Shown one piece after another: positions 1 through 64,000 of a stretch of 64,000 nucleotides of DNA; within the stretch, counting starts at the first letter, position 1, and each line of letters begins with the position of its first letter. A model generated the notes under the pieces. The model saw only the letters and a program-made list of their open reading frames with translations, had not been told where the DNA came from and searched no databases. Source of the DNA: an uncultured bacterium. Its GTDB lineage: Bacteria; Calescibacteriota; Calescibacteriia; Calescibacteriales; Calescibacteriaceae. Both the position numbers and the translations under genes were made by a program. Location of the stretch: positions 144,109 through 208,108 of the forward strand of contig CALHPK010000001.1 in assembly GCA_938036315.1 (NCBI GenBank), given 5' to 3'.

Positions 1-1092
1 AAATGAAATTCTAGGATCATTTACTATCGCCTTCATCTTTTCAATCACATCAAAATAAGAGTATCCCGGCAAAAGTCTTATATCAATTACTGCTTCTGCT
101 TCCTCCGGTATAACATTTTCTTTATATCCAGATTTTATCATCGTAATACTGAGTGTGTTTGACACCATAGCTTGTAGCTTAGGTTTCGATTGCAAAAGCA
201 AATATAAAATTTCCCCCAATATTTTTCTAACAGCTTTACTCTTTTCGACTATCGAAAGTAAAGGAGAAAGGATTGTGCCCATTTTTGAATTCCTTACAAC
301 ATGTACATCAATAGCTTTTATAAAATTTTTTGTGAACTCTCTACCGAAGTTCGTTTCTGAAATTTTGGACAATGCCGATAGCAGAATAAGGTTGGGATTT
401 TCTTTGTGTGGCATTGAAGCGTGCCCAGACTTTCCTTTAGCGACAATCTTGAGCCACAATGGACCTTTCTCTCCAAAGCATGGTAGATATATCTTTTTCC
501 CATTCAGAATCGCTCCTGTTCCACCCTCGTTTATAACCCCAAATCCCTCTATATTTTCATTTTCCACCACAAACTTCGCTCCCTTTTCTCCTCCCATCTC
601 CTCATCAGCAACAGAAATATATCTTATTGTCCTTCTGATTGGAATTCTGAGTCTTTTTACCAATGACATAGCAACTGCTTCACAAACTGCAAGTCCCTTA
701 CAATCTATCGCCCCACGACCCCACACATAGCCATTTTTTACCTCGCCTGAAAACGGGGGGACAGACCACTCCTTAGGATTTGCCGGGACGACATCAAGAT
801 GACTCAAAAGTATCAACGGTTTAAGCTTTGTATCCTCACCCTTGAGGTCAGAAATTATACTTACCCTTTTAGGATCGGATTCAACCATTCTCGATTCTAT
901 ATTGAATGAGTTAAAGTATCTTTGAAGCAAAATTGCAGCTTCGTACTCGTCGCCGGGAGGGTTTGTTGTATCTACTCTTATCAAATCGCGCAGAAGCGAA
1001 ACACTTTCATCCCCAATTTCATTCCATCTTATAGAAGATATTATATCGCTAATCTTTTTTCTTAACTCTTCTTTGCCGTTTTTACCCTGCAT
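1..1092 (-). CDS. M20 family metallopeptidase (ArgE/DapE/acetylornithine deacetylase-like), 3' end runs off the window
   Basis: Hand translation of the minus strand from ATG at 1092-1090 gives MQGKNGKEELRKK...LLSHLDVVPANPKEW...GRGAIDCKG...ISVADEEMGGEKGA...GEKGPLWLKIVAKGKSGHASMP. This matches the M20 HxD / D / EE metal-binding motifs. The ORF track misses it because the stop lies outside the window. The plus-strand ORF 155-730 is low-complexity antisense. Confidence 0.7.
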   Translation of the reverse strand, partial: MQGKNGKEELRKKISDIISSIRWNEIGDESVSLLRDLIRVDTTNPPGDEYEAAILLQRYFNSFNIESRMVESDPKRVSIISDLKGEDTKLKPLILLSHLDVVPANPKEWSVPPFSGEVKNGYVWGRGAIDCKGLAVCEAVAMSLVKRLRIPIRRTIRYISVADEEMGGEKGAKFVVENENIEGFGVINEGGTGAILNGKKIYLPCFGEKGPLWLKIVAKGKSGHASMPHKENPNLILLSALSKISETNFGREFTKNFIKAIDVHVVRNSKMGTILSPLLSIVEKSKAVRKILGEILYLLLQSKPKLQAMVSNTLSITMIKSGYKENVIPEEAEAVIDIRLLPGYSYFDVIEKMKAIVNDPRISF

Positions 1093-1200
1093 ACTTTAAT
1101 TTTAGTAATTAGTAATTTATTCAAACACAAAAATAAAATAAAACAAAAGGTAAGAAACTTACATTTGCAACACAGCAAAGTAAAATGATAAAATAATTTT

Positions 1201-1812
1201 TTGATGTATGTACCTTTTGTAATAGAGCAGACCAGTAAAGGGGAACGGGCTTACGATATATGGTCAAGACTCCTTAGCGAAAGAATAATATTCATTGGTA
1301 GCCCCATTACAGATCAGGTAGCAAACGTAGTAGTTGCTCAACTCCTTTATCTTGATGCCGAAAATCCAGAAAAAGATATATACGTTTATATAAATTCTCC
1401 GGGGGGAAGCATCACAGCAGGACTTGCCATATATGATACAATACAATATGTAAATTCAGATGTCGCTACAATATGTATAGGTCAATGTGCATCTATGGCC
1501 ACGGTGATTTTAGCATCGGGAACACCCAGTAAAAGATTCGCCCTACCACACTCAAGAATTATGCTACACCAGCCTTGGGGGGGAATAGAGGGAACAGCCC
1601 AAGACATAGAAATACACGCTAAAGAAATACTTAGACTAAAAAAAATAGTGAATGAAATATTAGCCCAACACACAGGACAAAGTCTGACAAAAATAGAACA
1701 AGATACATCAAGAGATTTTTTTATGTCGGCAGAAGAAGCACTAAAGTATGGAATTATAGATAAAATTATATACCCAAATAAAGCTTCTCAAAAAACCGCT
1801 ACAAAAAAATGA
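1201..1812 (+). CDS. clpP: ATP-dependent Clp protease proteolytic subunit
   Basis: [22 protein letters not shown]...[20 protein letters not shown]...MLHQPWGG carries the canonical ClpP catalytic-triad context, and the length is typical (about 200 aa). Confidence 0.92.
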
Positions 1813-2384
1813 TTCAGGAGGAAAAACCAATGGTTATGCCCGACAAATGGATAAAAAAAATGGCAATAGAGTATGGGTTGATAGAACCCTTTGAAGAAAA
1901 ACTTGTAGGTAAAGGAGTAGTATCATTCGGCCTATCCTCATACGGATATGATTTCAGAATTGCCAACGAATTTAAAATATTCACAAATGTAAATTCAACC
2001 ATAGTAGATCCTAAAAAGTTTGACGAGAAATCATTCATCACAGTAATAGGAGACTTCTGCATAATACCGCCAAATTCATTTGCTCTTGGACGCTCAGTGG
2101 AATACTTCAGAATCCCGCGAGATATACTAGCTATATGCATTGGGAAATCAACTTATGCAAGGTGCGGAATAATAGTAAACGTGACCCCACTTGAACCATC
2201 ATGGGAAGGCTACCTCACAGTAGAGATCTCAAATACCACCCCACTACCAGCAAAAATATACGCATTCGAAGGAATAGCTCAAATCATATTTATAAAAGCA
2301 TCTGAAGAATGCGAAATATCATATGCCGACAGAAAAGGGAAATATATGAACCAGCCCGGTATAGTTCTTCCAAAAATAGAATAG
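1809..2384 (+). CDS. dcd: dCTP deaminase
   Basis: [42 protein letters not shown] matches the Dcd/dUTPase-fold signature. The start overlaps the clpP stop (ATGA). Confidence 0.8.
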
Positions 2385-2502
2385 TTGTATGATCTTAAAA
2401 GTAACCCGAGCGGTAAATCTCCGTAAATTTTGTCTTGATGGTAAAAAGGCTAAATCTAATTACCTATAACTAATCTATTGCTAAATATCAATCTAACATA
2501 AG

Positions 2503-3549
2503 ATGAAAGCATGGATCCTTAACAAGTTTGGTTACGACGGGATAAACTTGCGTGAAGTAGATAAGCCAGTAGCGGGATTCGGAGAGGTTGTAATCCGTGT
2601 TCTGGCATGTGGGATATGCTACAGAGATATAATCGATATACAAGGGGGATTCAAATATACCGTGCTCCCAACAGTTCCTGGACATGAAATATGTGGGGTA
2701 GTTGAACAAATCGGCGAAAAAGTTGAGAACCTTTCAAAAGGAGATATAGTAATATCGCGACACGGAGCTTTCTGCGGGAAATGTGAACTCTGCCTTTCTG
2801 GAAATGATAATCTATGCATTACTGCACCGCAAAAGTTTGTCCACTCAATCCCAGGGGGATATGCCGAATATGTAAAAGCTCCTGAATCTGCTTTTGAAAA
2901 AATTCCGCCAACCTTACACAAAAAATTTTCCCCAGCTGAACTGTCTACAATCTTCTGTGCAGTTGGAACAGCTTTCAGAGCATTAGTATCTCAAGCTCAG
3001 GTAAAGCCAGGCGATACAGTACTTATCACTGGTGCAGGTGGTGGAGTGGGAGTTCATGCGGTCCAGATTGCAAAATTTCTCGGGGCATATACAATAGCCA
3101 TAACTACATCTACAGAAAAAGCTGAAAGGCTAAAATTACTTGGAGCAGATGAAGTCATACTAGCAACTAAGCAAAATTTAAGATTTAACGAACAGGTTAT
3201 GTCAATAACAGGAGGAAGGGGGGTTGATGCGGTTATAGAAAATACTGGCTCAATAGGTCTTGAGGCAGCGATAAGGAGTTTGAAAATCGGGGGAACATTA
3301 GTACTTGTAGGGAATATAAAAGTGGATAGATATCCTCTGAATCCCGGAATGGTGATAACCCGTGAATTAAAACTTAAGGGCACAGTCGGGATAACCCATA
3401 ATGAACTACAAAATCTATTCAAAGTTTTAGAGTATAGCAATATAAAACCTATAGTCCACGCAGAGTTCCCCCTTGAAAACATGATGGATGCGCACAAATA
3501 TCTGACAGAAGGTAAAACCTTCGGAAGAATTGCCCTGAAACCAACTTAA
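2503..3549 (+). CDS. Zn-dependent alcohol dehydrogenase (MDR superfamily)
   Basis: GICYRDI...PGHEICGVV is the catalytic Zn site, C..C..C..C (CGKCELCLSGNDNLC) is the structural Zn site, and GAGGGVGVHAVQIAK is the Rossmann motif. Confidence 0.8.
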   Translation: MKAWILNKFGYDGINLREVDKPVAGFGEVVIRVLACGICYRDIIDIQGGFKYTVLPTVPGHEICGVVEQIGEKVENLSKGDIVISRHGAFCGKCELCLSGNDNLCITAPQKFVHSIPGGYAEYVKAPESAFEKIPPTLHKKFSPAELSTIFCAVGTAFRALVSQAQVKPGDTVLITGAGGGVGVHAVQIAKFLGAYTIAITTSTEKAERLKLLGADEVILATKQNLRFNEQVMSITGGRGVDAVIENTGSIGLEAAIRSLKIGGTLVLVGNIKVDRYPLNPGMVITRELKLKGTVGITHNELQNLFKVLEYSNIKPIVHAEFPLENMMDAHKYLTEGKTFGRIALKPT

Positions 3550-3601
3550 AAATAAAGGAAAATTGAAAAATCAAGGTTCAGGAAAACTATTCTATTGAAT
3601 T

Positions 3602-3877
3602 ATGGGAAAAGTAGAAGATTCCCTAAATTTACTGAGAGAGCTTGGAGACGAAGATCTGAAATCAAGATTATTAGAATCAAGAAAGGAACTTTTCGCGCTC
3701 AGAACACTCACCTGGAGAGAGGGGAAAACAAATCCTGCAAGAATAAGAGCTCTGAAGAAAGAAATAGCAAGAATACTTACAATTTTAAAAGAAAAAGAAT
3801 TGAGTAAGAAAGCACAAAATGCAGTAGATGGTCAGCAGGGCAGTGATAGAGAAATGGGAAGAAGAAAAAACAGATAA
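3602..3877 (+). CDS. rpmC: 50S ribosomal protein L29 with an unusual ~25 aa basic C-terminal extension
   Basis: LRELGDEDLKSRLLESRKELFALRTL...NPARIRALKKEIARILTILKEKE aligns to the L29 helix-turn-helix consensus (ELRE.S.EEL...L...K.ELF.LR). The gene is not in an S10-operon context. Confidence 0.7.
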   Translation: MGKVEDSLNLLRELGDEDLKSRLLESRKELFALRTLTWREGKTNPARIRALKKEIARILTILKEKELSKKAQNAVDGQQGSDREMGRRKNR

Positions 3878-4664
3878 ATATTTCGTTGGGACATCTGGAT
3901 TTAGTTACCAGGATTGGCGTAAAGTTTTCTACCCCAAAGACATAAAATCACAAGATTTCCTGCGCTTCTATTCAAAACATTTTAGAACAACCGAAATAAA
4001 TTCAACTTACTACAAAATCCCATCACCAAAAGTTATTGAAAGCTTGCGCAAAAAAGTCGATAAAAACTTTGTATTCTCCGTGAAAGCCAACCAAATTTTC
4101 ACACACTCAAGAGAATATTCAACCACAGACACTGCTAAAATGAAAGAAATCTTAGGATCATTTGGAGAGAACCTAGGAGTGGTCCTCTTTCAGTTCCCCT
4201 ACTCATTCCATAGATCTACTAAAAATGAAGAATATATAAAGAAGTTGAGAGATGATTTTCAAGAATTTGAAATAGCTTTTGAGTTCAGATCCTCTGAGTG
4301 GGTCTGTTCAGAAATCTTTGAGCTTCTCCAGAAAATAGATGTTATATTTGTGTGCGTTGATGAACCAAAAATCAAAGGGTTACTACCTCCTATATTTACC
4401 TTGACATCCAATAAAAAAGTGTCATATATCAGGTTCCACGGGAGAAATGCTGAGAAGTGGTATAACCACCAAAAACCCGAAGAAAGATATGACTACCTGT
4501 ACTCTGAGGAAGAATTAACTGAATGGGTGAGCAAAATCAGAAGTTCCAAAGCCAAAGTGCGAAAATTATTCGCATACTTTAATAACCATCCAAAAGCCCA
4601 AGCTGTCGAAAACGCAAAAACCTTCGAAAGGCTTCTTAATCAAAGTGAAAGTGCTCAATTCTAA
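3828..4664 (+). CDS. DUF72 (UPF0759) family protein
   Basis: KYFVGTSGFSYQDWRKVFYP...FRTTEINSTYY...VLFQFP is the DUF72 signature. The annotated start overlaps rpmC by 50 nt, so the real start may be further downstream. Confidence 0.7.
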   Translation: MVSRAVIEKWEEEKTDKYFVGTSGFSYQDWRKVFYPKDIKSQDFLRFYSKHFRTTEINSTYYKIPSPKVIESLRKKVDKNFVFSVKANQIFTHSREYSTTDTAKMKEILGSFGENLGVVLFQFPYSFHRSTKNEEYIKKLRDDFQEFEIAFEFRSSEWVCSEIFELLQKIDVIFVCVDEPKIKGLLPPIFTLTSNKKVSYIRFHGRNAEKWYNHQKPEERYDYLYSEEELTEWVSKIRSSKAKVRKLFAYFNNHPKAQAVENAKTFERLLNQSESAQF

Positions 4665-4829
4665 GCACTATTCTATTGAACATTCTTCAGAAGATTTACA
4701 TCTCAGTGCTGAATCAAAGTTGAAAAAAGTTGAAATTAGATATTCCAGTAAAGCATAAATCCACACAAAATACGATATAAATTAAATATATAGCATAGAC
4801 AGAATATATAAGCAAAAAATACAAAACAG

Positions 4830-6515
4830 ATGGAAAAGATAGGACAAATTCTTGAGAGGTTAGGAGTCTCTCCCGAGAAGATCAAAGAGGCTCTATCCAT
4901 ACAGATGGAGAAAGGGGGAAGACTGGGAGAGATACTTATTAGAATGGGAGTTATAAACGACAGCATACTTGCAGAAGCTCTATCAATACAGCTTAACCTA
5001 TCTCTAAAAAAAACAATATCGAAGGAAGAAGTCGCTGAGGATATGTCATCTCGTTTCCCATCACATGTAGTAAAAGAAAAGAAATTTGTAGTCCTAAAAA
5101 ACCCAAATTCCGATGTGGCAGCAGTAGCAGTTGCAGATCCAACGAAAATTGACATAATACTTGATCTTCAGAAAATTTACAAAAAAGCACTGAAAGTTTT
5201 CTGCGCTCCACAGAGCGAAATAGAAAGAATCATAAATGAGATATACGGATTTGGTGCAGGAATAGAGGTATCAAAAGAGGTCGAAAAGGCAGAAGAAATA
5301 TTTGCAGCAGAAATAGAGGAGACAACTAAAGATATTCTCGAAGAAAAAGGCGATGCTCCAATAATAAGGTTCGTTAACGCTTTATTCTTTCAGGCTGTCA
5401 GACAAACTGCTTCTGATATCCATATAGAACCTGCAGAAAAAGAAACATCTATACGTATGAGGATTGACGGTGTTTTACACGAAGTAATAAAGATCAGCAA
5501 GAACCTACACGAACCGATAGTCTCAAGAATAAAAGTAATGTCCAGACTCGACATAGCGGAAAGGAGAATTCCCCAGGATGGTAAAATAAAGCTCAAAGTG
5601 GCAGGGAAAGATATAGATGTTAGAGTATCTACTCTGCCAACGGTCTTCGGTGAAAGAGTTTCTCTGAGAATTCTTGATAGAACCGCAACTATTCTCAAAA
5701 TTGAAGAACTCGGAATGGAAGAAGATATTCAGGAGAAAATAAAGAAGTTAATCAGAAAAACCTATGGTATGATACTTATTACTGGGCCAACTGGTTCCGG
5801 TAAGACAACGACTCTGTACGCATGCCTTTCTGAAATAAACTCCCAAGAAATAAATATAATAACTATAGAAGATCCGATAGAATACCAGCTGAAGGGAATA
5901 AACCAAATTCAGGTGAATCCCAAGGTAGGTCTTACCTTCGCAACTGGTCTGAGATCTATCTTGAGACAGGATCCAGATGTTATAATGGTTGGAGAAATAA
6001 GAGATAGCGAAACAGCATCTATAGCAATCCACGCTGCACTAACTGGACACCTTGTCCTATCGACTTTACACACAAATGATGCCCCATCTGCAATAACAAG
6101 ACTTATTGACATGGGAATAGAACCATATCTTATATCCTCTGCAGTGTTCGCAACACTTTCCCAGAGATTGGTCAGAAAAATTTGCACAAACTGTATCTTC
6201 CCCTATGAACCAGACCCAAGAGAATTAGAGATACTGGGACTTGCCAGGGAACAACTCCCAGATGGAGTTCTATTCAGAGGTCGCGGTTGCAGAGATTGTC
6301 TAGGAACAGGTTTCAAAGGAAGAATAGGAATCTTCGAGCTCTTCCTTATAGATGATGAAATAAGGGAATTGATAAATGAAAAAGCTGATTCTATGAAGCT
6401 AAAAACAATCGGGATATCAAAGGGTATGAGAACACTTCGAGAGGATGGAATTCTCAAAGTAATAAAAGGTATAACAACCCCCCAAGAAGTAGCCAGAGTA
6501 ATTCAAGAAGATTAA
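4830..6515 (+). CDS. Type IV pilus / type II secretion ATPase, PilB/GspE family
   Basis: The N-terminal region looks like a T2SSE_N domain. Walker A is GPTGSGKTTTLYA, with Asp and His boxes present. A C-terminal CxxC...CxxC zinc finger is present (CTNC...CRDC). Confidence 0.85.
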   Translation: MEKIGQILERLGVSPEKIKEALSIQMEKGGRLGEILIRMGVINDSILAEALSIQLNLSLKKTISKEEVAEDMSSRFPSHVVKEKKFVVLKNPNSDVAAVAVADPTKIDIILDLQKIYKKALKVFCAPQSEIERIINEIYGFGAGIEVSKEVEKAEEIFAAEIEETTKDILEEKGDAPIIRFVNALFFQAVRQTASDIHIEPAEKETSIRMRIDGVLHEVIKISKNLHEPIVSRIKVMSRLDIAERRIPQDGKIKLKVAGKDIDVRVSTLPTVFGERVSLRILDRTATILKIEELGMEEDIQEKIKKLIRKTYGMILITGPTGSGKTTTLYACLSEINSQEINIITIEDPIEYQLKGINQIQVNPKVGLTFATGLRSILRQDPDVIMVGEIRDSETASIAIHAALTGHLVLSTLHTNDAPSAITRLIDMGIEPYLISSAVFATLSQRLVRKICTNCIFPYEPDPRELEILGLAREQLPDGVLFRGRGCRDCLGTGFKGRIGIFELFLIDDEIRELINEKADSMKLKTIGISKGMRTLREDGILKVIKGITTPQEVARVIQED

Positions 6516-6636
6516 CCCACAAGATGAAATTTAAAAGCAACTTGGCAAACACTCTCATTATGACAATATGACTATAAAATCCTAATCCTAAAAAGACTGC
6601 AAAAACAATTGAGCTCTCAAATAGATAGAAATTGAT

Positions 6637-6672
6637 ATATCGAGTATGAGCCCAATATCGAGTATGAGCCCA
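6637..6672. repeat. Perfect tandem 18-bp direct repeat (atatcgagtatgagccca x2) in the pilB-atpA intergenic region
   Basis: Read directly from the sequence. Confidence 0.7.
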
Positions 6673-6839
6673 AAAAGCTTATCAGTGTAAGCCAAAAAGT
6701 CCCAGCAAGTAGTACCGAGATGAGAATCTACCTTAAATTATAAGAGTGAACAAAAAAACTTGTTTTTACATTCGTCTATAAAAAATAACCTATAGAAAAT
6801 AGAAATTGAGGAAAAAATAAGAACTGGGGAGTAAACGCT

Positions 6840-8366
6840 ATGATAGGAGCAGATGAAATATCTCAGATAATAAAGCAGAGAATAAAGGAGGTTGAATTTG
6901 AGGCTAAATTTGATGAGATAGGAATCATCACATATGTCGGAGACTACATCATAAGAGCTTACGGGTTGACCCAAGTTATGGCGGGTGAAGTTGTTGAAAC
7001 TCAATCAGGGCAGAAAGGGATAGTTCTGAATCTCGAGGAGGAATCGGTTGGTATAGCAATTATGGGGAACATTGAAAATGTAAAGGAGGGGGATGTAGTC
7101 AGAAGGACGGGGAAATTGTTTGAAATTCCTGTGGGCAAGGCGGTACTTGGGCGTGTCATAAACGCAATAGGAGAGCCAGTTGACGGTCTTGGCGACATAA
7201 AGTATGAGGAGACCAGACCCGTAGAGGTGAAAGCTCCGGGTGTCGTTATGAGACAGCCCGTCCGCGAGCCCCTCCAGACCGGCATAAAGGCAATAGACGC
7301 AATGATCCCAATAGGTAGAGGTCAGAGAGAACTTATAATAGGGGATAGACAAACAGGAAAAACAACAATTGCAATAGATACTATAATCAATCAGAAATAT
7401 GCATCCCCTCCTGTTTACTGCATCTACGTAGCAATAGGACAAAAACTACAATCAATCGCACAGATTGTAAGTACATTGAGAGAGAACGGGGCGATGGAAT
7501 ACACAACGGTTGTTGCCGCATCAGCTTCTGAACCTCCTACTCTTCAGTATGTAGCTCCATATGTAGGTTGCACAATCGGAGAGTATTTCAGAGATAATGG
7601 TATGCACGCTCTGATCATCTACGATGATCTAACAAAGCATGCACAGGCTTACAGAGCTCTGGCACTACTCCTCAGAAGACCCCCTGGAAGAGAAGCATAC
7701 CCGGGGGATGTTTTTTATCTGCACTCACGCCTTCTTGAAAGAGCTGCAAAGCTCTCAGATAAATACGGCGGAGGATCTCTAACAGCTCTCCCAATAATAG
7801 AAACCCAAGCTGGAGACGTCTCCGCTTACATTCCAACGAATGTAATATCCATAACAGATGGTCAAATATACCTTGAGCCGGAACTTTTCTACGCAGGAGT
7901 TAGACCAGCTATAAATGTAGGAATTTCCGTCTCACGCGTTGGAGGAAATGCCCAAATAAAAGCTATGAAAAAAGTCGCTGGAATGCTTAGATTGGAACTC
8001 GCTCAATACAGAGAGCTTGAGACTTTCGCTCAGTTCGGCTCCGATCTTGATCCCGCAACTCTCAGACAAATCGAAAGAGGTAGAAGGCTCACAGAAATCC
8101 TAAAACAAGAACCCCGAAAAGTCCTTCCCGTTGAAAAGCAAATAGTAATAATTTACGCTGGAACTCGTGGATATCTTGATAAATACCCTGTTCGCCTGTG
8201 CAGAAAATACGAAGAAGAACTATACAAATTCCTTGATTCAAAATATAGCAACTTACTTCAAAAAATAAGAGAAGAAAAAGAATTAACTCCTGAGATAGAA
8301 GAGGAAATTAAAAAAGCTCTCTCAGAATTTGATGAGTTCTTCTCCTCCTATGCTAAATCAGCATAA
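6840..8366 (+). CDS. atpA: F0F1 ATP synthase subunit alpha
   Basis: [19 protein letters not shown] is the Walker A motif, [48 protein letters not shown] is the alpha-subunit signature, and the 508 aa length fits. Confidence 0.93.
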
Positions 8367-8374
8367 GCATTTTT

Positions 8375-9247
8375 ATGCTCATCTGGATTTCGCTTTCTAT
8401 CCTCTCTGGACTCTTCACAGCTCTTTCTGATGTTGTCACAAAGGTTTACATTGAAAAATACAAGGTCTCAAGCCTTTTTGCTCTATTTGTACGTTGGCTT
8501 TTCTCATCGATTATGCTCATACCACTACTTTATTACTCAAAAAATGTAGAGGTAAAATATATTGTCGTATTCATAGCATCAATACCTATTGAAATTTTAG
8601 CTTCGTATCTTTACACAAAATCAATAGAGATTGGAGAAGCTTCCGAAGTCCTACCTTTTCAATCCATAACGCCAGTTTTCATACCTCCGATTGGATATTT
8701 CTTTCTTGGAGAAAACTACTCTTTGATTGGGCTGGCAGGAATTTTGCTCGTAGTAGCCGGCGGATACATAACTGTTGGAGGATGGAAAAAAGTTAACCTA
8801 CCAAGCCTCCTCAAATCCATCAAAAACAAAGGCGTACTATATATGATCTTGTGTTCCTTGATATACTCTGTAACGTCGGTACTTGGACGATATATGGTGA
8901 TAGGATTTGGACCAGAATTTTTTGCAAGCTCATACATGATATCTCTTACTCTCTGCCTTTCCCCATTTTTCATCAAAAATTATGGCACATACGGGATAAT
9001 AAAAGCTTTGAAGGAATGGAAAATGGGAACCCTTCTTGGATTCACCCTGGTTTTAGCGATTATTCCTCATTTTTTATCCATAAAATATCTTGAGACCGCA
9101 TACATGATTTCACTGAAAAGGACAAGCGTTATTTTTTCTGTAATCTTGGCTTATATAATTTTACACGAGTCAAACTTCGGAACAAGATTGATAGGGTCAA
9201 TTCTTATGTTTTTAGGAATAGTAGTTATTTCCTTGAGTGCGATGTAA
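8375..9247 (+). CDS. EamA/DMT-superfamily transporter
   Basis: About 10 predicted TM helices arranged as two repeated EamA-like halves. Confidence 0.65.
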   Translation: MLIWISLSILSGLFTALSDVVTKVYIEKYKVSSLFALFVRWLFSSIMLIPLLYYSKNVEVKYIVVFIASIPIEILASYLYTKSIEIGEASEVLPFQSITPVFIPPIGYFFLGENYSLIGLAGILLVVAGGYITVGGWKKVNLPSLLKSIKNKGVLYMILCSLIYSVTSVLGRYMVIGFGPEFFASSYMISLTLCLSPFFIKNYGTYGIIKALKEWKMGTLLGFTLVLAIIPHFLSIKYLETAYMISLKRTSVIFSVILAYIILHESNFGTRLIGSILMFLGIVVISLSAM

Positions 9248-9366
9248 AAATGCAATACCAAAGCTAAAAAAATTCGGAAGCAAAAAAAATTCGGACGCAA
9301 AGCCCTTTGCTCCGGCAATTACTCTATTCAGCTACATTAATTGATCGCTCAGCTTTGTAATCATAC

Positions 9367-10497
9367 TTAGAATAGCTCAGCTTTCATCTTGAGAAGCCTT
9401 CTTGCTTTCTCCTTTGCTATCTCGTTTGGGAGCTTGGCCTCAGGTATAGACCCTGAGTCGGTTTCAAGTATATACTGAATCATTTCATCAAATATTTGTT
9501 CGCCTGTCTTTTCTGTGAAGAGAGCTGAAACTTCAGGTGAAGAAATCTGTTTATATTCTTCTTCAAGCTTTTTGACCTGTTCTTGAAGCTTCTGCCTTAC
9601 CCCCTCATCCTCTACCTCTTCTATGGTTGATTTATAACCTTCTATTTTCTCTCTTAATCTTTCTACCTCCTCCTGGTATACCTCTTTCTCGGTTCTATCT
9701 TTCAGAAGTGTCGCGTAAAATTGAGCGTATGGAACATATGCAAGCAAGAATTTTCCATCAGATTTTCTAAAGGCTCTACTGAAAAATATCTTTGATTTTG
9801 TTGGACTCCCCCCAAGGATACTCGGAGCAGTCGCATAAAAAGAAGCTCTCAAGATCAGCGGAGTCCCATAATAGTAGCCTTCATCCAATTCAATAAGTCT
9901 ATCCATAAAAGCTAGGAGTTTTGAGATTTCTGCAACAGTCTCCGGAGTCCCTCCAGATGCTGAGATCCAGTACGCAAGGCAGGATGTATACCAGAAGGCT
10001 AATTTTATATCATCTTTACTTATGGTCTTAGCAAGATCTTCGAATTGAGCTTTATTTTCTTTCAACAACTTCAGAACCTCCGCAAATTTTTTATTCCTCA
10101 AGGATAACCCTTTTTCTGCATGCATATATCCTTTGCGGTATAGAATAGAAGCCTTCTCCCTGTCTTCATCTTCTACAAAAGCAAACCCCCATGAACAGTA
10201 AGCTTCAGCAAGAGCCTCAAGAATTACGGTATTGTTAGGATCGAGCATAAGAGCGGTTTCCATAATCAGTATATTTGAAGCTATGCCAGAACCTAAGACA
10301 AAAGGAATATCATACCTCTGAATCAGAGGTGAGAACTCAGCAGTAGTTTCAGCAGTAGTCACAACAGCTATCTTCTTTATATTGCAAGAAGCAAAAAGCA
10401 ACCCGCCTATCAACGATGCCAATATAACTTTTTTACTTTTACTTCCACCAACCATCACCATCATTCCTCCTTCAGCTTTCTCAAATATAATTTCCAT
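9367..10497 (-). CDS. Helical/TPR-like lipoprotein, possibly TatT-family-like
   Basis: A signal peptide with lipobox (LLFASC) is followed by an all-alpha repeat-rich body. The family assignment is tentative. Confidence 0.35.
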   Translation of the reverse strand: MEIIFEKAEGGMMVMVGGSKSKKVILASLIGGLLFASCNIKKIAVVTTAETTAEFSPLIQRYDIPFVLGSGIASNILIMETALMLDPNNTVILEALAEAYCSWGFAFVEDEDREKASILYRKGYMHAEKGLSLRNKKFAEVLKLLKENKAQFEDLAKTISKDDIKLAFWYTSCLAYWISASGGTPETVAEISKLLAFMDRLIELDEGYYYGTPLILRASFYATAPSILGGSPTKSKIFFSRAFRKSDGKFLLAYVPYAQFYATLLKDRTEKEVYQEEVERLREKIEGYKSTIEEVEDEGVRQKLQEQVKKLEEEYKQISSPEVSALFTEKTGEQIFDEMIQYILETDSGSIPEAKLPNEIAKEKARRLLKMKAELF

Positions 10498-10639
10498 TTT
10501 AAAAAATATACTTTAATTAATTAATTATGTAATTTATTTTTTCAACTTTTCACAGACCTTTTCCTGCACCCTGTAGTAAACATCAAATCCTGTCATTAAC
10601 AATTTTTGGATTCTTCAGCTATTTTACTTACGTAATCTC

Positions 10640-11557
10640 CTATTTGAGTTCTGCAAAAATCTCTATATTTGCTCCCCTACCCAAAATGTAAGCAAGCAGT
10701 GCAACCGGGAGTTTAACAACCCTAAAAATAAATCCATCAAAATCTCCTGGTTTCCTTATCCAGAAATCTTTTCTATCATATACCTTTACCTTTAGTATCT
10801 CAAATCCATTGTCTGACAGAAATTTTTTTATGCTCTTTTCAGACCAGAAAAAAGGGTGCTGTAGAGAAAAAAATTTACTTTGTACAGGGACTTTAATAAT
10901 ATACCTTAAGATGTCATATATGTTCTTGAATTGATTTGGGATTTCCATAACTAAAAGTCCCCCTTGGTTCAGTAGGCTCTTGATTTTGCTTAAAGCTCTC
11001 ACAGGATCAGTAAAGTGCTCGAACACATGGTTCATATGTATAACATCAAATTTGGTCTCCGTATGGAAATCGAAAAATGAACAGGCTACAACGTTCAGGT
11101 CATCATACTTTGCTCTCACTTTTGATATCACATACTCTGATATATCTATGCCTACTGGATTGAGACCAAGGTCCTTGGCACATCTTATAAATAGTCCGTA
11201 GCCACAGCCGACATCAAGTATAGATGCTTTTCTCCTTTGTTTAATTTTTATAATATTTCTAATTCTCCTTTTGAAATAAAATTCATCAGAAATAGCTGAT
11301 AATCTTTTATCAAACGTTTCTCCAGAATAAAGCTCATCAAAATATCCTTGCGAGTAGAAATTTTTGTATTCATCATCACTCATAAATGGATAGAGCCATC
11401 TAAGATCGCAAGCTTTGCAGACAAGGATTTTTTCCTTCTCAAGATTTAAAATATATTTCGCAAAGTTATCCTCACTACTTGTCTCATTACCACATATTAC
11501 ACATTTTCTAAGATAAATCATATTAATAATAGCTATATCAATAACCAGACAATGCAA
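10640..11557 (-). CDS. Class I SAM-dependent methyltransferase with N-terminal zinc-ribbon (sugar C-methyltransferase-like)
   Basis: N-terminal CVICG...CKAC zinc ribbon, ILDVGCGYGLF SAM motif I, and DVIHMNHVFEH. Confidence 0.65.
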   Translation of the reverse strand: MHCLVIDIAIINMIYLRKCVICGNETSSEDNFAKYILNLEKEKILVCKACDLRWLYPFMSDDEYKNFYSQGYFDELYSGETFDKRLSAISDEFYFKRRIRNIIKIKQRRKASILDVGCGYGLFIRCAKDLGLNPVGIDISEYVISKVRAKYDDLNVVACSFFDFHTETKFDVIHMNHVFEHFTDPVRALSKIKSLLNQGGLLVMEIPNQFKNIYDILRYIIKVPVQSKFFSLQHPFFWSEKSIKKFLSDNGFEILKVKVYDRKDFWIRKPGDFDGFIFRVVKLPVALLAYILGRGANIEIFAELK

Positions 11558-11657
11558 TCAGATACTAAAACAAAATAATTGTAATAATAATAACAACATC
11601 TTAGTAATTAATTGTAAGCAGTAATTAATCATAAATGAGATATAATATAACAATAAA

Positions 11658-12578
11658 ATGCAAATTGGCTGTGTGATCCTAAATTGGAATAATTACATAG
11701 ATACAAAAGAATGTATAAACTCTATATTAGCAAGTAAAGGTGAGGTAAAAAAGAAGATAGTTTTAGTTGATAACTGTTCAACTGACGATTCCTTTGAAAG
11801 ACTCTTAAGAGACTTTGGCAGGCCGGAAAATATATTTTTCATAAAGAATGAACAAAATAGAGGATACGCCGGTGGAATCAACTCAGGCATAAGATACATC
11901 TTAAAAAATTTCAATTGCCCATACATAATTGCTATGAACAATGATATAATCATTCCTGACTTTTTCTTTGATAATATGCTCGAGATAGTATCAAAAAATA
12001 ATATCGATATAGCTTCTCCTGTATTCCTCGATTACAGAACAGGAAAGGTTAAGTTTGAAGGTGTCAAAAAGTTATTCATACCACTGCTTCATCACATAGA
12101 GATTAAAGGTAATTACGGTAAACTTGACTGGTGGCCCGCCGAGGTGGTTATGGGAGCTTCAATGATGTTCTCAAGTCAATTTCTGAAAAATGAACTCTGG
12201 CTCTACGAACCTTTTTTTCTATACTGCGAAGAAGATGAAATATGCATAAGAGCAAAAATGAAAGGATACAAAGTCGGTATATGCGGAAAAGCAATCCTTT
12301 ACGATAAGGGGAAGATGAGCCTAAAAAGAGGAAAACAGAAAAAAGAAGATGCAATTTACTTTACCATAAGAAATAGATTTATCTTAGCAAAGCTCTTGAA
12401 ACAATATGGATATCTCTCAAAAAGTGAGTTTTTCGGATTCAATATAACATTCACCATCGCTTGCATCGTACTCTCCACATCACTAATCTATAACTTCAAA
12501 GTATCAACAGCAATCATAAAAGGTGTGAGAGACGGATTCAAAGCAAAGATAGAACCACATTACATCTACGGAAGCTGA
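11658..12578 (+). CDS. Glycosyltransferase family 2
   Basis: VILNWNN...LVDNCSTDDS...NRGYAGGINSGI fits the GT-A fold with a DxD-like motif. Confidence 0.75.
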   Translation: MQIGCVILNWNNYIDTKECINSILASKGEVKKKIVLVDNCSTDDSFERLLRDFGRPENIFFIKNEQNRGYAGGINSGIRYILKNFNCPYIIAMNNDIIIPDFFFDNMLEIVSKNNIDIASPVFLDYRTGKVKFEGVKKLFIPLLHHIEIKGNYGKLDWWPAEVVMGASMMFSSQFLKNELWLYEPFFLYCEEDEICIRAKMKGYKVGICGKAILYDKGKMSLKRGKQKKEDAIYFTIRNRFILAKLLKQYGYLSKSEFFGFNITFTIACIVLSTSLIYNFKVSTAIIKGVRDGFKAKIEPHYIYGS

Positions 12579-13549
12579 ACGGGACCAAACTTCCTCACAA
12601 CTATACCCCTCAAACCAGATTTTATCCAAATCCTTCTGACAATCTCCAGGATTATAAAAAGCATCATCTGACTAGTTGATGGTTCCACCTTACCCGCACT
12701 ATATAGATGCAGAGCATCTAGACTTTTAAACATCTTCTCCACCCTGTTTTTATATGTATGCTTCTCCAGAACTTCTATCATCCCTGAACGTGCTATCCTT
12801 TCACGCTCCTCATCATTCCTAAGATAATAACTTATCTTCTCGAACATATCATCTTCTGATGAGAATACAACTAACTGCTCTCTACTAAAAAGGTCTTCCC
12901 TGCCGTCAAAATCCTTAGATAAAACCATAGAACCAGAACACATCCCTTCAAAAACCCTCATATTTAGGCCAAACCTTTTATTAAGATTCAGAACGATCTT
13001 TGCCGATGAATAAATCTTACCAATGTCTTGACAATTTGCCACGCCGAAAAAGAATTTCAATCCCATCCTCTCAAGTAGATCCCTCATCCTCAAACGCTCC
13101 TTGTCCAGAGAACCTACAAATGCTAAATCATAGATCTTCAGCTGTGCCTGTTGCTTATGAAATGGGGGATAACATGCGAGAGGCAACCACTCTACTTTTC
13201 TACCAGTATCAATAGATAACTTCTCCGCAAATATCTTTTGGGAACAGAAAACTATATCAAAGTATCTCGACATAATTTTATCCAACTTAAATGAAAAGGG
13301 GGTGTCTATAAACCAAAATATCGAAGGAGAAAGATCCGATGGGAAAGAATAATGTGAAGAATCATCAACACAGATATAGGCTGTATACCTACCTTTTATT
13401 TTATTTTTTATCCGATATGCCGAAAATGGATCGAAAAGATCGACGGTAAAGCCGAGCTCTTCAAGAGTTCGGTGGACATAATAACCTGTAGAGCACATCT
13501 GCCCAGAATAAAAAATCGCAACTTTACCTTTGTTCCTTGACATCGGCAT
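12566..13549 (-). CDS. CgeB-like glycosyltransferase-fold protein (spore-maturation CgeB family)
   Basis: The N-terminal and C-terminal layout resembles the CgeB/DUF3880 + GT1-like architecture. The call is by weak pattern similarity. Confidence 0.45.
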   Translation of the reverse strand: MPMSRNKGKVAIFYSGQMCSTGYYVHRTLEELGFTVDLFDPFSAYRIKNKIKGRYTAYICVDDSSHYSFPSDLSPSIFWFIDTPFSFKLDKIMSRYFDIVFCSQKIFAEKLSIDTGRKVEWLPLACYPPFHKQQAQLKIYDLAFVGSLDKERLRMRDLLERMGLKFFFGVANCQDIGKIYSSAKIVLNLNKRFGLNMRVFEGMCSGSMVLSKDFDGREDLFSREQLVVFSSEDDMFEKISYYLRNDEERERIARSGMIEVLEKHTYKNRVEKMFKSLDALHLYSAGKVEPSTSQMMLFIILEIVRRIWIKSGLRGIVVRKFGPVQLP

Positions 13550-13609
13550 TATATCTTTATTTACTACATCTGCCTACGATTACCCTTGATAGATTTCTAA
13601 TCTATTTAC

Positions 13610-14038
13610 CTATTTCTGCTCCTCGGTTTCCTGTTCCTTCTTTTCTTCCAGTGCCTTTTTGAACCTTTCCTTCAACTCTGGTATAATCTTCTCAGCAACT
13701 TCAGGAATAAGGTTTATCACTTTTTCCACTATCATAGATTGTGGTCTTCCCATGGAGTAGAAAAAAGCTTTGCCCTCATCACCTACGACAAGAATCCCTA
13801 CGGGCTCAACAGACAAAGCTCCCCCTGAAGCTCCAATTTCATTTTTATTCCTTGATCCAGCCATAAAACCTATTTTTATCTTTGAAAGGGTTATTATACT
13901 TGACCTCCCAAGTTGCACAGGTCTGCTTATTATTGTCTCAGATTTCACTATCTCCTTTATCTTATCAAATAGTGAATAGAGAATCTGCTCAAGCCCACTA
14001 CCTTCCTGCTGTAACAACTCCTTCTTTTCCTTCTCCAT
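13610..14038 (-). CDS. YtfJ/GerW-family (Spore_YtfJ-like) protein
   Basis: IISRPVQLGRSSIITLSKIKIGFMAGS....GASGGALSVEPVGILVVGDEG matches the YtfJ Gly-rich core, followed by an acidic/Lys-rich tail. Confidence 0.55.
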   Translation of the reverse strand: MEKEKKELLQQEGSGLEQILYSLFDKIKEIVKSETIISRPVQLGRSSIITLSKIKIGFMAGSRNKNEIGASGGALSVEPVGILVVGDEGKAFFYSMGRPQSMIVEKVINLIPEVAEKIIPELKERFKKALEEKKEQETEEQK

Positions 14039-14270
14039 ACCTTTAATTTAGTCGGAATAACCTCCTTTTTTTTATAATTTTATACTTACTTATGAGTATA
14101 CATACAGGAACTTTATCTTAAGAATTCACCTCAAGAAAATGAAAACTGAATAACTTGATAAACCATCAGATAGGAACTTCTCACACTGCAACTGAGAAAA
14201 CACAAAATTGAACAAAAATGATTAAATTTTACTTGATTAGAACGGATAGTAATAAAGATAAAAATTTACG

Positions 14271-14627
14271 ATGATCGATTTTAGTGTGATAAAGAAGTTC
14301 ATACTTGCTTTACTTCTTTTAAATTTCTTTTTGCCCAATAAGGTTTGCCTTAGTGAAGCGATCTCTCTAATTCCCAGCAAGTTGATCACTGAGCAAAACC
14401 ATAAATGCTGCAAGGGTGAAAAGGCAAAAAAAGAAAGTCCAGAAACTTTTAAGAAAGTTGCTCCTGATTGCTGCACCGGAAACTGCGCATGCACATCTCA
14501 ATTTTTAACTAAACTTGAAACCCCAAAAGTAAATCCCATAAGAATCTACTACATAGATTTTTCTGGACAAATATACACAAAAATTTTCTCAAGAGATATA
14601 TTTTACCCGCCTAAAATGTCAGCGTAA
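14271..14627 (+). CDS. Small secreted cysteine-rich protein (candidate periplasmic metal-binding protein)
   Basis: A signal peptide is followed by CC..(27)..CC.GNCAC (7 Cys in 45 aa). The gene sits directly upstream of cusB-like. Confidence 0.35.
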   Translation: MIDFSVIKKFILALLLLNFFLPNKVCLSEAISLIPSKLITEQNHKCCKGEKAKKESPETFKKVAPDCCTGNCACTSQFLTKLETPKVNPIRIYYIDFSGQIYTKIFSRDIFYPPKMSA

Positions 14628-14710
14628 GGCAAACTATACCTGACAGCCGAACTTTCAGCCTTACTTTAAAAACCTTAAAAACCTTACACCCAAAAAAGGA
14701 GGTTTTTAAA

Positions 14711-16183
14711 ATGGAAAGCACAAAAAACAGGAAAATTAAAAGTAAACAAGGCATACTTGTTATCTCGGCAGTTGCAATCTTGATCACACTCTTTATAGGT
14801 TATAGAATTCAGATCATTCACCAGATTACACATCTGATCCAACTATCGCATGGGCAAAAGGATAAAAAAGCACACGAACAAAAAAGCAAAGAAAAAAAAG
14901 AGTATTACTGCCCCATGCACCCGGAGGTCAGACAAAATAAACCAGGAAGATGTCCAAAATGTGGGATGTATCTCGTTCCAGCTACTCAGGAGCCTAGCAA
15001 GGAACAAGAATTAAAAGAACACGAACACAAGCAAAAACATCAATCTCTTTACCACTGCCCTATGCACCCCCAATATATCTCCGATAAGCCCGGAGAATGT
15101 CCAATATGCGGTATGAGATTGGTCAAGATTGATCAAACAGTAGAACCAGAACCTACCAGAACAAAATATCACACCGTCGAAGGTAGAGTTCCTATAAAGA
15201 TATCCCCTGAAAGACAGCAACTTATAGGTGTAAAATTTGCCTATGCCGAAAAAAGAAGACTCATAAAAACCCTAATTGTACCTGGATATGTTGATTTTGA
15301 TGAAAGAAGATTTGTTAGAGTTAATGCAAGGTTCGACGGATGGGTAGAAAAGCTTTATGTAAATTATACTGGAGCATTTGTGAAAAAGGGACAACCCCTT
15401 GCTGAATTATACAGTCCAGAAGTTGTTCTGGCGCAAGAAGAATATATAGTTGCCAAGAGAAATTCGGAAAGACTCACAGACTACGCTTTGCGCAAATTTA
15501 ATCTCCTGAACATCCCAGAATTTGAAATTAGAAAACTTGATGAAACTGAAATTGTAAGAAGAACCCTGCCAATTCGCTCCCCAGCCTCGGGTTTTGTCAT
15601 CGAAAAGAATGTAGTTGAAGGACAAAAAGTTTCAGCAGGCGATGACCTGTACAAATTGGCTGATCTATCCTACGTCTGGATTCACGGGAATGTATACGGA
15701 TACGAAGGTAAAGCAATAAAAATCGGACAAGATGTTAAAATAACCTCCCCATACAATCCAGAAAAATCCCTACCCGGTAAGATTAACTATATCTATCCAT
15801 ACCTTGATAAAGATACAAGGACAACCAGAATAAGAGTTGATGCTAAAAACAACGGAGAACTGAAACCTGGCATGTATGTAAACCTTGAAATAGATGTAGA
15901 TTATGGGATAAGACTTTCTATTCCTTCGTCTGCAGTACTGGAACTTGGAAGGACAAATTATGTTTTTGTTGATGCTGGAGATGGATACTTTGAACCTCGA
16001 GAGGTAAAACTCGGTATAAGAACTGATGACTACTATGAAGTTGTTGAAGGATTAAGCGATGGAGAAAAAGTCATCTCATCCGCAACATTTCTTATCGACT
16101 CAGAATCTGCTATGAGATATGCTATCGAACTTATGAAGAATGAGAAGGGAGGAGAAAAACAAATAAATGGACATAAACATTAA
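14711..16183 (+). CDS. cusB: Efflux RND periplasmic adaptor (CusB-like) with two N-terminal CPMHP heavy-metal-binding modules
   Basis: Two copies of Y(Y/H)CPMHP....KPG.CP.CGM.LV are followed by an HlyD_D23 / beta-barrel MFP core. Confidence 0.8.
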   Translation: MESTKNRKIKSKQGILVISAVAILITLFIGYRIQIIHQITHLIQLSHGQKDKKAHEQKSKEKKEYYCPMHPEVRQNKPGRCPKCGMYLVPATQEPSKEQELKEHEHKQKHQSLYHCPMHPQYISDKPGECPICGMRLVKIDQTVEPEPTRTKYHTVEGRVPIKISPERQQLIGVKFAYAEKRRLIKTLIVPGYVDFDERRFVRVNARFDGWVEKLYVNYTGAFVKKGQPLAELYSPEVVLAQEEYIVAKRNSERLTDYALRKFNLLNIPEFEIRKLDETEIVRRTLPIRSPASGFVIEKNVVEGQKVSAGDDLYKLADLSYVWIHGNVYGYEGKAIKIGQDVKITSPYNPEKSLPGKINYIYPYLDKDTRTTRIRVDAKNNGELKPGMYVNLEIDVDYGIRLSIPSSAVLELGRTNYVFVDAGDGYFEPREVKLGIRTDDYYEVVEGLSDGEKVISSATFLIDSESAMRYAIELMKNEKGGEKQINGHKH

Positions 16184-16189
16184 GCTGTC

Positions 16190-19100
16190 ATGATAGAAAA
16201 GATAATAGAATTCTGTGCAAAAAATAGGTTTCTTGTTCTTTTACTTATTTTGTTCTTAGTTTTATGGGCATACCGATCTTTGAAAAATATTCCATTAGAT
16301 GCCATTCCAGATTTATCTGAAACGCAGGTTATTATACTTGTGAGGTGGGATAGACCACCACAAATTATAGAAGCGCAAGTTACATATCCCATCATAACAG
16401 CTCTTCTGGGAGCGCCACGAGTCAAAGATATAAGAGGAATAACAGATTATGGATTCTCTTTCATCTATGTGATATTTGAAGAAGGAGTAGATATTTACTG
16501 GGCACGCTCCCGAATCATAGAATACCTATCAAATATAATTCCAAAACTACCAGAAGGTATACAGGTTGAACTGGGTCCAGATGCTACAGGACTTGGATGG
16601 GTCTTTATGTATGCCTTAAAAGACAGGAGTGGGAAGCATTCACTTGAAGAACTCCAAGCATTTCAGAAATGGCATCTAAAGTACATCTTGCAATCTGTTA
16701 AGGGAGTTGCAGAAGTTTCCTCAATAGGTGGATTCACCAAACAGTATCAAGTTATTCTAAATCCTCAGTTACTGCTATCATATGGAGTCTCAGCAGCAGA
16801 AGTTGTGAATGCAATTCAGAAATCAAACCAGGAACAGGGAGCAAGGATTATTGAAATGCAAGGAAGAGAATATATGGTCACTGCAAAAGGATATATAAGT
16901 TCTATAGAAGATATCAAAGAAATTGTTGTAAAGGTCAATTCTGATGGAATCCCCATAAAGATAAAGGATTTAGCAAATGTAAGGATCGGTCCAGACATAA
17001 GGCGCGGGATCGCAGACCTTGATGGCGAGGGAGAAGTCGTCGGCGGGATAGTTATTATGAGAACCGGTGAAAATGCCCTTGAAGTGATAAAGCGCGTAAA
17101 GGAAAAACTAAAAGAGGTAAGACTCCCAGATGGTGTCGAACTTGTCATAACCTATGACCGATCGGATCTTATCCTAAAAGCTATCGATACCCTAAAAAGA
17201 AAGCTCACAGAAGAGATGATCATTGTTTCTGCCGTGATCTTACTCTTCCTCCTACATATTCCCTCAGCAGTTGTTCCGATCGTAATCTTGCCAACAGCTG
17301 TTCTGCTCTCATTCATCCCTATGTACTACCTCCGCATAACTTCAAACATCATGTCCCTCGGTGGGATAGCTCTATCAATAGGCGCTATGGTCGACTCAGC
17401 TTTGGCGATAATTGAAAACTCTCACAAAAGATTAGCTCCCCTATGGCGAGATGGTAGAAACACCCTTAAAGATTATGAAAGCATCCTTATAGGGGCAATA
17501 AAAGAGGTTGGAAGACCCGCATTCTTCACTCTTCTTGTTATTACAGTATCATTTCTTCCAATCTTCGCTTTAGAATCAACCGAGGGCAAACTCTTCAAAC
17601 CCTTAGCTTTCACAAAGACATTCTCGATGCTCTTTGCATCCTTACTATCTATAACCTTAGTTCCCGCAGTAATTACTACACTCGTAAGACCATATCCACT
17701 CCCTGGCTTCAGAAAAATTTGGGATGAAGAGGAACATCCTATATCAAAATTTCTTCATAGAGTGTATACTAAAATTGTAAGGGTTGTACTGAAATACCCA
17801 AAAGCTGTTGTAACCTCCGCCGGAATCATATTCCTGGGGACCTTACCTTTACTACTCAAACTTGGAAGCGAATTTATGCCACCACTCAATGAAGGGAGCA
17901 TTCTTTACATGCCGACAACTCCTCCCGGCATCTCAGCAACCGAAGCGGGAAGGCTTCTACAGATTCAAGATAAGATCCTAAAAAGCTTTCCTGAAGTCCT
18001 GACAGTATTCGGCAAAGCAGGAAGAGCGGAAACATCTACTGACCCAGCCCCCTTATCTATGATGGAAACCGTAGTCACTCTAAAACCCCCACATGAGTGG
18101 AGAGAAAAAGATGTATGGTACCGGTTTTTACCAGAACCCCTGAAAAAGCCCCTGAGATTAATCTGGCCTGACAGAATCTCTTGGGAAGAACTCATAGAAC
18201 AGATGGATAAAGCTCTGCAAATACCCGGACAAGTAAACGCATGGACAATGCCAATTAAAACCAGAATTGATATGCTCACAACAGGAATAAGAACCCCTAT
18301 TGGAATCAAAATCTACGGATATGATCTTGATGAAATCGACAAGATAGGGCAGAAGATAGAATCCATCCTCAAGGATATCAGTCGGACCCGAAGTGTGTTT
18401 GCTGAAAAAATAGGTCAGGGATACTTCATAGACATAATCCCTAAAAGAGAAGAGATAGCAAGGTATGGACTTACCATTGAAGATATCCACAGAGAAATTC
18501 TTGCATCGATCGGAGGTGAAAATATAGCTTTCACAATTGAGGGTATGGAACGATTCCCGATAAATGTCAGATATCCTTATGACTACAGAAATTCTCCAGA
18601 AAAACTTAAGAATGTTTACATAAGAACATCACACGGATTTTTTGTTCCCCTCTCTCAGCTTGTGGATATTTCCATATCTACCGGACCATCAATGATAAGA
18701 AATGAGAACGGCAGATTAGTCAACTATGTTTATGTTGACATAGAAGGGAAAGACATAGGAGGATATGTTAGGGAGGCAAAAAGATTAATCAATGAAAGGC
18801 TCGAACTTCCACCGGGATACACTTTGGTATTTTCTGGACAATACGAATATATGGAGAGAGTAAAAGAAAAACTCAAATTTGTAGTTCCGTTGACGCTTTT
18901 CTCTGTTTTTCTTCTCCTTTACATCAATACAAGATCTTTCATAAAGACATCTATTGTTATGCTTGCGGTTCCGTTCTCACTTGTAGGTGCAGCTCTAATA
19001 CTTTACATTCTCGATTACAACGTTAGTATAGCTGTGTGGGTTGGAATCATAGCACTGCTTGGAGTTGATGCGGAGACCGGAGTATTTATGCTACTGTACC

Positions 19101-19396
19101 TTGATTTAGCATACGAAGAAATGAAAAAGAAAGGTAAATTGATAACAGAAGAAGATCTGAAACTTGCTGTGATTGAGGGCTCAGTAAAAAGGCTTCGCCC
19201 AAAACTTATGACAGTCGGAACAACATTCTTAGGGCTCTTACCTATTATGTGGGCACAAACACATGAATTAGGAGCAGATACAATGAAAAGAATTGTCGCA
19301 CCAATGATAGGAGGCATCTTTTCCTCGTTTGTAATGGAACTCGTTGTTTACCCAGCTATATATTTCCTATGGAAGAAAAGAAAACTCTCTGCTTGA
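16190..19396 (+). CDS. cusA: CusA/CzcA-family heavy-metal efflux RND permease
   Basis: 1068 aa, 12-TM RND topology with large periplasmic loops. The TM4 region resembles the Met-rich region seen in Cus-type pumps. Confidence 0.9.
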   Translation: MIEKIIEFCAKNRFLVLLLILFLVLWAYRSLKNIPLDAIPDLSETQVIILVRWDRPPQIIEAQVTYPIITALLGAPRVKDIRGITDYGFSFIYVIFEEGVDIYWARSRIIEYLSNIIPKLPEGIQVELGPDATGLGWVFMYALKDRSGKHSLEELQAFQKWHLKYILQSVKGVAEVSSIGGFTKQYQVILNPQLLLSYGVSAAEVVNAIQKSNQEQGARIIEMQGREYMVTAKGYISSIEDIKEIVVKVNSDGIPIKIKDLANVRIGPDIRRGIADLDGEGEVVGGIVIMRTGENALEVIKRVKEKLKEVRLPDGVELVITYDRSDLILKAIDTLKRKLTEEMIIVSAVILLFLLHIPSAVVPIVILPTAVLLSFIPMYYLRITSNIMSLGGIALSIGAMVDSALAIIENSHKRLAPLWRDGRNTLKDYESILIGAIKEVGRPAFFTLLVITVSFLPIFALESTEGKLFKPLAFTKTFSMLFASLLSITLVPAVITTLVRPYPLPGFRKIWDEEEHPISKFLHRVYTKIVRVVLKYPKAVVTSAGIIFLGTLPLLLKLGSEFMPPLNEGSILYMPTTPPGISATEAGRLLQIQDKILKSFPEVLTVFGKAGRAETSTDPAPLSMMETVVTLKPPHEWREKDVWYRFLPEPLKKPLRLIWPDRISWEELIEQMDKALQIPGQVNAWTMPIKTRIDMLTTGIRTPIGIKIYGYDLDEIDKIGQKIESILKDISRTRSVFAEKIGQGYFIDIIPKREEIARYGLTIEDIHREILASIGGENIAFTIEGMERFPINVRYPYDYRNSPEKLKNVYIRTSHGFFVPLSQLVDISISTGPSMIRNENGRLVNYVYVDIEGKDIGGYVREAKRLINERLELPPGYTLVFSGQYEYMERVKEKLKFVVPLTLFSVFLLLYINTRSFIKTSIVMLAVPFSLVGAALILYILDYNVSIAVWVGIIALLGVDAETGVFMLLYLDLAYEEMKKKGKLITEEDLKLAVIEGSVKRLRPKLMTVGTTFLGLLPIMWAQTHELGADTMKRIVAPMIGGIFSSFVMELVVYPAIYFLWKKRKLSA

Positions 19397-19412
19397 TACT
19401 TCTTTCTTTTTT

Positions 19413-19462
19413 AGGAACGTAAAGTAAAAAATATTCTCAGGAACGTAAAGTAAAAAATATTC
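19413..19462. repeat. Two perfect 24-bp direct repeats (aggaacgtaaagtaaaaaatattc) 2 nt apart, between cusA and the Crp/Fnr gene
   Basis: Read directly from the sequence. The position suggests a candidate operator or binding-site pair. Confidence 0.7.
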
Positions 19463-19530
19463 AAAGAGAGATTTTAAATTTACTTACATAATAGATAGAA
19501 TAAAGAAATTAGAACTTCTTTATATTTTAA

Positions 19531-20175
19531 TTGATAATAAAACTACATTATAAGTTGAGCAAAGAAAGTGCGATGCAATTTCCCCTAAATCAGTTATTCA
19601 AAAAGGGAAAAATTCACTTTTTCAGAAAAAATGAACTGATTTACTCAGCATGGAGCAATATAGATTCTATTTTCATAATAAAGAGAGGGAAAGTAAAACT
19701 ATTTCATCTTACTGAAGATGGTAGAGAGATTGCTTTCGACCTACTTTCCGAAGGTGAAATTTTTGGAACACTGAATGGGGTGGCACCTGAATTTGCTTCC
19801 GCTTATGAAGAATCAGAAATTACTGTTATACCCACAACAAAAATCAAAGATCTTGATCGAACAGAACTTTTATATATTATTAACTCTTTTTCGAGAAATC
19901 TCAATAGAACAAAGGAAAGACTCTGGTGGTTTTTATCGCTACCTCTTGAAAAAAGGATTTTATTAGTTGCAGATTTTCTTTCGCTAAAGGTTGGAAGAAG
20001 ATTAAACGGTGTTATACGCCTTAACATATCTCATCAGGAACTGGCATCCTTCTGCGGCGCAAGTCGTGAGTGTGTATCTAGACTCCTTCAAGATTTCAAA
20101 AACAAAGGTATCGCAGAAGTAAAAAGGAAACAAATTGTGATATACATCACTGAAAATCTCAAACAAGAAGACTAA
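19531..20175 (+). CDS. Crp/Fnr-family transcriptional regulator
   Basis: An N-terminal cNMP-binding beta-barrel is followed by a C-terminal HTH (ELASFCGASRECVSRLLQDFKNKGI). Confidence 0.75.
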   Translation: MIIKLHYKLSKESAMQFPLNQLFKKGKIHFFRKNELIYSAWSNIDSIFIIKRGKVKLFHLTEDGREIAFDLLSEGEIFGTLNGVAPEFASAYEESEITVIPTTKIKDLDRTELLYIINSFSRNLNRTKERLWWFLSLPLEKRILLVADFLSLKVGRRLNGVIRLNISHQELASFCGASRECVSRLLQDFKNKGIAEVKRKQIVIYITENLKQED

Positions 20176-20238
20176 ATTCATAAATTAATAAGACCGAATT
20201 TCGGAGTTATACAAAACTACATACAAGGAGGAAAGGAT

Positions 20239-20652
20239 ATGGATGGAATAAGAAATGTTGGGTTCATAATAGGTAGGATCATAGTGGGTATATACTACGC
20301 CTATTCTGGAATAGAGCATTTCATACTTCTTCATCCGATGTCTCAGTACGCTGCCGCAAAAGGAGTTCCAATTCCAGAACTCGCAGTCGCATTCACTGGA
20401 ATTCTTCTTCTCATCGGAGGAATATCTATTCTTCTTGGAGTGTACCCTTGGGTTGGCGTACTATCTTTGATAATATTCTTCGTCCCCGTAACATTCATAA
20501 TGCACGCTTTCTGGAAAGTTCAGGACCCTACGGTCCGGATGGGAGAGATGATTAACTTTATGAAAAACATGGGACTTATGGGCTCAGCTCTTATATTTCT
20601 GGCAATACCCGAACCTTGGAAAATGTCAATCAAAAAAAATTCCGGTACATAA
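20239..20652 (+). CDS. DoxX-family membrane protein
   Basis: 4 TM helices, with YSGIEHF and HAFWK motifs. Confidence 0.65.
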   Translation: MDGIRNVGFIIGRIIVGIYYAYSGIEHFILLHPMSQYAAAKGVPIPELAVAFTGILLLIGGISILLGVYPWVGVLSLIIFFVPVTFIMHAFWKVQDPTVRMGEMINFMKNMGLMGSALIFLAIPEPWKMSIKKNSGT

Positions 20653-20893
20653 AATTATACTCATCTTTACCTTAATTTGTCCTCTAATTAATAGTTGCCT
20701 CCTCAATCTTGGAAACAGGCTCGAACCAAATAATCTTGATCAACATAGAATCTCAGCTAGGGCTTCAAAAAAGACCTTGAAAAAGCACGGAAGAATGAAT
20801 TAAAATAGCAAAACACAGATCTTGGGAAAAAATAAAAAGTGGAAATTTACTAAATAAGGCATTAATTGTAAAACTATTTTTAAAATATATGTT

Positions 20894-21985
20894 ATGATAG
20901 GATTAGGTAGTGGACTTTCAGTCGCAATTGTCTTTTTCGTAGTAGGTTTAATAGTGCAGGGATTTTCTGTAGGGGTAGTATTAGCAGGCTTTGGAGGAGT
21001 AGCAGGAGTAGTAGCTACCTACATTATTATGCAAATACTCAAAAGCAAAGAATTTAGAACTGCACTCGAAAAAGCCGATAGCCCAACACCAGACAATGAA
21101 TTTGCCATCGAAATAAGAAAAAAAATTGAAAAGGCTCTTGAGTTAGAGCTTGGGAAAATGAAAGAGAAGATATCAGTTATGTTCCAGAAATATCAAGATT
21201 TCAAAGATAAATTTGACAAATTAAAAAAAGAGATTGAAATGCAGACAAACAAAGTAAATATAGTAGTAACCGCATCTGAGGAACTCTCAGCATCTGCGGC
21301 AGAGGTAGCGTCTAGAATTGTCTCAGTTGCCCAAAAAATAGAAGAAACCGCAAAAACTGCACAAGGTGGACTCCTAAAAATGGATGAAATTGTCAAAATC
21401 ATGAACACGATTGTATCAGCTATGGAATCAATCAGAGACATGGCTCGGGGGTTGGAGTCGGAAACAAAGGAAATATCAGAAATAATCTCGATAATTGAGG
21501 ATATAACAGATCAGACTAATCTATTAGCTCTGAATGCAGCCATAGAAGCGGCACGGGCTGGCGAGCAAGGTAAAGGTTTTGCGGTTGTCGCTAGTGAAGT
21601 CAGAAAACTCGCCGAAAGAACATATGGGGCAGCAAGAGAAATATCTGAAAAAATAAATGCAATGGTTCAAAGAGTTTCTCAAACCTACTCTTCGATAGAA
21701 GATGGATTTCAAATAATCAAAAAAGGAACGGAAATAGTGCAGGAAGGAAAAAGTAGCTTTGAGCAGGTATCAAAAAGAACCTCAGAGATAAATACAGAAA
21801 CAGCAGCAATATCTTCTACAACAGAAGAGCAAAGCAAAGTTACAGATGAGATATCAAGAAACCTCCTCTCTCTCCTTGATAGCGCAAAAAAAGTAGAAGC
21901 TATTCAATCCGAAGCTTCGGCAACATACGAAGAAATAAGCCAAGATATGGCAAAATTCATCGGCACAGACTATAAAAAGAAGTAA
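20894..21985 (+). CDS. Methyl-accepting chemotaxis protein (minimal, membrane-anchored, no periplasmic sensor)
   Basis: [38 protein letters not shown] is the highly conserved MCP signalling domain. The N-terminus has two hydrophobic helices and no ligand-binding domain. Confidence 0.8.
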
Positions 21986-22025
21986 TCTATCCTTACATGC
22001 ATGTGCAAAACAACACATAAAAAAG

Positions 22026-22781
22026 TTACGCAACAATAGAATATCCACCATCCACAACTATAGTCTGTCCCTGAATCATATCTGCCATAGAGCTCGATAG
22101 AAACAGTACAACCTTTGCAACATCCTCTGGTTCAACCAATCTCATAAGAGGTGTTCTTCTCCTTGATTCCTCCACAAGTTGATCTTTATTTGGGAAAAAT
22201 TTCAAAGCATCGGTCTCAACAACACCTGCAGAAACTATATTGACATTTATTTTTTTCGGAGAAAGTTCCAACGCTAAGTGCCTCAAAGCTGACTCAATCG
22301 CTCCTTTTGACGCCCCAACAAGAGTGTAAAACGGAATAGCCCTTTGAGCTCCAAGACTTGATATCCCTATCACTTTTCCGCCTTCCCTTATAAGATCAAC
22401 CAAGGACTTCACAAGATATATCTGACCAAAAACATTTATTTCTAAAGTCCACCGAAAATGCTTCAGATCCATCTCCCAGAATCTCCTTAGAATTCCACTT
22501 GCTGCATTGAGCACTATTATGTCAACACCATTAAATTTTTCTTCAATAACTTTTCTTATCTTACCCGAAGTTTCTGGCTCTGCTATATTCCCCTTGACTA
22601 GTTCGCAAAAACCACCGAGTTTCTCAACTTCCTCCTTTAGAATTTTGGCTGACTCCACATTTCTCAAGAAATTAACAATGAGCTTTGCCCCCTCCTTTGC
22701 AAAAGATATAGAAATAGCCCTCCCTATTCCACGAGTTCCCCCGGTTATAACTACTACTTTATCTTTAAAGCTCAGCTCCAT
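22026..22781 (-). CDS. SDR-family oxidoreductase (FabG-like)
   Basis: VVITGGTRGIGRAIS is the TGxxxGIG motif, NAA is present, and the YxxxK catalytic motif context fits. Confidence 0.8.
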   Translation of the reverse strand: MELSFKDKVVVITGGTRGIGRAISISFAKEGAKLIVNFLRNVESAKILKEEVEKLGGFCELVKGNIAEPETSGKIRKVIEEKFNGVDIIVLNAASGILRRFWEMDLKHFRWTLEINVFGQIYLVKSLVDLIREGGKVIGISSLGAQRAIPFYTLVGASKGAIESALRHLALELSPKKINVNIVSAGVVETDALKFFPNKDQLVEESRRRTPLMRLVEPEDVAKVVLFLSSSMADMIQGQTIVVDGGYSIVA

Positions 22782-22798
22782 ATCTACCTTACATTAAG

Positions 22799-23635
22799 CT
22801 ACCTCAGTTTTATTTCAACTTTATCAAATCTTTTCACACCCAACTTGCTAGCTGCATTTCCTTCTCTCATAGAAATCTCGAGCGTATCATACGAACCTAT
22901 GATAAGCAAAAATTCACCGGGATTGACAGAATCATAAGAACTAACCAAAGGAGCTTGAATCTTGTAGCCCCCCACCAGCACCCAATCAATCTCACAAGCC
23001 GGCCAATTCCCAAGAAGTTCTATTTGAACATCAGTTATAATATTACCGAATCTATCTATGTGGATCACATTTCCGCAGATCAAATTGTTGGACTTATCAA
23101 CTTTCGGTTCGGGGAAATCTATTCTTCTTGGGTTTTGAATTCTGCCCTTGGAGATATTCTTTATTTTTTCTCCCTTTGATATCAGCGCTGCCGCCGGAGC
23201 AAAAAGGTCTCTTCCGTGAAAAGTTAAAGACAATTTCTCAATGCTGACGTATTTTCTTGCTTTCCTGAGAACCGAATCTGTATCTATTTCATAGACTTCG
23301 GAATTTTCAAGAAGAGGAGTAAATATTCCGTTGTCTGGTCCCACGAAAAATATTTTCTTTCCAATGTCAGTAACGCCCACTATGGCTTTTCTTTCGCCAC
23401 CGACACCGGGATCAACAATTGCAAGAAGAATAGAATCAGGAGGGAAATATTTCATACTTTTTGATATTATAAACATTCCTGTGTAGATATCATACGGGGG
23501 GATCTGATGAGTTATATCTACAAGCTGTACCCTTCTGTTTATTGACAATATAACACATTTTAGCACCCCTACATACTCATCGGATACTCCGTAATCTGTG
23601 AGCATCAATATTGGTCTTGTTGTCAGCGCCGGCAT
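22799..23635 (-). CDS. SAM hydroxide adenosyltransferase (DUF62; fluorinase/chlorinase superfamily)
   Basis: ILMLTDYGVSDEYVGVLKCVILSINRRVQLVDITHQIPPYDI is the canonical N-terminal signature. It lies 17 bp upstream of the SDR gene on the same strand. Confidence 0.8.
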   Translation of the reverse strand: MPALTTRPILMLTDYGVSDEYVGVLKCVILSINRRVQLVDITHQIPPYDIYTGMFIISKSMKYFPPDSILLAIVDPGVGGERKAIVGVTDIGKKIFFVGPDNGIFTPLLENSEVYEIDTDSVLRKARKYVSIEKLSLTFHGRDLFAPAAALISKGEKIKNISKGRIQNPRRIDFPEPKVDKSNNLICGNVIHIDRFGNIITDVQIELLGNWPACEIDWVLVGGYKIQAPLVSSYDSVNPGEFLLIIGSYDTLEISMREGNAASKLGVKRFDKVEIKLR

Positions 23636-23813
23636 AAAAACTATATCCTTGAAGAATCACCTCCTTCCTTGTAAACTTCCCAAAATCCAAACTTTATCTG
23701 ATCCAGGCTCTGCTATCACATCTCCACATCGCAACAAAATATGTAAACTACTTCTACCTGAAAAATTTTTCAATTTTTTACAAAATGCTCACAAAATAAA
23801 TTATTTTTGAGCT

Positions 23814-24911
23814 ATGAATATGAAAATGAAAGTTATTTTTTTCTTTATCGCTTTTGTCGGGCTATTTTTAAATTTATCTGCCCAACAGAAGCAAAAACGG
23901 CCAGCAAAAGCCTCAAAAGAAGATATTGAGCTCCTTGAGAGAGCAAGAACGTTCTTTAAACCTCTTCCGAAAATAGCTGATAATCCTGAAAACCCTATAA
24001 CACCACAAAAAGTGAAACTCGGAAAGATGCTATACTTTGACCCAAGACTTTCAAAAAGCGGTTTGATATCTTGTAACTCCTGTCATAACCTTGCATCTTA
24101 TGGTGTCGATAACCTGCCAACATCAGTAGGACACAAATGGCAATCTGGTCCGAGAAATGCCCCGACTACTTTGAATTCAGCTTTGCATATTGCACAATTT
24201 TGGGATGGCAGAGCTAAAGACGTAGAGGAACAGGCCAAGGGTCCCATTTTAAATCCTATAGAAATGGCTGCAACTGAACAACTTGTAATAGAGAGAATAA
24301 AAAGCATACCCGAGTACATAAAACTGTTTAAGCAGGCATTCCCAAATGATCAAGAACCAATAACTTATGATAACGTAGCCAAAGCTATAGCTTCATTTGA
24401 GAGAACTCTACTTACACCTTCAAGGTTTGACAAATTCCTTGAAGGAGATGTGAATGCTCTCACCCCAGAGGAAAAGGAAGGACTCAAAATTTTCATAGAA
24501 GTCGGTTGCGTAACTTGTCACAACGGAGTTGGGATTGGAGCAAATATGTATCAAAAGTTTGGACTCACCAAACCTTACTACGAAGTAATAAAATATGACG
24601 ATCCTTCCAAAATCGATGAGGGCAGATATGCTGTGACAAAAAACGAAGGAGATAAATTTGTATTTAAAGTTCCTTCTCTAAGAAATGTAACAAGGACCTA
24701 TCCGTACTTTCATGATGGTTCTGTATGGGAATTAGAAAGAGCTGTAAATATAATGGCGGAGATACAACTTGGCAGGAAATTAGAGCCTGAGCAAATCAGT
24801 AAAATCGTCTCGTTCTTGGGAGCTTTAGAAGGACAGATTTCTCAGGATGCCCTTCAACTACCAATTCTTCCTGCTTCAACTGAAAAAACTCCAAAACCAG
24901 AAATTAAATGA
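23814..24911 (+). CDS. Di-haem cytochrome c peroxidase (CCP/MauG family)
   Basis: Signal peptide, two CxxCH haem sites (CNSCHN, CVTCHN), and the conserved PSLRNV...PYFHDG region. Confidence 0.85.
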   Translation: MNMKMKVIFFFIAFVGLFLNLSAQQKQKRPAKASKEDIELLERARTFFKPLPKIADNPENPITPQKVKLGKMLYFDPRLSKSGLISCNSCHNLASYGVDNLPTSVGHKWQSGPRNAPTTLNSALHIAQFWDGRAKDVEEQAKGPILNPIEMAATEQLVIERIKSIPEYIKLFKQAFPNDQEPITYDNVAKAIASFERTLLTPSRFDKFLEGDVNALTPEEKEGLKIFIEVGCVTCHNGVGIGANMYQKFGLTKPYYEVIKYDDPSKIDEGRYAVTKNEGDKFVFKVPSLRNVTRTYPYFHDGSVWELERAVNIMAEIQLGRKLEPEQISKIVSFLGALEGQISQDALQLPILPASTEKTPKPEIK

Positions 24912-24986
24912 ATAAAGCGCTCTTTACTTCAGCTATTTATTCCAAACTCAATATCTAAACGTGAATTTATATCTTTACAGTTCTTT

Positions 24987-25508
24987 TTAAAAGAGTATCT
25001 CTTCCTCCTTTTTGATCACTTCTTCTTTTGGTTCTTCAACCTCGGCTTCTGGTGCAGACGGAACAGGGACTCGAGGCTTTGGCAATATCTCAGGGATAAA
25101 CTTTGTGAGAAATGAATCTATCATATATAAATCCGCAAACCCTATAGGGCCAACTGTTACTGTTTCATCTCTGACTGACATACTGAAGAAAACGCCATCG
25201 TCTCTCCTTTCAATTTTGAAGGTTTTAGGTAATCCCCTTTTTCCAAACTTCTCCGGTGTGTGTGAAATAGATGGATTCTTTTTTGGAGATTGTCCAGCAA
25301 GTGTGAGTCTAGAAAATGCGCCTATGATTGATGCTTCTTGCGGAGTCAAAGCTATTGTCACCTTCTCTTCCCATCTATATTTCCTTCCACCTGACTCCCT
25401 GCCAGCACCACCTACGGGCTTAGCAAAAGATATAAACACAACTCCCCTCAGAGGATCAGCTGAAAATCTTATAGCTCCGTTGTTCCTGTATATAGTTAGG
25501 ACAGACAC
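24987..25508 (-). CDS. Hypothetical protein with two internally related halves and a Pro/Glu-rich C-terminal tail
   Basis: The ORF is present but no confident family could be assigned. A nucleic-acid-binding fold (PC4/Whirly-like) is possible but not supported further. Confidence 0.4.
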   Translation of the reverse strand: MSVLTIYRNNGAIRFSADPLRGVVFISFAKPVGGAGRESGGRKYRWEEKVTIALTPQEASIIGAFSRLTLAGQSPKKNPSISHTPEKFGKRGLPKTFKIERRDDGVFFSMSVRDETVTVGPIGFADLYMIDSFLTKFIPEILPKPRVPVPSAPEAEVEEPKEEVIKKEEEILF

Positions 25509-25518
25509 TTTATTTTTG

Positions 25519-25590
25519 TGGAGTCGAGGGGATTTGAACCCCCGACCTTCGGCGTGCCATACCGACGCTCTCCCGCTGAGCTACGACCCC
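25519..25590 (-). tRNA. tRNA-Ala (anticodon GGC)
   Basis: Hand-folded cloverleaf with acceptor GGGGTCG/CGACTCC including the G3:U70 Ala identity pair. Anticodon loop is A-T-GGC-A-C, T-loop is TTCAAAT, and there is no encoded CCA. Confidence 0.9.
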
Positions 25591-25731
25591 ACCCTAAACA
25601 AAATATAAAAACACTAAAAAGTCTTTTCCTAATTTCTTAGTTTTTTTGTAGAATTTCTCACAGACCCCTCAATCCCTCTGAATTTACAAAGTATAAGGAA
25701 AAAATCCCGATAAATATTTAAAATTTCTACT

Positions 25732-27711
25732 GTGAAACCCCTAATAAAATCATTAACCTTGGGACTTGTAGCAATAACTATAACTATAACATATTATAAT
25801 CAAAAAGTACACGGTTCAGTAGAGCAACATTCTATCTTCCGCTCAAAAAATCCCACTGATACTGAAATAAAAATAGCTTACCTTGCATACGGTTTAAAAC
25901 TACTGGCTGACTACAAATTCTATGATTCGGCATTACAGCTGTGCGAAAGAGGTCTCGATACATCTTTACAAGATTGGGTAAGATACTACATTGGAAGAAT
26001 ACTCATCTTCTCAAAGAGATTCCCAGAAGCTATAGAATACTTTGCAAGTATAACAACCGATTTCCCTTGGTACGAGCTAGTTCTCCAGAACATTATATTC
26101 GCAAGACACAGAATGGGAGACCAATCCGCCTGTAAGATGGCAGAGTCGAAAAATCTTCCAGAGAAAGGAATTCCGGAATTCTATGAGTTTCTGCTGGAGT
26201 GCTCAGAAAATCTCTTAAACTACTACTCGCAAACAAATCAAAAAAGCCATGAAGAAAGAGTAAGAAAAAATGTTATCCAAATCCTATATCTCCTTGTTAT
26301 GAATTCGATAAACCCACCCGACTTTCTCGATTACTCGGATAGAGTAAAAAGAGCTCACGATCTCTCTATGCGGATTTTAGGAGTTGACCTCAGAACCTCT
26401 CTTTCCGAGAAAAAAGAAGATATCGCAGAAACATTACTCAAATTACAAAGAGGCAAAGAAGCTCTCTATTGGACAGATGATGAATTTAAAAAAGCCAGAG
26501 CCTACTTCCAACTTGGTGATTACAACAGATCAATCAAAATAGCCAGTGAGCTAATTCGTGGAGAAAAGGATAGAAAAAAAAGAGAAATTCTCAATTATAT
26601 TCTGGTTATATCACACGCAAGGCGAAGTGAAAGTGAAGAAGATAAAATCGAATTTCTAAGATATTCAGAAGAATATATCAAGAATTTCTCGAATGAAAGA
26701 TTCGCAGGAGACCTGGCAATAAAACTCGGCGTAGAAAATTACCTACAGCAGAAAATTCAAGAAGCTGAGAAATTTCTATCCCGAGCAGCCAGAAGTCCCT
26801 TCCAAGATATATCAGAAAGAGCAAGATTCCTCCTGAAATACACCCTTGGATACAACATAAAAGCAGAACCCAAAGGATTTCTTTTGCTCATAGAAAAGTA
26901 CAAGAAAGGGATAAGGAGACTAAAAACTGAGGAGAAAAAATCCGAAATCAGCCCAATAAGTAAAGCATCAGCAGTGGAACATAAAAAACCAGATGAAAAG
27001 GCTCTGAAAAAAGCTCTGGAAATATATTATCTGAAAATCTATCTTGGTGACTCCAGACTTTCCCCTTCCCTACCCTACGAAATTTTCAGAACTTCAAAAA
27101 TGAACCTAAAAGATATACTTGAGCAAAAAGGTTTCATTTCAATAACCGGAGATTTCAGATCCACATTAGCCGTAGTCTCCCCTCCTCCTATAGCATTCTA
27201 TGAGGAAATAAAATCCGCATCGGAAAGATTTGGTGTACCACTATCGCTTTTGATGGCTTTAGCTTTTGTTGAATCTAACTTCAATCCAGTAGCCGTATCA
27301 CCAGCTGGTGCAATCGGCCTTACCCAGATAATAATACCAACAGCAAAAGATATTTTTTCAAGCTGGGGAATTCCATTCACTAAAGATTTTCTGTTCGAAC
27401 CTGAAATAAATGTAAAAGCAGGGTCGTATTACCTAAGAAAACTGAAGGATGACCTCGGTTCCTGGACACTCGCGATAGCCGGATATAACGCAGGTCCTAA
27501 CGCAGTAAAAAGATGGATAGAAAAATCAGGAAACATATACTGCGAAAAAATCGAAGTATTCCTTGAAAATATACCATATCGCCAAACTCGATTCTACACT
27601 ATGAGAGTACTTTCATATTATCTTGAGTACGCAAAATTATTCGAAGAGGATATAGACCTTGAAGAGATCTTCAAATGCAACACTAACAAAGTCGTAGAGT
27701 CATCTTCTTAA
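25732..27711 (+). CDS. Soluble lytic murein transglycosylase (Slt70-like: superhelical N-domain + SLT domain)
   Basis: C-terminal SLT motifs LLMALAFVESNFNP...GAIGLTQII...AGYNAGPNAV, with an N-terminal alpha-superhelical region. The start codon is GTG. Confidence 0.75.
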   Translation: MKPLIKSLTLGLVAITITITYYNQKVHGSVEQHSIFRSKNPTDTEIKIAYLAYGLKLLADYKFYDSALQLCERGLDTSLQDWVRYYIGRILIFSKRFPEAIEYFASITTDFPWYELVLQNIIFARHRMGDQSACKMAESKNLPEKGIPEFYEFLLECSENLLNYYSQTNQKSHEERVRKNVIQILYLLVMNSINPPDFLDYSDRVKRAHDLSMRILGVDLRTSLSEKKEDIAETLLKLQRGKEALYWTDDEFKKARAYFQLGDYNRSIKIASELIRGEKDRKKREILNYILVISHARRSESEEDKIEFLRYSEEYIKNFSNERFAGDLAIKLGVENYLQQKIQEAEKFLSRAARSPFQDISERARFLLKYTLGYNIKAEPKGFLLLIEKYKKGIRRLKTEEKKSEISPISKASAVEHKKPDEKALKKALEIYYLKIYLGDSRLSPSLPYEIFRTSKMNLKDILEQKGFISITGDFRSTLAVVSPPPIAFYEEIKSASERFGVPLSLLMALAFVESNFNPVAVSPAGAIGLTQIIIPTAKDIFSSWGIPFTKDFLFEPEINVKAGSYYLRKLKDDLGSWTLAIAGYNAGPNAVKRWIEKSGNIYCEKIEVFLENIPYRQTRFYTMRVLSYYLEYAKLFEEDIDLEEIFKCNTNKVVESSS

Positions 27712-27723
27712 ATGCATAATCTT

Positions 27724-27768
27724 TGTGGCAGACTGGTGGCGGACTGGTGGCGGACTTGTGGCAGACCA
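27724..27768. repeat. GC-rich 11-bp tandem (tggc[a/g]gact[g/t]g x ~4) between convergent slt-like gene and efp
   Basis: tgtggcagactggtggcggactggtggcggacttgtggcagacc stands out against the AT-rich background. Confidence 0.6.
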
Positions 27769-27794
27769 AATCTCATTGCTACAGATTTCTTACC

Positions 27795-28349
27795 CTAAGT
27801 CCTACCTATATACTCTTTTGTCTCTGGGTTCACCTTAACTCTGTCTCCTTTTTTAATATGAAGTGGTACTTGAATAGTCACTCCGTTAGACAAAATAGCA
27901 GGTTTTGACCCTCCTGACTCAGTATCTCCTCGAACTCCAGGAGGGGTATCCGTCACTTCAAACTCCATGACTTTGGGAAGCCTTACAGTAATCGGTATTC
28001 CATTACTTAATATTATATCAAAATCCACATCCTCCACAAACCAAATTCCAAATTCACCCACCGATTCCTCACTGAACCTGTACTCCTCATAACTTTCTGA
28101 ATCAAGGAAAACATACTGATCGGCATCTTTATATACATACTTTGCTTTACGTATTGAAACATCGGGAGACTTTAACTCTTCAGATGAAACAAACGTTCTA
28201 TCTAATGTTTTCCCTGAAACAGTATCTTTAAGCTTGACTTTCACATGCGGTTGTCTCTGGGCAATCTTCTGCCTCTCAATAGATACAACTTCATAAACCT
28301 TGTTGTCTATCTCAACGAACGATCCTACTTTCAAATCACCAGCTCTCAC
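27795..28349 (-). CDS. efp: Elongation factor P
   Basis: The protein aligns to EF-P along its full length (KOW-like domain I plus two OB domains, ...GDTESGGSKPAILSNGVTIQVPLHIKKGD). The start codon is GTG. The loop that normally reads KPGKG is QKIAQRQP here. Confidence 0.9.
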   Translation of the reverse strand: MRAGDLKVGSFVEIDNKVYEVVSIERQKIAQRQPHVKVKLKDTVSGKTLDRTFVSSEELKSPDVSIRKAKYVYKDADQYVFLDSESYEEYRFSEESVGEFGIWFVEDVDFDIILSNGIPITVRLPKVMEFEVTDTPPGVRGDTESGGSKPAILSNGVTIQVPLHIKKGDRVKVNPETKEYIGRT

Positions 28350-28399
28350 AGAATTGATTTATAATATGAAATAAGAAGAATCAGAAAGAAGCAGAAAAC

Positions 28400-28696
28400 T
28401 CAGCCTAACTCAATAAGATCATTTTTCCTGAGTTCATCCACAAACCCATAAATCATATCCTGTGCTTTATCTATTGGAATTTTCTTTTCCTTTGAAATGA
28501 GTTGGACTATCTTATGTATTGGGATTTTATCTATAAATTTCCAAATAAGAGCACCGGTTTGGTTTAGCTTGAAAATATTCCCTCTTCTGAGAACAAAAGC
28601 TGAATCCTTAAAAATTTTTTCAAATTCACTCTTTTTCTTTATACTTAACCTTGTTTTTATTCTTCTTCTCTTTTCGGTCTTACTTACACTCATCAT
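28400..28696 (-). CDS. PqqD-family (RiPP recognition element-like) small protein
   Basis: FKLNQTGALIWKFIDK...IHKIVQLISKEK..IPIDKAQDMIYGFVDELRKNDLI matches the PqqD winged-helix pattern (LNeTaa.Iw.l.DG....I...l...y.v......D...fl..L.....i). A basic ~30 aa N-terminal extension is present. Confidence 0.55.
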   Translation of the reverse strand: MMSVSKTEKRRRIKTRLSIKKKSEFEKIFKDSAFVLRRGNIFKLNQTGALIWKFIDKIPIHKIVQLISKEKKIPIDKAQDMIYGFVDELRKNDLIELG

Positions 28697-28836
28697 TTTC
28701 TGTTACTGATGGTATGCTTATCTTTATTCGTACCTATCTTAACTTATTAACATTCTATTCTTTTTTCTTTGTATTTTCCAGATCAACAAAATCTGCAAAT
28801 TCCCAAAATAAGAGGGGGTTAACTAAAAAATTAGTT

Positions 28837-29022
28837 ATGGCCAGATGTTTTTTCTGTGGGAAAACAACCGCCTTTGGGAACAATGTATCACATGCTGGGA
28901 ACAGAACTTCAAGAAAATTCAAGGCAAATTTAAAGAGGGTAAGAGCAATAATTGAAGGAGAAAAAAGAAGAGTCAATGCATGCACGACTTGTATAAGGAT
29001 GGGAAGACATCTCGGTCTATAA
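28837..29022 (+). CDS. rpmB: 50S ribosomal protein L28 (zinc-ribbon form)
   Basis: MARCFFCGKTTAFGNNVSHAGNRTSRKFKANLKRVRAI aligns with B. subtilis-type L28 ([38 protein letters not shown]). The conserved start is internal within the longer track ORF 28651-29022. Confidence 0.8.
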   Translation: MARCFFCGKTTAFGNNVSHAGNRTSRKFKANLKRVRAIIEGEKRRVNACTTCIRMGRHLGL

Positions 29023-29095
29023 CTTGGTCTATAAAATAGGATCTATAAAATGGGGAGACATCCTGGTCTATAAACTAGGGTCTATAAACTAGGGA
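29005..29095. repeat. Degenerate tandem array of ~15-bp units (ggtctataaa[a/c]tagg) spanning the 3' ends of convergent rpmB and GT2 genes
   Basis: Units read ggtctataac / ggtctataaaatagg / atctataaaatgggg / ggtctataaactaggg / tctataaactaggg / agatactaggg. The array supplies the last codons of both flanking ORFs. Confidence 0.55.
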
Positions 29096-29884
29096 GATAC
29101 TAGGGAGATATTTACTGTTTTTCCCGAGGATTCCAAAGAAACCATGAACAATTCCTTCAAGTCCGGCGATAAATTGCTCCTTTGTGAGATACGGAATCCT
29201 TTTCAGAAAAAAGCCAATAGGCCTTATCACTTTCTTTTTATCATATTTTAAATGAATATATACTTCATTTCTCAGAGCATAGTATAACCTAAAAGGTTCT
29301 GAATATACCTGCTTAACCCCCTTTAGCCCCTTGCTCCTTCTTAGATACCTTGCATCAGGAATGATGAAAATCTTAAACCCTAATTTCCTCATCCTTAAGA
29401 AAAATTCAACATCGTCCCCGTAAAGAAAAAACCTGTCATCTGGAAGACCTGTTTTCTCAACAGCCTCTCTCTTCATAAGAACTCCTGTCCACACAGATGA
29501 TTGGACCTCTTCTGTATCTCCTGAATAGTCCTCCCACGCACAGCGAACAGCTCCTGCTTCCTGAATTTTTATAATACTATCCAACAGTACCTTTAAGGCA
29601 TTATAGGAATATTCTGTGTCATCGTCTGATGTAAAAATAAAGTTGAAGCCATCCCTTACAGCTTTTCCGATACCAAGCTTGTATCCTCCTGCACTTCCTA
29701 AATTATCCCCACTACCGATTATTTCAAGATTCCTCACCTTACCCAAACTCTCCAGAGTTATTTTATCAAGCCCATTGTTCACCACGATTATTCTACCTGG
29801 TCTGAGCTCCTGAAGATTCAGATTCTCCACCGTATCTATTACGCTTTGTTTGACTGCCGGAATTACAACGCAAATCTCAAGCAT
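29075..29884 (-). CDS. Glycosyltransferase family 2
   Basis: [10 protein letters not shown]...[16 protein letters not shown]...FTSDDD carries the GT-A DxD motif. Confidence 0.7.
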
Positions 29885-29968
29885 AGTAATACACTACACA
29901 AAACAAAATTAAAGCTAAATTGGTTGAAAATTTATAATCCTGTTTTTGAAATATCTATATTGTGCTTT

Positions 29969-30154
29969 ATGCCAACCGCGGCAGATAGACAGCAGATATA
30001 TAAAAAACCCAAATTTAAAGTCAGAAAAGTAAACAGATGCCTAAGATGCGGTAGGCCCCGAGGCTTTATAAGATTCTTCTCCTTATGTAGAATGTGCTTC
30101 AGAGAGTTGGCTCTCAGAGGAGAAATCCCGGGAGTCAGAAAAGCATCCTGGTAA
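29969..30154 (+). CDS. rpsZ: 30S ribosomal protein S14 type Z (zinc-binding)
   Basis: [49 protein letters not shown] is near-identical in pattern to type-Z S14 (CxxC...CxxC). The conserved start is internal within track ORF 29846-30154. Confidence 0.85.
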
Positions 30155-30171
30155 AAGGAGGTGTAAACAAC

Positions 30172-30582
30172 ATGGGGATAACAGATCAGATAGCAGATAT
30201 GCTAACACAGATAAGAAACGCAATAGCAGTCAAAAAAGATAAGATCGAAATACCCGCCTCAAGAATGAAAATCCAAATAGCTTCAGTCCTAAAAGAAGAA
30301 GGCTTCATAAAAGACTACGAAATAGTACCAGATAAAAAAAGCGGCAGACTCATTATCTATCTTAAGTATTTCTACCCCGAACCGGGAGTTAAAATTTCCG
30401 TTGTAAGAGGATTGCAAAGAATCTCAAAACCAGGAAGACGCGTCTACATCAAAGCGAAGGAATTAAAACCTGTATTTGGAGGTACTGGCATTCTTATTCT
30501 CTCAACTCCCAACGGTATAATAAGCAATACAACAGCCAAAAAGCTAAATACAGGGGGGGAGGTAATCGCTAAGATTTGGTAA
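30172..30582 (+). CDS. rpsH: 30S ribosomal protein S8
   Basis: MGITDQIADMLTQIRNAIAVKKDKIEIPASRMKIQIASVLKEEGFIKDYE...GGEVIAKIW is the canonical S8 sequence. The conserved start is internal within the track ORF. Confidence 0.88.
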   Translation: MGITDQIADMLTQIRNAIAVKKDKIEIPASRMKIQIASVLKEEGFIKDYEIVPDKKSGRLIIYLKYFYPEPGVKISVVRGLQRISKPGRRVYIKAKELKPVFGGTGILILSTPNGIISNTTAKKLNTGGEVIAKIW

Positions 30583-31189
30583 AACCCCGCAAAATCTTCA
30601 TTATTTCCTCAACTTGCTCCCGAGTCCTTCGAAGGTCTCCGGAGTTATCAATGACAAAGTCCGCTAACTTCCTTTTCACTTCTATATCAATCTGAGAACT
30701 TAGACGAGCCTCAATCTCTTCATCGGAAAGATTATCTCTTTTCCTCATCCTTTCCCTCTGCACATCCTTGCTCGCGTAAACTACAATAACCGGATGTACA
30801 TATATCTTTTTTTCATATATAAGTGGAATTTCCACAACTACAAAATCATTGGGACATTCTGAAATCTCCTCAGCCATCTTATTCACAACTTCCGGATGTA
30901 CTATGCTTTCAAGAAGAGCAAGTTTATCTTTATCTTCAAAAACAATTTTGCCAAGCTTTTTCCTATCAATTTCTCCTGTACTATCAAGTATACCACTCCC
31001 GAATTGTTCTACGATTTTATGATACGCCTTTTCTCCTTTTTTTATAATATCGTGCGCAATCTTATCTGCATCTACAACTTTGGCTCCAAGACTCTCAAAT
31101 ATTTTTGCGACCGTTGTCTTACCTGTGGCAATTCCACCTGTAAGATAAATCACCAACTTTTCTCCAGACACATCTACTTCCTCCTTCAT
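30569..31189 (-). CDS. coaE: Dephospho-CoA kinase
   Basis: IYLTGGIATGKTTVAKIFESLGAKVVDADKIAHD is a P-loop with the CoaE N-terminal signature. Confidence 0.85.
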   Translation of the reverse strand: MKEEVDVSGEKLVIYLTGGIATGKTTVAKIFESLGAKVVDADKIAHDIIKKGEKAYHKIVEQFGSGILDSTGEIDRKKLGKIVFEDKDKLALLESIVHPEVVNKMAEEISECPNDFVVVEIPLIYEKKIYVHPVIVVYASKDVQRERMRKRDNLSDEEIEARLSSQIDIEVKRKLADFVIDNSGDLRRTREQVEEIMKILRGFTKS

Positions 31190-31396
31190 ATTCTATTTTA
31201 AACATATTTCAATATTGGTGAACAGATCACGCCAATCACTTCTTAACTTTATCGCTATTCAGACAAATGAGCACAAAACCACCTATTTGATTAGAACTAA
31301 CCATCTCTCAGATCGAGAGAAATGAGTAGCTAAGTAAGTAGCTCTAAATTTGCATATCAAAGCATATCAAAACCGATCATAAACACAGTGTATCCT

Positions 31397-32056
31397 TCAC
31401 ATCAGGGAAAATATAAAATCCAAAATTTTATTATAAGCTTCAGAGCTATACGTTCTTTTATACTCTTTCATAATCTTTATAGCTTCCTCTTCTTTGATCA
31501 ATGACATAAAAAAGTTCCTCTTCAGGAAAGAAACAATGAAAGAAAAAACTTGAGTCACATTTTTCGGTCTCTGGGAAAACGTGGCAGATTCAAAATCAAT
31601 AAGTACAATTCCCTTTTTACTAAGTATAACATTCTTATAAGGTCTATGCATCTCATTTTTTGATATTTTAAGAATATCAAGCTTCCTCGCCTGCTTCAGA
31701 ATATCTAAAAATAGAAAAATTTTCTGCGGAGCAGAAAATTCGTCCGAATCTATAACTTTGTCAAATGTTACACCTTCTATAAATTCCTCAACAACAAAAT
31801 CGTACCCATATAATAAAAGGTGTGGACCTATTCCCTCTTGATTTACTATCTTGAGTATCTCAGCTTCTTTCAAAATATTTCTTGAAAGCTCGGGAGATCT
31901 TGCAACTTTTATAATTACCTTTTTACCATCTAATTCTGAAGTATAGATATTTCCTCTCCACCCTTTAGTGAGAAAACCTACATTCTTGCAAGCTCCCAAA
32001 AATTTTTCTGCATCTGTCTCCAGAAACTTCGGCACTTTACGTAAACTCGTATGCAA
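31397..32056 (-). CDS. Small protein-kinase-fold protein (Bud32/RIO/Kdo-kinase-like)
   Basis: GWRGNIYTSELDGKKVIIKV resembles a Gly-loop followed by the VAIK lysine. HRPYKNVILSKKG resembles the catalytic loop and LIDFESA is DFG-like. Confidence 0.45.
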   Translation of the reverse strand: MHTSLRKVPKFLETDAEKFLGACKNVGFLTKGWRGNIYTSELDGKKVIIKVARSPELSRNILKEAEILKIVNQEGIGPHLLLYGYDFVVEEFIEGVTFDKVIDSDEFSAPQKIFLFLDILKQARKLDILKISKNEMHRPYKNVILSKKGIVLIDFESATFSQRPKNVTQVFSFIVSFLKRNFFMSLIKEEEAIKIMKEYKRTYSSEAYNKILDFIFSLM

Positions 32057-32266
32057 ACTACATTTATACTATGTAATTTAAATCACTCTAAGAATAAGAA
32101 AAAATCTAAAATTTGCAAAAACTTTATTCAATCGTCCTCAAAAGGAGAAATCATATAGGTAATAGAAATATTCCTGATTACCCACCCTTTACCCAAATCT
32201 AAAATTCCTGTTTATATCATAATTGAAAATTATCTCAATAGTTTTGTAGATAAATTACATAAACAG

Positions 32267-32779
32267 ATGGCGGAGGTTGAAAAATTACTTTTCTTTGGGG
32301 CATCACTGATAGCTATATTTTCATCAATTCTTGCAATAACAAGGAGACAACCAATATTTGGAGTAATTTACCTTCTTGTTCTGGGACTTACCGTATCATT
32401 CCTCTTTGCTCTAAAATCTGCTTTCTTTCTCTCATTGATACAGATAATCATCTACATAGGAGCTGTTCTTGTTCTTTTTGTTTTTGTAATATCTATGATG
32501 AACCTCCAGCCTGATGAGAAAATAAATCTAAAAGACCTGATATCATCGGTTCCAATACTTATCTTCATAATAGTGTTTATCTCGGTTTTGTTCTCTGAAG
32601 CAAGTTTCTATGAGACAAAATTTTCATTTTTCCCGGCAAGCTTAGTAGCAAAAAGTTTTTACAAGGATTTATTCTTCCAGTTTGAGCTTGTATCGGTTTT
32701 CCTTCTTGCAGGAATCGTGATAACGATTTTTGTTGGAATGAAAATTAAAGAGGTAAAAAAGGAAGATAAAACCACATGA
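32267..32779 (+). CDS. nuoJ: NADH-quinone oxidoreductase subunit J
   Basis: 5 TM helices with NuoJ/ND6 topology. It is followed directly by nuoK with an ATGA overlap. Confidence 0.8.
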   Translation: MAEVEKLLFFGASLIAIFSSILAITRRQPIFGVIYLLVLGLTVSFLFALKSAFFLSLIQIIIYIGAVLVLFVFVISMMNLQPDEKINLKDLISSVPILIFIIVFISVLFSEASFYETKFSFFPASLVAKSFYKDLFFQFELVSVFLLAGIVITIFVGMKIKEVKKEDKTT

Positions 32780-33075
32780 TAGGTCCTTATCATTACGCAG
32801 TTTTAGGGACAATTCTATTTTTTACTGGGCTAGGAGGAATTGTCATAAGACGAAACATAATATCTATACTTATCTCAATTGAAGTTGCAATAAATGGAAT
32901 ATTTTTACTTTTCTTTGCTGGAAGCCTGAAAATTGGATACATTTCTCAGGCCATAGTGTTAATCCTTATGGCGGTTGCCGCAGTTGAAGCAGCGGTTGGA
33001 ATAGCACTAGCAATAGCCATATTTAGAACAACAAAATCAGCAAGGATAGAAGGGCTATCAGAATTAAAAAATTAG
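32776..33075 (+). CDS. nuoK: NADH-quinone oxidoreductase subunit K
   Basis: 99 aa, 3 TM, with the conserved Glu in TM2/TM3 (EVAINGIFLL...AAVEAAVGIALAIA). Confidence 0.85.
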   Translation: MIGPYHYAVLGTILFFTGLGGIVIRRNIISILISIEVAINGIFLLFFAGSLKIGYISQAIVLILMAVAAVEAAVGIALAIAIFRTTKSARIEGLSELKN

Positions 33076-33077
33076 CT

Positions 33078-34970
33078 ATGGATACCTGGGGGAAAATAAT
33101 AGTCCTATCTCCACTCATAGGAGCAACTATAAACCTACTTATTCTTGCGTATGAGCATTTGAAAAATCAAGAAAAAGAGAAACAGAAGAGAAACCATAGT
33201 AGTCATGCTAATCACAGCAGTCATGCTGAACAAGGCCACGGGCTAACTCCAATCAAATGGATCTCTGGTTTTATATCATCTCTTGCAGTACTGACTTCAT
33301 TTGTAGGCTCTCTTCTGATATTCAAAAGAGAAAATTTCTCGCTCGAACTTATTGCATGGCTTCCCTTGGAGTCGGTAAAAATCTCTATTTCAGCTCTGTA
33401 TGATGAACTTTCTAAAACCGCACTTTTATATATAACTGGAGTTTCTACTCTTATACATATCTACTCCATAGGGTATATGTCACACGATAGAGGATTCATA
33501 AGGTATTTTATGCTCCTTAATTTGTTTGTTTTCTTTATGATCCAGATCGTCGTAGCAGATAACTTACTACAAATCTTTTTGGGCTGGGAAGGTGTCGGTT
33601 TATGCTCATACCTACTTATTGGGTTCTGGTATTCTGTTTTTGAGAATGCAAGAGCTGGTTTTAAGGCATTCATAACAAATAGAATTGGTGATTTTGGATT
33701 TATAGTCGGAATAGCTCTGGTACTTCTTTACACAGGGGACGTAAACTACTCAGCATTGAAAAATATCCCGACCGATAAAGTGTTTCTTGTTGCATTCTTT
33801 CTGTTCATGGGAGCAATGGGTAAAAGCGCACAGGGACCTTTATGGCTTTGGCTACCAGATGCAATGCGTGGACCTACCCCAGTTTCAGCCCTAATCCACG
33901 CAGCAACAATGGTAACCGCTGGGGTATATATGACCGTAAGATTGAAAGAAATCTTTCTCACTCCATCTGCTTCAGAGCTTGTATTCTGGATAGGCATAAT
34001 AACCTGCCTTCTTATGGGAGTTTTCGGGTTGTTCGAGCGTGATATAAAGAGAGTTCTTGCATTCTCGACTTTATCCCAGCTTGGACTTATGTTCTGCGGA
34101 GCTGCTTCACATCAGCCTTACTCTGGAATCTTCCATGTGTTTGAACACAGCTTCTTCAAAGCAGCTTTATTCCTAATATCTGGAATGCTCATGCATGCAT
34201 TTGCGGATACAACAGATATATACAAGCTCAGGGAAAATAAACCTGCAGAGCGCGGTATGATGCTAAGCACTCTTGGGTTCTTAATAGCTTCGCTCGCAAT
34301 GAGCGGAGTGTTCCCACTTTCGGGATTCTGGTCAAAAGAGTCTATAATCATGGCAGTATCAGAAAAATTTGGAGAAACAGGAGCGGTCCTTATGCTTATG
34401 GCTTCCTTTATAACCCCGCTTTATATGTTCCGCGCATTCTTCATAGTTTTCGGTGGTCAAAAATTTAAATTCTCCCTCTCCCCATCCCTTGAGGGAGGCT
34501 CCCTTATGTTCTTCCCAGTGATAACCTTAGTTGTACTGTCGGTTATCGGCGGAATTTTCAATGTAGGAGCATGGCTCGGGGAAGAGTACGGATACTCCGC
34601 ACAGGCTCATCACTCAGAAATATTAGCAAACCCTGTACTTATCCATATCATAGTGCTTTTAGCAATCGCAATAGCCTACTTTCTGTTCTCAAAAGGTGAA
34701 GAACCTAAAGAGGAAGGGATGAAGAAAATTTTGTGGAAAAAATTATATCTTAATGAAGCTGAAGAGTGGACATTAATCGGGTCAGCTATAGTGATGACAA
34801 AGATTATATACTCATTTCTGGAAAGATTAATTATTGAGGGATTCTACTCCTCCGTTGCTTTTATTTCTAAGGCTGCGGGAAGCCTTATTGCAATTGTACA
34901 CGGAGGAAGCCCTAACCGACTTGTAATTCTGCTAATTTTGGCAATATTGCTTGCAATCATTTTCCTATAA
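33078..34970 (+). CDS. nuoL: NADH-quinone oxidoreductase subunit L (with His-rich insertion after TM1)
   Basis: WLWLPDAMRGPTPVSALIHAATMVTAGVY is the antiporter-like core and there is a long C-terminal lateral helix. The extra segment is NHSSHANHSSHAEQGHG. Confidence 0.88.
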   Translation: MDTWGKIIVLSPLIGATINLLILAYEHLKNQEKEKQKRNHSSHANHSSHAEQGHGLTPIKWISGFISSLAVLTSFVGSLLIFKRENFSLELIAWLPLESVKISISALYDELSKTALLYITGVSTLIHIYSIGYMSHDRGFIRYFMLLNLFVFFMIQIVVADNLLQIFLGWEGVGLCSYLLIGFWYSVFENARAGFKAFITNRIGDFGFIVGIALVLLYTGDVNYSALKNIPTDKVFLVAFFLFMGAMGKSAQGPLWLWLPDAMRGPTPVSALIHAATMVTAGVYMTVRLKEIFLTPSASELVFWIGIITCLLMGVFGLFERDIKRVLAFSTLSQLGLMFCGAASHQPYSGIFHVFEHSFFKAALFLISGMLMHAFADTTDIYKLRENKPAERGMMLSTLGFLIASLAMSGVFPLSGFWSKESIIMAVSEKFGETGAVLMLMASFITPLYMFRAFFIVFGGQKFKFSLSPSLEGGSLMFFPVITLVVLSVIGGIFNVGAWLGEEYGYSAQAHHSEILANPVLIHIIVLLAIAIAYFLFSKGEEPKEEGMKKILWKKLYLNEAEEWTLIGSAIVMTKIIYSFLERLIIEGFYSSVAFISKAAGSLIAIVHGGSPNRLVILLILAILLAIIFL

Positions 34971-34976
34971 AGGAGA

Positions 34977-36443
34977 GTGAAGATTATGGATGCAGTCAAA
35001 CTTACCTTACTCCTTCCCTTTGTAGGGGCAATAACTTCTCTATTTCTGAGAAATATATTTGTTGGACTTAGCTTCTCATTAGCAACCTTGATATCCTCTC
35101 TCTTCATACCCATCGGATACACAGATAAAATAATATTAAGCGAGCAGGTGGGACTTTCAATATCTTTACATATTGATGGACTAAATCTACCACTGATTAT
35201 TCTCACAACTGGATTGTTTTTTCTTGTCTTTTTATACGCAACAGTAGAGAAGCGAGAAAGAAAAGATGAATATATATTCTTATTCTTACTCCTTGAGGCT
35301 TTTGTCATACCGACTTTTCTGACACAAAACCTACTTATCTTCTACTTCTTCTTTGACGCAATCTTGATTCCTATGTTCTTCATAATTGGAATATGGGGAA
35401 CTGGTAAGAAAGTGTACTCAGCTTACAAATTTGTTCTTTTCACATTCTTTGGAGGAGTATTTCTTCTTATCTGTATAATTTACATTGGCAAGGAAGTTTT
35501 TGCAGAATCAGGGAAACTTTCATTTGAACTTGAAGACTTTGTTGAAGTTTGTCGCAAGTTTGACTACAATACGAAAATCTTACTCTTCCTTGGATTTTTC
35601 TTAGCTTTCGCCGTTAAAATCCCGCTCATTCCCCTGCATGTCTGGCTTCCTGACGCTCATACAGAAGCCCCAACCGGTGGAAGTGTTATACTTGCCGGAA
35701 TACTCCTTAAAATTGGCTCATATGCGTTCCTGAGGTTCGCCATACCTCTCTTCCCCGATATCGTAAAAGATTACTACCTTTACATATCTTACCTATCTGT
35801 TATAGGAATAATCTTCGGAGCAATACTAGCCCTTTCTCAGAACGATATAAAAAGACTTATAGCATATTCCTCGGTATCTCACATGGGCTATGTTATGCTT
35901 GGCTCGGTAGCTTTCTCAAGCTTAGATAACAGACTAGTTTATGAAGGACTACAGGGTGCAATATTGCAGATGATAAATCATGGAATTGCAACAGGAGCTT
36001 TATTTTTCCTCGTCGGGATGCTCTACGAAAGAACTCACACCCGTATGATCTCAGACTACTCAGGCATCGCGTCACGAGTTCCTATCCTAACATTCTTCTT
36101 TATGATATTCACCTTATCTTCAATCGGCTTCCCATCAACCGGTGGATTCATAGGAGAGATCCTTGTCATTTTAGGTGCCATAAAATCAAATGTCGTAGTC
36201 GGAATCATCACTGCTGCTGGTGCAATCTTATCCGCAGGATATATGTTATATCTCATACTTCGCGTATTTTTCGGAGAGTACAGAGAAAATAAAGCCACAG
36301 AACATCTTGATGACATAAAAATAATCGAGATCATAACTCTTATCCCATTGGCAATTTTCGTCTTTCTGATTGGAATTTATCCAAAACCACTTATGGGAAT
36401 TATAAGCAATGGAATCGAATTCATCTGGAGGAGCTTGCAATGA
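34977..36443 (+). CDS. nuoM: NADH-quinone oxidoreductase subunit M
   Basis: HVWLPDAHTEAPTGGSVILAGILLKIGSYAFLRF and the ND4 family core. Confidence 0.88.
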   Translation: MKIMDAVKLTLLLPFVGAITSLFLRNIFVGLSFSLATLISSLFIPIGYTDKIILSEQVGLSISLHIDGLNLPLIILTTGLFFLVFLYATVEKRERKDEYIFLFLLLEAFVIPTFLTQNLLIFYFFFDAILIPMFFIIGIWGTGKKVYSAYKFVLFTFFGGVFLLICIIYIGKEVFAESGKLSFELEDFVEVCRKFDYNTKILLFLGFFLAFAVKIPLIPLHVWLPDAHTEAPTGGSVILAGILLKIGSYAFLRFAIPLFPDIVKDYYLYISYLSVIGIIFGAILALSQNDIKRLIAYSSVSHMGYVMLGSVAFSSLDNRLVYEGLQGAILQMINHGIATGALFFLVGMLYERTHTRMISDYSGIASRVPILTFFFMIFTLSSIGFPSTGGFIGEILVILGAIKSNVVVGIITAAGAILSAGYMLYLILRVFFGEYRENKATEHLDDIKIIEIITLIPLAIFVFLIGIYPKPLMGIISNGIEFIWRSLQ

Positions 36444-37834
36444 ATTATAACGGAATAATTATAGAAGACGTAATAAAGGTATGGGGGATTTTTGGAGCCT
36501 CTATTTTTATCTCGGTTCTGGGAGTCATAGTATCACGAGCCCGTAAAAACTTCATCATAAGCTGGATTGCAACTTTTATCTCAATTGTCCTTATTTTTAT
36601 CTTCTCACTATTCGGAGATGAGAGGATATCCGATCCATTCGGTGCAGTCTCATTTGATAAAATATTCTACACAAGCACCTTCTTTCTCTCTACATTTTCC
36701 ATCGCTTCACTTTTCATATCACTTGGAGAAATCTACTCAAAAGAAAAGCTTTTCCCGGAATATTTTCTATTTATTACTTTAGGATTGCTCGGTGGAATCA
36801 TCCTTACAAGCTCAAAAGACCTCCTCACTCTATTCATAGCCATAGAACTTATGTCCTTTCCCATTTATGCTATGGTATATGCATTGAGAGAGAGAATAGG
36901 AGTTGAAGCATCCTTCAAATACTTTATATCAGGAGCAATATTTTCCCTCTTTTACCTATTTGGATTCTCACTTTACCTGATGTCGGAAGAAACTATATCT
37001 ATTCAGAATCCTCAGACCCTTCTGGGGATCATTGGAATAGTTTTTGTTCTCTTTTCTCTTTTATTCAAAGCTGGAGCTGCTCCATTTCACTTTTGGGTTC
37101 CAGATGTTTATCAAGGAGCACCATCATCAACAGTATCCTTTGCTGGATCCGTTGTCAAATTCTCGTCATTCGTTGCTATTCTGAGAATATCAGAAATAAC
37201 CGAAGGGACACTCTCCTTTCTTATTTCCGCAATCGTAATCCTATCCGTCGCTATCGGTGCTCTCTCAGCACTTGTACAAAAAGAAATAAAAAGGCTCATA
37301 GCTTACTCATCAATTTCACACTCAGGATTTATAGCCTTATTTATTCTCGCCTTAGGTAACCACAATTTCAGAGAATATTTTATGTTTTATTTAACAACAT
37401 ATGGCATAGCAACAGTGGGAATATTCGGAATTTTATCAATGTTCAAGAATACCTTAGTTGAGCTACAAGATATCTGTGGCTTTGCTAGAGTTCACAGATT
37501 CTTTGGAATGCTTATATCCATTTTTCTGATATATTTTTCTGGAATCCCAGCAACAGCAGGTTTTATAGCAAAATACCTTGCATTCTACTCAGCCTTGTCT
37601 GCTGGAGAAATTATTCCGGTTATCGTAGCTGGAATCGGTAGCTTAATTTCTCTATACTTTTACTTTCTGCCACCGGTCAGAATGTTTATGGATGAGATAA
37701 AAAGAGAAGTCGGGTTCTCTGTGAATCCAGTTATTGGTATCATCTCCTTGCTGATTGCCATATTCTTAATTCTCTCTGGCTTCTTCCCAAACTTATTTTT
37801 CACAGCTTTTCGAGCAATTCCTTTATCTTCCTGA
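36440..37834 (+). CDS. nuoN: NADH-quinone oxidoreductase subunit N
   Basis: FHFWVPDVYQGAPSSTVSFAGSVVKFSSF and the ND2 family core. It overlaps the nuoM stop. Confidence 0.85.
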   Translation: MNYNGIIIEDVIKVWGIFGASIFISVLGVIVSRARKNFIISWIATFISIVLIFIFSLFGDERISDPFGAVSFDKIFYTSTFFLSTFSIASLFISLGEIYSKEKLFPEYFLFITLGLLGGIILTSSKDLLTLFIAIELMSFPIYAMVYALRERIGVEASFKYFISGAIFSLFYLFGFSLYLMSEETISIQNPQTLLGIIGIVFVLFSLLFKAGAAPFHFWVPDVYQGAPSSTVSFAGSVVKFSSFVAILRISEITEGTLSFLISAIVILSVAIGALSALVQKEIKRLIAYSSISHSGFIALFILALGNHNFREYFMFYLTTYGIATVGIFGILSMFKNTLVELQDICGFARVHRFFGMLISIFLIYFSGIPATAGFIAKYLAFYSALSAGEIIPVIVAGIGSLISLYFYFLPPVRMFMDEIKREVGFSVNPVIGIISLLIAIFLILSGFFPNLFFTAFRAIPLSS

Positions 37835-38606
37835 AATCCTCAGTCATAATTTCCATCTGATTTGGATTTCTTACCACAAAAGCTGGGTGGAACGTCACGA
37901 ACACGGTATAGCCTGGTCTTGTAAAGTATTGTCCTCTCAGTTCAGATATTTTTTCTTCTTTCCCGAGCAATACCTTAGCAGCGGGTGCCCCCAAAGCTAC
38001 AACGAGCTTGGGTTTTATAATCCTCAGCTCTTCGAAAAGATACGGTGAACATGCATCGATCTCTGGCTTGGTAGGAGTTCTGTTATTTGGCGGACGGCAT
38101 CTAACAACATTGGTTATGAACACCTGTTCTCTTGAAAGCTTGAGTTCTTCCTTTATAATTTTTTCAAGTAGTTTGCCTGACTTTCCCACAAAAGGTTTTC
38201 CAGATTTATCTTCTTCATATCCTGGAGCTTCACCAACAAAAACCACCTGCGCAGATGGTGCTCCATCCCCCGGAACAGCTTTTTTCCTGTCTCTCCAGAG
38301 CTCGCAATTTTTGCAGGATCTTATCCTATCTGCAATATCATTGATAAGCCTTTTCTTCTCTTCAAGAACTATATTGTATGGATCTGGTAATGATAAACAG
38401 CGTAATAAAGCTTTGTCGAAAACAGAAATTTTTTCTCTGCTACCCAATCCCCCTCCTCCCTGATTCCGACCACTTTCTGCTATATTCCCTTCCCCTTCCT
38501 TCTTTTCCTCTCTATCATCTATATAGATTTCTCCGAAAATCTCTTCGATGAAAGATATGTACTCCTCTATTGCTTCCATTACATCCTTTTCTGATAACTC
38601 TACCAC
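37800..38606 (-). CDS. Uracil-DNA glycosylase family 4 (UdgA, 4Fe-4S) with ~60 aa acidic/Gly-rich N-terminal extension
   Basis: C.NC.LW....AVPGDGAP.A.VVFVGEAPGYEEDKSGKPFVGKSGKLLEKII...FITNVVRCRPPNNRTPT matches the family-4 UDG motifs. Confidence 0.8.
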   Translation of the reverse strand: MVELSEKDVMEAIEEYISFIEEIFGEIYIDDREEKKEGEGNIAESGRNQGGGGLGSREKISVFDKALLRCLSLPDPYNIVLEEKKRLINDIADRIRSCKNCELWRDRKKAVPGDGAPSAQVVFVGEAPGYEEDKSGKPFVGKSGKLLEKIIKEELKLSREQVFITNVVRCRPPNNRTPTKPEIDACSPYLFEELRIIKPKLVVALGAPAAKVLLGKEEKISELRGQYFTRPGYTVFVTFHPAFVVRNPNQMEIMTEDFRKIKELLEKL

Positions 38607-38629
38607 AGGTGCTTAAAAATTTTGCCGAT

Positions 38630-39190
38630 CTACCTCAAGATAAACTGCTCCCACTCAGGATAGAATTTCAGATCTATATCTCTCGCATTGAGTATGCTTA
38701 TGAATGGGATATGAGGCTCCTTTATTAGAGTCATATTTGCTTCCTCAGGAGTTCTATCTCCTTTTTTTATGTTACAATCCATACAACTTGTTACAACATT
38801 CATCCAATCTGTTTTTCCTCCTCGAGATTTTGGAACAACATGATCTACGGTTAAGTTTTTGTATGATACCCTCATTCCACAGTACTGACACCTGAAACCA
38901 TCTCTTATGAATACCCCTAACCGTGATACTTTTGGTTTACTCATATGAAAACTTACGCTCGATCGCGTTATTACGATTTTTGGTATCCTTATTTTTCTTG
39001 AAACTGTGGATATGTATTCCTCGTCCTCGGATGGTTCAAATTCAAACCACTCATATATGGTATATGTTGAAAAATCGGAATCGAGCACATATGCAGATTC
39101 CCTAAAGAGTAACAAAAAGGCATGTTTCAGATTGCTAACATAGCAGGGGATATAGTTTTTATTGAGAACCAGAACCGCTCTTTTGACCAA
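38630..39190 (-). CDS. HNH endonuclease (McrA/COG1403-like, conserved N-terminal RAVLVLNKNY domain)
   Basis: CQYCG...LTVDHVVPKSRGG...NVVTSCMDCNIKKGDRT is an HNH motif with a CxxC...CxxC zinc site. Confidence 0.75.
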   Translation of the reverse strand: MVKRAVLVLNKNYIPCYVSNLKHAFLLLFRESAYVLDSDFSTYTIYEWFEFEPSEDEEYISTVSRKIRIPKIVITRSSVSFHMSKPKVSRLGVFIRDGFRCQYCGMRVSYKNLTVDHVVPKSRGGKTDWMNVVTSCMDCNIKKGDRTPEEANMTLIKEPHIPFISILNARDIDLKFYPEWEQFILR

Positions 39191-39420
39191 CTTCGAGCTA
39201 TTACGCTTTGGGCTTGGGCTTGGGTATAAATTACTTATGTATAGTGTTTCCCCTGCTTCTGTCTGCGGAAAATAGCTTGATTCAGTCCCATTATTGCTAT
39301 TTCTCTTAACAAAGAAGGCTTCTCACCCCCTTTCTAATATTATTATAATAAGCAACAAAAGTAAAAAATTAATCAAAATTGCGATATTTTACCAAAAGTA
39401 AAAATATCTTCTATTCAAAT

Positions 39421-40206
39421 TCATCTACCTTTCCATTCTGGTTTTCTTTTCTGGAAGAATGCAGATACTCCTTCAATAAGATCTTCAGTCATAAAGTTTA
39501 CAGAGAGCAATGTTGATAGGAACTCTAAGGATCTTGAGAATTCTAATTCTCTTGCGACATAATAAGCCCGCCTTCCTAACCGCAGAATCGCAGGGCTTTT
39601 CTCGAGAAGCTTACTAGCTATTTCCTGAACTTTAATATCTAACTGTTCTGGTTTGACAACATAGTTTATGAAACCAAGTTGCATAGCTTCAGTTGCGGAG
39701 ATTTTCTCACCGGTTAGCATAAGCTCGAGAAGTTTTTTGGGATTAGCTGTCACCCTGATCAAAGTTGCCAGAATTATGTATGGGAAGAGTCCGATATTTA
39801 TTTCAGGAGTCCCGAATCTTGCGGTCTCAACCGAGACTGCTATATCAGATGCGCAAACTATTCCGAATCCGCCACCGAGAGCATCACCGTTTACCCTTGC
39901 AATCACAGGCTTTGAGTAATTTTCCAGAACTCTGAATATTTCCGCAAATTTTCTTGCGCCTTCATATCTTGCAAGAAAGTGAGTTTCCTCACTCCCGGAA
40001 GGTCTGAGATCTCCCCCTGCAGAAAAAGCTTTGTCTCCAGCTCCAGTTACTATAACAATTTTCACATCTTTATCTTCATCTAGCTTCTTCAGCGCATCAA
40101 GAAATTCGGTTACGACCTTTTGTGATATAGCGTTTCTTGCTTCGGGGCGATTAAATGTTATCGTACCTTTAGCATCACTTACTTCAAGAATTAAAGTTTC
40201 ATACAT
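39421..40206 (-). CDS. Enoyl-CoA hydratase/isomerase (crotonase) family
   Basis: ITFNRPEARNAIS...VIARVNGDALGGGFGIVCASDIAV...EGVSAFFQKRKPEW. The start is taken at the internal MYETLILEV rather than the longer track ORF that reaches 40329. Confidence 0.75.
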   Translation of the reverse strand: MYETLILEVSDAKGTITFNRPEARNAISQKVVTEFLDALKKLDEDKDVKIVIVTGAGDKAFSAGGDLRPSGSEETHFLARYEGARKFAEIFRVLENYSKPVIARVNGDALGGGFGIVCASDIAVSVETARFGTPEINIGLFPYIILATLIRVTANPKKLLELMLTGEKISATEAMQLGFINYVVKPEQLDIKVQEIASKLLEKSPAILRLGRRAYYVARELEFSRSLEFLSTLLSVNFMTEDLIEGVSAFFQKRKPEWKGR

Positions 40207-40381
40207 AACTTCAAATTTGAACAAATATTCAAAAGATTTTTCAATTTCAGAAAATTTCAAATCCTGGAGAATTCCAAAAATACCAAACACAAAACCATAA
40301 TGAATCACAGAATTTACTTTTCCGAGCAAATTTCTGAAATTTACTTTTGAAAAGTGAAATATAACTAAATAGTAGTTGGTC

Positions 40382-40453
40382 AGGCTGTTAGCTCAGGGGA
40401 AGAGCACCGGCCTTTTAAGCCGGGGGTCGCGGGTTCAAATCCCGCACAGCCTA
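40382..40453 (+). tRNA. tRNA-Lys (anticodon UUU)
   Basis: Hand-folded with acceptor AGGCTGT/ACAGCCT, D-arm GCTC-AGGGGAA-GAGC, anticodon arm CCGGC-CTTTTAA-GCCGG, and T-arm GCGGG-TTCAAAT-CCCGC. There is no encoded CCA, and the 5' boundary is uncertain by 1-2 nt. Confidence 0.85.
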
Positions 40454-40463
40454 CAAATTTCAA

Positions 40464-41282
40464 GTGGAATTTACAACCTGGCTCCCAATTGTCATACTAG
40501 CAATATTCATACTTTCATCAGCAATAAAAATCTTACAGGAATACGAAAGAGGTGTCATCTTCAGACTCGGAAGACTAGCAGGGGTAAGAGGCCCCGGTCT
40601 TGTACTAATAATCCCACTTATAGATAAAATGGTGAAAGTATCTCTGAGAATAATAACCATGGATATAACTCCACAAGATGTCATAACAAAAGATAACGTC
40701 TCAATAAAGGTGAATGCAGTAGTTTATTTCAGAGTCGTAGATCCTGCAAAAGCAATAGTATCGGTCGAAAATTACATATATGCAACAAGCCAGCTAGCTC
40801 AAACCACACTAAGATCCGTCTGCGGTGAAGCGGAACTAGATGAACTTTTAGCACATCGAGAAAAGGTAAACACAAAAATCCAGTCTATACTTGATAGAAT
40901 GACTGAACCATGGGGAATAAAAATATCAGCGGTTGAAGTGAAACATATAGACCTACCAGAAGAAATGAGAAGAGCTATGGCAAGACAAGCAGAAGCAGAA
41001 AGAGAAAGAAGAGCCAAGATAACTCTAGCAGAAGCAGAACTCCAGGCTTCGCAAAAACTAAAAGAAGCAGCAGATACATTGGCTAAAAATCCAATAACCG
41101 TCCAACTGAGATTCCTGCAAACAGTAAGCGAACTTGCAACAGAAAAAACAGCAACGCTAATCCTCCCAATTCCTATAGAACTTCTGGGCTTCCTCAAACT
41201 CCCAATACAAGACCTGTTAAAACAAGAAAAACAACCAGAAGCCCTTCAAAAACCACAAGAACAAACAACACAACAAGGATGA
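40464..41282 (+). CDS. SPFH/band-7 (stomatin/prohibitin-like) membrane protein
   Basis: An N-terminal TM helix is followed by [11 protein letters not shown]...[13 protein letters not shown] and a coiled-coil tail with an AEAERER-type sequence. The track start GTG lies 11 nt after the tRNA. Confidence 0.8.
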
Positions 41283-41359
41283 TAAAACTCAACTTAAATC
41301 AGCACCCCTATCATAACTCAAAATAAAACTTAGGCTTCTGATATTGCTAATTTATAAGT

Positions 41360-42487
41360 ATGCCTGGTCAAAACCCCAACAATAACTTCAGAAATAATTA
41401 CAAAGGACTTCCCGAACTGATCAGGCTCAGAGCAGAAATAGATAAAATTGACAACAAAATAGTATCACTAATCAACAAAAGGGCAAAAATAGCAAAAAAA
41501 ATTTATGAAATAAAAGCTAAAAACAACTTTGAAATTTTCGATGTTGAAAGAGAACACGAAAAAATTATACAGCTCTCATCACAAGCAGAACTTTTCCCCA
41601 AAAGCTCAATGGAGCAGGTTTTCCTTGAGATACTGTCCGGAACCAGAAAATTAGGAGGAGAAATCAAAGTGGGGTATCTCGGTCCAGAAGGAAGTTTCTC
41701 CCATGAGTCGGCATTGAGGATATTTGGAAGTGCCTCATCTTTCACGCCACTAAAAGGTATCGATGAAGTATTCAAGTCCGTTGCTGAAAATAAAGTTGAT
41801 TACGGTGTTATTCCCCTGGAGAATTCAAGAGATGGACTTGTAGGGGAGACACTCGACTCACTCATCGAATACACCACAAAGATAATTTATGAAGTATCTT
41901 TAGAAGTTTCTTTTGCTTTTCTATCTAAGCAAAAAAGCTTTGACAATATCAAAAGAATTTATTCGCATCCCAAGGCTGTCGCTCAATGTTCAAGATGGAT
42001 AAAGGAAAAATTCGGCAACACCGTCGAAATAGTTTACACTAACTCCACCTCAGAAGGGGCTAATAAAGCTGCAGAAGATGAATTTGCAGGCGCTATCGCT
42101 TCTGAAAAAATGGCAAAAATACTAGGACTTAATGTACTTGAAAGGCAAATTCAAGACTTCTGGGGAGGAAGAACAGATTTTATTGTCATCACCTCAAAAA
42201 ATAATATCCATTGTAAATTCAGCGGACACGATGTAAGGGTAGCTTTATGCTTCTCTGTAAATGATGAACCGGGAGCACTTCACAGAGCACTAACTCCATT
42301 TGCCAAATATAAAATAAATATGAAAAAAATCCACTCAAGACCAGATAAACACACGTCAAGATATAACTTTTTCGTTGAAGCCCAACTAAGTAACATCAAA
42401 AATTTTGAATTAGCTATACAAAAAGTGAAAAAGATATCGACTTTCTTCAAAGAATTCGGGAGATTCTATCACAGAGATATTTCCTGA
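41360..42487 (+). CDS. pheA: Bifunctional chorismate mutase / prephenate dehydratase
   Basis: The CM_2 domain (LRAEIDKIDNKIVSLINKRAKIAKKI), PDT domain (VGYLGPEGSFSHESA...ESRDGL) and C-terminal ACT domain are all present. Confidence 0.85.
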   Translation: MPGQNPNNNFRNNYKGLPELIRLRAEIDKIDNKIVSLINKRAKIAKKIYEIKAKNNFEIFDVEREHEKIIQLSSQAELFPKSSMEQVFLEILSGTRKLGGEIKVGYLGPEGSFSHESALRIFGSASSFTPLKGIDEVFKSVAENKVDYGVIPLENSRDGLVGETLDSLIEYTTKIIYEVSLEVSFAFLSKQKSFDNIKRIYSHPKAVAQCSRWIKEKFGNTVEIVYTNSTSEGANKAAEDEFAGAIASEKMAKILGLNVLERQIQDFWGGRTDFIVITSKNNIHCKFSGHDVRVALCFSVNDEPGALHRALTPFAKYKINMKKIHSRPDKHTSRYNFFVEAQLSNIKNFELAIQKVKKISTFFKEFGRFYHRDIS

Positions 42488-42489
42488 AT

Positions 42490-43986
42490 TCAGCTATTAC
42501 CTCCACAAGATGAATTAAAAAACTCTTGAACTACGCGGCGGTCAGAAAAATCCAGAACTTTATCGCCTACAATTTGATACTCTTCATGACCTTTACCAGC
42601 TATAAGAATTATGTCACCTCTTTCAGCTTCTTTCAGAGCTTTAAATATAGCCCTGCGCCTATCGAGTTCCACACAAACCTTCCCGTCATCATAACTATCT
42701 CCATTCCTTATCGTATTAATAACCTCCGGTATCTTGGTTCTTTCCATTATACCTACTAGTATATCTGCAACTATACTTGCAGGCTCTTCATCTCTGGGAT
42801 TATCTGATGTAATAAAAATCCTATCCGCCAGAGAAAAAGCTATTTTTCCCATCCTTGGTCTTTTTTCTTTATCACGAGACCCCCCACATCCAAAAACAAC
42901 AAAAACCTTTCCACCGAACCTATTTCCTTGATCCTTCAATCTTATACACTCACTTATCGAATTCTCAAGCGACTCCGGATTATGTGCGTAATCAACAAAA
43001 ACCCTTGGCGAATCCCACACAAGCTCCATTCTCCCAGGTGGAGGTTTTATCTCTTCAAAAAGATCTTTTATAAACCAAGGAGTAAATCCCAACTCTCTCA
43101 AAAGTATATAAGATGCTACAAAATTCACTCCGTTAAAATATCCGAAAAACTTAGGGATAAACTTAATACTTTCTGACTTCCATGTCAATTCAAATTTACC
43201 ATCGTGAAACTTTATATTGCTATGATCAAATGTGTAAACTTTAGCACCATATTTCTCATTGCTCAAAAGTTCAAAGGCTCTCTTACCCCACTCATCCTGA
43301 AAAATTATAATGATCTCCTTTGCTCTTTTTATAAAAGAGTATTTTGCCAAAAAATAATTTTCTACAGTCTTGTGAAAATCAAGGTGATCATGTCCCAATC
43401 CTAAGAAAATTGAAGCCAAAAATTCCAATTCATCAATCCTTCTCTGAACCACTGAGATCGAGGTAACTTCCATAGCAAAATATTCAAAATTGGATTGATT
43501 AACTATTCTCAGTGTATCCAAAACTTCAGGGGTTGTAAGCTTCCACCAAACTGAACCAATCGCGCCACACCTTATGCCAGCAAGAGCTAACGAATTGGAA
43601 ATTATCTTTACCGTTGATGTTTTACCTTTAGTGCCTGTGACACCTATAAGTTTTGCTTTTTGCTCACCCCAAAAATTCTTCGCAATCTTCGGCATTACCT
43701 CTCTACAATTTCTTACCTTCACGAAGGTAGCTTGAGGTAGATTTTTTCTTTCTCTTGCGACAAAGGCCGGATCATCAAGCACAAAGACATTGCATCCTGA
43801 AAAATATAGTCTTCTGACAAAAGAAGTGGCATCAAACTTTCCTCCTTTTATAGTGATAAAAGCTTTACCTTTATTCACCCTTTTTGAATCAATCTCGATC
43901 CCTGAAATAACCTCATCTGGGTTTCCGATAACCTCCGCATCTATGCCATATATAACGTCCCTGACCCTCTTCTCTACGCTTACCAT
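42490..43986 (-). CDS. murE: UDP-N-acetylmuramoyl-L-alanyl-D-glutamate--2,6-diaminopimelate ligase
   Basis: Mur ligase P-loop IGVTGTKGKTST, a C-terminal domain with the DNPR motif (ITSDNPRDEEP) that is typical of meso-DAP-adding MurE, and GKGHEEYQ. Confidence 0.75.
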   Translation of the reverse strand: MVSVEKRVRDVIYGIDAEVIGNPDEVISGIEIDSKRVNKGKAFITIKGGKFDATSFVRRLYFSGCNVFVLDDPAFVARERKNLPQATFVKVRNCREVMPKIAKNFWGEQKAKLIGVTGTKGKTSTVKIISNSLALAGIRCGAIGSVWWKLTTPEVLDTLRIVNQSNFEYFAMEVTSISVVQRRIDELEFLASIFLGLGHDHLDFHKTVENYFLAKYSFIKRAKEIIIIFQDEWGKRAFELLSNEKYGAKVYTFDHSNIKFHDGKFELTWKSESIKFIPKFFGYFNGVNFVASYILLRELGFTPWFIKDLFEEIKPPPGRMELVWDSPRVFVDYAHNPESLENSISECIRLKDQGNRFGGKVFVVFGCGGSRDKEKRPRMGKIAFSLADRIFITSDNPRDEEPASIVADILVGIMERTKIPEVINTIRNGDSYDDGKVCVELDRRRAIFKALKEAERGDIILIAGKGHEEYQIVGDKVLDFSDRRVVQEFFNSSCGGNS

Positions 43987-44316
43987 ACTCCCACTATATT
44001 ACATATGCCCTGTCAACCCCTTGTACCTATCGCTCTTTCCAATTATATTTCAATTATAAAACACTATAAATCTTTTCAATCTTTACCAAACTGCCAAGTA
44101 ATTATCTGAGTTTCGAATTTATCGATTCAATTACTCGAATATCAAATTTATCAATCCTCTCTTAAACTTTTTCTGCTTACAGCCCCACGGATTAAACTTT
44201 TATCGTGGAATCAAATCAGCTCTGCTGATAAACTACGAGCTTGAGCGAATCTTATTTATTCCTCGCTTTTACAAATATTACACCAATGCTTTTACTATAC
44301 TTAAACTGTACTTGAT

Positions 44317-45090
44317 ATGTCTGTAATAACTTGCAAGACACAGTTTTTCATTTTTATAGGTAGCTTCTCTTTATTAGCTCTGGCTACCTCGTGCGCCAAG
44401 GAAATAAAAGGAGCCGGGAGCGCATCCCTCTCCTTAGCTGCATATGAAGTATCAGCTCCTCCCACTACTGAATTTCTTTTCCAGAAAAAAGGTCTCAGGT
44501 TCGGGCTTGGAGCATCTAACCTTCGCCCTTTTTTGGTCTTAGGATATGTAGGTGAAAAATTCGGAGTGGGAATGGGACTAGGAGGTCTCACCCACAGTGG
44601 GTTAAAATCTTCTTACTCTGTGGGCGTAGGAGATATATCCTTCATTCATAGAACTTTAAGTGCCGAAAGGTCACTCCTTGGACTTGGAGGGGGATTGGGC
44701 GGGGCGCTTGCGAAAGATTACAATTTTTCCGAACAAGGCAAAACTCATCATCTCAGAGAACTCCATGGATACGGACTCTTCCATCTGGCATACTCTCCAA
44801 TGAATTCAAAGATGACTTTATTCTTCGCCTTCAAAATCGGCGCTTACCTTATTAGCTCTACTTATCTAAGGGACCAGGCTGAGAAGCTAAAAAATGAAGA
44901 TCCATACATTAGAGTAAAAGAAACTTTCAGTGGATTTCTTTTTGGCCCCACATTTGGAATGCAGTTCAGCATAATAGAAAATAAAGCACTCTTATCATTT
45001 AATTTGAGTATACCTTTAAGCTCCGCCCTATTTGTTGAACCAGATCTACATCCTTACGTCCCATCTTTAAACTTTGTTTTAGTCTACTGA
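44317..45090 (+). CDS. Putative Gly-rich lipoprotein / outer-membrane-like protein
   Basis: Signal peptide plus lipobox-like LALATSC. Gly-rich alternating segments run through the body and the C-terminus is aromatic (LVY). No family was assigned. Confidence 0.4.
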   Translation: MSVITCKTQFFIFIGSFSLLALATSCAKEIKGAGSASLSLAAYEVSAPPTTEFLFQKKGLRFGLGASNLRPFLVLGYVGEKFGVGMGLGGLTHSGLKSSYSVGVGDISFIHRTLSAERSLLGLGGGLGGALAKDYNFSEQGKTHHLRELHGYGLFHLAYSPMNSKMTLFFAFKIGAYLISSTYLRDQAEKLKNEDPYIRVKETFSGFLFGPTFGMQFSIIENKALLSFNLSIPLSSALFVEPDLHPYVPSLNFVLVY

Positions 45091-45117
45091 TCGAATTCCA
45101 ACTATGTTCATACTCTA

Positions 45118-46209
45118 TCAATGATATTTTTTCCTTTCAAGCCTTGCCTTAACTTCTCTGAGCATCTCTTTCTCTTCTCTTGACAGATTTTTCGGCGAGA
45201 CAACTTTTACAGTAAGGTAAAGATTTCCACGAGTCCCATCTTTTCTTGGTAACCCTGCGTCTTTGAGCCTGAGCACCAAACCGGAATCCGTTCCTTCTGG
45301 GATCTTAACTCTAAGCCCCGAACCATCGGGCAAAACAAATTCAACCTCATCCCCTAAAATGGCAGATAAAGAATCAACCTGAATTTCAGATATAAGATCA
45401 TCACCCTGAATAGTAAATCGCGGATCAGGAATTACCTTCACAACAAAATCTATATCGCCATAAGTGATTACATCTCCCTCCCTTGTACCTCGTGGAATCC
45501 TAAGCTTTATTTTTTCATATTCTGACTCAAACCCCCTACCTGAGCACTTCGAACAAGGCTTCATTTCCTTTCCATATCCTCTACACTGTGGACAAGTCTG
45601 ACTGAAAGTGAAAAATCCTTTGGAAAATCCTACCATACCTTTACCACCGCATCGTTTACACACAGCTACCTCTACTTGCCCCATTCCTCCGCACTTTTTA
45701 CATTCCTTCCTCAACTCTACGTCAATTTCTCTCTCAACATCTCTACCAGAGTATACCTCCCTCAGGGGTAGCTCAATCAGAATTGCTCTCCTCTCTTCAA
45801 AAATCTTCTTTTTTCCTCTGGCTCTTTTAGAACTTCTGGTACCAAATATATCTTCAAAAAATTCTGAAAAGCCCCCCATAAAATCCTTGCCGAAAACCTG
45901 ATTTATGAAATCCTCAAAACTTGTTGTTGTAAAGTCATATTGCTGAGCCCCAAAATCTGCCCCAACACCCCCAGCTCTTAATCCCTCCCTTCCATACATA
46001 TCATATATCTTTCTTTTTTCTGGATCAGAAAGTACCTGGTAAGCTTCATTGATCTCCTTAAATTTTTCTTCCGCTTCCTTTTTTTTCTCTGGGGGGACAC
46101 GATCAGGGTGCCATTTTTTAGCAAGCTCCCAGAACGCCTTCTTTATCTCCTCTTGAGACGCATTACGAGAAACCCCGAGAATCTCATAATAGTCCCTTCC
46201 ATCCCGCAT
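45118..46209 (-). CDS. dnaJ: Molecular chaperone DnaJ
   Basis: J-domain [31 protein letters not shown], a G/F region, four CxxCxGxG zinc-finger repeats and a C-terminal domain. Confidence 0.9.
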
Positions 46210-46268
46210 ATCAGTCGATGTTAATAAATTTAATAAATATTACCGCCCCATATAATTGTTTCAACTTT

Positions 46269-46955
46269 TTACTCAATCTGAGGGAAAATAATCACAGTTA
46301 TTTCACCTTTAATACTACCCCTTTTCTGAAGCTCCTGAGTGATATCTCCTATTTTCCCAAGGATATATTCTTCATAAAGTTTTGTCATCTCCCTGCCGAA
46401 AAACAAGGGTATATCACCGAACACTTTCTTAACAATAATCAAGGTATCAATCACTCTATGAGGGGATTCAAAAAAGACCACAGCTGGGATGAAATCGAAT
46501 TTTTCTATCCCTTCCTTTATTTTTCTGAAAAAATTTTCTCTTCCATTCTTTGGGGGGAATCCCACGAATAAATATCTATTAGTAGGCATACCGCACACAG
46601 ATAAAGCGCAAGTGAGAGCAGATACGCCGGGAATAGGGATAACCTTTATCCCTTTGCTGATGCAGGTTCTCACGAGGTACCCACCTGGATCAGAGATCGC
46701 CGGAGTTCCTGCTGAAACGATCAGTACAGCATCCTTATCTTTTATTTCTTCTGCCACTTTCTCACTTTTCTGCTTTTCAACAGGGGCTGGGAGATAGATT
46801 ATCTTTTTACTTCGCACACCAAGATGTCTCAGAAGTCTTAGGGCTCTTTCCTTATTTTCACATATCACAACTTCAGCTGAAGAAAGGACCTTTTTTGCCC
46901 TTTCTGTAATATCTTCAAGATTACCTATTGGTGTTGCAACTACAAAAAGAGGCAC
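46269..46955 (-). CDS. rsmI: 16S rRNA (cytidine1402-2'-O)-methyltransferase
   Basis: LFVVATPIGNLEDITERAKKVLSSAEVVICE is the tetrapyrrole-methylase-fold RsmI N-terminal signature. Confidence 0.85.
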   Translation of the reverse strand: MPLFVVATPIGNLEDITERAKKVLSSAEVVICENKERALRLLRHLGVRSKKIIYLPAPVEKQKSEKVAEEIKDKDAVLIVSAGTPAISDPGGYLVRTCISKGIKVIPIPGVSALTCALSVCGMPTNRYLFVGFPPKNGRENFFRKIKEGIEKFDFIPAVVFFESPHRVIDTLIIVKKVFGDIPLFFGREMTKLYEEYILGKIGDITQELQKRGSIKGEITVIIFPQIE

Positions 46956-46957
46956 AT

Positions 46958-47668
46958 CTATTTCCTCTTTCTCCTGAAAATCGAATTTACATCTACCTTG
47001 ACCCCTGGACTATGCGTTGTTGACAAAGTAATACTCTTTATAAATTGCCCCTTAGCTGTAGGAGGTTTCATCTTCATAATTGTCTTTATGAAGCTTTCAA
47101 CATTTTCAACTAACTTTTCAATCTCCCATGATATTTTCCCACAAGGTATATGGACACATCCTGTCTTATCTGTTTTGAACTCAACCAGACCCATCTTTGC
47201 ATCCTGGACAGCTTTCTTGACATCATTTGTTAATGTTCCGGCCTTGGGATTTGGCATAAGTCCACGGGGTCCGAGAATTTTTCCAGCTTTAGCCAGCTCT
47301 CCCATCATATCAGGTGTAGCTATAATAACGTCAAACGGTGGGACTTCTTTTTTCTCTATTATCTCTTTGATATATGACTCATCTTTCACTTCATCTGCTC
47401 CAGCTTCGATAGCTTCTTTCGCCCTCTCCCCTTTTGCAAACACAAGTATTTTTACCTTTTTCCCTGTCCCATAAGGCAAAACAACACTCCCCCTTACAGC
47501 TTGATCTGTTCTCTTCGGATCTATCCCAAGTTTTACAGCTACTTCACAGGTTTCATCAAAATTCCTCTTCATACTCTTGAGAACCTGTAGGGCTTCCTCT
47601 ACAGTATATCTTTTTGATCTGTCCAAAACTTTGATATTCTCTAGATATCTTTTACCCCTGCTTCCCAT
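46958..47668 (-). CDS. rplA: 50S ribosomal protein L1
   Basis: KRYLENIKVLDRSKRYTVEEALQVLKS...VAVKLGIDPKRTDQAVRGSVVLPYGTGK...GPRGLMPNPKAGT. The conserved start (MGSRGKRY) is internal within track ORF 46958-47746. No rplK lies upstream; a GT4 gene is there instead. Confidence 0.88.
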   Translation of the reverse strand: MGSRGKRYLENIKVLDRSKRYTVEEALQVLKSMKRNFDETCEVAVKLGIDPKRTDQAVRGSVVLPYGTGKKVKILVFAKGERAKEAIEAGADEVKDESYIKEIIEKKEVPPFDVIIATPDMMGELAKAGKILGPRGLMPNPKAGTLTNDVKKAVQDAKMGLVEFKTDKTGCVHIPCGKISWEIEKLVENVESFIKTIMKMKPPTAKGQFIKSITLSTTHSPGVKVDVNSIFRRKRK

Positions 47669-47742
47669 AGGCAGAATTATAATTTTCAGCCAAACATCTT
47701 TTGCATTTAGCTGAAAAATCCTTTCCACACCCTTTGGTACCA

Positions 47743-48951
47743 TCACTCCCCACTTTCTGAATAATTCCTACTTTCTGACCTTATCTTAATGGCCGTTTTA
47801 TATACCTTCATAAGATTTTCATAGGCAACCCGCTCCGAATACTTTGTATCAAATTCTTTCCTACAATTTACTCCCCATTTTTTAAGTAGATCCTTATTAC
47901 CTACGGCGAATTTTACTTTGCTAACAATATCATCAGGATTCGGCTTGAAAATAAGCCCAGTTTCCCCATCTTTTATGATCTCCGGAATCGCCCCTAAATT
48001 GCTACCCAAAGCAGGAGTCCCAACAGCATATGATTCTATAATGACTCTTCCAAAAGTTTCATTCACCACTGAAGGTAGTATCACAAACAAAGCTTTTTTC
48101 ATATGTGCGATAACATCTGGGAAAGAAGTAAATCCAACATACTCAACGCTTTTTAAATATTTTGCCTTCTGGATTACATACTCTCTCATTGGACCATCTC
48201 CCACTATCTTCAATGGAACAAATTCTCCTGATTTTTCGAGTCTCTCCCAAGCTGAAAGAAGAATCCTCAATCCCTTCTCTTGGCTCAACCTACCAACAAA
48301 CAAAGCAAATTCTCTATTATCCCCACCAACCTCAATTTCCCCAGAAACAAAATTAGGTCTTACAAATATTCTCTCTTTCGGGATTCCAATCCCCGCAATT
48401 TTACCCCTCAAGAACTCAGACGGAGTAGTGAATAATTCTACCTTACTCAGCCATGTTTTTAACTTTCTATGCACAAAGATCATAAGAGAAACAGGAAGAG
48501 TCATCATTCTTGAGTTGCGGTAACATCCATAAAAAATGCTCCAGAGCAAATTTTTTGTGCATAACTCACACATTTTATTATCCCTGAAAAACAACCCGTT
48601 AGAACAAATCATTCTATATGTGTGTATGGTCAAAACAACTGGGACCCCAGACTTCCTCGCAGCATAGAAAACAGATGGCGACACCAAAGGGAAAAAATTG
48701 TGAACATGAATCACATCTGGCCTAAAGTTCCTGATCAGATACGAAATCTCTTTAAAAGTAGATGGTGACCATGTTGGAATCATCAAAAGACTAAATTTTT
48801 TCAAAATATTATACTGTTTGATCTCATCGTTATGTCTGAAATAAGGTAAAACCTCAAACCCATATTTTTTCAGTAGCTCATAGTCTTGCTCTGCACACTG
48901 ATCCTCTCCCCCTCTTCTCTGATAAAAATTATGAACAAAAATGACTCTCAT
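47743..48951 (-). CDS. Glycosyltransferase family 4 (GT-B fold)
   Basis: N-terminal MRVIFVHNFYQRRGGED, the EX7E-like region VGRLSQEKG, and C-terminal GT1-type motifs. Confidence 0.8.
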   Translation of the reverse strand: MRVIFVHNFYQRRGGEDQCAEQDYELLKKYGFEVLPYFRHNDEIKQYNILKKFSLLMIPTWSPSTFKEISYLIRNFRPDVIHVHNFFPLVSPSVFYAARKSGVPVVLTIHTYRMICSNGLFFRDNKMCELCTKNLLWSIFYGCYRNSRMMTLPVSLMIFVHRKLKTWLSKVELFTTPSEFLRGKIAGIGIPKERIFVRPNFVSGEIEVGGDNREFALFVGRLSQEKGLRILLSAWERLEKSGEFVPLKIVGDGPMREYVIQKAKYLKSVEYVGFTSFPDVIAHMKKALFVILPSVVNETFGRVIIESYAVGTPALGSNLGAIPEIIKDGETGLIFKPNPDDIVSKVKFAVGNKDLLKKWGVNCRKEFDTKYSERVAYENLMKVYKTAIKIRSESRNYSESGE

Positions 48952-49290
48952 AACTCAAAATTAATTCGCCAAGATATATCAAAACTAAACTTACGGACTC
49001 AAATCCCACAGAAGTTAGTATCATAATCCAAAATAAATACGCTCTCGTGAAAAATTCAGGATACGGGATTTAGTAAATGAGAATATCAGGTGTATCTCTT
49101 ACATCTCAAATCTCACCTCCGAGCGAGAGAGAAATCCGATTGTGAGATGAAATGCCGGTACTGATAGGAAGTGGTAGGAGATTTTGTGAAGGGAAATTTC
49201 TTTGAATCTATGCGTAAATATAAATAGCAGAAAATTATGGATTTCCAAAATTTTCTTCGTAATCTGACAAACCACTAATCTTTTTCAAGT

Positions 49291-50481
49291 ATGAGCGGTG
49301 TATCACGTGAAAGTAGTGCATTGATGAAGTTAAAGAGTAAAGCTGTAGATATTATAGAAGAGAAGCAGTTAGAAGATCTTTTAAATAGCGGGAAAAAACT
49401 TAGAATAAAAATAGGTATAGATCCTACAGCCCCACTTGTGCACATAGGACATCTGGTTCTCATCCTCAAAATAAGAGAATTCCAAGAGCTTGGACATCAG
49501 GCGTATGTTATAGTCGGAGATTTTACAGCAAAAGTTGGTGATCCCTCCGGGAGAAGCTCTTTACGCCCCAGACTATCCGATGAAGAGATAGAGGAAAACA
49601 CCAAAATAATAATGGAGAAATTTCTCAGATTTCTCGATAAAAACAGAACCCAGATCTACTTTAACTCAGATTGGCTATCAAACATAAACCTGTCACAAAT
49701 TATTGATCTATCTTCAAAAGTGACCGTTTCACAAATTCTCGGGAGAGATGACTTCAGGAAGAGGCAGGAAGAAGGTAAACCCTTATATGTACACGAGTTT
49801 TTGTATCCTCTACTTCAAGCGTACGATTCAGTTGTTATAAAAGCTGACATAGAACTTGGAGGGACAGACCAGCTTTTCAATCTTTTGCTTGGCAGAGAAA
49901 TGATGAAAAGCTTCGGGCTACCCCCGCAGGTGTGTATAACCTTACCACTACTTGAAGGTTTAGATGGGAAGCTCAAAATGTCAAAATCTTATGGAAATTA
50001 CATATCGGTAGACGACAAAGCGGAAGATATATATGGCAAAATTATGGGAATACCAGATGAGCTTATAACAAAATATGCCAAACTTCTTTGTAATTTTGAA
50101 GAGAAAGAGATAGAAGAATTAAAGAAAATCCATCCCTTTGAAGCGAAATCAGAAGTTGCACTCAGAATAACAGAACTTCTGAAAGGTAAAGAGGAAGCAG
50201 AAAAAGCCCACCAGTGGTTCAATAAAGTTATAAGAATGAGAGGTACCCCAGATGAAATTCCAGAGTTTGAAGTAAGTTATGGGACAATACTCCAAAAAGT
50301 TTTGAAAGAACTCGGAGTAGTCAAGAGTGTGTCAGAAGCAACAAGACTTACAGAATCTGGGGGGATCTATATAAATGGAGAACAAGTAAAAGAGAAATTA
50401 TATCAACTCAAAAAGGGTGAGTATGTGGTTAGAGTTGGGAAGACAAAATTTATAAAGCTAAGGGTAAAAGAAGATTCATAA
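49291..50481 (+). CDS. tyrS: Tyrosine--tRNA ligase
   Basis: HIGH-type motif (PLVHIGHLV), KMSKS, and a C-terminal S4-like domain. Confidence 0.92.
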   Translation: MSGVSRESSALMKLKSKAVDIIEEKQLEDLLNSGKKLRIKIGIDPTAPLVHIGHLVLILKIREFQELGHQAYVIVGDFTAKVGDPSGRSSLRPRLSDEEIEENTKIIMEKFLRFLDKNRTQIYFNSDWLSNINLSQIIDLSSKVTVSQILGRDDFRKRQEEGKPLYVHEFLYPLLQAYDSVVIKADIELGGTDQLFNLLLGREMMKSFGLPPQVCITLPLLEGLDGKLKMSKSYGNYISVDDKAEDIYGKIMGIPDELITKYAKLLCNFEEKEIEELKKIHPFEAKSEVALRITELLKGKEEAEKAHQWFNKVIRMRGTPDEIPEFEVSYGTILQKVLKELGVVKSVSEATRLTESGGIYINGEQVKEKLYQLKKGEYVVRVGKTKFIKLRVKEDS

Positions 50482-51366
50482 GATAACGAGATGGAAAGTA
50501 TCTTTTATATTGTCTATAACACATATAATGTCCTCACAAACTTTGCCTACATAATCTTTATCATCTTTTAGTTCGAGAAATTCAAAAGCTTTAGGGTCGA
50601 TAGCGTAAAGCATACTGTCAAGTGGTGCAGCCTCTCCTATTTGCATAGCAACTACATCACCCAAATGCACACAGCTTATAACCTTAGACAATATTCCACC
50701 TTTGTCATACTCGGAGGGAACAGGATAATACTCAACAGCAACAATCAGGTCTTGAGGGACACCCATTTTTTTGAGAACAAATGAAGCCATCTGGCTATGA
50801 GATAGTCCTAAAACCTTTCTTGTAGCGTGATGGAAAGAAATCTTATTCTCTCTGACCTCCTTCAAAATTCTATTTATTACACCCCCCTCCATATAATCTA
50901 AAATTAATCTTCCCATAGTTCTCAGTACTGAAGCTGTAAACACTATGTCGCTTACAAATTTAATATCTGCAATCTCTGCAAACTTAACTGATGCATAAGC
51001 TCCAATAAGCGAAAACAGGGCAAGCTCGCCCGCCTTTAATCTAAAATTCTTGAGCTCTTTTTGAGAAATCCTTTTTGACCACGCCGCAACCACTAACCTC
51101 AACAGAGATTTTGTCCCCAAAACCACAACTGCCTGCTCCAAAGATTTTATCTCTCTAGAAAATCCATAATATGCAGAATTAACCATCCGTAATGTGTCCG
51201 CTGCAAGAATCGGATCCTTTGCAAGCTCACGCGCAATATCTGGAACAGAAACTGTATCACTATTGAGCATATTTATAAGCTTCCTAACATGCTCTGGATA
51301 AGGAATAACTTTATCAGCTATCTGATCCAAATAGGAGAAAATATCTCTTTTCACCTCGGCTTCCAT
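50476..51366 (-). CDS. HDOD-domain signalling protein
   Basis: VSVPDIARELAKDPILAADTLRMVNSAYYGFSREIKSLEQAVVVLG is the HDOD signature. The start is taken at the internal MEAEV, because the longer track ORF overlaps the upstream cheD by 43 nt. Confidence 0.7.
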   Translation of the reverse strand: MEAEVKRDIFSYLDQIADKVIPYPEHVRKLINMLNSDTVSVPDIARELAKDPILAADTLRMVNSAYYGFSREIKSLEQAVVVLGTKSLLRLVVAAWSKRISQKELKNFRLKAGELALFSLIGAYASVKFAEIADIKFVSDIVFTASVLRTMGRLILDYMEGGVINRILKEVRENKISFHHATRKVLGLSHSQMASFVLKKMGVPQDLIVAVEYYPVPSEYDKGGILSKVISCVHLGDVVAMQIGEAAPLDSMLYAIDPKAFEFLELKDDKDYVGKVCEDIICVIDNIKDTFHLVIL

Positions 51367-51389
51367 CAGGAGCACCTCCGAACTTCTTC

Positions 51390-51818
51390 TCAGATTTCCC
51401 TCGTCCCACCTACCAAAAAATGAACCGTGCACTTACCAGTAACAGGATCAAAAACAACTGTCCGTGTCACATTTCCTCCAAGATCATATCCACCAACAGG
51501 GATTTTCAACTTTTTTATAACATTTATCAAGATATTTACAAATTTTTTGCCTATCTGCAATCCGGCAACATCTGCACCCCCTGCAATTTTAACTCTTACT
51601 CTTTGCAAAGAACTGTCGTCACCAATATTCAGCTGAGAGAGTAACTCCTTCAATTTCTCTTCTAACTTAGCTTCATCTGTTATGAACAGATGAGTTGACG
51701 CTGCTTTTCTCTGTAAAGGATCCCAAATAATTACCGCCGCACCAGTTGCCACTTTTTCTATTATTATCCGCTCCCTGCCAACCCAACTCTGTAAAAGCTT
51801 AACATTTACCTCTGCCAT
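51390..51818 (-). CDS. cheD: Chemoreceptor glutamine deamidase CheD-like
   Basis: TGAAVIIWDP....STHLF and GGYDLGGNVTRTVVFDPVTGKCTV match the CheD core and C-terminal motifs. Confidence 0.6.
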   Translation of the reverse strand: MAEVNVKLLQSWVGRERIIIEKVATGAAVIIWDPLQRKAASTHLFITDEAKLEEKLKELLSQLNIGDDSSLQRVRVKIAGGADVAGLQIGKKFVNILINVIKKLKIPVGGYDLGGNVTRTVVFDPVTGKCTVHFLVGGTREI

Positions 51819-52162
51819 AACTTAAAACCCCGCTCTTTCTTACTACATAACAACTTAATTTCAATAAATTTTATCAGTAGCTTAATTTAATTACATATCA
51901 ATATAATTACTTTTCAACAAGCTTTCCCACTTTCAATAAATTCATTATTTATTTGCATTCAAATTATTTTAAAGTATAATCTAAAAGTATAATCATTATT
52001 TAATGAATGTTCTTAGTTTAGCACATTCTCTGATGTATCTTTTGCAGAGGACTTAGGAACCGAACTTACACTAAAAATACGTAAATCTGATACCCTAAGA
52101 AACCTGATATTGAATTTTTGAAATATAGCAATGGACTTAGAGGCTAATTAACTTAGCTGTTA

Positions 52163-53527
52163 ATGGAGTATTTGGATTTATACAGAACACATAAAGAAGG
52201 AGAAATTCAGCAGGTGGATGTTGAGGAATTAACTCCAAGAGAAATTGTGGATTTTCTATCAAAATATATTGTTGGGCAAGATGAGGCTAAAAAGGCAGTT
52301 GCCATAGCCCTAAGAAACAGAGTAAGAAGGATGAAACTCCCAGAGAGCCTAAGGGAAGAAATAACTCCTAAAAACCTTCTGATGATAGGACCGACAGGCG
52401 TTGGGAAAACAGAAATCTCCCGAAGAATCGCAAAACTCATAGATGCTCCTTTCATAAAGGTAGAAGCAACAAAATATACAGAAGTTGGATACGTAGGCAG
52501 AGATGTTGAGTCAATAATAAGAGATCTGACAAATATAGCGGTAGCAGAGGAGAAGAAAAAAGCGAAAAAACAGATTGCAGAAAAAGCCAGAAAGTCCGCA
52601 ATAGAAAGGCTCGTATCAGAAATTATGAAGCAGAAGAATTATCCGAGCGAGAGGAAATTTGAGGTGTACCAAAACCTACTGGATGGCAAATTTGATGATG
52701 AAACAATAGTAATTGAACTTGAGGAAAGCTCCAGCGTTGATGTTATAACTGCGTCCTTTATACCTGGTATGGAGCAGATAGAAGACCAAATCAAAAGCGC
52801 ATTATCTTCGATACTACCGAAGATGAAAAGAAAGAAAGAGCTAAAAGTAAAAGAAGCCCTGAGATTTATTGAAGATAGTATAGCAGAGCGGATGATAAAC
52901 ATGGATGAAATAGTCAGAAGAGCAATTTTCAAAGTTGAAAACAAAGGAATAGTTTTTATAGATGAGATAGACAAACTGATAAATCCCCGAGGTGGGCATG
53001 GACCGGATGTATCCGGTGAAGGAGTCCAAAGAGATCTTCTCCCCATAGTTGAAGGGACAACTGTCAATACAAGATATGGAACAGTGAGAACAGATTTCAT
53101 TCTTTTTATAGCAGCTGGAGCATTTCACACAGCTTCTCCTTCGGATCTCATTCCAGAGTTGCAAGGGAGATTACCAATAAGAGTCGAACTCAAACCACTA
53201 ACAAAAGAAGATTTCGTCAGAATTCTAAAGTTTACCGATAACTCTATCATAAAACATTATCAGATTCTACTCAAAACTGAAGATGTCGAAGTGGAGTTTA
53301 CAGAAGATGCTATAGAAAAAATAGCAGATTACGCATATAGATTGAATGAAACGCAAGAAAACATCGGTGCCAGAAGGCTATACACTGTTACCGAAAAAGT
53401 TATGGAAGATATTTCATTTGACGCACCATACCTTAAAAACCGAAAAATCATAATCGACTCAAAATATGTCGATGAAAAACTATCCTCGGTAGTTCAGGAT
53501 GTGAATCTATCAAAATATATTCTATAA
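52163..53527 (+). CDS. hslU: ATP-dependent protease ATPase subunit HslU
   Basis: LTPREIVDFLSKYIVGQDEAKKAVAIALRNRVRRMKL...NLLMIGPTGVGKTEISRRIAKLIDAPFIKVEATKYTEVGYVGRDVESIIRDL shows the AAA+ fold with the HslU I-domain. No hslV lies upstream. Confidence 0.92.
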   Translation: MEYLDLYRTHKEGEIQQVDVEELTPREIVDFLSKYIVGQDEAKKAVAIALRNRVRRMKLPESLREEITPKNLLMIGPTGVGKTEISRRIAKLIDAPFIKVEATKYTEVGYVGRDVESIIRDLTNIAVAEEKKKAKKQIAEKARKSAIERLVSEIMKQKNYPSERKFEVYQNLLDGKFDDETIVIELEESSSVDVITASFIPGMEQIEDQIKSALSSILPKMKRKKELKVKEALRFIEDSIAERMINMDEIVRRAIFKVENKGIVFIDEIDKLINPRGGHGPDVSGEGVQRDLLPIVEGTTVNTRYGTVRTDFILFIAAGAFHTASPSDLIPELQGRLPIRVELKPLTKEDFVRILKFTDNSIIKHYQILLKTEDVEVEFTEDAIEKIADYAYRLNETQENIGARRLYTVTEKVMEDISFDAPYLKNRKIIIDSKYVDEKLSSVVQDVNLSKYIL

Positions 53528-53534
53528 GTTACCT

Positions 53535-54920
53535 ATGAAAATAGGAGTCATAGGTCTTGGAATCTCAGGTAAAAAACTCGTATCAGCTATAGAGAGAATG
53601 GGACATATCCCAGTTGGCTTTGAGCAAAAGAGCGAAGAGGAATTCCTATCAGTAGAAGAAAACAGAAAATTTCTCCTCGAACACAGAAATTTGGAAGTTA
53701 TCTTCAATTACTCGGAGGATAAAATTAAAAAAAGCAACATTGACTTTGTAGTTCTTTCGTCTGGAGTAAAACATGATACCTTCTTTGAAAAATCAATCCC
53801 ATTCAAGTCAGAACTCGATTTTGTATACGAGAATATCCCAAAAAGCAAAAAAATCATTTTGATAACAGGTACCAAAGGTAAGGGGACAACTTTGCTTTTG
53901 CTTTCTGAAATCCTTGCAAAATCTGGAATCAGCCATTTTGCCGGTGGAAATATCCAAAAAATTGGGGATAAAATATTAACCGCTGCAGATGCTATATTCT
54001 CAGACGCAGAATTTTTGATAATTGAAGCATCAAGCTTTCAGCTACGCTCATCATACACTATCAGACCTCATACCTTAGCAATAACTTCACTGGATATTGA
54101 TCACCTCGATTTTCATCCATCGTTTTTCGATTATCTGAATTCAAAACTGAAAATTTCAAAGAGCTCAAAGTTTGTAGTATCTCCCTTCAGGGTTGTCGAA
54201 ATTCTCCCACGAAGATATGAAGTAGTAGAAAATATAGGATACGATATATACAGAAAAATTTTCGAGATCTACTCAGATGATGGTTCTGTTATCATATCAG
54301 ATTGTACAAAATCTGAAATAGTAATATCACATATTTTGCAGAATGATTCTCATTATTGGAATATCCAACCTGCGATCAAAAGTAATACTCTTTGTGCTGT
54401 TGGTATAGCTTCAACCATTTTGCCAGTAAAAGATATCAAGTGTGATACAATAGATATACCAAAAAGGAAATACTGCCTTGAACCCCTTGGTGAAATAGAT
54501 ATAGGTCATAAAAAAATAAAAGTGATAAATGATTCAAAATCAACAAATTATGTGTCACTTGCAAATGCTTTATTATCCTTTGACTCAAAAGTTATACTTA
54601 TTGCTGGGGGTCGTACAAAGGGGTTTAACTTTTCAAAAATACGCGATATAATAGATCGAAAGGTAGAAAAAGCTTTTCTGATTGGAGAAGCAAAAGAAAA
54701 ACTGATTAAAGATTTCCAAAATGCTGAAATCTGCAAAAACCTTGAAGACGCATTTCAAAAGGCACTGAAATTCGCAGAAACTTCCAAATCTGAAGTTATA
54801 TTGTTTTCGCCTGGAGGAGCTTCACAACCTGATTTCCAAAATGCAGAAGAAAGGGGGAGAAAATTTGAAGAATTATTCAAAAGCAAAGTAGCAAATTATC
54901 AAAATCATAAAGGTGAATAA
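53535..54920 (+). CDS. murD: UDP-N-acetylmuramoylalanine--D-glutamate ligase
   Basis: The N-terminal Rossmann-like region begins GVIGLGISG. The P-loop is ITGTKGKGTT and IKVINDSKSTN fits the MurD NDSKATN motif. Confidence 0.65.
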   Translation: MKIGVIGLGISGKKLVSAIERMGHIPVGFEQKSEEEFLSVEENRKFLLEHRNLEVIFNYSEDKIKKSNIDFVVLSSGVKHDTFFEKSIPFKSELDFVYENIPKSKKIILITGTKGKGTTLLLLSEILAKSGISHFAGGNIQKIGDKILTAADAIFSDAEFLIIEASSFQLRSSYTIRPHTLAITSLDIDHLDFHPSFFDYLNSKLKISKSSKFVVSPFRVVEILPRRYEVVENIGYDIYRKIFEIYSDDGSVIISDCTKSEIVISHILQNDSHYWNIQPAIKSNTLCAVGIASTILPVKDIKCDTIDIPKRKYCLEPLGEIDIGHKKIKVINDSKSTNYVSLANALLSFDSKVILIAGGRTKGFNFSKIRDIIDRKVEKAFLIGEAKEKLIKDFQNAEICKNLEDAFQKALKFAETSKSEVILFSPGGASQPDFQNAEERGRKFEELFKSKVANYQNHKGE

Positions 54921-56412
54921 GGATACAAAAGCCGAAACAGATTCCCAGAAATTCACAAAGGGTATAAAATCAGTATCTTTTTTTATATTTTTAAGCAGAA
55001 TCACAGGGCTTTTACGAGAAATCTCCCTGGCTTACTTTATGGGAGCAAGTAAAATCACAGATGCCCTGTTTTTAGGTTGGACCATCCCCAATACCTTAAG
55101 AAGATTTTTTGCAGAGGGATTAGTAGCACCAGCCTTTGTTCCTGCTTTTGTTGAAGCACACAAAAACTCCCAAACGTATCAAGCGGTAAGCTCAATCTCC
55201 GGACAGATTCTACTACTGACAAGTATCATATCGATAGCAATCATTTCTTCATCTTACTTTCTACCGTATATATTAGCTCCCGGATTCGATCAAGAGGGCA
55301 AGAGATTATCCTCATACTTTATTGCGGTTCTATCTCCGTATATAATCTTCATATCACTGGCGACAACCCTGTCCGCTCTCCTCAATTCGTTCAAGATCTT
55401 TGGAATTCCAGAGATGACAATGAGCATCTTTAATCTATCAACAGTCCTTTGCATCTCGGCTTTCGCAATACTTGGGGGAAGACCTGAGATCGGTTTTATA
55501 TCCGGAGTATTCATCGGAGTAATCTTACAGATATTGATACAATTTAACTCGTCAAGAAAATTGACCAAGCTGGGCATTTCCTTTCGTAAAAATAACTACT
55601 CTCAGAAAATCTGGTCAGCCATTCCAGCTGTAGTAACAGGAGGAGCAGTATATCAAATAAACCTATTGGTATCACGAGCCATAGCCAGCATAGGAGGGGA
55701 AAAAGTAGTATCTTATCTCAATTATGCATCTAGGTTTTTCGAACTACCTCTTGGAATTTTTGTGTATTCTATGTCTTATGTATCTTTGCCATTTTTGGCA
55801 GAGGGCGGGAAAAAAAGAGAATTCGGATTTTCTCAAGCAATATTCCTTTCAACTGCCATAACCCTACCAGCAACATTTGGACTCTTCTTTCTTTCCAAAC
55901 CTATAATTTTCGTAATATTCGGATACGGGAAATTTTCCATCTATGATGTAATAGAAACTGCATCGGCGCTTGCGATGTATTCGATTGGTCTTTTGCCCGT
56001 GGCTCTATCACGAGTCCTCACAGTCGATTTTCAAGCTACCGGTAAACTAAAAGTCCCCGTAATATCAAGCATCGTTACATTTGTAATTAATACTCTACTA
56101 TGCCTTATCTTGGTTGGTAAATTTAAACACTCAGGAATTGCTCTGGCATCCTCGATCTCCTCGTTCATCGGTTTTATCCCTCTGGTCGCCTATTCGGACA
56201 AAAAGAGAATTCTTCTGATAAGATTTTTGAAGGGAGCTATATTGTCTCTGCCAGCTTCTCTATTTGCAGTAATATCTGGGATAATCTTCTCAAGATATTA
56301 TTTAGAACTTTATAAAATTTTGAGCTTCGCAATCCTAATTCTTATTGTTTTACTAACTTTTCTTCTACTTTTAATATTCGTAAAGCCCTGGAAAAATCAC
56401 AACAATAGTTAG
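54913..56412 (+). CDS. murJ: Lipid II flippase MurJ (MviN)
   Basis: SRITGLLREISLAYFMGASKITDALFLGWTIPNTLRRFFAEGLVAPAFVP is the hallmark MurJ N-terminus, with 14 TM helices. Confidence 0.85.
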   Translation: MNKDTKAETDSQKFTKGIKSVSFFIFLSRITGLLREISLAYFMGASKITDALFLGWTIPNTLRRFFAEGLVAPAFVPAFVEAHKNSQTYQAVSSISGQILLLTSIISIAIISSSYFLPYILAPGFDQEGKRLSSYFIAVLSPYIIFISLATTLSALLNSFKIFGIPEMTMSIFNLSTVLCISAFAILGGRPEIGFISGVFIGVILQILIQFNSSRKLTKLGISFRKNNYSQKIWSAIPAVVTGGAVYQINLLVSRAIASIGGEKVVSYLNYASRFFELPLGIFVYSMSYVSLPFLAEGGKKREFGFSQAIFLSTAITLPATFGLFFLSKPIIFVIFGYGKFSIYDVIETASALAMYSIGLLPVALSRVLTVDFQATGKLKVPVISSIVTFVINTLLCLILVGKFKHSGIALASSISSFIGFIPLVAYSDKKRILLIRFLKGAILSLPASLFAVISGIIFSRYYLELYKILSFAILILIVLLTFLLLLIFVKPWKNHNNS

Positions 56413-56414
56413 AA

Positions 56415-57686
56415 TCATAACTTCCCAGAATCTGTAGTGTTTTTAAGTTTATCTTTAAGTATCTTCATAGCCAAAAAAGAAGCCAAGATCTTGACATTTT
56501 TTCTTCCTATATTGAATCTGAATTCGTACGACTCTGTTTCATCTTCAAATGATACACCTATGTAGAAAAGTCCTGGAGATTTACCCTCAAGGGGCTCTGG
56601 GCCAGCAACTCCGGTTGTCGAAATCCCTATGTCAGTTCCAAATCTTTCTCTCACACTTTCAGAAAGTTCCTTTGCACACTCATGGGAAACAACTCCAAAA
56701 TTCTCTATGGTCTCCTTTTTCACTCCAAGCTTTATCTTTGCTTCATTTGAATAAACAATCTCACCACCTTTGAAATACTCAGAAGCCCCGGGGACATCTG
56801 TGATAAAATTCATCAACTCCCCACCCGTCAATGATTCCGCAACCGCAAGAGTCATTTTCTTACTCTTCAGGATCTCTCCTAAAACTTCAGAAAGGGTCTT
56901 CCTCTCATCTTCGGCGTATATGTAGTCTTTAAGCCTTTCTTTCACTTTCAGGGCAAAACTATATAGACTCTCCTCTTCCCCAAATAGCTTTATGATAACT
57001 TCTGGGAATCGTGGTAAATATGACACCCTAACCGAAGGCGGAATCCCCATATTTTCTATCTCCCTTTCGACATATGTTTCTGTCACTCCAAATATTTTGA
57101 AAATCCTTTCTCCCTTCTTCTTAACTTCATACAGATCCAGAATTTCTTTATGTACGAATCCATCAAACATAAAAGAGAATTCCGCTGGGACCCCAGGGAG
57201 AAAATAGAAAAGTTTTTTATGTTTTCGCATCTTAAACCCGAATGCAGATCCCACGTGGTTCGGGATAGGCTCTGCACCAACCGGAAATGTCCCCTGCAAC
57301 CTCAGAACATCAGGAAAAACCTCCTTGCCAGTTCTTCTCTTATACCTTTGGAAAATTTCTTCTATTGCTTTTTGATCTTCTTTTAGTGGTACGCCAAAAT
57401 ATTCGCTAGCTACAAATCTGGTCTTATCATCCTTTGTTGAGCCAAGTCCTCCAGAGCAAATTATCACATCTGCAAATCTCTCCGCATTTTCAAGCGCACT
57501 CTTTATCTCAGTTTCATCATCCCCAACAAACTGACAGTAAACCCTATACCCCAGAGGATATAATTTCTGAGCAACATAAATAAAATTTTTATCCTGTGAA
57601 AAACCAGAAACTATTTCCTCTCCCATTACAACCACCGCAACTCTCTTCTCGCCCATATCACTATCGCCCATACTCACTATTTCCAT
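56415..57686 (-). CDS. cinA: CinA-family protein (MoCF-binding domain + CinA C-terminal NMN deamidase domain)
   Basis: RVAVVVMGEEIVSG...GGLGSTKDDKTRF is the MoCF_biosynth-type N-domain. The C-terminal CinA domain reads LAVAESLTGGELMNFITDVPGASEYFKGGEIVYSNEAK. Confidence 0.85.
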   Translation of the reverse strand: MEIVSMGDSDMGEKRVAVVVMGEEIVSGFSQDKNFIYVAQKLYPLGYRVYCQFVGDDETEIKSALENAERFADVIICSGGLGSTKDDKTRFVASEYFGVPLKEDQKAIEEIFQRYKRRTGKEVFPDVLRLQGTFPVGAEPIPNHVGSAFGFKMRKHKKLFYFLPGVPAEFSFMFDGFVHKEILDLYEVKKKGERIFKIFGVTETYVEREIENMGIPPSVRVSYLPRFPEVIIKLFGEEESLYSFALKVKERLKDYIYAEDERKTLSEVLGEILKSKKMTLAVAESLTGGELMNFITDVPGASEYFKGGEIVYSNEAKIKLGVKKETIENFGVVSHECAKELSESVRERFGTDIGISTTGVAGPEPLEGKSPGLFYIGVSFEDETESYEFRFNIGRKNVKILASFLAMKILKDKLKNTTDSGKL

Positions 57687-57692
57687 CTCCTA

Positions 57693-57830
57693 TTATAACT
57701 TCTCCCACTCAAAATTTGTGATATTCCTCCTTTTCTTCGAAAATTCCACCTCCACAAGATATATATATTTTTCTTTGTATTTCTTCCAATACTTTTTCTG
57801 CTTTATCTTCTCCAGTGCTATTACTCTCGC
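57693..57830 (-). pseudogene. Start-less 45-codon remnant of a gene 3' end, paralogous to the partial ORF at 63859-64000
   Basis: On the minus strand it reads ARVIALEKIKQKKYWKKYKEKYIYLVEVEFSKKRRNITNFEWEKL*, immediately preceded by in-frame TAA TGA and with no ATG. Its stop lies 6 nt before the cinA start, so the cinA RBS sits inside it. Confidence 0.4.
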
Positions 57831-58023
57831 TCATTACACAACTTTTCTTCAGTTGTTACCTCCTCCACATTGAAGGTATTAAACCAGAGCTTCTGGATGC
57901 AATTGCTTTTGGTCTTGAAGTCAATTCAGTAAAAAAGCTTCAAGCCTTATGTCAGAGATTTCAAACATTCAAAATGGCGTGTCAAAAAATTCAAGTGAAA
58001 GACTTGTTCAACTTAAGAAATTT

Positions 58024-61000
58024 TTAAAACACTTTTTTCTTTCTCTTTCGCAAAAGCAAGATCAAAGGCAAAGCAGAGATAAAGATAAGGTAGCCAAAAC
58101 CAGAAACTGAACAACCAAATTTTGAAGTAAGTTCTTGATCTTGATCTGAAGTGAATTCAGTTTGATCAGTTTGAGATGTGCCAAAGTACTGCGGAGCTCC
58201 ACCGCCACCGCCTCCACCACTTCCCGACAAAACTCTAACTGGAGTGCTTCTGTGTGTCCAGGTCCCATCTCCTAACTGCCCCCACGCATTCCACCCCCAG
58301 CACCAAAGTGAATTATCTGTCTTTACAGCACAGGTGTGTTCCCCTCCCAAAGAAACTTGTGAAACCCCTTGTGTTATCTGCACCGGGGTGTTTCTGTCTT
58401 GAGTTGTCCCATTCCCTAACTGTCCGAAGTAATTCTCCCCCCAGCACCACAGTGAACCATCTGTCTTTATCGCACAGGTGTGCCACCCTCCCAAAGAAAC
58501 TTGTGAAACCCCCGTTGCCATTATCTGCACTGGAGTGTTCTTGTTTTCATTTGTACCATCTCCTAACTGTCCGCGGTTATTACTCCCCCAGCACCAAAGA
58601 GAACCATCTGTCTTTACAGCACAGGTGTGAAAAGCCCCCAAAGAGACTTGTGAAACCCCCGTTGCCATTATCTGCACAGGAGTGTCCCTATAATATACAC
58701 CTGTCCCGTCTCCTAACTGTCCAGACCGATTATCCCCCCAGCACCAAAGTGAACCATCTGTCTTTACAGCACAGGTGTGCCACCACCCCAATGAAACTTG
58801 TGAAACACCCGTTGCCATTATCTGCACTGGAGTGTACCTGTTTGTCCAAGTCCCATCTCCTAACTGACCGAATTCATTCCACCCCCAGCACCAGAGAGAG
58901 TTATCTGTCTTTATCGCACAGGTGTGCCACCACCCCAATGAAACTTGTGAAACACCCGTTGCCATTATCTGCACTGGGGCGCTACTGGGTGCAGTTGTAC
59001 CATTCCCTAACTGCCCGTATTCATTCCTCCCCCAGCACCAGAGGGAGTTATCTGTCTTTACAGCACAGGTGTGATAACCCCCCGAAGAAATTTGTATAGC
59101 TCCCTCAAAGTATATTGATGAGGTGGTTGCTGATATTATATTTGAGTATGCTGTGTTTCCTGTTGAGTTGAAGGCATATACCCTGAAATAGTAGGTAGTT
59201 TTTTCTTGAAGTGATGTTATATATCCTTCTGTTGTGTTTGCTGAGAAAGTTTGTATTTGTGGATTTGAAAATAAAGAATCAGTTGAGACTTCGACAACAA
59301 ACCCTTGTTCGTTTGGAGAGTTATCCTGCCATCTTAATCCTACTGTATCAGCTGATACGAAGAAATAAGTGAGATTAGAAGGAGCAGAACAGGGCTCAAA
59401 CCCTTCGTCTATCCCTCCTGCGCAGTTATTATCAATTCCATCACATACTTCAGTCTGCCCCGGATTTATCGAAGAGTTTGAATCATCACAATCCCCAGGA
59501 GATAAAACAGCATATGTAGAGTTATCAGGATATGGATCAGTACAGGATACTTGAGAGCCCCCCACAGGATAATATCCATCAAAATCTGCATCCTTGTACC
59601 AAATAGTCCCAGGATTCAGATTAGCATTATTGTCATCACAATCTTCAGGAGATAAAACAGCATATGTAGAGTTCTCAGGATATGGATCAGTGCAGGATAC
59701 TTGAGAGCCCCCCTCAGGATAATATCCATCAAAATCTGCATCCTTGTACCAGATAGTCTCAGGATTCAGATTAGCATTATTGTCATCACAATCCCCAGGA
59801 GATAAAACAGCATATGTAGAGTTCTCAGGATATGGATCAGTGCAGGATACTTGAGAGCCCCCCACAGGATAATATCCATCAAAATCTGCATCCTTGTACC
59901 AGATAGTTCCCGGGTTTACATCCGGATTAAGGTCATCGCAATCTTCTGGCTTTGAAACAGATGTAAATCCTGCTGGCATAGTATTGGCACAGGTAGAAAC
60001 TGATGTCGTCCAAGTATCGGAATCTCGATCTTCCCAAAACCAAGTCTCTATATGCCCTGAGCAATCATTATCTTTCCCATTGTTGCAGTTCAGAGGAGCT
60101 CCAGGGTATATACTTGCTACACTATCGTCGCAATCCAAAAGTGTTATTGTTGTAAGGTTATATGGTGATGTTGGTCCACAAGCCACTTGCACCGCACCAT
60201 CTGTGTAACCATCAGAATCCGCATCTTTGTAGAATACCAATAATACCCCTTCATCTATTTCTCCATCGCAGTCGTTATCTATTCCATCACAAATTTCTGT
60301 TGCTCCCGGTTTTATGTTTGGATTGTTATCGTTACAATCACCAACCATTGCATACAAGACATATCCTTGTGGTTGCAAGCAGGATATCCGCGTTGTCCCA
60401 TCTGTGTAGCCATCAGAATCGCTGTCTTTGAACCATACTGTATTTGGATTTATCTCCGCTCTCTCATCATCACAATCTTGTGAATTTGAAACATAACCCT
60501 GTGGTTGCGTGCAAGCTTCTGTCACTGAACCAGGATTACCATAACCATCTGAATCTTTATCTTGATAAAACGTTAACTTCACACCTTCATCTATTTCTCC
60601 ATCGCAGTCATTATCTATTCCATCACAAACTTCTTCCTTTGGCACACACACTATCTCACCTTCCTTGTTTTCCTTCTTTATCTCTACCTTCTTCTCAAAA
60701 ACTGTCTCGGCTCCTTCGCTGTCTCTTACCACTACTCTTAATACATATTCCCCACCATCTGCAGTCTGAGGAACCTTTACAACCGCTGTCGCTCCATAAG
60801 GTGTTATCCAATCAAATTTCACTCCATCTTTCGTTATCTCCCAAGCAAACGTAACATCGTCTCCGTCCGGTTCATTCACTACCGCAGATGCTACAAATTC
60901 TCTCCCTATCCATATACCCCCTGTTGTACCTATCTTTATAACCCGTGGTGCTCTGTTCTCTTTCTTTACTTCAATCGTGGTTGAGACTGTGTCTTTGTTC

Positions 61001-63690
61001 CCTCCCGAATCCTGAGCTTGGAGCACCAAAAGCGCCGTCTTCGCACCTTGCGGAACTTGTATCTCAAACTCTTTCTCCGCTTTCCCTCTTTCCAAAATTA
61101 TAGAACCTGAATCAGAATATCCCCAATCCGTTACTGAAAGACTGTAATTTAAAAAACTTGAATCATCTGAAAACTCAACCTTTAATTTTGCTCTCCCCCC
61201 CGCTTTTGCTTGTCCTTTCTGGATTATCTTTATCAAGGGTGAGGCATCTTCTATTTCCAAAGTTATGTCAACCGAAGCAGTTGAACCTTTCTCCTTTGTC
61301 TGTATCTCTCTTTCTACTCTAACACCCTTGTAACTTGCATAAATTTTTACTTTTGTGTTAGGTGGTGCCTCGAGTTTGAACTGCCCCCCTGAATTTGTGT
61401 AGTCAACCTCTCCAAACTCCGTTTCTACCCTCACCCCTGGTATGTGATTCCCTCTTTTTGATTGAATAGTCCCTTGAACCCATGCAGGGCGAGTATCTAT
61501 CTCCTGCTCTGACCATACACACTCCGTCCCCTTTGCCTCGTATTCCTTCTCGTAAATCTCTTGCGTTGTAGATGTTTGGTATATAAACTTTACTTTGTAT
61601 CTGTATCTCCCTTCTTCTGATTTCTTCGCCCTTCCTCCTCGAACCTTAAAAAATCCATCTTCATCCGTAAAAACTGGAGACCTATCTCCAACTATGACTG
61701 ATACTCCCCTCAATCCTTTCCCTTCTTTATCTCTCACTTGCCCTTCTGCACATACCTCAACATATTCAAAGTTTGCACCCTGACAGGAAACTTGACTGTC
61801 CTCTGGCTTTACCCTGACAACTTCTGTTCTCCCCTCTGTTGAGCCATCCGGAAACTTTGCTATGTATGTGATTTTCACGTCCTCTGTTTGTGTAGGTCTT
61901 GGTATAAAAACTTCAAAATCCCCTGAAGATTTTGTTTTTGTGTTGTTCCCTCCAACGAAAACTTCTACCCCCTCTGCAGGTTGTGAATTTACAAACACCT
62001 TACATCCAACTTTCAAAGGAGAGAGATTTATTGAAAATTGACAGGTTTCAGCTGTTATATCTTTGTCAACATTTAAAGTTTTTTGTGCTTTGTAAGTTCT
62101 CCCGTCTTTTTCGGTAGAAATCGTAATAGTAATGTTTCCACCCCTTGAGATTAAACTGAAATTTCCAGATGAGTCAGTTTTTGTTGCCTTCCCTTCTGAT
62201 GATACAACATTTGCGTTCTGTATAGGATTACCTTCCTCATCCTTCACAAAGCATGAAACTGAAAACATTGAAGGCGGTGACAGAGTTGGACCTTCATAAC
62301 AACCTTCTTTCTTATCTCCAACTGAAAATTCCTTTACCCCTGAAATCTCTCCGTAGGTGCCATATATCCTTCCATTCCAAGCATAAATCCTGTCTGTCGC
62401 AAAAATCCTTATATTAGAATTAGAAGGAACATATAAGATATACTCGCCATTTTCGTCAGAAATTGTGTATGTTGACCTATATCCTGAGCATATCCATTGA
62501 CCTACAATCTCACCGTATCTTCTCAACTCCGAAGCCGTTACATAAACTCCACTCACTGGTTTCCCATCCGCTCCTATTACCTTACCTTTTACACATACAT
62601 TCCTTGGCAATGTTGGACACCCAAAACTCCACCAAGATGTGTGAGTTAGACTCATCTCCCCGTATGCGACCTCATCTAAAATTCCGTCCCCGTCCGTGTC
62701 TTCTTTGAATATCACAACCTTTGCTTCTTTATGCCTTTTCCATATTCCATCCTCAGCATCATATGAATACAAAGGGATAGAATTTGCTCCCCTTTTGTAT
62801 GCCTCTAAAGCGTCTTTTTGTAAACTTTCTGGCAATCTCCGCATCACCATTACTGGATTTTCTGGAGATGCCACCTGCACATCTTTGCCACCCTGCTTAA
62901 AACTTAAAGAAGTCCATCCAAGTGCTTTAAGTTCAACTTCTTCAATTCCTGAAATCCCTAAGATCCCCTTTGCCTCTTCATCTTGTGCTTTAAAATCCCC
63001 TGGAAAGCTATTTAAATTTCTGTCAGGGTCTCCAACTGTTATTTCTACTGTGATTTCTCCTTCCTGCTGTTTTGTAAAGAAAGATTTTATCTCGTCCAAC
63101 ACAGAAGAAGGTGATGCTCTTCCTGTTACTATTCTTCCTGTTACTAATCTTCCTGTTACAAAGGCTTCTCCCGAATCTGTTCTCATTGTTTCTGTTCCAT
63201 CAGGGTTTTGAGTATATCTACCTGTTACTAATCTTCCTGTTACGAATCTTCCCGTTACAAAGTCTGCTTGAATATCCACATTTATTGCCCTGCCTGTTAT
63301 AATTCTACCTGTTATAATTCTACCTGTTATAATTCTACCTGTTATAAGTCTGCCTGTTACAAAATCAGAGCGTATTACTTTATGAGAAGGAGCAAAACCT
63401 TCTTGTTCGACAGTGATTTTTATATCTTTTCCTTCTTGGATTGGGACTTCTGCTGAAAATACCCCGAACTCATCTGTTTTGGTTTCTTGAACTTTGCCAG
63501 CAGATTCAATTTTTACATTTGCCGAGATCAGGGGCTTTCCTTCTATGGAGTCCTTTACTGTTCCTGAAACAATTATGGATGTAAGTTCCTTTTCCTCTGC
63601 TTCATTTTTTACTTTACATAAAGAAGCACAAGACGAAAGGAAGACAAAGACGAAAAAATAAAGAATCAATAAACGTAGAATATTATTCAT
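58024..63690 (-). CDS. Giant (1888 aa) mosaic cell-surface lipoprotein: CarboxypepD_reg-like domains, (I/V)TGR pentapeptide repeats, Ig/PKD-like domains, MopE/Myxococcus-type Cys-rich repeats, FN3, 6-blade RCC1 propeller, poly-Gly linker, Cys-containing C-terminal sorting signal
   Basis: A single uninterrupted ORF with signal peptide and lipobox (FLSSC). Recognisable repeat signatures are CDGIDNDCDGEIDEG (x3), YKDADFDGYYPVGGSQVSCTDPYPENSTYAVLSPGDCDD (x3), HTCAVKTDNSLWCWG.N..GQLG.GT (x6) and an FN3 block (LRWQDN...YYFRVYAFNSTG). The C-terminus reads SGSGGGGGGGAPQYFG...FGCSVSGFG + hydrophobic helix + RKRKKKVF. Confidence 0.85.
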   Translation of the reverse strand: MNNILRLLILYFFVFVFLSSCASLCKVKNEAEEKELTSIIVSGTVKDSIEGKPLISANVKIESAGKVQETKTDEFGVFSAEVPIQEGKDIKITVEQEGFAPSHKVIRSDFVTGRLITGRIITGRIITGRIITGRAINVDIQADFVTGRFVTGRLVTGRYTQNPDGTETMRTDSGEAFVTGRLVTGRIVTGRASPSSVLDEIKSFFTKQQEGEITVEITVGDPDRNLNSFPGDFKAQDEEAKGILGISGIEEVELKALGWTSLSFKQGGKDVQVASPENPVMVMRRLPESLQKDALEAYKRGANSIPLYSYDAEDGIWKRHKEAKVVIFKEDTDGDGILDEVAYGEMSLTHTSWWSFGCPTLPRNVCVKGKVIGADGKPVSGVYVTASELRRYGEIVGQWICSGYRSTYTISDENGEYILYVPSNSNIRIFATDRIYAWNGRIYGTYGEISGVKEFSVGDKKEGCYEGPTLSPPSMFSVSCFVKDEEGNPIQNANVVSSEGKATKTDSSGNFSLISRGGNITITISTEKDGRTYKAQKTLNVDKDITAETCQFSINLSPLKVGCKVFVNSQPAEGVEVFVGGNNTKTKSSGDFEVFIPRPTQTEDVKITYIAKFPDGSTEGRTEVVRVKPEDSQVSCQGANFEYVEVCAEGQVRDKEGKGLRGVSVIVGDRSPVFTDEDGFFKVRGGRAKKSEEGRYRYKVKFIYQTSTTQEIYEKEYEAKGTECVWSEQEIDTRPAWVQGTIQSKRGNHIPGVRVETEFGEVDYTNSGGQFKLEAPPNTKVKIYASYKGVRVEREIQTKEKGSTASVDITLEIEDASPLIKIIQKGQAKAGGRAKLKVEFSDDSSFLNYSLSVTDWGYSDSGSIILERGKAEKEFEIQVPQGAKTALLVLQAQDSGGNKDTVSTTIEVKKENRAPRVIKIGTTGGIWIGREFVASAVVNEPDGDDVTFAWEITKDGVKFDWITPYGATAVVKVPQTADGGEYVLRVVVRDSEGAETVFEKKVEIKKENKEGEIVCVPKEEVCDGIDNDCDGEIDEGVKLTFYQDKDSDGYGNPGSVTEACTQPQGYVSNSQDCDDERAEINPNTVWFKDSDSDGYTDGTTRISCLQPQGYVLYAMVGDCNDNNPNIKPGATEICDGIDNDCDGEIDEGVLLVFYKDADSDGYTDGAVQVACGPTSPYNLTTITLLDCDDSVASIYPGAPLNCNNGKDNDCSGHIETWFWEDRDSDTWTTSVSTCANTMPAGFTSVSKPEDCDDLNPDVNPGTIWYKDADFDGYYPVGGSQVSCTDPYPENSTYAVLSPGDCDDNNANLNPETIWYKDADFDGYYPEGGSQVSCTDPYPENSTYAVLSPEDCDDNNANLNPGTIWYKDADFDGYYPVGGSQVSCTDPYPDNSTYAVLSPGDCDDSNSSINPGQTEVCDGIDNNCAGGIDEGFEPCSAPSNLTYFFVSADTVGLRWQDNSPNEQGFVVEVSTDSLFSNPQIQTFSANTTEGYITSLQEKTTYYFRVYAFNSTGNTAYSNIISATTSSIYFEGAIQISSGGYHTCAVKTDNSLWCWGRNEYGQLGNGTTAPSSAPVQIMATGVSQVSLGWWHTCAIKTDNSLWCWGWNEFGQLGDGTWTNRYTPVQIMATGVSQVSLGWWHTCAVKTDGSLWCWGDNRSGQLGDGTGVYYRDTPVQIMATGVSQVSLGAFHTCAVKTDGSLWCWGSNNRGQLGDGTNENKNTPVQIMATGVSQVSLGGWHTCAIKTDGSLWCWGENYFGQLGNGTTQDRNTPVQITQGVSQVSLGGEHTCAVKTDNSLWCWGWNAWGQLGDGTWTHRSTPVRVLSGSGGGGGGGAPQYFGTSQTDQTEFTSDQDQELTSKFGCSVSGFGYLIFISALPLILLLRKRKKKVF
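58260..59208 (-). repeat. Six tandem ~156-bp RCC1-blade coding repeats with high DNA-level identity
   Basis: Repeated TPVQIMATGVSQVSLG.WHTCA.KTD.SLWCWG.N..GQLGDGT blocks. The antisense ORF 58254-59099 is an artefact of this periodicity. Confidence 0.8.
59484..59935 (-). repeat. Three tandem 150-bp near-identical coding repeats (50-aa Cys/Asp-rich modules)
   Basis: Units start at 59485, 59635 and 59785 and differ by only a few nt. Each encodes WYKDADFDGYYP.GGSQVSCTDPYP.NSTYAVLSP.DCDD.N. Confidence 0.85.
63118..63360 (-). repeat. Coding tandem pentapeptide repeat (I/L/V)(I/V)TGR, including 15-bp perfect DNA tandem cctgttataattcta x3-4
   Basis: Protein reads FVTGRLITGRIITGRIITGRIITGRAI ... FVTGRFVTGRLVTGRY ... 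FVTGRLVTGRIVTGR. The DNA at 63293-63352 is a perfect 15-mer tandem. Confidence 0.8.
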
Positions 63691-63858
63691 AAGTATTTAT
63701 TATTATAATACTATTTTTTGAAAAGTAGCAAGGAGATTTAAAATTTTTGTGTTGAGGAATTTTTACTGATCAGCATCAGAGTGTGACAGATTTTACGTTT
63801 TCTATTGCTTATTGCTGATATATGTTTATTGTTTGTTATAACTTTTCCTATTCTGTTG

Positions 63859-64000
63859 CTATAACTTTTCCCATTCAAAATTTGTAATGTTTCTTTTTTC
63901 CTTTGAAAACTCAATCCCTATCAGGTAAATATTTTCGTATCTCCCTTTATATTTCTCCCAGTATCTCTTCTGCTTTATCTGTTCCAAAGCTCTTCCTTCC
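63859..64000 (-). CDS. C-terminal 46 codons of an unknown gene whose 5' part lies beyond the window edge
   Basis: Minus-strand frame reads ...EGRALEQIKQKRYWEKYKGRYENIYLIGIEFSKEKRNITNFEWEKL* and stays open to the window edge. About 75% nt identity to 57693-57830 with a frame-preserving 6-nt indel. Confidence 0.4.
   Translation of the reverse strand, partial: EGRALEQIKQKRYWEKYKGRYENIYLIGIEFSKEKRNITNFEWEKL

Follow-up and report, generated by a model that had tools for sequence, protein, structure and literature searches.

The 64-kb window analysed here (the whole stretch of DNA under study) encodes a 98-residue, stand-alone protein of the PqqD family with the RRE fold, which we read as an orphan adaptor of the discrete RRE type, one whose partner is not linked to it, whose position directly upstream of efp has come about through gene-order shuffling, and which has no link to EF-P. 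We give this composite reading an even chance. Within it, the best available description, on analogy with relatives of known structure, is that the protein would be a reduced RRE serving an enzyme whose gene lies elsewhere. The reading also does away with a tempting but unsupported connection between PqqD-like proteins and EF-P. The subfamily to which the protein belongs is small and coherent, and in two lineages its genes lie beside the gene for an aspartate kinase without ACT domains; this recurring pairing, rather than the proximity to efp, offers a concrete lead for a use of the RRE fold outside RiPP biosynthesis.

A stand-alone PqqD-family protein with an RRE fold

The ORF, its strand and its neighbours, as the earlier note had described them, were all reproduced (Table 1), including the gap of exactly 50 bp between the stop codon of the PqqD-like gene and the start of the co-oriented efp gene and the divergent L28 gene that lies across a 140-bp gap on the other side. 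As read from the window sequence, the ORF opens with ATG ATG, and because no other start-type codon precedes the conserved core, the basic N-terminal extension that had also been claimed (net charge +8.5 over the N-terminal 22 residues) is part of the ORF. The gene is 72% identical to its ortholog in the nearest relative, L010, with a dN/dS of 0.15 at a dS of ~1.1; such purifying selection identifies it as a real gene.

Table 1. Positions of the genes and sites discussed, counted from the first letter of the window unless another locus is named
Feature	Position	Strand	Description
Dispersed ribosomal, atp and nuo genes	3602-3877; 6840-8366; 28837-29022; 29846-30582; 32267-37834; 46958-47746		
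Whirly-family protein	24987-25508	(-)	173 aa; PF08536, 26.7 bits vs 23
tRNA gene	25519-25590		
Tandem repeat GTGGCAGACTG	27725-27766		11-bp unit, 3.8 copies; convergent SLT/efp gap
efp	27795..28349	(-)	184 aa, GTG start; Pfam EFP_N, EFP, Elong-fact-P_C
PqqD-efp spacer	28350..28399	(-)	50 bp, pyrimidine-rich; between PqqD-like stop and efp GTG
PqqD-like gene	28400..28696	(-)	98 aa, stand-alone PqqD/RRE-fold protein; ORF call, PF05402, AF2 model
PqqD-like/rpmB intergenic region	28697..28836	.	Divergent; contains promoter-like site
Promoter-like site	28780..28752	(-)	TGGAAA-17-TAGAAT; consensus scan, pattern match alone
rpmB (L28)	28837..29022	(+)	61 aa; PF00830, 65.8 bits; TIGR00009, 64.4 bits vs 48.3
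GGTCTATAAA-type repeats	29014-29110		Five copies within ~75 bp, plus ACTAGGGAGAT x2
GT2 glycosyltransferase	29075-29884	(-)	269 aa; sub-threshold similarity to GlfT1 and rhamnosyltransferases
Kinase-like protein	31397-32056	(-)	219 aa; weak choline kinase/APH-type similarity, below cutoffs
ACT-less aspartate kinase, L013	6278-7057		
ACT-less aspartate kinase, L019	5281-6060		
ACT-less aspartate kinase, L021	2229-3050		

The assignment to the PqqD/RRE family, likewise put forward in the earlier note, was upheld by both profile and structure. The protein matches the Pfam PqqD profile (PF05402) above its gathering cutoff (E 3.6e-10, 40.5 bits vs 23.4) over residues 37-95, corresponding to HMM positions 8-67 of 67, and PqqD is the sole domain found by Pfam and NCBIfam, which returned no homology to EpmA, EpmB, EarP or YmfI. 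An AlphaFold2 (AF2) model built on a 10-sequence alignment has a mean pLDDT of 83.5, with values of ~90 over residues 21-98 and low values for residues 1-18, and divides the protein into a basic, low-confidence tail (residues 1-18) and a remainder (residues 19-98) composed of a strand-rich N-terminal part and three helices. Strands are predicted at residues 19-21, 25-28, 33-37 and 40-44, with a short C-terminal strand at 95-97, and helices at residues 46-54, 60-71 and 75-91, so that the model has the three-stranded sheet and three helices of the winged-helix RRE fold. RREs are also the top structural matches. The best PDB match in Foldseek is leader-bound TbiB1 (TM 0.71/0.79, rmsd 1.8 A; TbiB1 matches overall, TM 0.71-0.80 and rmsd 1.8-2.9 A), the NMR structure of PqqD (5sxy) matches with TM 0.67/0.70, and the further top matches, all of them RREs, are TfuB1 and the RRE domains of MibB, TruD, LynD, CteB and McbB.

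Sequence profiles place the protein nearest to the lasso B1 chaperones, which are its best match among solved structures (9x90_B, E 1.3e-6; TbiB1; TfuB1) and among curated families alike. Even so, NF033536 (lasso_PqqD_Bac), the best-scoring of the curated NCBIfam PqqD subfamilies, reaches 27.2 bits vs a cutoff of 80, and the scores for NF033530, a second test of lasso B1 membership (17.6 vs 70), and for the PQQ-pathway PqqD model TIGR03859 (12.2 vs 46) also lie below cutoff. Since every curated subfamily scores so far below its cutoff, the protein is a member of the family by domain and fold only.

It is the fold, through analogy with solved relatives, that suggests an adaptor function. The likeliest ligand is an extended segment of peptide or protein, held by strand addition next to beta3 and alpha3, and this segment would then be presented to a partner enzyme whose gene does not lie in the adjacent DNA. 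Being rich in Lys and Arg, the variable tail could contribute non-specific attraction to a polyanion, for instance RNA, DNA or membrane.

Relatives of the protein are few. A word-indexed homolog search with the single protein recovered only the protein itself, and its relatives were reached by scanning 1.84 billion representatives exhaustively with HMMER, which gave 17 matches at E<=1e-3; ~10 clusters make up the subfamily in profile searches, and the closest homolog (P0052) is 48% identical. This very small, uncharacterised subfamily comes from uncultured thermophile MAGs, with one member from ‘bacterium HR19’, and is distinguished by invariant residues K21, F25-E26-K27 (the FEK motif), N45, I51-W52, F85 and L89 and by its basic tails. 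Locus scans of genomes and metagenomes yielded generic PqqD domains for the most part, together with subfamily members in L013/L014 and L027-L029, all from lineages already represented. These scans were based on a peptide pattern, which the HR19 protein itself escaped, and absence from other genomes therefore proves nothing. Several multi-stretch matches (P0058, P0060, P0065 and P0066), along with PDB ‘Bagel’ and cell-surface proteins, were rejected as spurious: they are beta-propeller repeats, and their common ground is confined to the short motif LYxxNxxGxxxWKF. The strand-turn motif of the subfamily, K(L/I)YxLNxxGxxIWKF, resembles the repeat unit of PQQ-like beta-propellers (e.g. PDB 8prj), which accounts for such HMMER matches.

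RiPP partners and the class of orphan discrete RREs

The earlier note had remarked on the absence of a RiPP maturase or precursor near the gene, and this absence extends across the 64 kb, as judged by motif and by Pfam annotation of ~36 of the 58 large ORFs, a set that includes everything within 10 kb of the PqqD-like gene. None of the ORFs of at least 80 aa in the window contains the CxxxCxxC radical-SAM motif, and a PqqE-type radical-SAM ORF is accordingly lacking in the 64 kb. YcaO, lasso cyclase or peptidase, LanB/C and SPASM domains are absent from the Pfam-annotated ORFs and from the L001 annotation, pqq genes are absent from the Pfam scans of the window, and a B2 leader peptidase and lasso cyclase are missing from both the annotated window ORFs and the Pfam lists of the homolog loci. 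Nor do any small ORFs near the PqqD-like gene prove to be conserved across lineages. The adjoining maturase and precursor that define a RiPP cluster are in this way both lacking, and the annotated ORFs of the window comprise housekeeping and envelope genes only. These encode, among the neighbours identified by Pfam, an SLT transglycosylase, a cytochrome c peroxidase, a SAM hydroxide adenosyltransferase, a short-chain dehydrogenase, an MCP, a Crp-type regulator, an RND efflux pump, the GT2 glycosyltransferase, S14, S8, CoaE, the kinase-like protein, NuoJKLMN, UDG, an HNH protein and an enoyl-CoA hydratase.

As a control, 25 generic PqqD loci drawn from the same scans were put through this crude motif test: 11 had a radical-SAM-type ORF next to the gene (N-terminal CxxxCxxC, ~350-460 aa), and none of six subfamily loci from four lineages had a CxxxCxxC ORF within 5 kb. 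RiPP genes are normally clustered. This clustering counts against assigning the protein, as its RRE, to a canonical RiPP pathway (lasso or radical-SAM) with the remaining genes beyond the window, as do the lack of a maturase within 5 kb in any of the four independent lineages vs the 11/25 of generic loci and the curated subfamily scores, which are far below cutoff (best 27 vs 80). We consider such a pathway improbable, even though lasso B1 chaperones are its nearest relatives among solved structures and curated families and lasso and PQQ clusters typically contain discrete RREs (PMC12710340).

The lasso B1 proteins (TbiB1, TfuB1; NF033536) resemble the PqqD-like protein in being stand-alone, in their length of ~90 aa and in their fold. 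Unlike the genes for lasso B1, however, the PqqD-like gene has no B2 peptidase, lasso cyclase or precursor near it in the lineages examined, and the window protein carries the basic tail and FEK motif specific to its own subfamily. With the PqqD of the PQQ pathway (TIGR03859; 5sxy, 3g2b) the protein shares PF05402 and the fold, but it differs in its TIGR03859 score (12 vs 46 bits) and in the lack of a PqqE-type ORF in the window.

Orphan discrete RREs form a known, if loosely defined, class (PMC7470986; PMC12710340), into which the protein fits. The RRE-Finder study described discrete RREs that match lasso models and occur without lasso machinery, and proposed that these may be DNA-binding relatives or the RREs of unknown RiPP classes (PMC7470986); the window protein is in the same situation. 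The RRE-Finder orphans are heterogeneous and defined by exclusion, whereas the ~10 clusters of the subfamily described here form a coherent clade that has a motif of its own and comes from thermophile MAGs. The window protein is thus one more orphan discrete RRE in a class already known to hold many, and for RiPP genome-mining tools its FEK/basic-tail subfamily, never found beside a maturase in four lineages, would constitute a false lead.

Recurring neighbours and basic tails of the subfamily

The loci of subfamily homologs present several different gene contexts. In the P0054 context (L013, L018-L020) the order is nuoA, PqqD, aspartate kinase and secretin; in the P0053 context (L021) a divergent response regulator gene is followed by PqqD, aspartate kinase, methylmalonyl-CoA mutase and LeuA_dimer; and in the context of P0057 and P0071 (‘bacterium HR19’; L023-L026) PqqD stands between genes for a YegS-type lipid kinase and a Hanks-type Ser/Thr kinase, the latter followed by CbiX, ArgJ and LeuA_dimer. 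The aspartate kinase gene lies directly downstream of PqqD, with a 17-nt overlap in the P0054-type loci and a 25-nt gap in the P0053-type loci. Its product, of 259-273 aa, consists of the catalytic part alone (positions 2-244 of 407-residue models) and has no ACT domains. Between the P0054 and P0053 lineages the PqqD proteins are 44% identical and the aspartate kinases 74%, and the other flanking genes are different.

This ACT-less aspartate kinase is the only recurring neighbour of the subfamily genes, and the pairing is a better lead than efp, though with two lineages residual synteny is possible. One reading that follows it would tie the PqqD-like protein to the kinase, as its ancestral partner, in the role of a small regulatory or substrate-presenting subunit that has become separated from it in the window lineage. 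The genes are directly adjacent in two well-diverged lineages, and the HR19 lineage has a Hanks-type Ser/Thr kinase gene downstream and a lipid kinase gene upstream of PqqD; these neighbouring ‘kinases’, however, belong to unrelated enzyme families. The recurrence of LeuA_dimer downstream in both L021 and L025 speaks for residual synteny as the alternative, the 64-kb window contains no aspartate kinase, and we know of no aspartokinase that uses an RRE subunit. A kinase-subunit role is for these reasons distinctly improbable.

A second feature of the subfamily is its charge. All 11 members have a pI of 9.0-10.3, unlike the generic PqqD matches, four of six of which are acidic. The basic tails are variable in length and occur at either terminus: P0053, for example, has a 69-residue N-terminal extension with a charge of +18.5, and P0052 ends in KKKKREKSR. 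Because basicity runs across the subfamily in this way, it is as compatible with nucleic-acid binding as with peptide binding. The protein could be a small nucleic-acid- or ribosome-associated wHTH protein, and not a peptide chaperone, whose Lys/Arg tails would bind RNA or DNA and whose L28 and efp neighbours would hint at a role in translation. Variable basic tails of this kind resemble those of many nucleic-acid-binding proteins, a weak, sub-cutoff Pfam match to an HU-like domain (E 0.011) was obtained, and the RRE-Finder authors themselves raise DNA-binding relatives as an explanation for discrete RREs without lasso genes (PMC7470986). The structural comparisons weigh against it, however, in that RREs are the top neighbours and DNA-binding wHTH proteins score poorly and rank far lower. 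In the HR19 lineage and in P0056 the core domain has a near-neutral pI (6.2-6.9), and the proteome of the window is basic as a whole (median pI 8.7; 38% of ORFs above 9). Finally, the translation-gene neighbours are not conserved. On balance we regard a nucleic-acid-binding role as possible, though unlikely.

A broader proposal is that, in a deep-branching lineage of thermophiles, the RRE of the basic-tailed FEK-motif subfamily has been taken up into housekeeping outside RiPP biosynthesis, either as a peptide- or tail-binding subunit alongside the ACT-less aspartate kinase or as a ribosome or nucleic-acid adaptor. We find this proposal doubtful; if true, it would provide the first RRE with a function in primary metabolism or translation.

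The efp neighbour, the EF-P loop and local gene order

Adjacency of PqqD and efp is confined to the window’s own strain (L001, L002) and to L010, whose EF-P is 86% identical and whose synteny with the window extends over PqqD-efp-SLT. L010 is so close a relative that the shared order is expected by descent and is uninformative on function. EF-P relatives of 65-72% identity were examined in six further lineages of the same clade (L003/L004, L005, L006/L007, L008/L009, L011 and L012), which have the same EF-P loop. Here the neighbours of efp differ from lineage to lineage (adh_short/IGPD, pseudopilins/MFS, response regulator-CheX and FliN-like/FtsH, among others), and neither Pfam annotation nor tblastn with all subfamily proteins detected a PqqD gene within 4 kb of efp in L003-L009, L011 or L012. 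Conversely, no efp gene occurs within 5 kb of the subfamily PqqD genes in L013 and L018-L029. The adjacency to which the earlier note had drawn attention is thus kept in L010 and absent from the six further lineages, so that the ground on which the note would have given it up, its absence from every relative, does not formally arise; a conserved linkage to efp across related genomes, as would mark EF-P modification machinery, is lacking. With the pair preserved in L010 only and the subfamily elsewhere in unrelated contexts, the functional meaning that had been attached to the position between efp and L28 is not borne out.

Gene order in this genome offers a different account of that position. 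In the window the L29 gene stands alone, flanked by genes for a Zn-ADH and a DUF72 protein; the L28 gene has the GT2 gene on one flank, and S14-S8 lie between GT2 and coaE; the L1 gene lies between those for a TP_methylase and a GT4, and atpA has the gene for a T2SS ATPase on one side and that for an EamA-like protein on the other; and nuoJKLMN lacks nuoA-I upstream of it, nuoA adjoining the PqqD-like gene in a relative. Since the ribosomal genes and those of atp and nuo are so scattered, adjacency carries little weight and is a poor functional guide in the lineage, and the ‘translation-factor neighbourhood’ invoked earlier is not a meaningful category in this genome. The placement of the PqqD-like gene upstream of efp would be one outcome of the same shuffling.

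The efp product is a clear family member (TIGR00038, 184.3 bits; NF001810, 180.5 bits vs a cutoff of 161) and groups in a clade with Candidatus Calescibacterium. Its loop (residues 25-35, ERQKIAQRQPH) does not have the canonical P-G-K-G. Gln31, followed by Arg32, presumably corresponds to K34 of E. coli and R32 of P. aeruginosa, in a provisional register, and by this alignment the loop tip has Gln31 in place of a modifiable Lys or Arg. Save for the conservative changes R26K and I29V, the loop is essentially invariant in P0003-P0010, which include lineages without a PqqD neighbour, and in more distant EF-P relatives it reads KKARRAA or SHRGRGG. The unusual loop lends no support to a role for the PqqD-like gene.

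A position next to efp is typical of some EF-P modification genes (EpmA/EpmB/EpmC, EarP, YmfI), and in this position lies the sole likeness between those genes and the PqqD-like gene. Unlike the EF-P modification systems, the PqqD-like protein has no catalytic domain, its linkage to efp is not conserved, and the EF-P tip is a Gln. That the protein might act in EF-P maturation or function, for example by presenting the Q31/R32 loop to a modifier, possibly the nearby GT2, draws on the co-orientation of the two genes 50 bp apart without a terminator, the retention of both arrangement and spacer in L010, the loop tip without the canonical Lys/Arg, and the presence of the GT2 gene, with its weak rhamnosyltransferase similarity, 380 bp upstream on the same strand. 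Yet the same loop is found in six lineages whose efp has neither a PqqD nor a GT2 neighbour, the subfamily homologs are never near efp elsewhere among the loci examined, and the literature search yielded no published connection between PqqD and EF-P and no support for one. To our knowledge, RREs in solved complexes bind extended peptides and not a hairpin of a folded domain, which is consistent with the structural matches found here. The link to EF-P modification suggested earlier is, by the absence of conserved linkage, largely refuted, and we hold it to be very improbable. The GT2 was also rejected in its own right as a partner of EF-P or of the RRE: it does not belong to the EarP family, the oppositely oriented L28 gene intervenes, and it is near neither efp nor the PqqD-like gene in any relative examined.

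For the orphan-adaptor reading, the spacer indicates how efp might be expressed in its present position. Sequence reading and a consensus scan revealed no Shine-Dalgarno sequence, terminator or consensus promoter within the spacer, which holds TATTATAAAT, ending 10 nt before the efp start codon. An obvious Shine-Dalgarno sequence is also absent at the start of the PqqD-like gene. The spacer has no stable RNA structure (fold z-score +1.1), and neither Rfam nor PADLOC returned anything at the locus. As no terminator was called, the spacer RNA is unstructured and Rfam is empty, read-through from the PqqD-like gene is possible, and the two genes may be co-transcribed as an operon in the window lineage. 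Between the window and L010 the spacer is ~88% identical and its 50-bp length is conserved; given that synonymous sites in the flanking genes are saturated (dS 1.1 and 2.0), this identity indicates that the spacer is constrained. An AT-rich, TATA-like sequence lies directly before the efp start in relatives too, and in four relatives the upstream gene is divergent, such that efp must carry its own promoter there. Despite possible co-transcription, efp would accordingly be expected to retain its own control region in the spacer, possibly giving rise to a leaderless or short-leader transcript. Upstream of the PqqD-like gene, the promoter-like site in the divergent intergenic region could drive its expression, as far as a pattern match can indicate.

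Several minor features of the window deserve mention. The tandem repeat GTGGCAGACTG downstream of efp is unique in the window (3 matches vs 0.06 expected) and is apparently missing from L010, in which the matching gap is ~41 nt. The gene for a protein of the Whirly family, best known as a plant single-stranded-DNA-binding family, adjoins a tRNA gene. The kinase-like protein gives weak PADLOC matches, below cutoffs, to the PD-T4-6 and mad6 kinases. Finally, the cluster of GGTCTATAAA and ACTAGGGAGAT repeats runs from the end of the L28 gene across the convergent gap between L28 and GT2 into the 3' end of GT2.

Follow-up and report, generated by a model that had tools for sequence, protein, structure and literature searches.

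Two segments of about 140 bp, similar in sequence and lying in the same orientation, flank a gene for a protein of 1888 residues (hereafter the giant gene) in the 64-kb window, i.e., the whole stretch of 64,000 nt that was analysed. The upstream segment closes an open reading frame that runs up to the window edge (gene X), and the downstream segment lies between the giant gene and cinA. The arrangement raises the question of how such a pair arose. A preliminary description offered two readings: either the giant gene, with or without further sequence, inserted at an ancestral junction of gene X and cinA and thereby duplicated the 3′ end of gene X, or a paralogue of gene X decayed in place. Under both, the giant gene was regarded as a discrete cassette. 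The positions of the features discussed below are collected in Table 1.

Table 1. Features of the giant-gene locus, given as positions in the window.
Feature	Position	Strand	Basis or remark
cinA (MoCF_biosynth and CinA domains)	56415..57686	-	Pfam; directly downstream of the relic
Downstream relic, 43 family-homologous codons and stop	57693..57830	-	Last third of PDDEXK_9, no start codon
Spacer between giant-gene stop and relic, 193 nt	57831..58023	-	No DUF1703 homology in any frame
Giant gene, 1888 aa	58024..63690	-	ORF list; CarboxypepD_reg, MopE-like, fn3 and RCC1 propeller domains (Pfam)
Intergenic region between gene X and giant gene, 168 nt	63691..63858	-	One promoter-like site
Last 21 nt of gene X, microduplicated in tandem (GAATGGGAAAAGTTATAGCAA / GAATAGGAAAAGTTATAACAA)	63833..63876	-	Repeat search, 90% identity, spacing 23 nt
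Gene X 3′ end, 46 codons and stop TAG	63859..64000	-	Predicted sister DUF1703 paralogue, open to the window edge

To begin with the similarity itself, blastn within the 64-kb window aligned the two copies with 71.7% DNA identity over 138 columns (E = 3e-16), and tblastn aligned their peptides with 72% identity over 43 residues (E = 4e-19); the two ungapped blocks are 75% identical. The earlier estimate of about 75% thus holds, at 72–75% for DNA and 72% for protein, and the alignment of both copies confirmed that they are distinguished by a single 6-nt (two-codon) indel that preserves the frame. No third copy was detected in the 64-kb window, where the next best blastn and tblastn matches have E values of at least 0.01. 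Past both stop codons, a stretch of about 25 nt is roughly 48% identical without gaps; it is purine-rich, and the similarity was judged not significant.

On the minus strand, the downstream copy translates from 57830 to 57693 as ARVIALEKIKQKKYWKKYKEKYIYLVEVEFSKKRRNITNFEWEKL and ends at a TAA (57695–57693). Its translation agrees with the preliminary description in having no start codon and in being cut off by in-frame TAA TGA, located at 57836–57831. The upstream copy (minus strand, 63999–63859) encodes EGRALEQIKQKRYWEKYKGRYENIYLIGIEFSKEKRNITNFEWEKL and ends at a TAG (63861–63859); its reading frame stays open up to base 64000, the window edge, and it looks intact as far as it is visible within the window. 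The copies had been placed just beside the giant gene. They do lie on its flanks, but neither adjoins its ORF: 193 nt (57831–58023) separate the giant-gene stop from the downstream copy, and 168 nt (63691–63858) separate the stop of the upstream copy from the giant-gene ATG.

The peptide encoded by both copies corresponds to the last ~40 residues of PDDEXK_9, the C-terminal nuclease domain of DUF1703. Against the Pfam model PF08011, the upstream copy scored 31.7 bits (positions 67–103 of 105), above the gathering cut-off of 25.5 bits, and the downstream copy scored 15.8 bits (positions 68–103 of 105), below it. With a subfamily HMM, the upstream copy reached 81.8 bits and the downstream copy 60.8 bits (E = 9e-20). 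A profile search of 1.84 billion representative proteins returned 1606 relatives of the peptide; the full-length relatives examined are 501–539 aa long and consist of AAA-ATPase_like (PF09820) followed by PDDEXK_9. Judged by these matches, gene X and the downstream relic are predicted to be members or derivatives of the multi-copy DUF1703 family (AAA-ATPase_like plus PDDEXK_9). PADLOC defence models gave no match to the family, and its assignment to a defence system was rejected.

DUF1703 is included in surveys of the PD-(D/E)XK nucleases (PMC1913061, PMC3424549) and has been described as a family of lineage-specific, divergent and recombining paralogues of unknown function, with partial copies at scaffold borders; its paralogue expansion has been reported in Cardinium cCpun (PMC6387759). 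The locus resembles this picture in that the two segments align with the last third of PDDEXK_9, and in that a sister pair with one decayed member, together with many fragmentary database matches, fits the known expansion, recombination and partial copies. It differs in its host, a thermophile lineage related to Ca. Calescibacterium and not a symbiont. Furthermore, the window shows no more than the last ~45 codons, the remainder of gene X lies outside it, and the relic has neither the catalytic D...(D/E)xK core nor the ATPase domain. Among the best 150 representatives of the family, 121 are shorter than 150 aa, consistent with a family whose copies decay and interrupt assemblies. Gene callers derive many 65–73-aa 'proteins' from DUF1703 fragments because of a conserved Met in the GRxDM motif.

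The downstream copy matches only positions 86–138 of the 142-position subfamily HMM. Positions 1–85 (GRiDl..., yiFEFKv and the catalytic core) found no match in any frame of 57600–58300, the PD-(D/E)XK catalytic core (GRxD ... ExK) is missing from the relic in all frames, and six relatives that carry the ATPase domain (four of full length and two partial), used as tblastn queries, recovered no trace of that domain and nothing else of the family in the window. A frameshifted continuation upstream of the relic's stops was considered and dismissed, as the repaired translation scored no better in Pfam and the six-frame HMM search was empty. At two columns, each 97% conserved in the family, the relic changes Q to K and G to E, and it carries in addition the two-codon deletion; the upstream copy retains all 11 of the columns conserved at ≥90%. 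The downstream copy is a clean truncation. It can be classed as an ordinary pseudogene relic, derived from a known multi-copy family of which it is a fragment and not a functional member. It shares with ordinary pseudogene relics the missing start codon, the upstream in-frame stops, the loss of conserved residues, a between-strain divergence that is neutral, and a location immediately next to the following gene. Nothing notable sets it apart from them, since an open frame of 43 codons is expected for a short, recent stump. The second reading of the preliminary description, decay of a gene-X paralogue, is therefore supported by the DUF1703 identity and by the truncated, degenerating state of this 3′ end.

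The relationship of the two copies was assessed against 154 C-termini of the family. Among these and the upstream copy, the closest relative of the downstream copy is the upstream copy (72%, with the next at 65% or less), while the upstream copy is about equally close to foreign homologues, e.g., P0001 at 74%. The residue pair Q10 and W14 occurs in both copies and in 0 of the 154 homologues. These comparisons identify the two copies as sister paralogues, with the downstream branch being the longer.

Their divergence carries the mark of selection on protein. Over the 42 aligned codons, differences between the copies are distributed 9/3/21 by codon position, and pN is 0.126; at 16 of 28 conserved, degenerate residues a different codon is used, which places synonymous sites at or near saturation. 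Uniform neutral divergence is rejected (p = 5e-4), and a downstream fragment that never coded is disfavoured (binomial test, p = 0.004–0.02), both tests having modest power since they rest on 42 codons. The near-saturation of synonymous sites with a conserved peptide implies that both copies belonged to working genes while most of their divergence took place. The suggestion that both had once been under coding constraint is borne out accordingly by the codon-position pattern and the conserved peptide.

Divergence accumulated mostly while both copies were coding contradicts a duplication of the gene end generated by insertion, whereby the giant gene with flanking DNA would have entered the gene X–cinA junction and duplicated the last ~140 bp. 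We regard such an origin as very improbable. The copies are indeed direct repeats flanking the giant gene and each other's closest relatives, and the G+C content of the giant gene (0.40–0.48) is somewhat higher than that of its neighbours (0.33–0.41). A fragment produced by insertion would nevertheless have been non-coding from its origin, whereas the 9/3/21 distribution and near-saturated synonymous sites record long selection at the protein level in both lineages, and the higher G+C content falls mainly on the Gly-rich RCC1 part, where it may stem from protein composition and not from a foreign origin. In addition, 168 and 193 nt of unrelated DNA intervene between the copies and the giant ORF, and no transposase, integrase or terminal-repeat signature was found in 56000–64000. 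No terminal inverted repeats were found around the giant gene, and the interval between the copies holds only the giant ORF, with its Pfam surface-protein modules. Size is a further difficulty, as target duplications made by known transposition mechanisms measure a few to ~15 bp, not 140 bp.

With target-site duplications and the direct repeats of genomic islands, the locus shares the presence of same-orientation repeats on both sides of a large gene. Unlike island repeats, those of the window are 140 bp long, old, diverged under coding selection and separated from the gene by spacers, and they are accompanied by no integrase, transposase or tRNA attachment site; the two tRNA genes of the window are located far off, at 25.5 kb and 40.4 kb. 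The first reading of the preliminary description, an insertion that duplicated the 3′ end of gene X, is thus disfavoured by the codon-position pattern and by the unrelated spacers.

A close relative of the window allowed the recent history of the relic to be followed. The 90% cluster of cinA contains a second member (P0189, assembly ERZ6863514), encoded on a contig (L011) that matches 12 kb of the window at 98.6% identity and ends inside the giant gene. The relic, the spacer and the giant-gene 3′ end recur in this sister strain, and since the layout is common to both, the truncation predates the split of the strains. Across nine genes, the strains show a pS of 1.84% and a pN of 0.19%. In the relic, 3 of 138 sites differ, with 2.55 expected at the synonymous rate (a comparison of low power), and the spacer shows 9 mismatches in 193 sites plus 3 gap columns, above the synonymous rate. 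The relic now appears to drift about neutrally.

Between the strains, the giant gene has diverged by ~13% over its last 420 nt, the spacer by 4.7%, the relic by 2.2% and cinA by 0.9%. These values would suit a role of the DUF1703 ends as past or present homology arms for the exchange of a strain-variable surface-protein cassette, which is nonetheless very improbable. The copies are only 72–75% identical and have no long identical runs, and sequences this diverged are unsuited to RecA-type recombination with each other. In its divergent 3′ part, the giant gene is made up of tandem RCC1 repeats that coincide with the end of the sister contig, a setting in which misassembly or repeat shuffling is likely, and the comparison involves one sister strain only. 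The apparent gradient from the giant gene towards cinA was set aside as not robust on account of these repeats at the contig end.

At larger distances, the nearest species-representative genomes, those of Ca. Calescibacterium and an uncultured bacterium (cinA 59% identical in each), have neither the giant gene nor a DUF1703 gene near cinA. The loci of the cinA relatives at ~56–59% identity (L001, L002 and L013, the last at 56%) and that of a giant-gene homologue at 48% (L012) show no synteny and no DUF1703 or partner gene nearby. Scans of genome and metagenome contigs gave only distant cinA relatives and one 33-nt relic, and they yielded no intermediately related genome in which synteny is conserved. 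In the comparison for an empty site, the position is filled in L011, and L001, L002, L013 and L012 are without synteny.

That the giant gene forms a discrete cassette does not follow from either reading: the element that disperses and decays is the DUF1703 family, and the comparison yielded neither an empty site nor a mobility gene. The location of the giant gene between the copies is probably a coincidence, or a trace of two paralogues that once stood in tandem or close together, and not an insertion footprint. An attractive but unsupported reading of the giant gene as a bracketed cassette is thereby corrected.

DUF1703 ends were also encountered in other assemblies. On contig L008 (JACCEB011174978.1), a 33-nt intergenic stump (615–649, …ACAAATTTTGAGTGGGAGAAGTTATAG) is 97% identical to the downstream relic and directly follows the stop of an unrelated gene, the contig being otherwise unlike the window. 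Contig L014 has a DUF1703 3′ relic of ~75 codons (135–358), in front of which stand a stop and non-coding, AT-rich sequence. A frameshifted copy occupies the start of contig L010 (1–344), and the copy on contig L009 is cut by the contig end. The DUF1703 ends on L008, L009, L010 and L014 adjoin unrelated genes and sit beside housekeeping genes; L010 and L014 come from hot-spring or vent metagenomes. As the query was the C-terminal peptide, the recovery of 3′ pieces only is expected and has no mechanistic meaning.

Taking these comparisons together, we consider it highly probable that the pair results from duplication of a paralogue, long divergence of both copies as working genes, and subsequent truncation and neutral drift of the copy on the cinA side. 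Two DUF1703 paralogues would have arisen by duplication within the present lineage, and both would then have kept working through a long period of divergence. Before the split from the sister strain, the cinA-side copy would have lost everything 5′ of about its last 43 codons, through a deletion or a replacement whose cause is not recoverable, and the stump would have drifted neutrally since. The family identity, the sister relation, the divergence under selection, the clean truncation and the recent neutral drift come from the comparisons above; the lost part was presumably a full-length gene, and the stump would persist because it is short, recent, and set against the ribosome-binding site and a possible promoter of cinA. 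The locus thus adds a small data point on the turnover of DUF1703 paralogues in this Calescibacterium-related thermophile lineage.

The 5′ part of the relic could have been removed when the giant gene arrived. In a more elaborate version, which we hold to be improbable, the giant gene or its block displaced most of a DUF1703 paralogue in one replacement. DUF1703 genes in thermophiles would be turnover hot spots that take up DNA, their 3′ stumps being kept for the expression signals of downstream genes, and the relics on L008 and L014 and the 21-nt microduplication at the end of gene X would be traces of this process.

On its other side, the relic borders the start of cinA. The first in-frame ATG of cinA (57686, giving the longest ORF) indeed lies 6 nt past the relic stop, as had been described. 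The ribosome-binding site, earlier placed inside the relic, is instead found after its stop: a Shine–Dalgarno AGGAG occupies 57691–57687, 9–15 nt before the likely cinA starts. The database version of cinA (P0155, 418 aa, 100% identical) starts at ATG 57671, and cinA homologues align from residue 15 only. The spacing of AGGAG fits starts at 57677 or 57671 better than one at 57686, and the true start is likely ATG 57671 or GTG 57677. For annotation purposes, the cinA start can be placed at 57671 or 57677, and the stump at 57693–57830 can be marked as a DUF1703 pseudogene fragment.

The same proximity suggests that the relic might be kept by selection for expression signals of cinA, namely its ribosome-binding site and possibly a promoter, and so represent an exapted gene end. 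This is compatible with decay and bears only on why the stump persists; we think it rather unlikely, with some indications in its favour. AGGAG follows the relic stop immediately, and a TTGGAA-16-TATATA arrangement can be seen by eye inside the relic, in which a strict promoter scan reported no site. DUF1703 genes elsewhere end 2–18 nt before the next start (L009, L010), so that the signals of downstream genes commonly overlap a DUF1703 gene end; the fact that only 3′ relics were found is, however, an ascertainment effect of the C-terminal query. Also in favour, the terminator scan gave 0 sites in the spacer and none in the whole interval between the giant gene and cinA. The divergence of the relic from the sister strain equals the neutral expectation, at low power.

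ORFs of the spacer itself had no Pfam or NCBIfam match. A 70-aa plus-strand ORF at 57815–58027 was considered as a gene and is probably spurious, as it likewise lacks a Pfam or NCBIfam match and indels in the sister strain break its frame.

Returning to decay of a paralogue as the preferred explanation, the state of the surviving partner is also of interest. No protein with the gene X C-terminus occurs in a database of 5.8 billion proteins, and the exact 46-aa and 42-aa peptides are absent from the protein collection. Both cinA (P0155) and the giant protein (P0190), which the contig also encodes, are in this database. With these contig neighbours listed there and its own C-terminus not, gene X may be broken, i.e., may itself be a pseudogene, or may sit at a contig edge. 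Its 21-nt microduplication straddles and follows the stop codon; it could have arisen by slippage, or could be what is left of the end of another copy. Within the intergenic region that follows, the promoter scan reported TTGCTA-18-TATAAT at 63731..63702. Apart from the gene X 3′ end, no homology to the family was found in any frame of 63600–64000.

The product of the giant gene is, by its domains and signals, a predicted lipoprotein-type surface protein. An identical protein is present in the database (P0190); the homologue closest to it is P0191, with 48% identity across 66% of the query. Its C-terminus (58024–58110, ...SGFGYLIFISALPLILLLRKRKKKVF) resembles an exosortase/archaeosortase-type CTERM sorting signal, for which the only match is the sub-threshold NCBIfam Heimdall-CTERM (18 bits against a cut-off of 24). 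Internal tandem repeats are located at 58238–59124 and 59483–59960; the gene contains six units of ~147 nt with 73–83% identity in the Pfam RCC1 region, and three units of 150 nt with 89–95% identity to which no domain was assigned here. It is within the ~147-nt units that the sister contig stops, and its final ~420 nt of giant-gene sequence are ~13% different, as against ~1% in flanking genes, which reflects either repeat shuffling or an assembly artefact. Near the other end of the gene, runs of a 15-nt unit (63103–63370) encode a pentapeptide repeat xVTGR(I/L) (FVTGRLITGRIITGRIITGRIITGR...), and these runs follow a lipoprotein-type signal peptide ending in LSSC.

Follow-up and report, generated by a model that had tools for sequence, protein, structure and literature searches.

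C-terminal sorting signals of the Cys type were tied to CPBP/Rce1-type proteases in 2023–2025. To our knowledge, such signals have so far been described only from the Myxococcota, some Pseudomonadota, the Synergistales and the Thermococcales. For MYXO-CTERM, the enzyme at present favoured for lipidating the Cys is Lgt. The four Cys-type signals known all pair with CPBP proteases (Haft, 2023, bioRxiv 10.1101/2023.06.07.544157), and for MYXO-CTERM, cleavage by the protease MrtX has been shown experimentally and is Cys-dependent (Guo et al., 2025, PMC11980579). Here we consider the tail of a giant bacterial lipoprotein. The reading that we prefer, at about even confidence, is that the tail is an uncatalogued, lineage-specific tripartite sorting signal of the Cys type, in kind like MYXO-CTERM, Synerg-CTERM, JDVT-CTERM and CGP-CTERM. 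Judged by sequence, it looks closest in kind to the first two.

The carrier, P0001, is a modular surface lipoprotein of 1888 aa, whose gene, identified from the ORF listing and translation, occupies 58024..63690 on the minus strand of the window (the whole 64-kb stretch of DNA analysed). On translation it begins with a lipoprotein signal peptide, MNNILRLLILYFFVFVFLSSC (63628..63690, minus strand), with the lipobox L-S-S-C and Cys21 as its Cys. The modules recognized by Pfam are five copies of CarboxypepD_reg, eight of Cu-binding_MopE, an fn3 domain and an RCC1 propeller. The propeller, an RCC1-like beta-propeller at residues 1529-1820 (58231..59106, minus strand; PF25390, 2.9e-76), lies directly N-terminal to the linker that leads to the tail, and in this region Pfam marks RCC1 and RCC1_2 six times each.

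The tail itself is the C-terminus of P0001: the minus strand at 58024..58125 reads SKFGCSVSGFGYLIFISALPLILLLRKRKKKVF followed by a stop codon. In the translation, the preceding minus-strand segment (58126..58227) is a low-complexity linker, SGSGGGGGGG, then AP and the polar/acidic stretch QYFGTSQTDQTEFTSDQDQELT. Next come the signature motif F-G-C-S (58108..58119, minus strand, with the Cys codon at 58111..58113), the small-residue spacer VSGFG with the hydrophobic helix YLIFISALPLILLL (58051..58107, minus strand, from the hydropathy scan), where a Pro stands at +15 from the Cys, and the basic cluster RKRKKKVF with the stop codon (58024..58050, minus strand), the predicted cytoplasmic end. A Kyte-Doolittle scan starts the transmembrane (TM) segment at residue 1858. 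No other ORF of the window ends in this way. An earlier note had proposed such a tail here, and translation, ORF end and recurrence agree that it is real; its tripartite layout of motif, helix and basic cluster is likewise borne out by translation and the hydropathy scan. Some details need correction. The Cys was placed directly before the helix, but the six small residues SVSGFG intervene. The poly-Gly run was taken to adjoin the motif, but Gly7 is 22 residues upstream of it, outside 58024-58125, with the polar/acidic linker APQYFGTSQTDQTEFTSDQDQELTSK in between. The helix, given as about 17 residues, measures 14 strictly hydrophobic residues, or about 19-20 with part of the spacer.

Tails of this kind recur. 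When 1.84 billion (1.84e9) protein representatives were searched exhaustively with a profile (E<=1e-3), 40 matches were obtained, 34 at the extreme C-terminus and six that are internal-repeat artefacts. Among 6,415 ORFs, the tail HMM separates true tails (at least 52.8 bits) from the runner-up (12.4 bits). Three types can be distinguished: type a (KSYGCS..SRFLIPASMLI..RKKRKKKK), type b (RYGCSSAN..LIFPAFILFALLKRR) and type c, that of the window. Further proteins with such an ending, as expected in the earlier note, do occur, in that 34 protein clusters bear such tails behind differing domains, but the window type itself extends to one further cluster only, P0094, whose tail is 93% identical to that of P0001 while the protein bodies are 71% identical.

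The motif is the most conserved part. Across 63 distinct tails, Y or F at -2 is found in 63, G at -1 in 62, C in 60 and S at +1 in 63, counts that are partly fixed by the search patterns. Tyr or His replaces the Cys in the other three; the residue described as invariant in the earlier note sits in a conserved [Y/F]-G-C-S motif, its positions kept in 60-63 of the 63. The tail extends 27-37 residues past the Cys, beginning with a spacer of four to six small residues (SVSGFG, SAGG or SSAN). A Pro lies in the helix at +12 or +15 from the Cys in 57 of the 63, at +15 in types b and c and at +12 in type a, where the helix also holds an Arg. The last 14 residues contain 2-10 Lys or Arg, at least three in every tail except that of the frameshifted P0097.

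Outside the motif and the linker, the types share little sequence similarity, and their HMMs fail to cross-detect one another. The window tail escapes a combined a+b profile (E 2.5). When the profile is built from b tails alone and takes in the linker, the window tail is the best non-b ORF among the 6,415 (E 0.0036), aligned Cys on Cys and Pro on Pro, and its linker can be aligned to the polyG-AP-x-x-F-G linker that b-type tails carry. These alignments weakly suggest that the window tail is homologous to type b; homology between the types is weak in general.

All the tail carriers come from low-GC DNA related to Candidatus Calescibacterium, and a genome scan with P0001 returned Ca. Calescibacterium as the nearest genomes to the window. 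The source appears to be a hot-spring, Calescibacteria-like bacterium, and bacterial markers (MurJ, Mur ligases and CheD) are encoded within the window. A lipobox is present in 16 of 16 carriers with an intact N-terminus. What precedes the tail varies: RCC1, FG-GAP or LamG+DUF2341 for type b, DUF5122 for type a and RCC1 for type c, and so the carriers span four different propeller or lectin module types. P0001 and P0011 are 48% identical over their first 1,240 residues and differ in both propeller and tail type, while RCC1 homologues of Ca. Calescibacterium PSS.bin.4 have no tail at all. The general marks of a tripartite signal as given by Haft are found here: a C-terminal motif, helix and basic cluster, differing upstream modules and several carriers per genome. 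The contig L017, of 7.7 kb, carries an a-type gene in tandem with one of type b. In nine samples, a metagenome scan found two to four tail-bearing contigs per sample. It used two patterns from a chimeric a+b+c alignment, with KSYGC in the scan pattern, and as one of the two ran across an artificial junction, all the loci obtained were a-type. In a codon-level comparison, the a-tail gene copies are very similar as DNA, and the motif was fixed by the scan pattern itself. Because of this DNA-level similarity, the invariance of a-type tails partly reflects recent common origin. Single-linkage clustering of the carrier bodies joined everything through shared MopE and RCC1 repeats. Since MopE modules are common to all, the carriers are not wholly unrelated proteins.

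Set beside MYXO-CTERM, the tails show the same order of G-C motif, small residues, helix and basic cluster, with about 30 residues after the Cys; both the presence of a Cys and the spacing behind it agree with that signal in the distinct tails counted above. As with MYXO-CTERM, a disordered linker comes before the tag, the proteins are large, adhesin-like surface proteins of a diderm, and there are several carriers per genome (here in the a/b lineage). The resemblance does not extend to the sequence model: MYXO-CTERM (TIGR03901) has no match at E<=10 to whole P0001 or to a, b or c tails taken alone. Further, there is a single Cys here and a frequent GCGC there, and the basic cluster is Lys-rich here and Arg-rich there. 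The helix carries a Pro, and in type a an Arg, whereas MYXO-CTERM helices contain neither Pro nor charged residues (Haft, 2023, bioRxiv 10.1101/2023.06.07.544157). Unlike the Myxococcota proteins, the present carriers bear lipoprotein signal peptides and belong to a Calescibacteriota-like lineage, and neither the window nor about 355 kb of related DNA yielded a counterpart of MrtX.

Synerg-CTERM (TIGR04564), the signal processed by MrtS in Synergistales, is the sole Cys-type model that scores on any of the tails: the window tail reaches 15.0 bits against a cutoff of 22.5, in an alignment that begins at G-C, and the a and b tails receive no score. Synerg-CTERM and the present tails each have one Cys only, within a motif rich in Ser and Gly, and a Pro where the helix is rich in Leu (in the window, ALPLILLL), a Pro that is invariant in Synerg-CTERM. 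Synerg-CTERM is shorter and from a different phylum, and its Cys adjoins the helix with no spacer (Haft, 2023, bioRxiv 10.1101/2023.06.07.544157), in contrast to the four to six small residues here. JDVT-CTERM, the MrtJ substrate of Pseudomonadota, also combines a single Cys with a conserved helix-breaking residue in the TM segment, and has few carriers per genome, as seems true of the window type. Its model gives no match, its D-P motif nine residues (+9) past the Cys is absent here, and no CPBP gene is adjacent: P0001 is flanked downstream by CinA and upstream by a gene that terminates in a PD-(D/E)XK nuclease domain. CGP-CTERM is archaeal (Thermococcales) and has a C-G-P motif, compared with C-S in the bacterial window. 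In sum, no NCBIfam sorting-signal model attains its cutoff on the a, b or c tails. Since the nearest models are Cys-type or generic CTERM ones, the earlier placing of the tail with Cys-type signals rather than LPXTG or PEP-CTERM still holds.

If the preferred reading is right, the tail may act in the following course, each step of which is modelled on the myxosortase pathway, starting from the observed sequence architecture and its recurrence. The protein would be exported by Sec and lipidated at the Cys of its N-terminal lipobox. The C-terminal helix would hold it transiently in the inner membrane, RKRKKK being cytoplasmic and [Y/F]-G-C-S at the outer face. The motif Cys would be modified, probably by lipidation, and an intramembrane endopeptidase would then cut off the helix and basic tail. 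The likeliest candidate for the endopeptidase would be a CPBP/Rce1-type glutamic protease, because the four known Cys-type signals set the analogy. The giant adhesin-like protein might thereby be freed for the outer membrane or the cell surface. Calescamantes have been judged to be diderm and to possess LspA (PMC4791363). For a lipoprotein bound to the outer membrane, retaining a helix in the inner membrane would make an awkward topology, and this speaks for the tail being removed.

The protease has so far not come to light. CPBP, rhomboid, exosortase and sortase genes were found neither in the 64-kb window, as the earlier note had already remarked, nor in related loci totalling about 355 kb, in which every ORF with at least four predicted TM segments was inspected and seven were taken to Pfam. 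Candidate membrane ORFs were rejected on their Pfam identities (PAP2, FtsK, FTR1, CitMHS and CstA). Two ORFs matched nothing in Pfam or NCBIfam, one of 444 aa (L002, 18491..19825) and one of 594 aa (L004, 23850..25634); both were set aside because they do not recur beside other tail genes (by tblastn and by the ORF list, respectively). The gene table for Calescamantes-OS, an assembly 63% complete, marks 'caax protease' as absent (PMC4791363). Among Calescamantes assemblies, this is the only one with a published gene table. It should be noted that in systems with few substrates the enzyme is often encoded next door, and the neighbours of P0001 are the two genes named above. The earlier interpretation is thus supported in its layout, motif and recurrence, but not in the dedicated protease that it called for. 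Counted for a sorting signal were the motif, kept while helices diverged, and the occurrence of the tail behind differing modules; counted against it were the two protein clusters of the window type, the three of 63 tails without Cys and the enzyme search.

The rival that survives best, which we regard as clearly less probable although far from negligible, is a permanent C-terminal membrane anchor that is never cleaved, the conserved Cys being used otherwise (in a disulfide, or for acylation without cleavage). The anchor could be an inner-membrane tether facing the periplasm, or a bridge across the envelope, from an N-terminal lipid held by the outer membrane to a C-terminal helix in the inner. 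An anchor needs no protease, and agrees with the outcome of the enzyme search and with the Calescamantes-OS table, in which no CAAX protease is reported. The restriction of the window-type tail to one or two proteins and the failure of the tail types to detect one another by HMM also speak for it. In addition, the carriers are all paralogues of one modular MopE-plus-propeller family, so the tail could simply have been inherited with the family. Yet hydrophobicity alone should suffice for a generic anchor, whereas here the motif, its distance from the C-terminus and the helix Pro have outlasted the divergence of the helix. The tail has also been swapped across four types of upstream domain, and signals known to be cleaved likewise have a disordered linker ahead of a Cys motif.

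Another possibility, which we consider unlikely, is a true sorting signal served by an enzyme outside the CPBP family: a rhomboid-type, an exosortase/archaeosortase-type or a wholly new intramembrane enzyme. The general format of motif, helix and basic tail is shared with the GlyGly-CTERM, PEP-CTERM, PGF-CTERM and LPXTG tags, but the motifs that go with exosortase (PEP), archaeosortase (PGF) and sortase (LPXTG) are missing. GlyGly-CTERM, the rhombosortase signal, is faintly echoed in type a, in which CSAGGV places G-G before the helix; b and c tails have no G-G. The GlyGly-CTERM, PEP-CTERM and PGF-CTERM models remain unmatched even at E<=10, and LPXTG_anchor, the sole model of this group to match, does so in the helix and basic part (11.4 bits, E 0.42). 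The strongest sub-threshold NCBIfam match of the window tail is to Heimdall-CTERM (NF045529; cutoff 24 bits), its score rising from 13.7 bits on all of P0001 to 19.5 on a 67-aa tail and 21.8 on the 33-aa tail. Heimdall-group archaea give this model its name, whereas the DNA here is bacterial. It leaves the a and b types unmatched, and its match to the window spans tail residues 8-31, the helix and basic cluster, and excludes the Cys motif, a result that counts for a non-CPBP enzyme. The CAAX protease missing from the Calescamantes-OS table points the same way, although that assembly is far from complete and the known Cys-type tripartite signals all have CPBP partners.

A related proposal is that the giant lipoproteins are lipid-anchored at both ends, through the lipobox Cys and the Cys of [Y/F]-G-C-S, and that a non-CPBP enzyme removes the helix in a pathway of the Calescibacteriota-like lineage's own. 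The reported absence of a CAAX protease fits this double anchoring; we still think it improbable. That the tail arose as a hydrophobic C-terminus by chance, or reflects a read-through or frameshift artefact, and has no specific function, is very improbable: short ends with a TM segment and basic residues do match several unrelated CTERM models weakly, but the tail of P0094 is better conserved than its body, analogous ends occur on 34 independent protein clusters, and the gap in HMM scores is clean.

Should the preferred reading prove true, a signal absent from NCBIfam, from a deep-branching uncultured phylum of hyperthermophiles, would enlarge the catalogue of Cys-type signals, and the tail would serve as a marker for a part of the cell-surface proteome, the large MopE-plus-propeller lipoproteins. 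As the only published gene table of the lineage lists no CAAX protease, the system would also offer a clean test of whether a CPBP enzyme must accompany every invariant Cys. If instead a non-CPBP enzyme acts on doubly anchored proteins, a new sorting-enzyme family would be paired with a new signal. The presence of an N-terminal lipobox and a C-terminal G-C motif on the same carriers bears on which enzyme lipidates the C-terminal Cys. Finally, the propeller that precedes the tail in P0001 has left its trace in the DNA as an array of 147-bp repeats.

P0001, the giant lipoprotein of the window (1888 aa), is encoded on the minus strand by the ORF 58024..63690, the last part of which (58024..58125) translates to SKFGCSVSGFGYLIFISALPLILLLRKRKKKVF and the stop codon. 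On translation, its N-terminus is a lipoprotein signal peptide, MNNILRLLILYFFVFVFLSS followed by C. Next come five beta-sandwiches of the CarboxypepD_reg type, with repeated (V/I)TGR pentapeptides in a run, then eight Cys/Asp-rich repeats of the MopE type, a single fn3 domain and an RCC1 propeller of six blades; the protein ends with a Gly7 run, a polar/acidic linker and the tail. By hydropathy scan exactly two segments are hydrophobic: the signal peptide and a stretch that begins at residue 1858. No further ORF of the window has a tail-type ending. The earlier note, which proposed a Cys-type tripartite sorting signal here, described this C-terminus correctly on translation and hydropathy except in two respects: the poly-Gly spacer exists but is set 22 residues N-terminal to the motif and falls outside 58024..58125, and the Cys is not directly before the helix, six small residues (SVSGFG) intervening. 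Within the gene, three short 15-bp tandem-repeat arrays (63118..63359) encode (V/I)TGR(L/I) pentapeptides close to the N-terminus. A 150-bp unit, present 2.8 times at 59483..59907, encodes near-identical MopE-type repeats (WYKDADFDGYYP...); the 96% identity of its copies indicates recent internal duplication.

The tail ([Y/F]-G-C-S motif, Pro-containing helix and basic cluster) is a real and conserved feature. A whole-protein search gave seven JGI metagenome proteins with the C-terminus ...KSYGCS[AV]GGV.SRFLIPASMLI..RKKRKKKK (type a) or ...TRYGCSSA.IVFYVLYLIFPAFILFALLKRRFFVRN (type b). A profile of seven tails, searched by HMMER against the full set of 1.84 billion representatives, found 40 proteins at E<=1e-3. 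Six of these are internal-repeat artefacts, and 34 are matched at the extreme C-terminus; other proteins with such an ending, as the earlier note expected, do exist, but the window's own type (c) recurs on P0094 alone. A metagenome scan added 30 loci. In the 63 distinct tails pooled from the profile search, the scan and earlier matches, Y/F at −2 and Ser at +1 are invariant, G at −1 occurs in 62 and Cys in 60; part of this invariance is due to the way the tails were collected, since the search and scan patterns contained the motif. The three a-type tails with Tyr or His for Cys (KSYGYS, KSYGHS; P0070, P0073 and P0092) may represent decay of the copy, an error in sequencing or tolerated variation. 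The Cys is followed by 27–37 residues, the helix Pro is found in 57/63 tails (+12 in type a, +15 in types b and c), and every tail except one, frameshifted, has 3–10 terminal Lys/Arg. With a local HMM on 6,415 ORFs, tails scored at least 52.8 bits and every other ORF at most 12.4 bits.

The unity of the three types is the weak point, and the tests of it disagree. An HMM of types a and b did not find the window tail (E 2.5), and neither a-only nor b-only HMMs detect tails of the other type. A b profile lengthened to take in the linker ahead of the tail (polyG-AP-x-x-F-G and a polar stretch after it) ranked the window C-terminus first among the non-b ORFs of the 6,415 (E 0.0036). The alignment spans the whole length and pairs the Cys residues and the Pro residues; many of the next ranks went to a-type tails. 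The protein bodies are also related: P0001 shares 48% identity with the a-type carrier P0011 across the first 1,240 residues, and about 49% with the b-type carrier P0082 across the RCC1 region. We read the three types as probably diverged versions of one C-terminal module, in which motif, spacing and helix Pro would have been kept while the remaining helix drifted. A kept motif with a drifting helix is typical of sorting signals and is not expected of a plain anchor. This bears on the main rival, an uncleaved permanent anchor, possibly an envelope-spanning tether, which we consider less likely but quite possible.

The tail is uncatalogued. Against NCBIfam release 20.0 the window tail reached the cutoff of no model: Heimdall-CTERM scored 13.7–21.8 bits (cutoff 24), aligning the helix and basic part only, Synerg-CTERM 15.0 (cutoff 22.5) and LPXTG_anchor 11.4 (cutoff 15.9). 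The a and b tails had no match there at E<=10, nor did Pfam match the tail.

Judged by its sequence, the tail appears best filed as a newly recognised member of the Cys-type tripartite C-terminal sorting signals, with a cognate enzyme predicted. Directly established are its sequence architecture and recurrence only; we infer every biochemical step on the model of MYXO-CTERM/MrtX and other Cys-type signals. The carrier would be exported by Sec and lipidated at its N-terminus, and the C-terminal helix would hold it transiently in the inner membrane. The motif Cys would then be modified, intramembrane cleavage would occur just C-terminal to it, and the carrier would be transferred to the outer membrane or cell surface.

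Neither the window, as the earlier note had said, nor about 355 kb of related loci contains a gene for a CPBP, rhomboid, exosortase or sortase enzyme. Such an absence would be expected if the tail is processed by a housekeeping enzyme that has many substrates (Haft, 2023). According to the one gene table published for the lineage, 'caax protease' is absent in Calescamantes-OS (63% complete) and present in both co-assembled 'Pyropristinus' types (PMC4791363). The multi-TM proteins of the window are EamA, an RND pump, DoxX, probable Nuo membrane subunits (a cluster assigned by size and TM count only), an SPFH-domain protein and MurJ. Two multi-TM proteins of related loci have no match in Pfam or NCBIfam, and neither recurs beside other tail genes: one of 444 aa with about 10 TM segments, 3 kb from the P0011 gene (L002 18491..19825), and one of 594 aa with about 9 (L004 23850..25634), some 5 kb downstream of a 1,555-aa ORF in the L004 cluster of genes for large secreted proteins. 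Tail-less RCC1 homologues lie at L003 9761..12307 and L004 9863..12052.

Downstream of the P0001 gene is CinA; its upstream neighbour is a gene that terminates in a PD-(D/E)XK domain. Two copies of an imperfect 138-bp direct repeat, 72% identical, stand on either side of the P0001 gene. The copy at 63860..63997 (minus strand) is the 3′ end of the upstream gene, ...EQIKQKRYWEKYKGRYENIYLIGIEFSKEKRNITNFEWEKL and stop (PF08011 PDDEXK_9, 31.7 bits); the downstream copy, at 57694..57825, is a relic of that ending and has stop codons in front of it.

MopE repeats occur in every carrier, and a lipobox in 16/16 with an intact N-terminus. The module ahead of the tail varies: a DUF5122 propeller in type a, RCC1, FG-GAP or LamG+DUF2341 in b, and RCC1 in c. 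RCC1 homologues of Ca. Calescibacterium PSS.bin.4 end directly after the propeller, without a tail. Each of nine metagenome samples yielded two to four different tail-bearing contigs, and one 7.7-kb contig (L017) carries b-type and a-type genes in tandem. P0094 (632 aa; lipobox, two MopE repeats, fn3, RCC1), on an NCBI/ENA contig of 198,998 bp, is about 93% identical to P0001 in tail and linker as against 71% in the body, and may belong to the same MAG as the window. Carriers have a common N-terminal module of about 500 aa (70–88% identical) and differing C-termini. Multi-copy genes of about 300–335 aa with KEGLKEG-type repeats adjoin and converge with large propeller-lipoprotein genes at seven related loci, six tail-bearing and one (L003) with an RCC1 gene without tail: L001 13314..14700; L002 5302..6279 and 15387..17265; L003 12343..13317; L015 13484..14491; L016 8680..9621 and 13420..14728; L047 8503..9480 and 13285..13632; and L048 3450..4367. 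Their sole match is sub-threshold, to YhgA/Rpn-like Transposase_31 (E 0.064). The common module with differing C-termini, together with these adjoining genes, suggests that carriers are recombination-driven mosaic surface proteins.

The window is bacterial; its genes include MurJ, Mur ligases, CheD, HslU and ribosomal protein L1 (GC 38%). The window proteins are NCBI/ENA singletons. The nearest named relatives of P0001 are in 'Candidatus Calescibacterium sp. PSS.bin.4' (50–56% identity over segments), of a genus of the phylum Candidatus Calescibacteriota, and the window TyrRS shares 62% identity with that of a 1.07-Mb JGI contig which also has a related tail-bearing gene. On these matches we assign the window to Calescibacteriota or its immediate neighbourhood, in a lineage separate from the Calescibacterium group with its GC of 35%. 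Calescamantes are uncultured heterotrophs of springs at about 80°C, judged diderm and with LspA present (PMC4791363).

The stand-alone secretion ATPase at 4830..6515, of GspE/PilB type and with an MshEN domain (T2SSE, 1.9e-142), does not point specifically to a type II secretion route; other type II secretion or pilus components had no match among the scanned window genes. At 14711..19396 a CusB-like membrane-fusion protein with heavy-metal-binding domains precedes the 1068-aa RND pump. The pump has a near-identical copy, P0010, on a 37-kb NCBI/ENA contig, and hence a closely related second assembly exists.

Follow-up and report, generated by a model that had tools for sequence, protein, structure and literature searches.

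Eleven five-residue units ending in Thr-Gly-Arg (TGR) form three blocks close to the N-terminus of a giant surface protein, 1888 residues long, in a hot-spring bacterial relative of Calescibacterium. The unit, with the consensus hydrophobic-[I/V]-T-[G/A]-R, had not been described before. We consider it somewhat probable that the array is a lineage-restricted peptide micro-repeat, retained by selection in anchor-proximal loops and linkers, with a copy number that drifts. The array was analyzed within a 64-kb stretch of DNA, referred to here as the window. A protein identical to that of the window is present in a public collection (P0003), where it forms a cluster of one and is encoded on a 208-kb contig.

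The protein begins with a lipobox signal, followed by transthyretin-like (CarboxypepD_reg) domains and MopE metal-binding motifs, and continues with an fn3 domain and six RCC1 blades; it ends in a GCS motif with a hydrophobic segment and a basic tail. These features were identified from the translation and with Pfam and NCBIfam. Cys21 of the lipobox is the presumed lipidated anchor; lipobox-type N-termini are also found in the orthologs and most members of the family. The anchor-proximal module is ordered as N-terminal lipobox, transthyretin-like domain, and GAIN_B/ZU5-like (MAIN-type) domain. The CarboxypepD_reg family (PF13620), which hosts the first block of TGR units, matches the protein with 106 bits against a gathering cutoff of 32.3 bits, in five stretches. 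The positions of the features are given in Table 1.

Table 1 Features of the TGR-repeat protein and its gene, in window coordinates
Feature	Residues	Position	Strand	Evidence
Giant surface protein gene, 1888 aa		58024..63690	-	ORF list and translation, Pfam, NCBIfam
Signal peptide with lipobox (...FLSSC)	1-21	63628..63690	-	read from translation
Transthyretin-like / CarboxypepD_reg domain 1	41-104	63379..63570	-	HMM positions 2-64 of 82
Block A: FVTGR LITGR IITGR IITGR IITGR	110-134	63289..63363	-	
Perfectly periodic 15-nt tract, 55 nt, candidate slippage substrate		63293..63347	.	
Spacer 1, AINVDIQAD	135-143	63262..63288	-	family alignment A5
Block B: FVTGR FVTGR LVTGR	144-158	63217..63261	-	
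Spacer 2, YTQNPDGTETMRTDSGEA	159-176	63163..63216	-	family alignment, AF2
Block C: FVTGR LVTGR IVTGR	177-191	63118..63162	-	
GAIN_B/ZU5-like ('MAIN'-type, FAM171-like) beta-sandwich, remainder	192-359	62614..63117	-	

The original prediction described about 13 consecutive TGR units. The array is real; it comprises exactly eleven [FLI][VI]TGR units between residues 110 and 191, split into blocks of five, three, and three by spacers of 9 (A/B) and 18 (B/C) residues. Eleven TGR tripeptides compare with 0.57 expected from the composition of the protein, and none occurs outside the three blocks. In a shuffle test, none of 20,000 shuffles reached this number, the maximum being six. A six-frame translation of the window contains eleven matches to [ILVFMA][ILV]TGR, all of them units of the array. 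At the DNA level, the perfectly periodic tract consists of three exact copies of CCTGTTATAATTCTA and a further 10 nt. It thus amounts to 3.67 units, and the four perfect units claimed earlier were an overstatement; in the coding register, just two codon sets are fully identical. Tandem Repeats Finder (TRF) delineates three arrays with a period of 15, of 4.5 copies (96% match), 2.9 copies (89%), and 2.8 copies (96%). Allowing up to two mismatches, the 15-mer has four matches, against 0.26 expected. This near-perfect, in-frame tract is the top-scoring short-period tandem repeat in the window and a plausible slippage substrate, as had been proposed.

The three blocks are accommodated at distinct positions of the two anchor-proximal domains, as judged from a family alignment (A5) that includes eleven TGR-less family members. 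Block A lies within transthyretin-like domain 1, where it separates the last strand from the penultimate one. The coverage of the CarboxypepD_reg HMM ends at position 64 of 82 in the window protein and at 60 of 82 in the ortholog P0065; in the TGR-less homolog P0019 it extends over positions 1-81. Spacer 1 aligns with the displaced last β-strand of the domain (family consensus V.V.LKPV) and corresponds to ISVDIGAS in P0065 and QISLELT in P0001. Block B is located in the linker joining domain 1 to the GAIN/ZU5-like domain. Spacer 2 forms the first β-hairpin of the GAIN/ZU5-like domain, with an NPDG turn, and aligns with the family pattern 'PDG...l.iP'; it is kept in the orthologs and shortened to TPEG in P0065. 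Block C takes the place of the family loop 'SL.D..G.PV.G', which connects the first hairpin to the EITVGDP strand. Spacer 2 also weakly resembles blade hairpins of PQQ propellers (Cake designs), with 3-5 bits per stretch.

An AF2 model built from a 15-sequence alignment has a pLDDT of 73.7 and a pTM of 0.74. Both domains are predicted confidently, and the TGR blocks have pLDDT values of 33-63. Block A is modeled as a coil (33-47), block B as strands (about 45-63), and block C as a strand (below 50). Spacer 2 forms strands at residues 158-161 and 167-170. The solenoid suggested in the original prediction does not appear in the model, which offers just coil and strands of low confidence for the repeats.

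Orthologs from Ca. Calescibacterium and its relatives keep the three-block layout down to about 30% sequence identity; between P0003 and P0065, the overall identity is as low as about 30%. Blocks A/B/C contain 5/3/3 units in the window protein, 2/2/3 in the near-identical L001 (P0001) and L005, 1/2/3 in L006, where the block A unit is degenerate, (2+4)/2+/2 in P0065, and one degenerate unit/3/0 in the distant P0057. L002 and L004 have no block A units, and their blocks B and C are degenerate. Totals range from about 4 to 11 units per protein and are not multiples of four. Block B is kept in all TGR-bearing homologs, P0057 included. Some orthologs can dispense with block A, which is absent from L002 and reduced to one degenerate unit in L006; this could mean that the units are no more than tolerated. 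Decay of the motif (FIIGR, FIAGR, FAASG) is seen only in L002/L004, whose gene carries frameshifts and may be a pseudogene. TGR-less family members share the same scaffold.

We compared the codons of 36 units from five genomes. Thr is encoded by four codons, Gly by four, and Arg by AGA, AGG, CGG, and CGT, with a switch from AGR to CGN across the orthologs. Positions 1-2 of the Thr codon, position 1 of the Gly codon, and position 2 of the Arg codon are invariant. Within T-G-R, no amino acid is replaced except for Gly by Ala, as seen in 6 of the 36 units. Because the codons are scrambled at synonymous sites, the comparison shows the peptide to be held by purifying selection on its amino acids, and the units to be old. 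Within the orthologous genomes, units differ from each other at 4.5-5.0 of 15 nt, about as much as between genomes, so they have been long-lived rather than rapidly turned over. The corresponding value in the window is 2.75 of 15 nt, and the TRF matches of 96%, 96%, and 89% compare with 77-81% in the orthologs. Homogenized repeat DNA restricted to the window genome points to recent slippage. Block A, and to a lesser extent blocks B and C, underwent a recent expansion or homogenization that gave rise to the 55-nt perfect tract. Copy number drifts between species, and the tract points to replication slippage or unequal exchange; how slippage and gene conversion share in this is deduced only from sequence patterns.

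The perfect in-frame tract, its rank within the window, and the range of block A from 0 to 5-6 units among orthologs speak for a contingency-type repeat that slips often and gives rise to a population in which the surface protein varies in length, which might serve to evade phages or predators. We regard such a hypervariable locus as unlikely. The perfect copies number only 3.67, and the instability of bacterial variable-number tandem repeats (VNTRs) climbs steeply with copy number. The 15-nt unit is in frame inside the coding region, which does not constitute an expression switch; its period is a multiple of three, and therefore phase switching is impossible. Unit counts are equal in P0025, P0065, and P0066, three near-identical metagenome-assembled versions of one ortholog, and likewise in L001 and L005, two near-identical versions of another; the arrays of both sets are imperfect at the DNA level. 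Same-species contigs L009 and L010 both break inside the gene, before the array, so fast length variation may still occur in the window genome. Copy number was found to vary between orthologs, as anticipated, but not within the two sets of near-identical strains, and together with the age of the units these results leave the contingency locus of the original prediction unsupported. We infer that the TGR units are neither a rapid on/off switch nor an antigenic one. Similarly unlikely is that the units are functionless low-complexity filler, slippage products tolerated in surface loops. The blocks do occupy loops and linkers modeled with low confidence, their counts vary, some orthologs do without block A, and TGR-less relatives have the same scaffold. 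However, T, G/A, and R are strictly retained in all 36 units and across orthologs of ~30% identity while synonymous sites change freely, distant homologs keep the same three positions, and the motif decays only in the possible pseudogene.

The regular spacing of Arg and Thr, at an extracytoplasmic site adjoining a domain that probably cleaves itself, would suit a ladder for tuning the stalk through cleavage by a trypsin-like protease, through O-glycosylation, or through modification of Arg. We consider this very unlikely. The genes next to that of the TGR protein encode CinA, MurJ, a Mur ligase, an AAA+ ATPase, and TyrRS, all with housekeeping functions, and the neighborhood contains no linked gene for a protease, a glycosyltransferase, or a modifying enzyme. 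The upstream synteny differs in the orthologs, and a literature search gave no precedent. A still more improbable reading, to which we give hardly any weight, is a divergent right-handed quadrilateral β-helix of the Rfr/MfpA/Qnr type, or a mini-solenoid, with the spacers as extruded loops. The pentapeptide repeat family (PF00805 and relatives) shares with the TGR units the five-residue period and a conserved hydrophobic position, which could face inward as the central residue, and in Qnr proteins loops interrupt the β-helix. Nevertheless, a Pfam pentapeptide match is absent from the whole protein at E<=1 and from the 89-residue TGR segment at E<=10, and a phmmer search of the PDB at E<=10 returned no pentapeptide-repeat chain. 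At most five units are contiguous here and 0-4 in the orthologs, with four needed for one coil; AF2 builds no such helix, and the spacers have their homologs in strands of the scaffold rather than in loops. Membership in PF00805, PF13599, or PF13576 was rejected, given the lack of an HMM match, the absence of A(D/N)LXX, and too few contiguous units for two or more four-unit coils. The A(D/N)LXX signature has L/F in the center (i), preceded by a small residue at i-2 and D/N at i-1. On inspection, the 36 units have a single register that puts a hydrophobic residue at position i, and there i-2 is G, i-1 is R, and i+1 is I/V, with no D/N. The view that the TGR motif lies outside the described repeat families was upheld, as the segment has no match in Pfam or NCBIfam, among pentapeptide-repeat chains of the PDB, or in the literature.

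For the selection-kept micro-repeat that we favor, the biochemical role of the blocks can only be inferred. In this reading, block A lengthens the hairpin that closes the transthyretin-like domain, block B is the inter-domain linker, and in the GAIN-like domain block C replaces a loop that follows the first hairpin. We hypothesize that the β-branched, Arg-bearing units form short β-strand extensions, a weak proposal because the AF2 confidence in the blocks is low. Such extensions would tune how long, stiff, or stable the membrane-proximal stalk is. Alternatively, the units might line up evenly spaced arginines that face an anionic polymer of the envelope or matrix. The repeat itself is a modest curiosity, a new motif at three fixed loop positions in one poorly known hot-spring lineage, and it cleanly illustrates that an in-frame DNA repeat can be perfect without being a contingency locus.

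The context may outweigh the repeat. The domain hosting blocks B and C has a GAIN_B/ZU5-like β-sandwich fold with a putative autoproteolysis motif, H350-T351-S352, located in the turn that leads into the last strand (SWWSFGC); AF2 places it between model strands 303-313 and 317-323. The corresponding HX(S/T) column reads HFS, HFT, HAS, or HMS in most family members. Microbial GAIN (MAIN) domains were described in a preprint by Brogan & Rudner 2026 as part of an architecture of signal peptide, ectodomain, MAIN domain, and C-terminal anchor (10.64898/2026.05.12.724683). The hallmarks of the family are autoproteolysis into products that stay non-covalently associated and homology to the YfkN MAIN domain, as defined by PSI-BLAST. 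The TGR protein is inverted, with an N-terminal lipobox anchor, the transthyretin-like domain, and the GAIN-like domain preceding an ectodomain of about 1500 residues. The X of its putative HXS motif is Thr, whereas it is hydrophobic in the MAIN definition, and the preprint describes no TGR insertions (10.64898/2026.05.12.724683). The apparent self-cleaving domain thus has an orientation opposite to that of the bacterial ones just described. We speculate, as a long shot, that the blocks work as a mechanical or thermal element that can be tuned, providing extra strands or clamps in an N-terminally lipid-anchored, inverted-topology MAIN autoproteolytic release module of Calescibacterium-related hot-spring bacteria. 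The number of units would determine how long or how stable the stalk is, and hence the force or temperature at which the non-covalently attached ectodomain is shed. If so, the orthologs would represent a natural length series, from 0 to about 11 units, for force- or heat-triggered release.

The ectodomain of eukaryotic FAM171A1/A2 (PDB 9y63, 9y6n; Pfam PF10577) lacks TGR units. The A5 profile of the transthyretin-like/β-sandwich module matches FAM171A2 (9y6n_A) over both domains with E=5.1e-8 and FAM171A1 with 6.3e-4, and single-sequence PF10577 scores of 15.2 and 19.8 bits fall under the 31.2-bit gathering cutoff.

In-frame VNTRs are known from bacterial surface proteins, such as the staphylococcal SD repeats (PMC3324548), and coding tandem repeats have been reviewed (PMC3899988). 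The TGR array resembles these VNTRs in its short in-frame DNA repeats, its large envelope protein, copies that vary between lineages, and probable slippage. It differs in that its arrays are very short (2-5 units) and sit at three fixed structural positions, purifying selection on the peptide is strong and the codons are scrambled, and near-identical strains are invariant. A five-residue period, a central Gly, and possible repeated turns also occur in elastin-like (VPGXG) and spider-silk (GPGXX) repeats; TGR units, however, have neither Pro nor a second Gly, and their arrays are far shorter. The junction of two units, (I/V)TGR(I/V), has the same pattern as strand A of CarboxypepD_reg/transthyretin-like domains, '[IV][ST]G[RTK][VI]', exemplified by FLVTGRVEN and YQITGRVIN in family members. 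The likeness spans only 5-6 residues, and the TGR blocks neither start such a domain nor are followed by one. It fits a β-strand propensity of the TGR units, and strand A is a possible evolutionary source of them.

The giant protein carries exactly eleven [F/L/I][V/I]TGR units near its N-terminus, as counted by translation and a regular-expression scan of its single long ORF on the minus strand. The original prediction of about 13 consecutive units was therefore overstated, as the units are split 5+3+3 by spacers of 9 and 18 residues. The enrichment of the TGR tripeptide is far above chance: the giant protein contains 11 against 0.57 expected from its composition, and none of 20,000 shuffles contained 11. 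The tripeptide does not occur elsewhere in the giant protein, and the unit pattern has no match in the other frames of the 64-kb window. At the DNA level, TRF detects three period-15 arrays in the window, with matches of 96%, 89%, and 96%. The predicted perfect in-frame tandem exists as a strictly periodic tract of 55 nt, but it falls short of the four full units claimed, containing 3.67.

Features of the giant gene and its TGR region
Feature	Residues	Nucleotides	Strand	Content
ORF of giant protein		58024..63690	minus	1888 aa
Block A	110-134	63289-63363	minus	five units: FVTGR LITGR IITGR IITGR IITGR
Strictly periodic tract		63293-63347		CCTGTTATAATTCTA, three exact copies + 10 nt
Spacer 1	between blocks A and B		minus	9 residues, AINVDIQAD
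Block B	144-158	63217-63261	minus	three units: FVTGR FVTGR LVTGR
Spacer 2	159-176	63163-63216	minus	18 residues, YTQNPDGTETMRTDSGEA
Block C	177-191	63118-63162	minus	three units: FVTGR LVTGR IVTGR
GAIN-like domain	144-359	62614-63261	minus	GAIN_B/ZU5-like predicted fold
Putative cleavage site	H350-T351-S352	~62635-62643	minus	H-x-S motif
MopE-motif region		59483-59907	minus	150-nt tandem repeat, 2.8 copies, 96% identity
C-terminal ~30 residues		58024-58120	minus	GCSVSGFGYLIFISALPLILLLRKRKKKVF

The TGR motif is a peptide maintained by selection, and its units sit at three fixed positions, in loops or linkers, of an anchor-proximal module. An alignment of the N-terminal region across four family members with TGR units and eleven without them shows that both spacers correspond to elements of the scaffold. 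The AINVDIQ segment of spacer 1 aligns with the last β-strand of the first transthyretin-like domain (family pattern V.V.LKPV). The match to the CarboxypepD_reg profile, which has 82 positions, ends at 64 in the window protein and at 60 in its relative P0065, and is complete (1-81) in the TGR-less P0019. The displaced last strand and the shortened profile match of the TGR-bearers indicate that block A is an insertion within the last hairpin of this domain. The NPDGTETM segment of spacer 2 aligns with the first hairpin of the next domain (PDG…l.iP). Judged from the same alignment, block B is an inter-domain linker, and block C stands in place of the family loop SL.D..G.PV.G.

AlphaFold2 with the 15-sequence alignment predicts both domains confidently (mean pLDDT 73.7, pTM 0.74); a model from a two-sequence alignment was unusable (pLDDT 39). 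Block A is modeled as coil (pLDDT 33-47), and blocks B and C as strands around the NPDG hairpin (pLDDT 45-63). Spacer 2 resembles the blade hairpin of PQQ-type β-propellers and the designed "Cake" proteins (YAINPDGTEKWRFKTGKAI), with 3-5 bits per match. The "Cake" designs were rejected as homologs, as their full-sequence E-value of 2.9e-10 adds up such matches over nine identical blades. The likeness is probably a convergent NPDG hairpin, and we retain it only as a hint that spacer 2 may form a β-hairpin.

The domain that hosts and follows blocks B and C has a GAIN_B/ZU5-like predicted fold, and the family profile matches the ectodomain of FAM171A2 (E=5e-8). The best-conserved motif of the family is THFSWWN.D, in which the consensus HFS is replaced by HTS in the window protein and the Calescibacterium orthologs. 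The model places this H-x-S motif in the turn between its last two strands, the same geometry as at the HX(S/T) autoproteolysis site in GAIN domains. The arrangement likewise agrees with that of microbial GAIN ("MAIN") domains, which are reported to cleave at HF|S into fragments that stay associated (2026 preprint, 10.64898/2026.05.12.724683). Cleavage of the giant protein at this site is a prediction. The topology is inverted relative to the proteins of the preprint, as the lipobox and the GAIN-like domain are N-terminal and are followed by about 1500 residues of adhesion-type domains. The combined transthyretin-like and GAIN-like module is common to ~45 large lipoprotein-type surface proteins found in the exhaustive search.

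The number of units shifts over evolutionary time, with block A ranging from 0 to 5-6 units among orthologs. TGR units are retained in P0065 despite an overall identity to the window protein of ~30%.

TGR units in the window protein and its orthologs (L, contigs of Candidatus Calescibacterium and relatives; P, proteins of a public collection)
Source	Block A	Block B	Block C
Window protein	5	3	3
L005 and L001 (P0001)	2 (IITGR IITAR)	2	3
L006	1 (LITAR)	2	3
L002 = L004	0	FIIGR FIAGR	MITGR FAASG MMTGR
P0065 / P0025 / P0066	ITAR MITAR + MVTGR x3 + MVTAR	2 (+VAGR)	2
P0057	1 degenerate (VITSR)	3	0

Across 36 units from five genomes, all four codons are used for threonine and for glycine, and AGA, AGG, CGG, and CGT for arginine. 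Positions 1-2 of the threonine codon, position 1 of glycine, and position 2 of arginine are invariant. The sole substitution within T-G-R is glycine to alanine, in 6 of the 36 units. Units differ by 4.5-5.0 nt per 15 inside ortholog genomes and by 4.4-5.9 between genomes. Since the codons are scrambled while the peptide is constant, and ortholog units are as divergent within genomes as between them, the motif is read as old and under purifying selection. Inside the window, units differ by only 2.75 nt per 15, and the arrays have TRF identities of 89-96% versus 77-81% in orthologs. The near-perfect DNA repeat is thus best read as a recent local expansion or homogenization in the window lineage.

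Two ortholog loci are disrupted as assembled. In Candidatus Calescibacterium sp. PSS.bin.4 (contigs L002 and L004, 5980-7260), an A-run close to the N-terminus carries a +1 frameshift, and the frame breaks again ~1.2 kb on. The TGR units there are degenerate and block A is absent. The gene may be a decaying pseudogene, or errors in sequencing homopolymers may account for the breaks; the two contigs show 100% identity across an alignment of 1451 nt and are therefore not independent. In the single-cell co-assembly of Candidatus Calescibacterium nevadense, contig L003 lacks, at ~1545, 332 nt of the otherwise near-identical L006 (6195-6526). Lost in the gap are the end of the first transthyretin-like domain, the TGR region as a whole, and the first part of the GAIN-like domain; the frame is shifted as well. 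It may be a real deletion or an artifact of single-cell amplification or assembly; slippage was rejected, since the junction does not fall between TGR units.

The perfect in-frame tract and the differing ortholog counts could also belong to a hypervariable tandem repeat, and contingency-type slippage had been proposed for this tract. The arrays of P0025, P0065, and P0066, from three independent and nearly identical metagenome-assembled genomes, are identical, and unit counts agree in the near-identical pair L001 and L005. On this evidence, drawn from orthologs, the array does not appear hypervariable, and we consider such a repeat unlikely. The 3.67 perfect copies and the in-frame period allow at most a low-rate length polymorphism and no phase switch. 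The window protein forms a cluster of one, and no contigs turned up when the giant protein, CinA, MurJ, and the Mur ligase were looked up by exact match. Through members of the MurJ cluster, two syntenic contigs of the same species were reached, L009 (ENA ERZ6863514) and L010 (SRA ERR9287617). Both break off within the C-terminal repeats of the giant gene, short of the TGR array, which suggests that the gene's internal repeats (RCC1, 147/297 nt; MopE modules, 150 nt) fragment short-read assemblies.

Neutral filler would fit the loss of block A in some orthologs, but it sits poorly with the purifying selection, and we doubt it. A pentapeptide-repeat-type solenoid is highly improbable: AlphaFold2 built none from the 15 sequences, the TGR blocks having low pLDDT (33-63). 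A ladder of modification or processing sites along the regular units is very unlikely. We favor, somewhat above even odds, a selected motif at loop sites with a role in the stalk or in arginine presentation; the uncertainty lies mostly in the functional half. The units are rich in β-branched residues and contain one arginine each. As short extensions of strands, or as spacers, they may determine how long, stiff, or stable a membrane-proximal stalk is. Alternatively, their arginines could form a row that is presented to an anionic polymer. The repeat itself is of moderate to low interest, which would rise only if the blocks prove to tune the predicted self-cleaving release module, and this is improbable.

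The TGR motif is undescribed, as originally predicted, and belongs to a familiar class, the short in-frame repeats of bacterial surface proteins. In Pfam and NCBIfam, no Pentapeptide or other repeat family is matched by the whole protein or by the 89-residue segment on its own. A PDB sequence search (E<=10) returned no pentapeptide-repeat structures, and a literature text search for the peptide strings gave nothing relevant. When 1.84 billion representatives were searched exhaustively with HMMER, 62 matches resulted, in three groups: the giant protein itself (P0003); P0025 and P0057, two further genuine TGR-bearing relatives; and ~45 large surface proteins sharing only the downstream domain, together with unrelated low-complexity translations. 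Most matches to the repeat portion of this profile (HVTSR, LVSSR, LITDR, LQTGR, LVTGT) resemble translated simple-sequence repeats and were dismissed as unrelated. Among the matches listed by word-indexed protein searches, only P0001 and P0002 appeared, the latter an unrelated protein with six LVTGR.

The giant protein begins with a lipoprotein-type signal (…FLSSC). Pfam identifies five CarboxypepD_reg (transthyretin-like) stretches, five MopE metal-binding motifs, one fn3 domain, and six RCC1 blades. A match to the radical-SAM-associated lipoprotein family TIGR04134 (19.5 bits against a cutoff of 39.8) falls in a later transthyretin-like domain and was judged irrelevant to the TGR repeat. The C-terminus consists of a glycine run, GCSVS, a hydrophobic segment, and RKRKKK, and looks like a candidate sorting tail. 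It resembles the tail of P0065 (GCSYTNSYLILVLIIYAVVLLLIRRAK); both combine a motif that includes Cys with a hydrophobic helix and a basic terminus, in the manner of exosortase or MYXO-CTERM-type sorting signals. Its sole database match is a sub-threshold one to Heimdall-CTERM (E=0.06). Together with the N-terminal lipobox, this tail may anchor the protein at both ends. The tandem repeat of the MopE-motif region encodes three near-identical 50-residue modules (TIWYKDADFDGYYP.GGSQVSCTDPYP.NSTYAVLSP.DCDDNNANLNP) and is a second recent duplication in the giant gene, at the scale of a domain.

The neighbors of the giant gene are housekeeping genes (CinA, MurJ, Mur ligase, AAA+ ATPase, and TyrRS), and the GC content of the window is 38%. 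A window ORF taken as carB for a genome-distance comparison is not carB. The closest homologs of the giant protein come from Candidatus Calescibacterium metagenome-assembled genomes and hot-spring metagenomes; Calescamantes populations are known from Yellowstone streamer communities at ~80 °C (PMC4791363).
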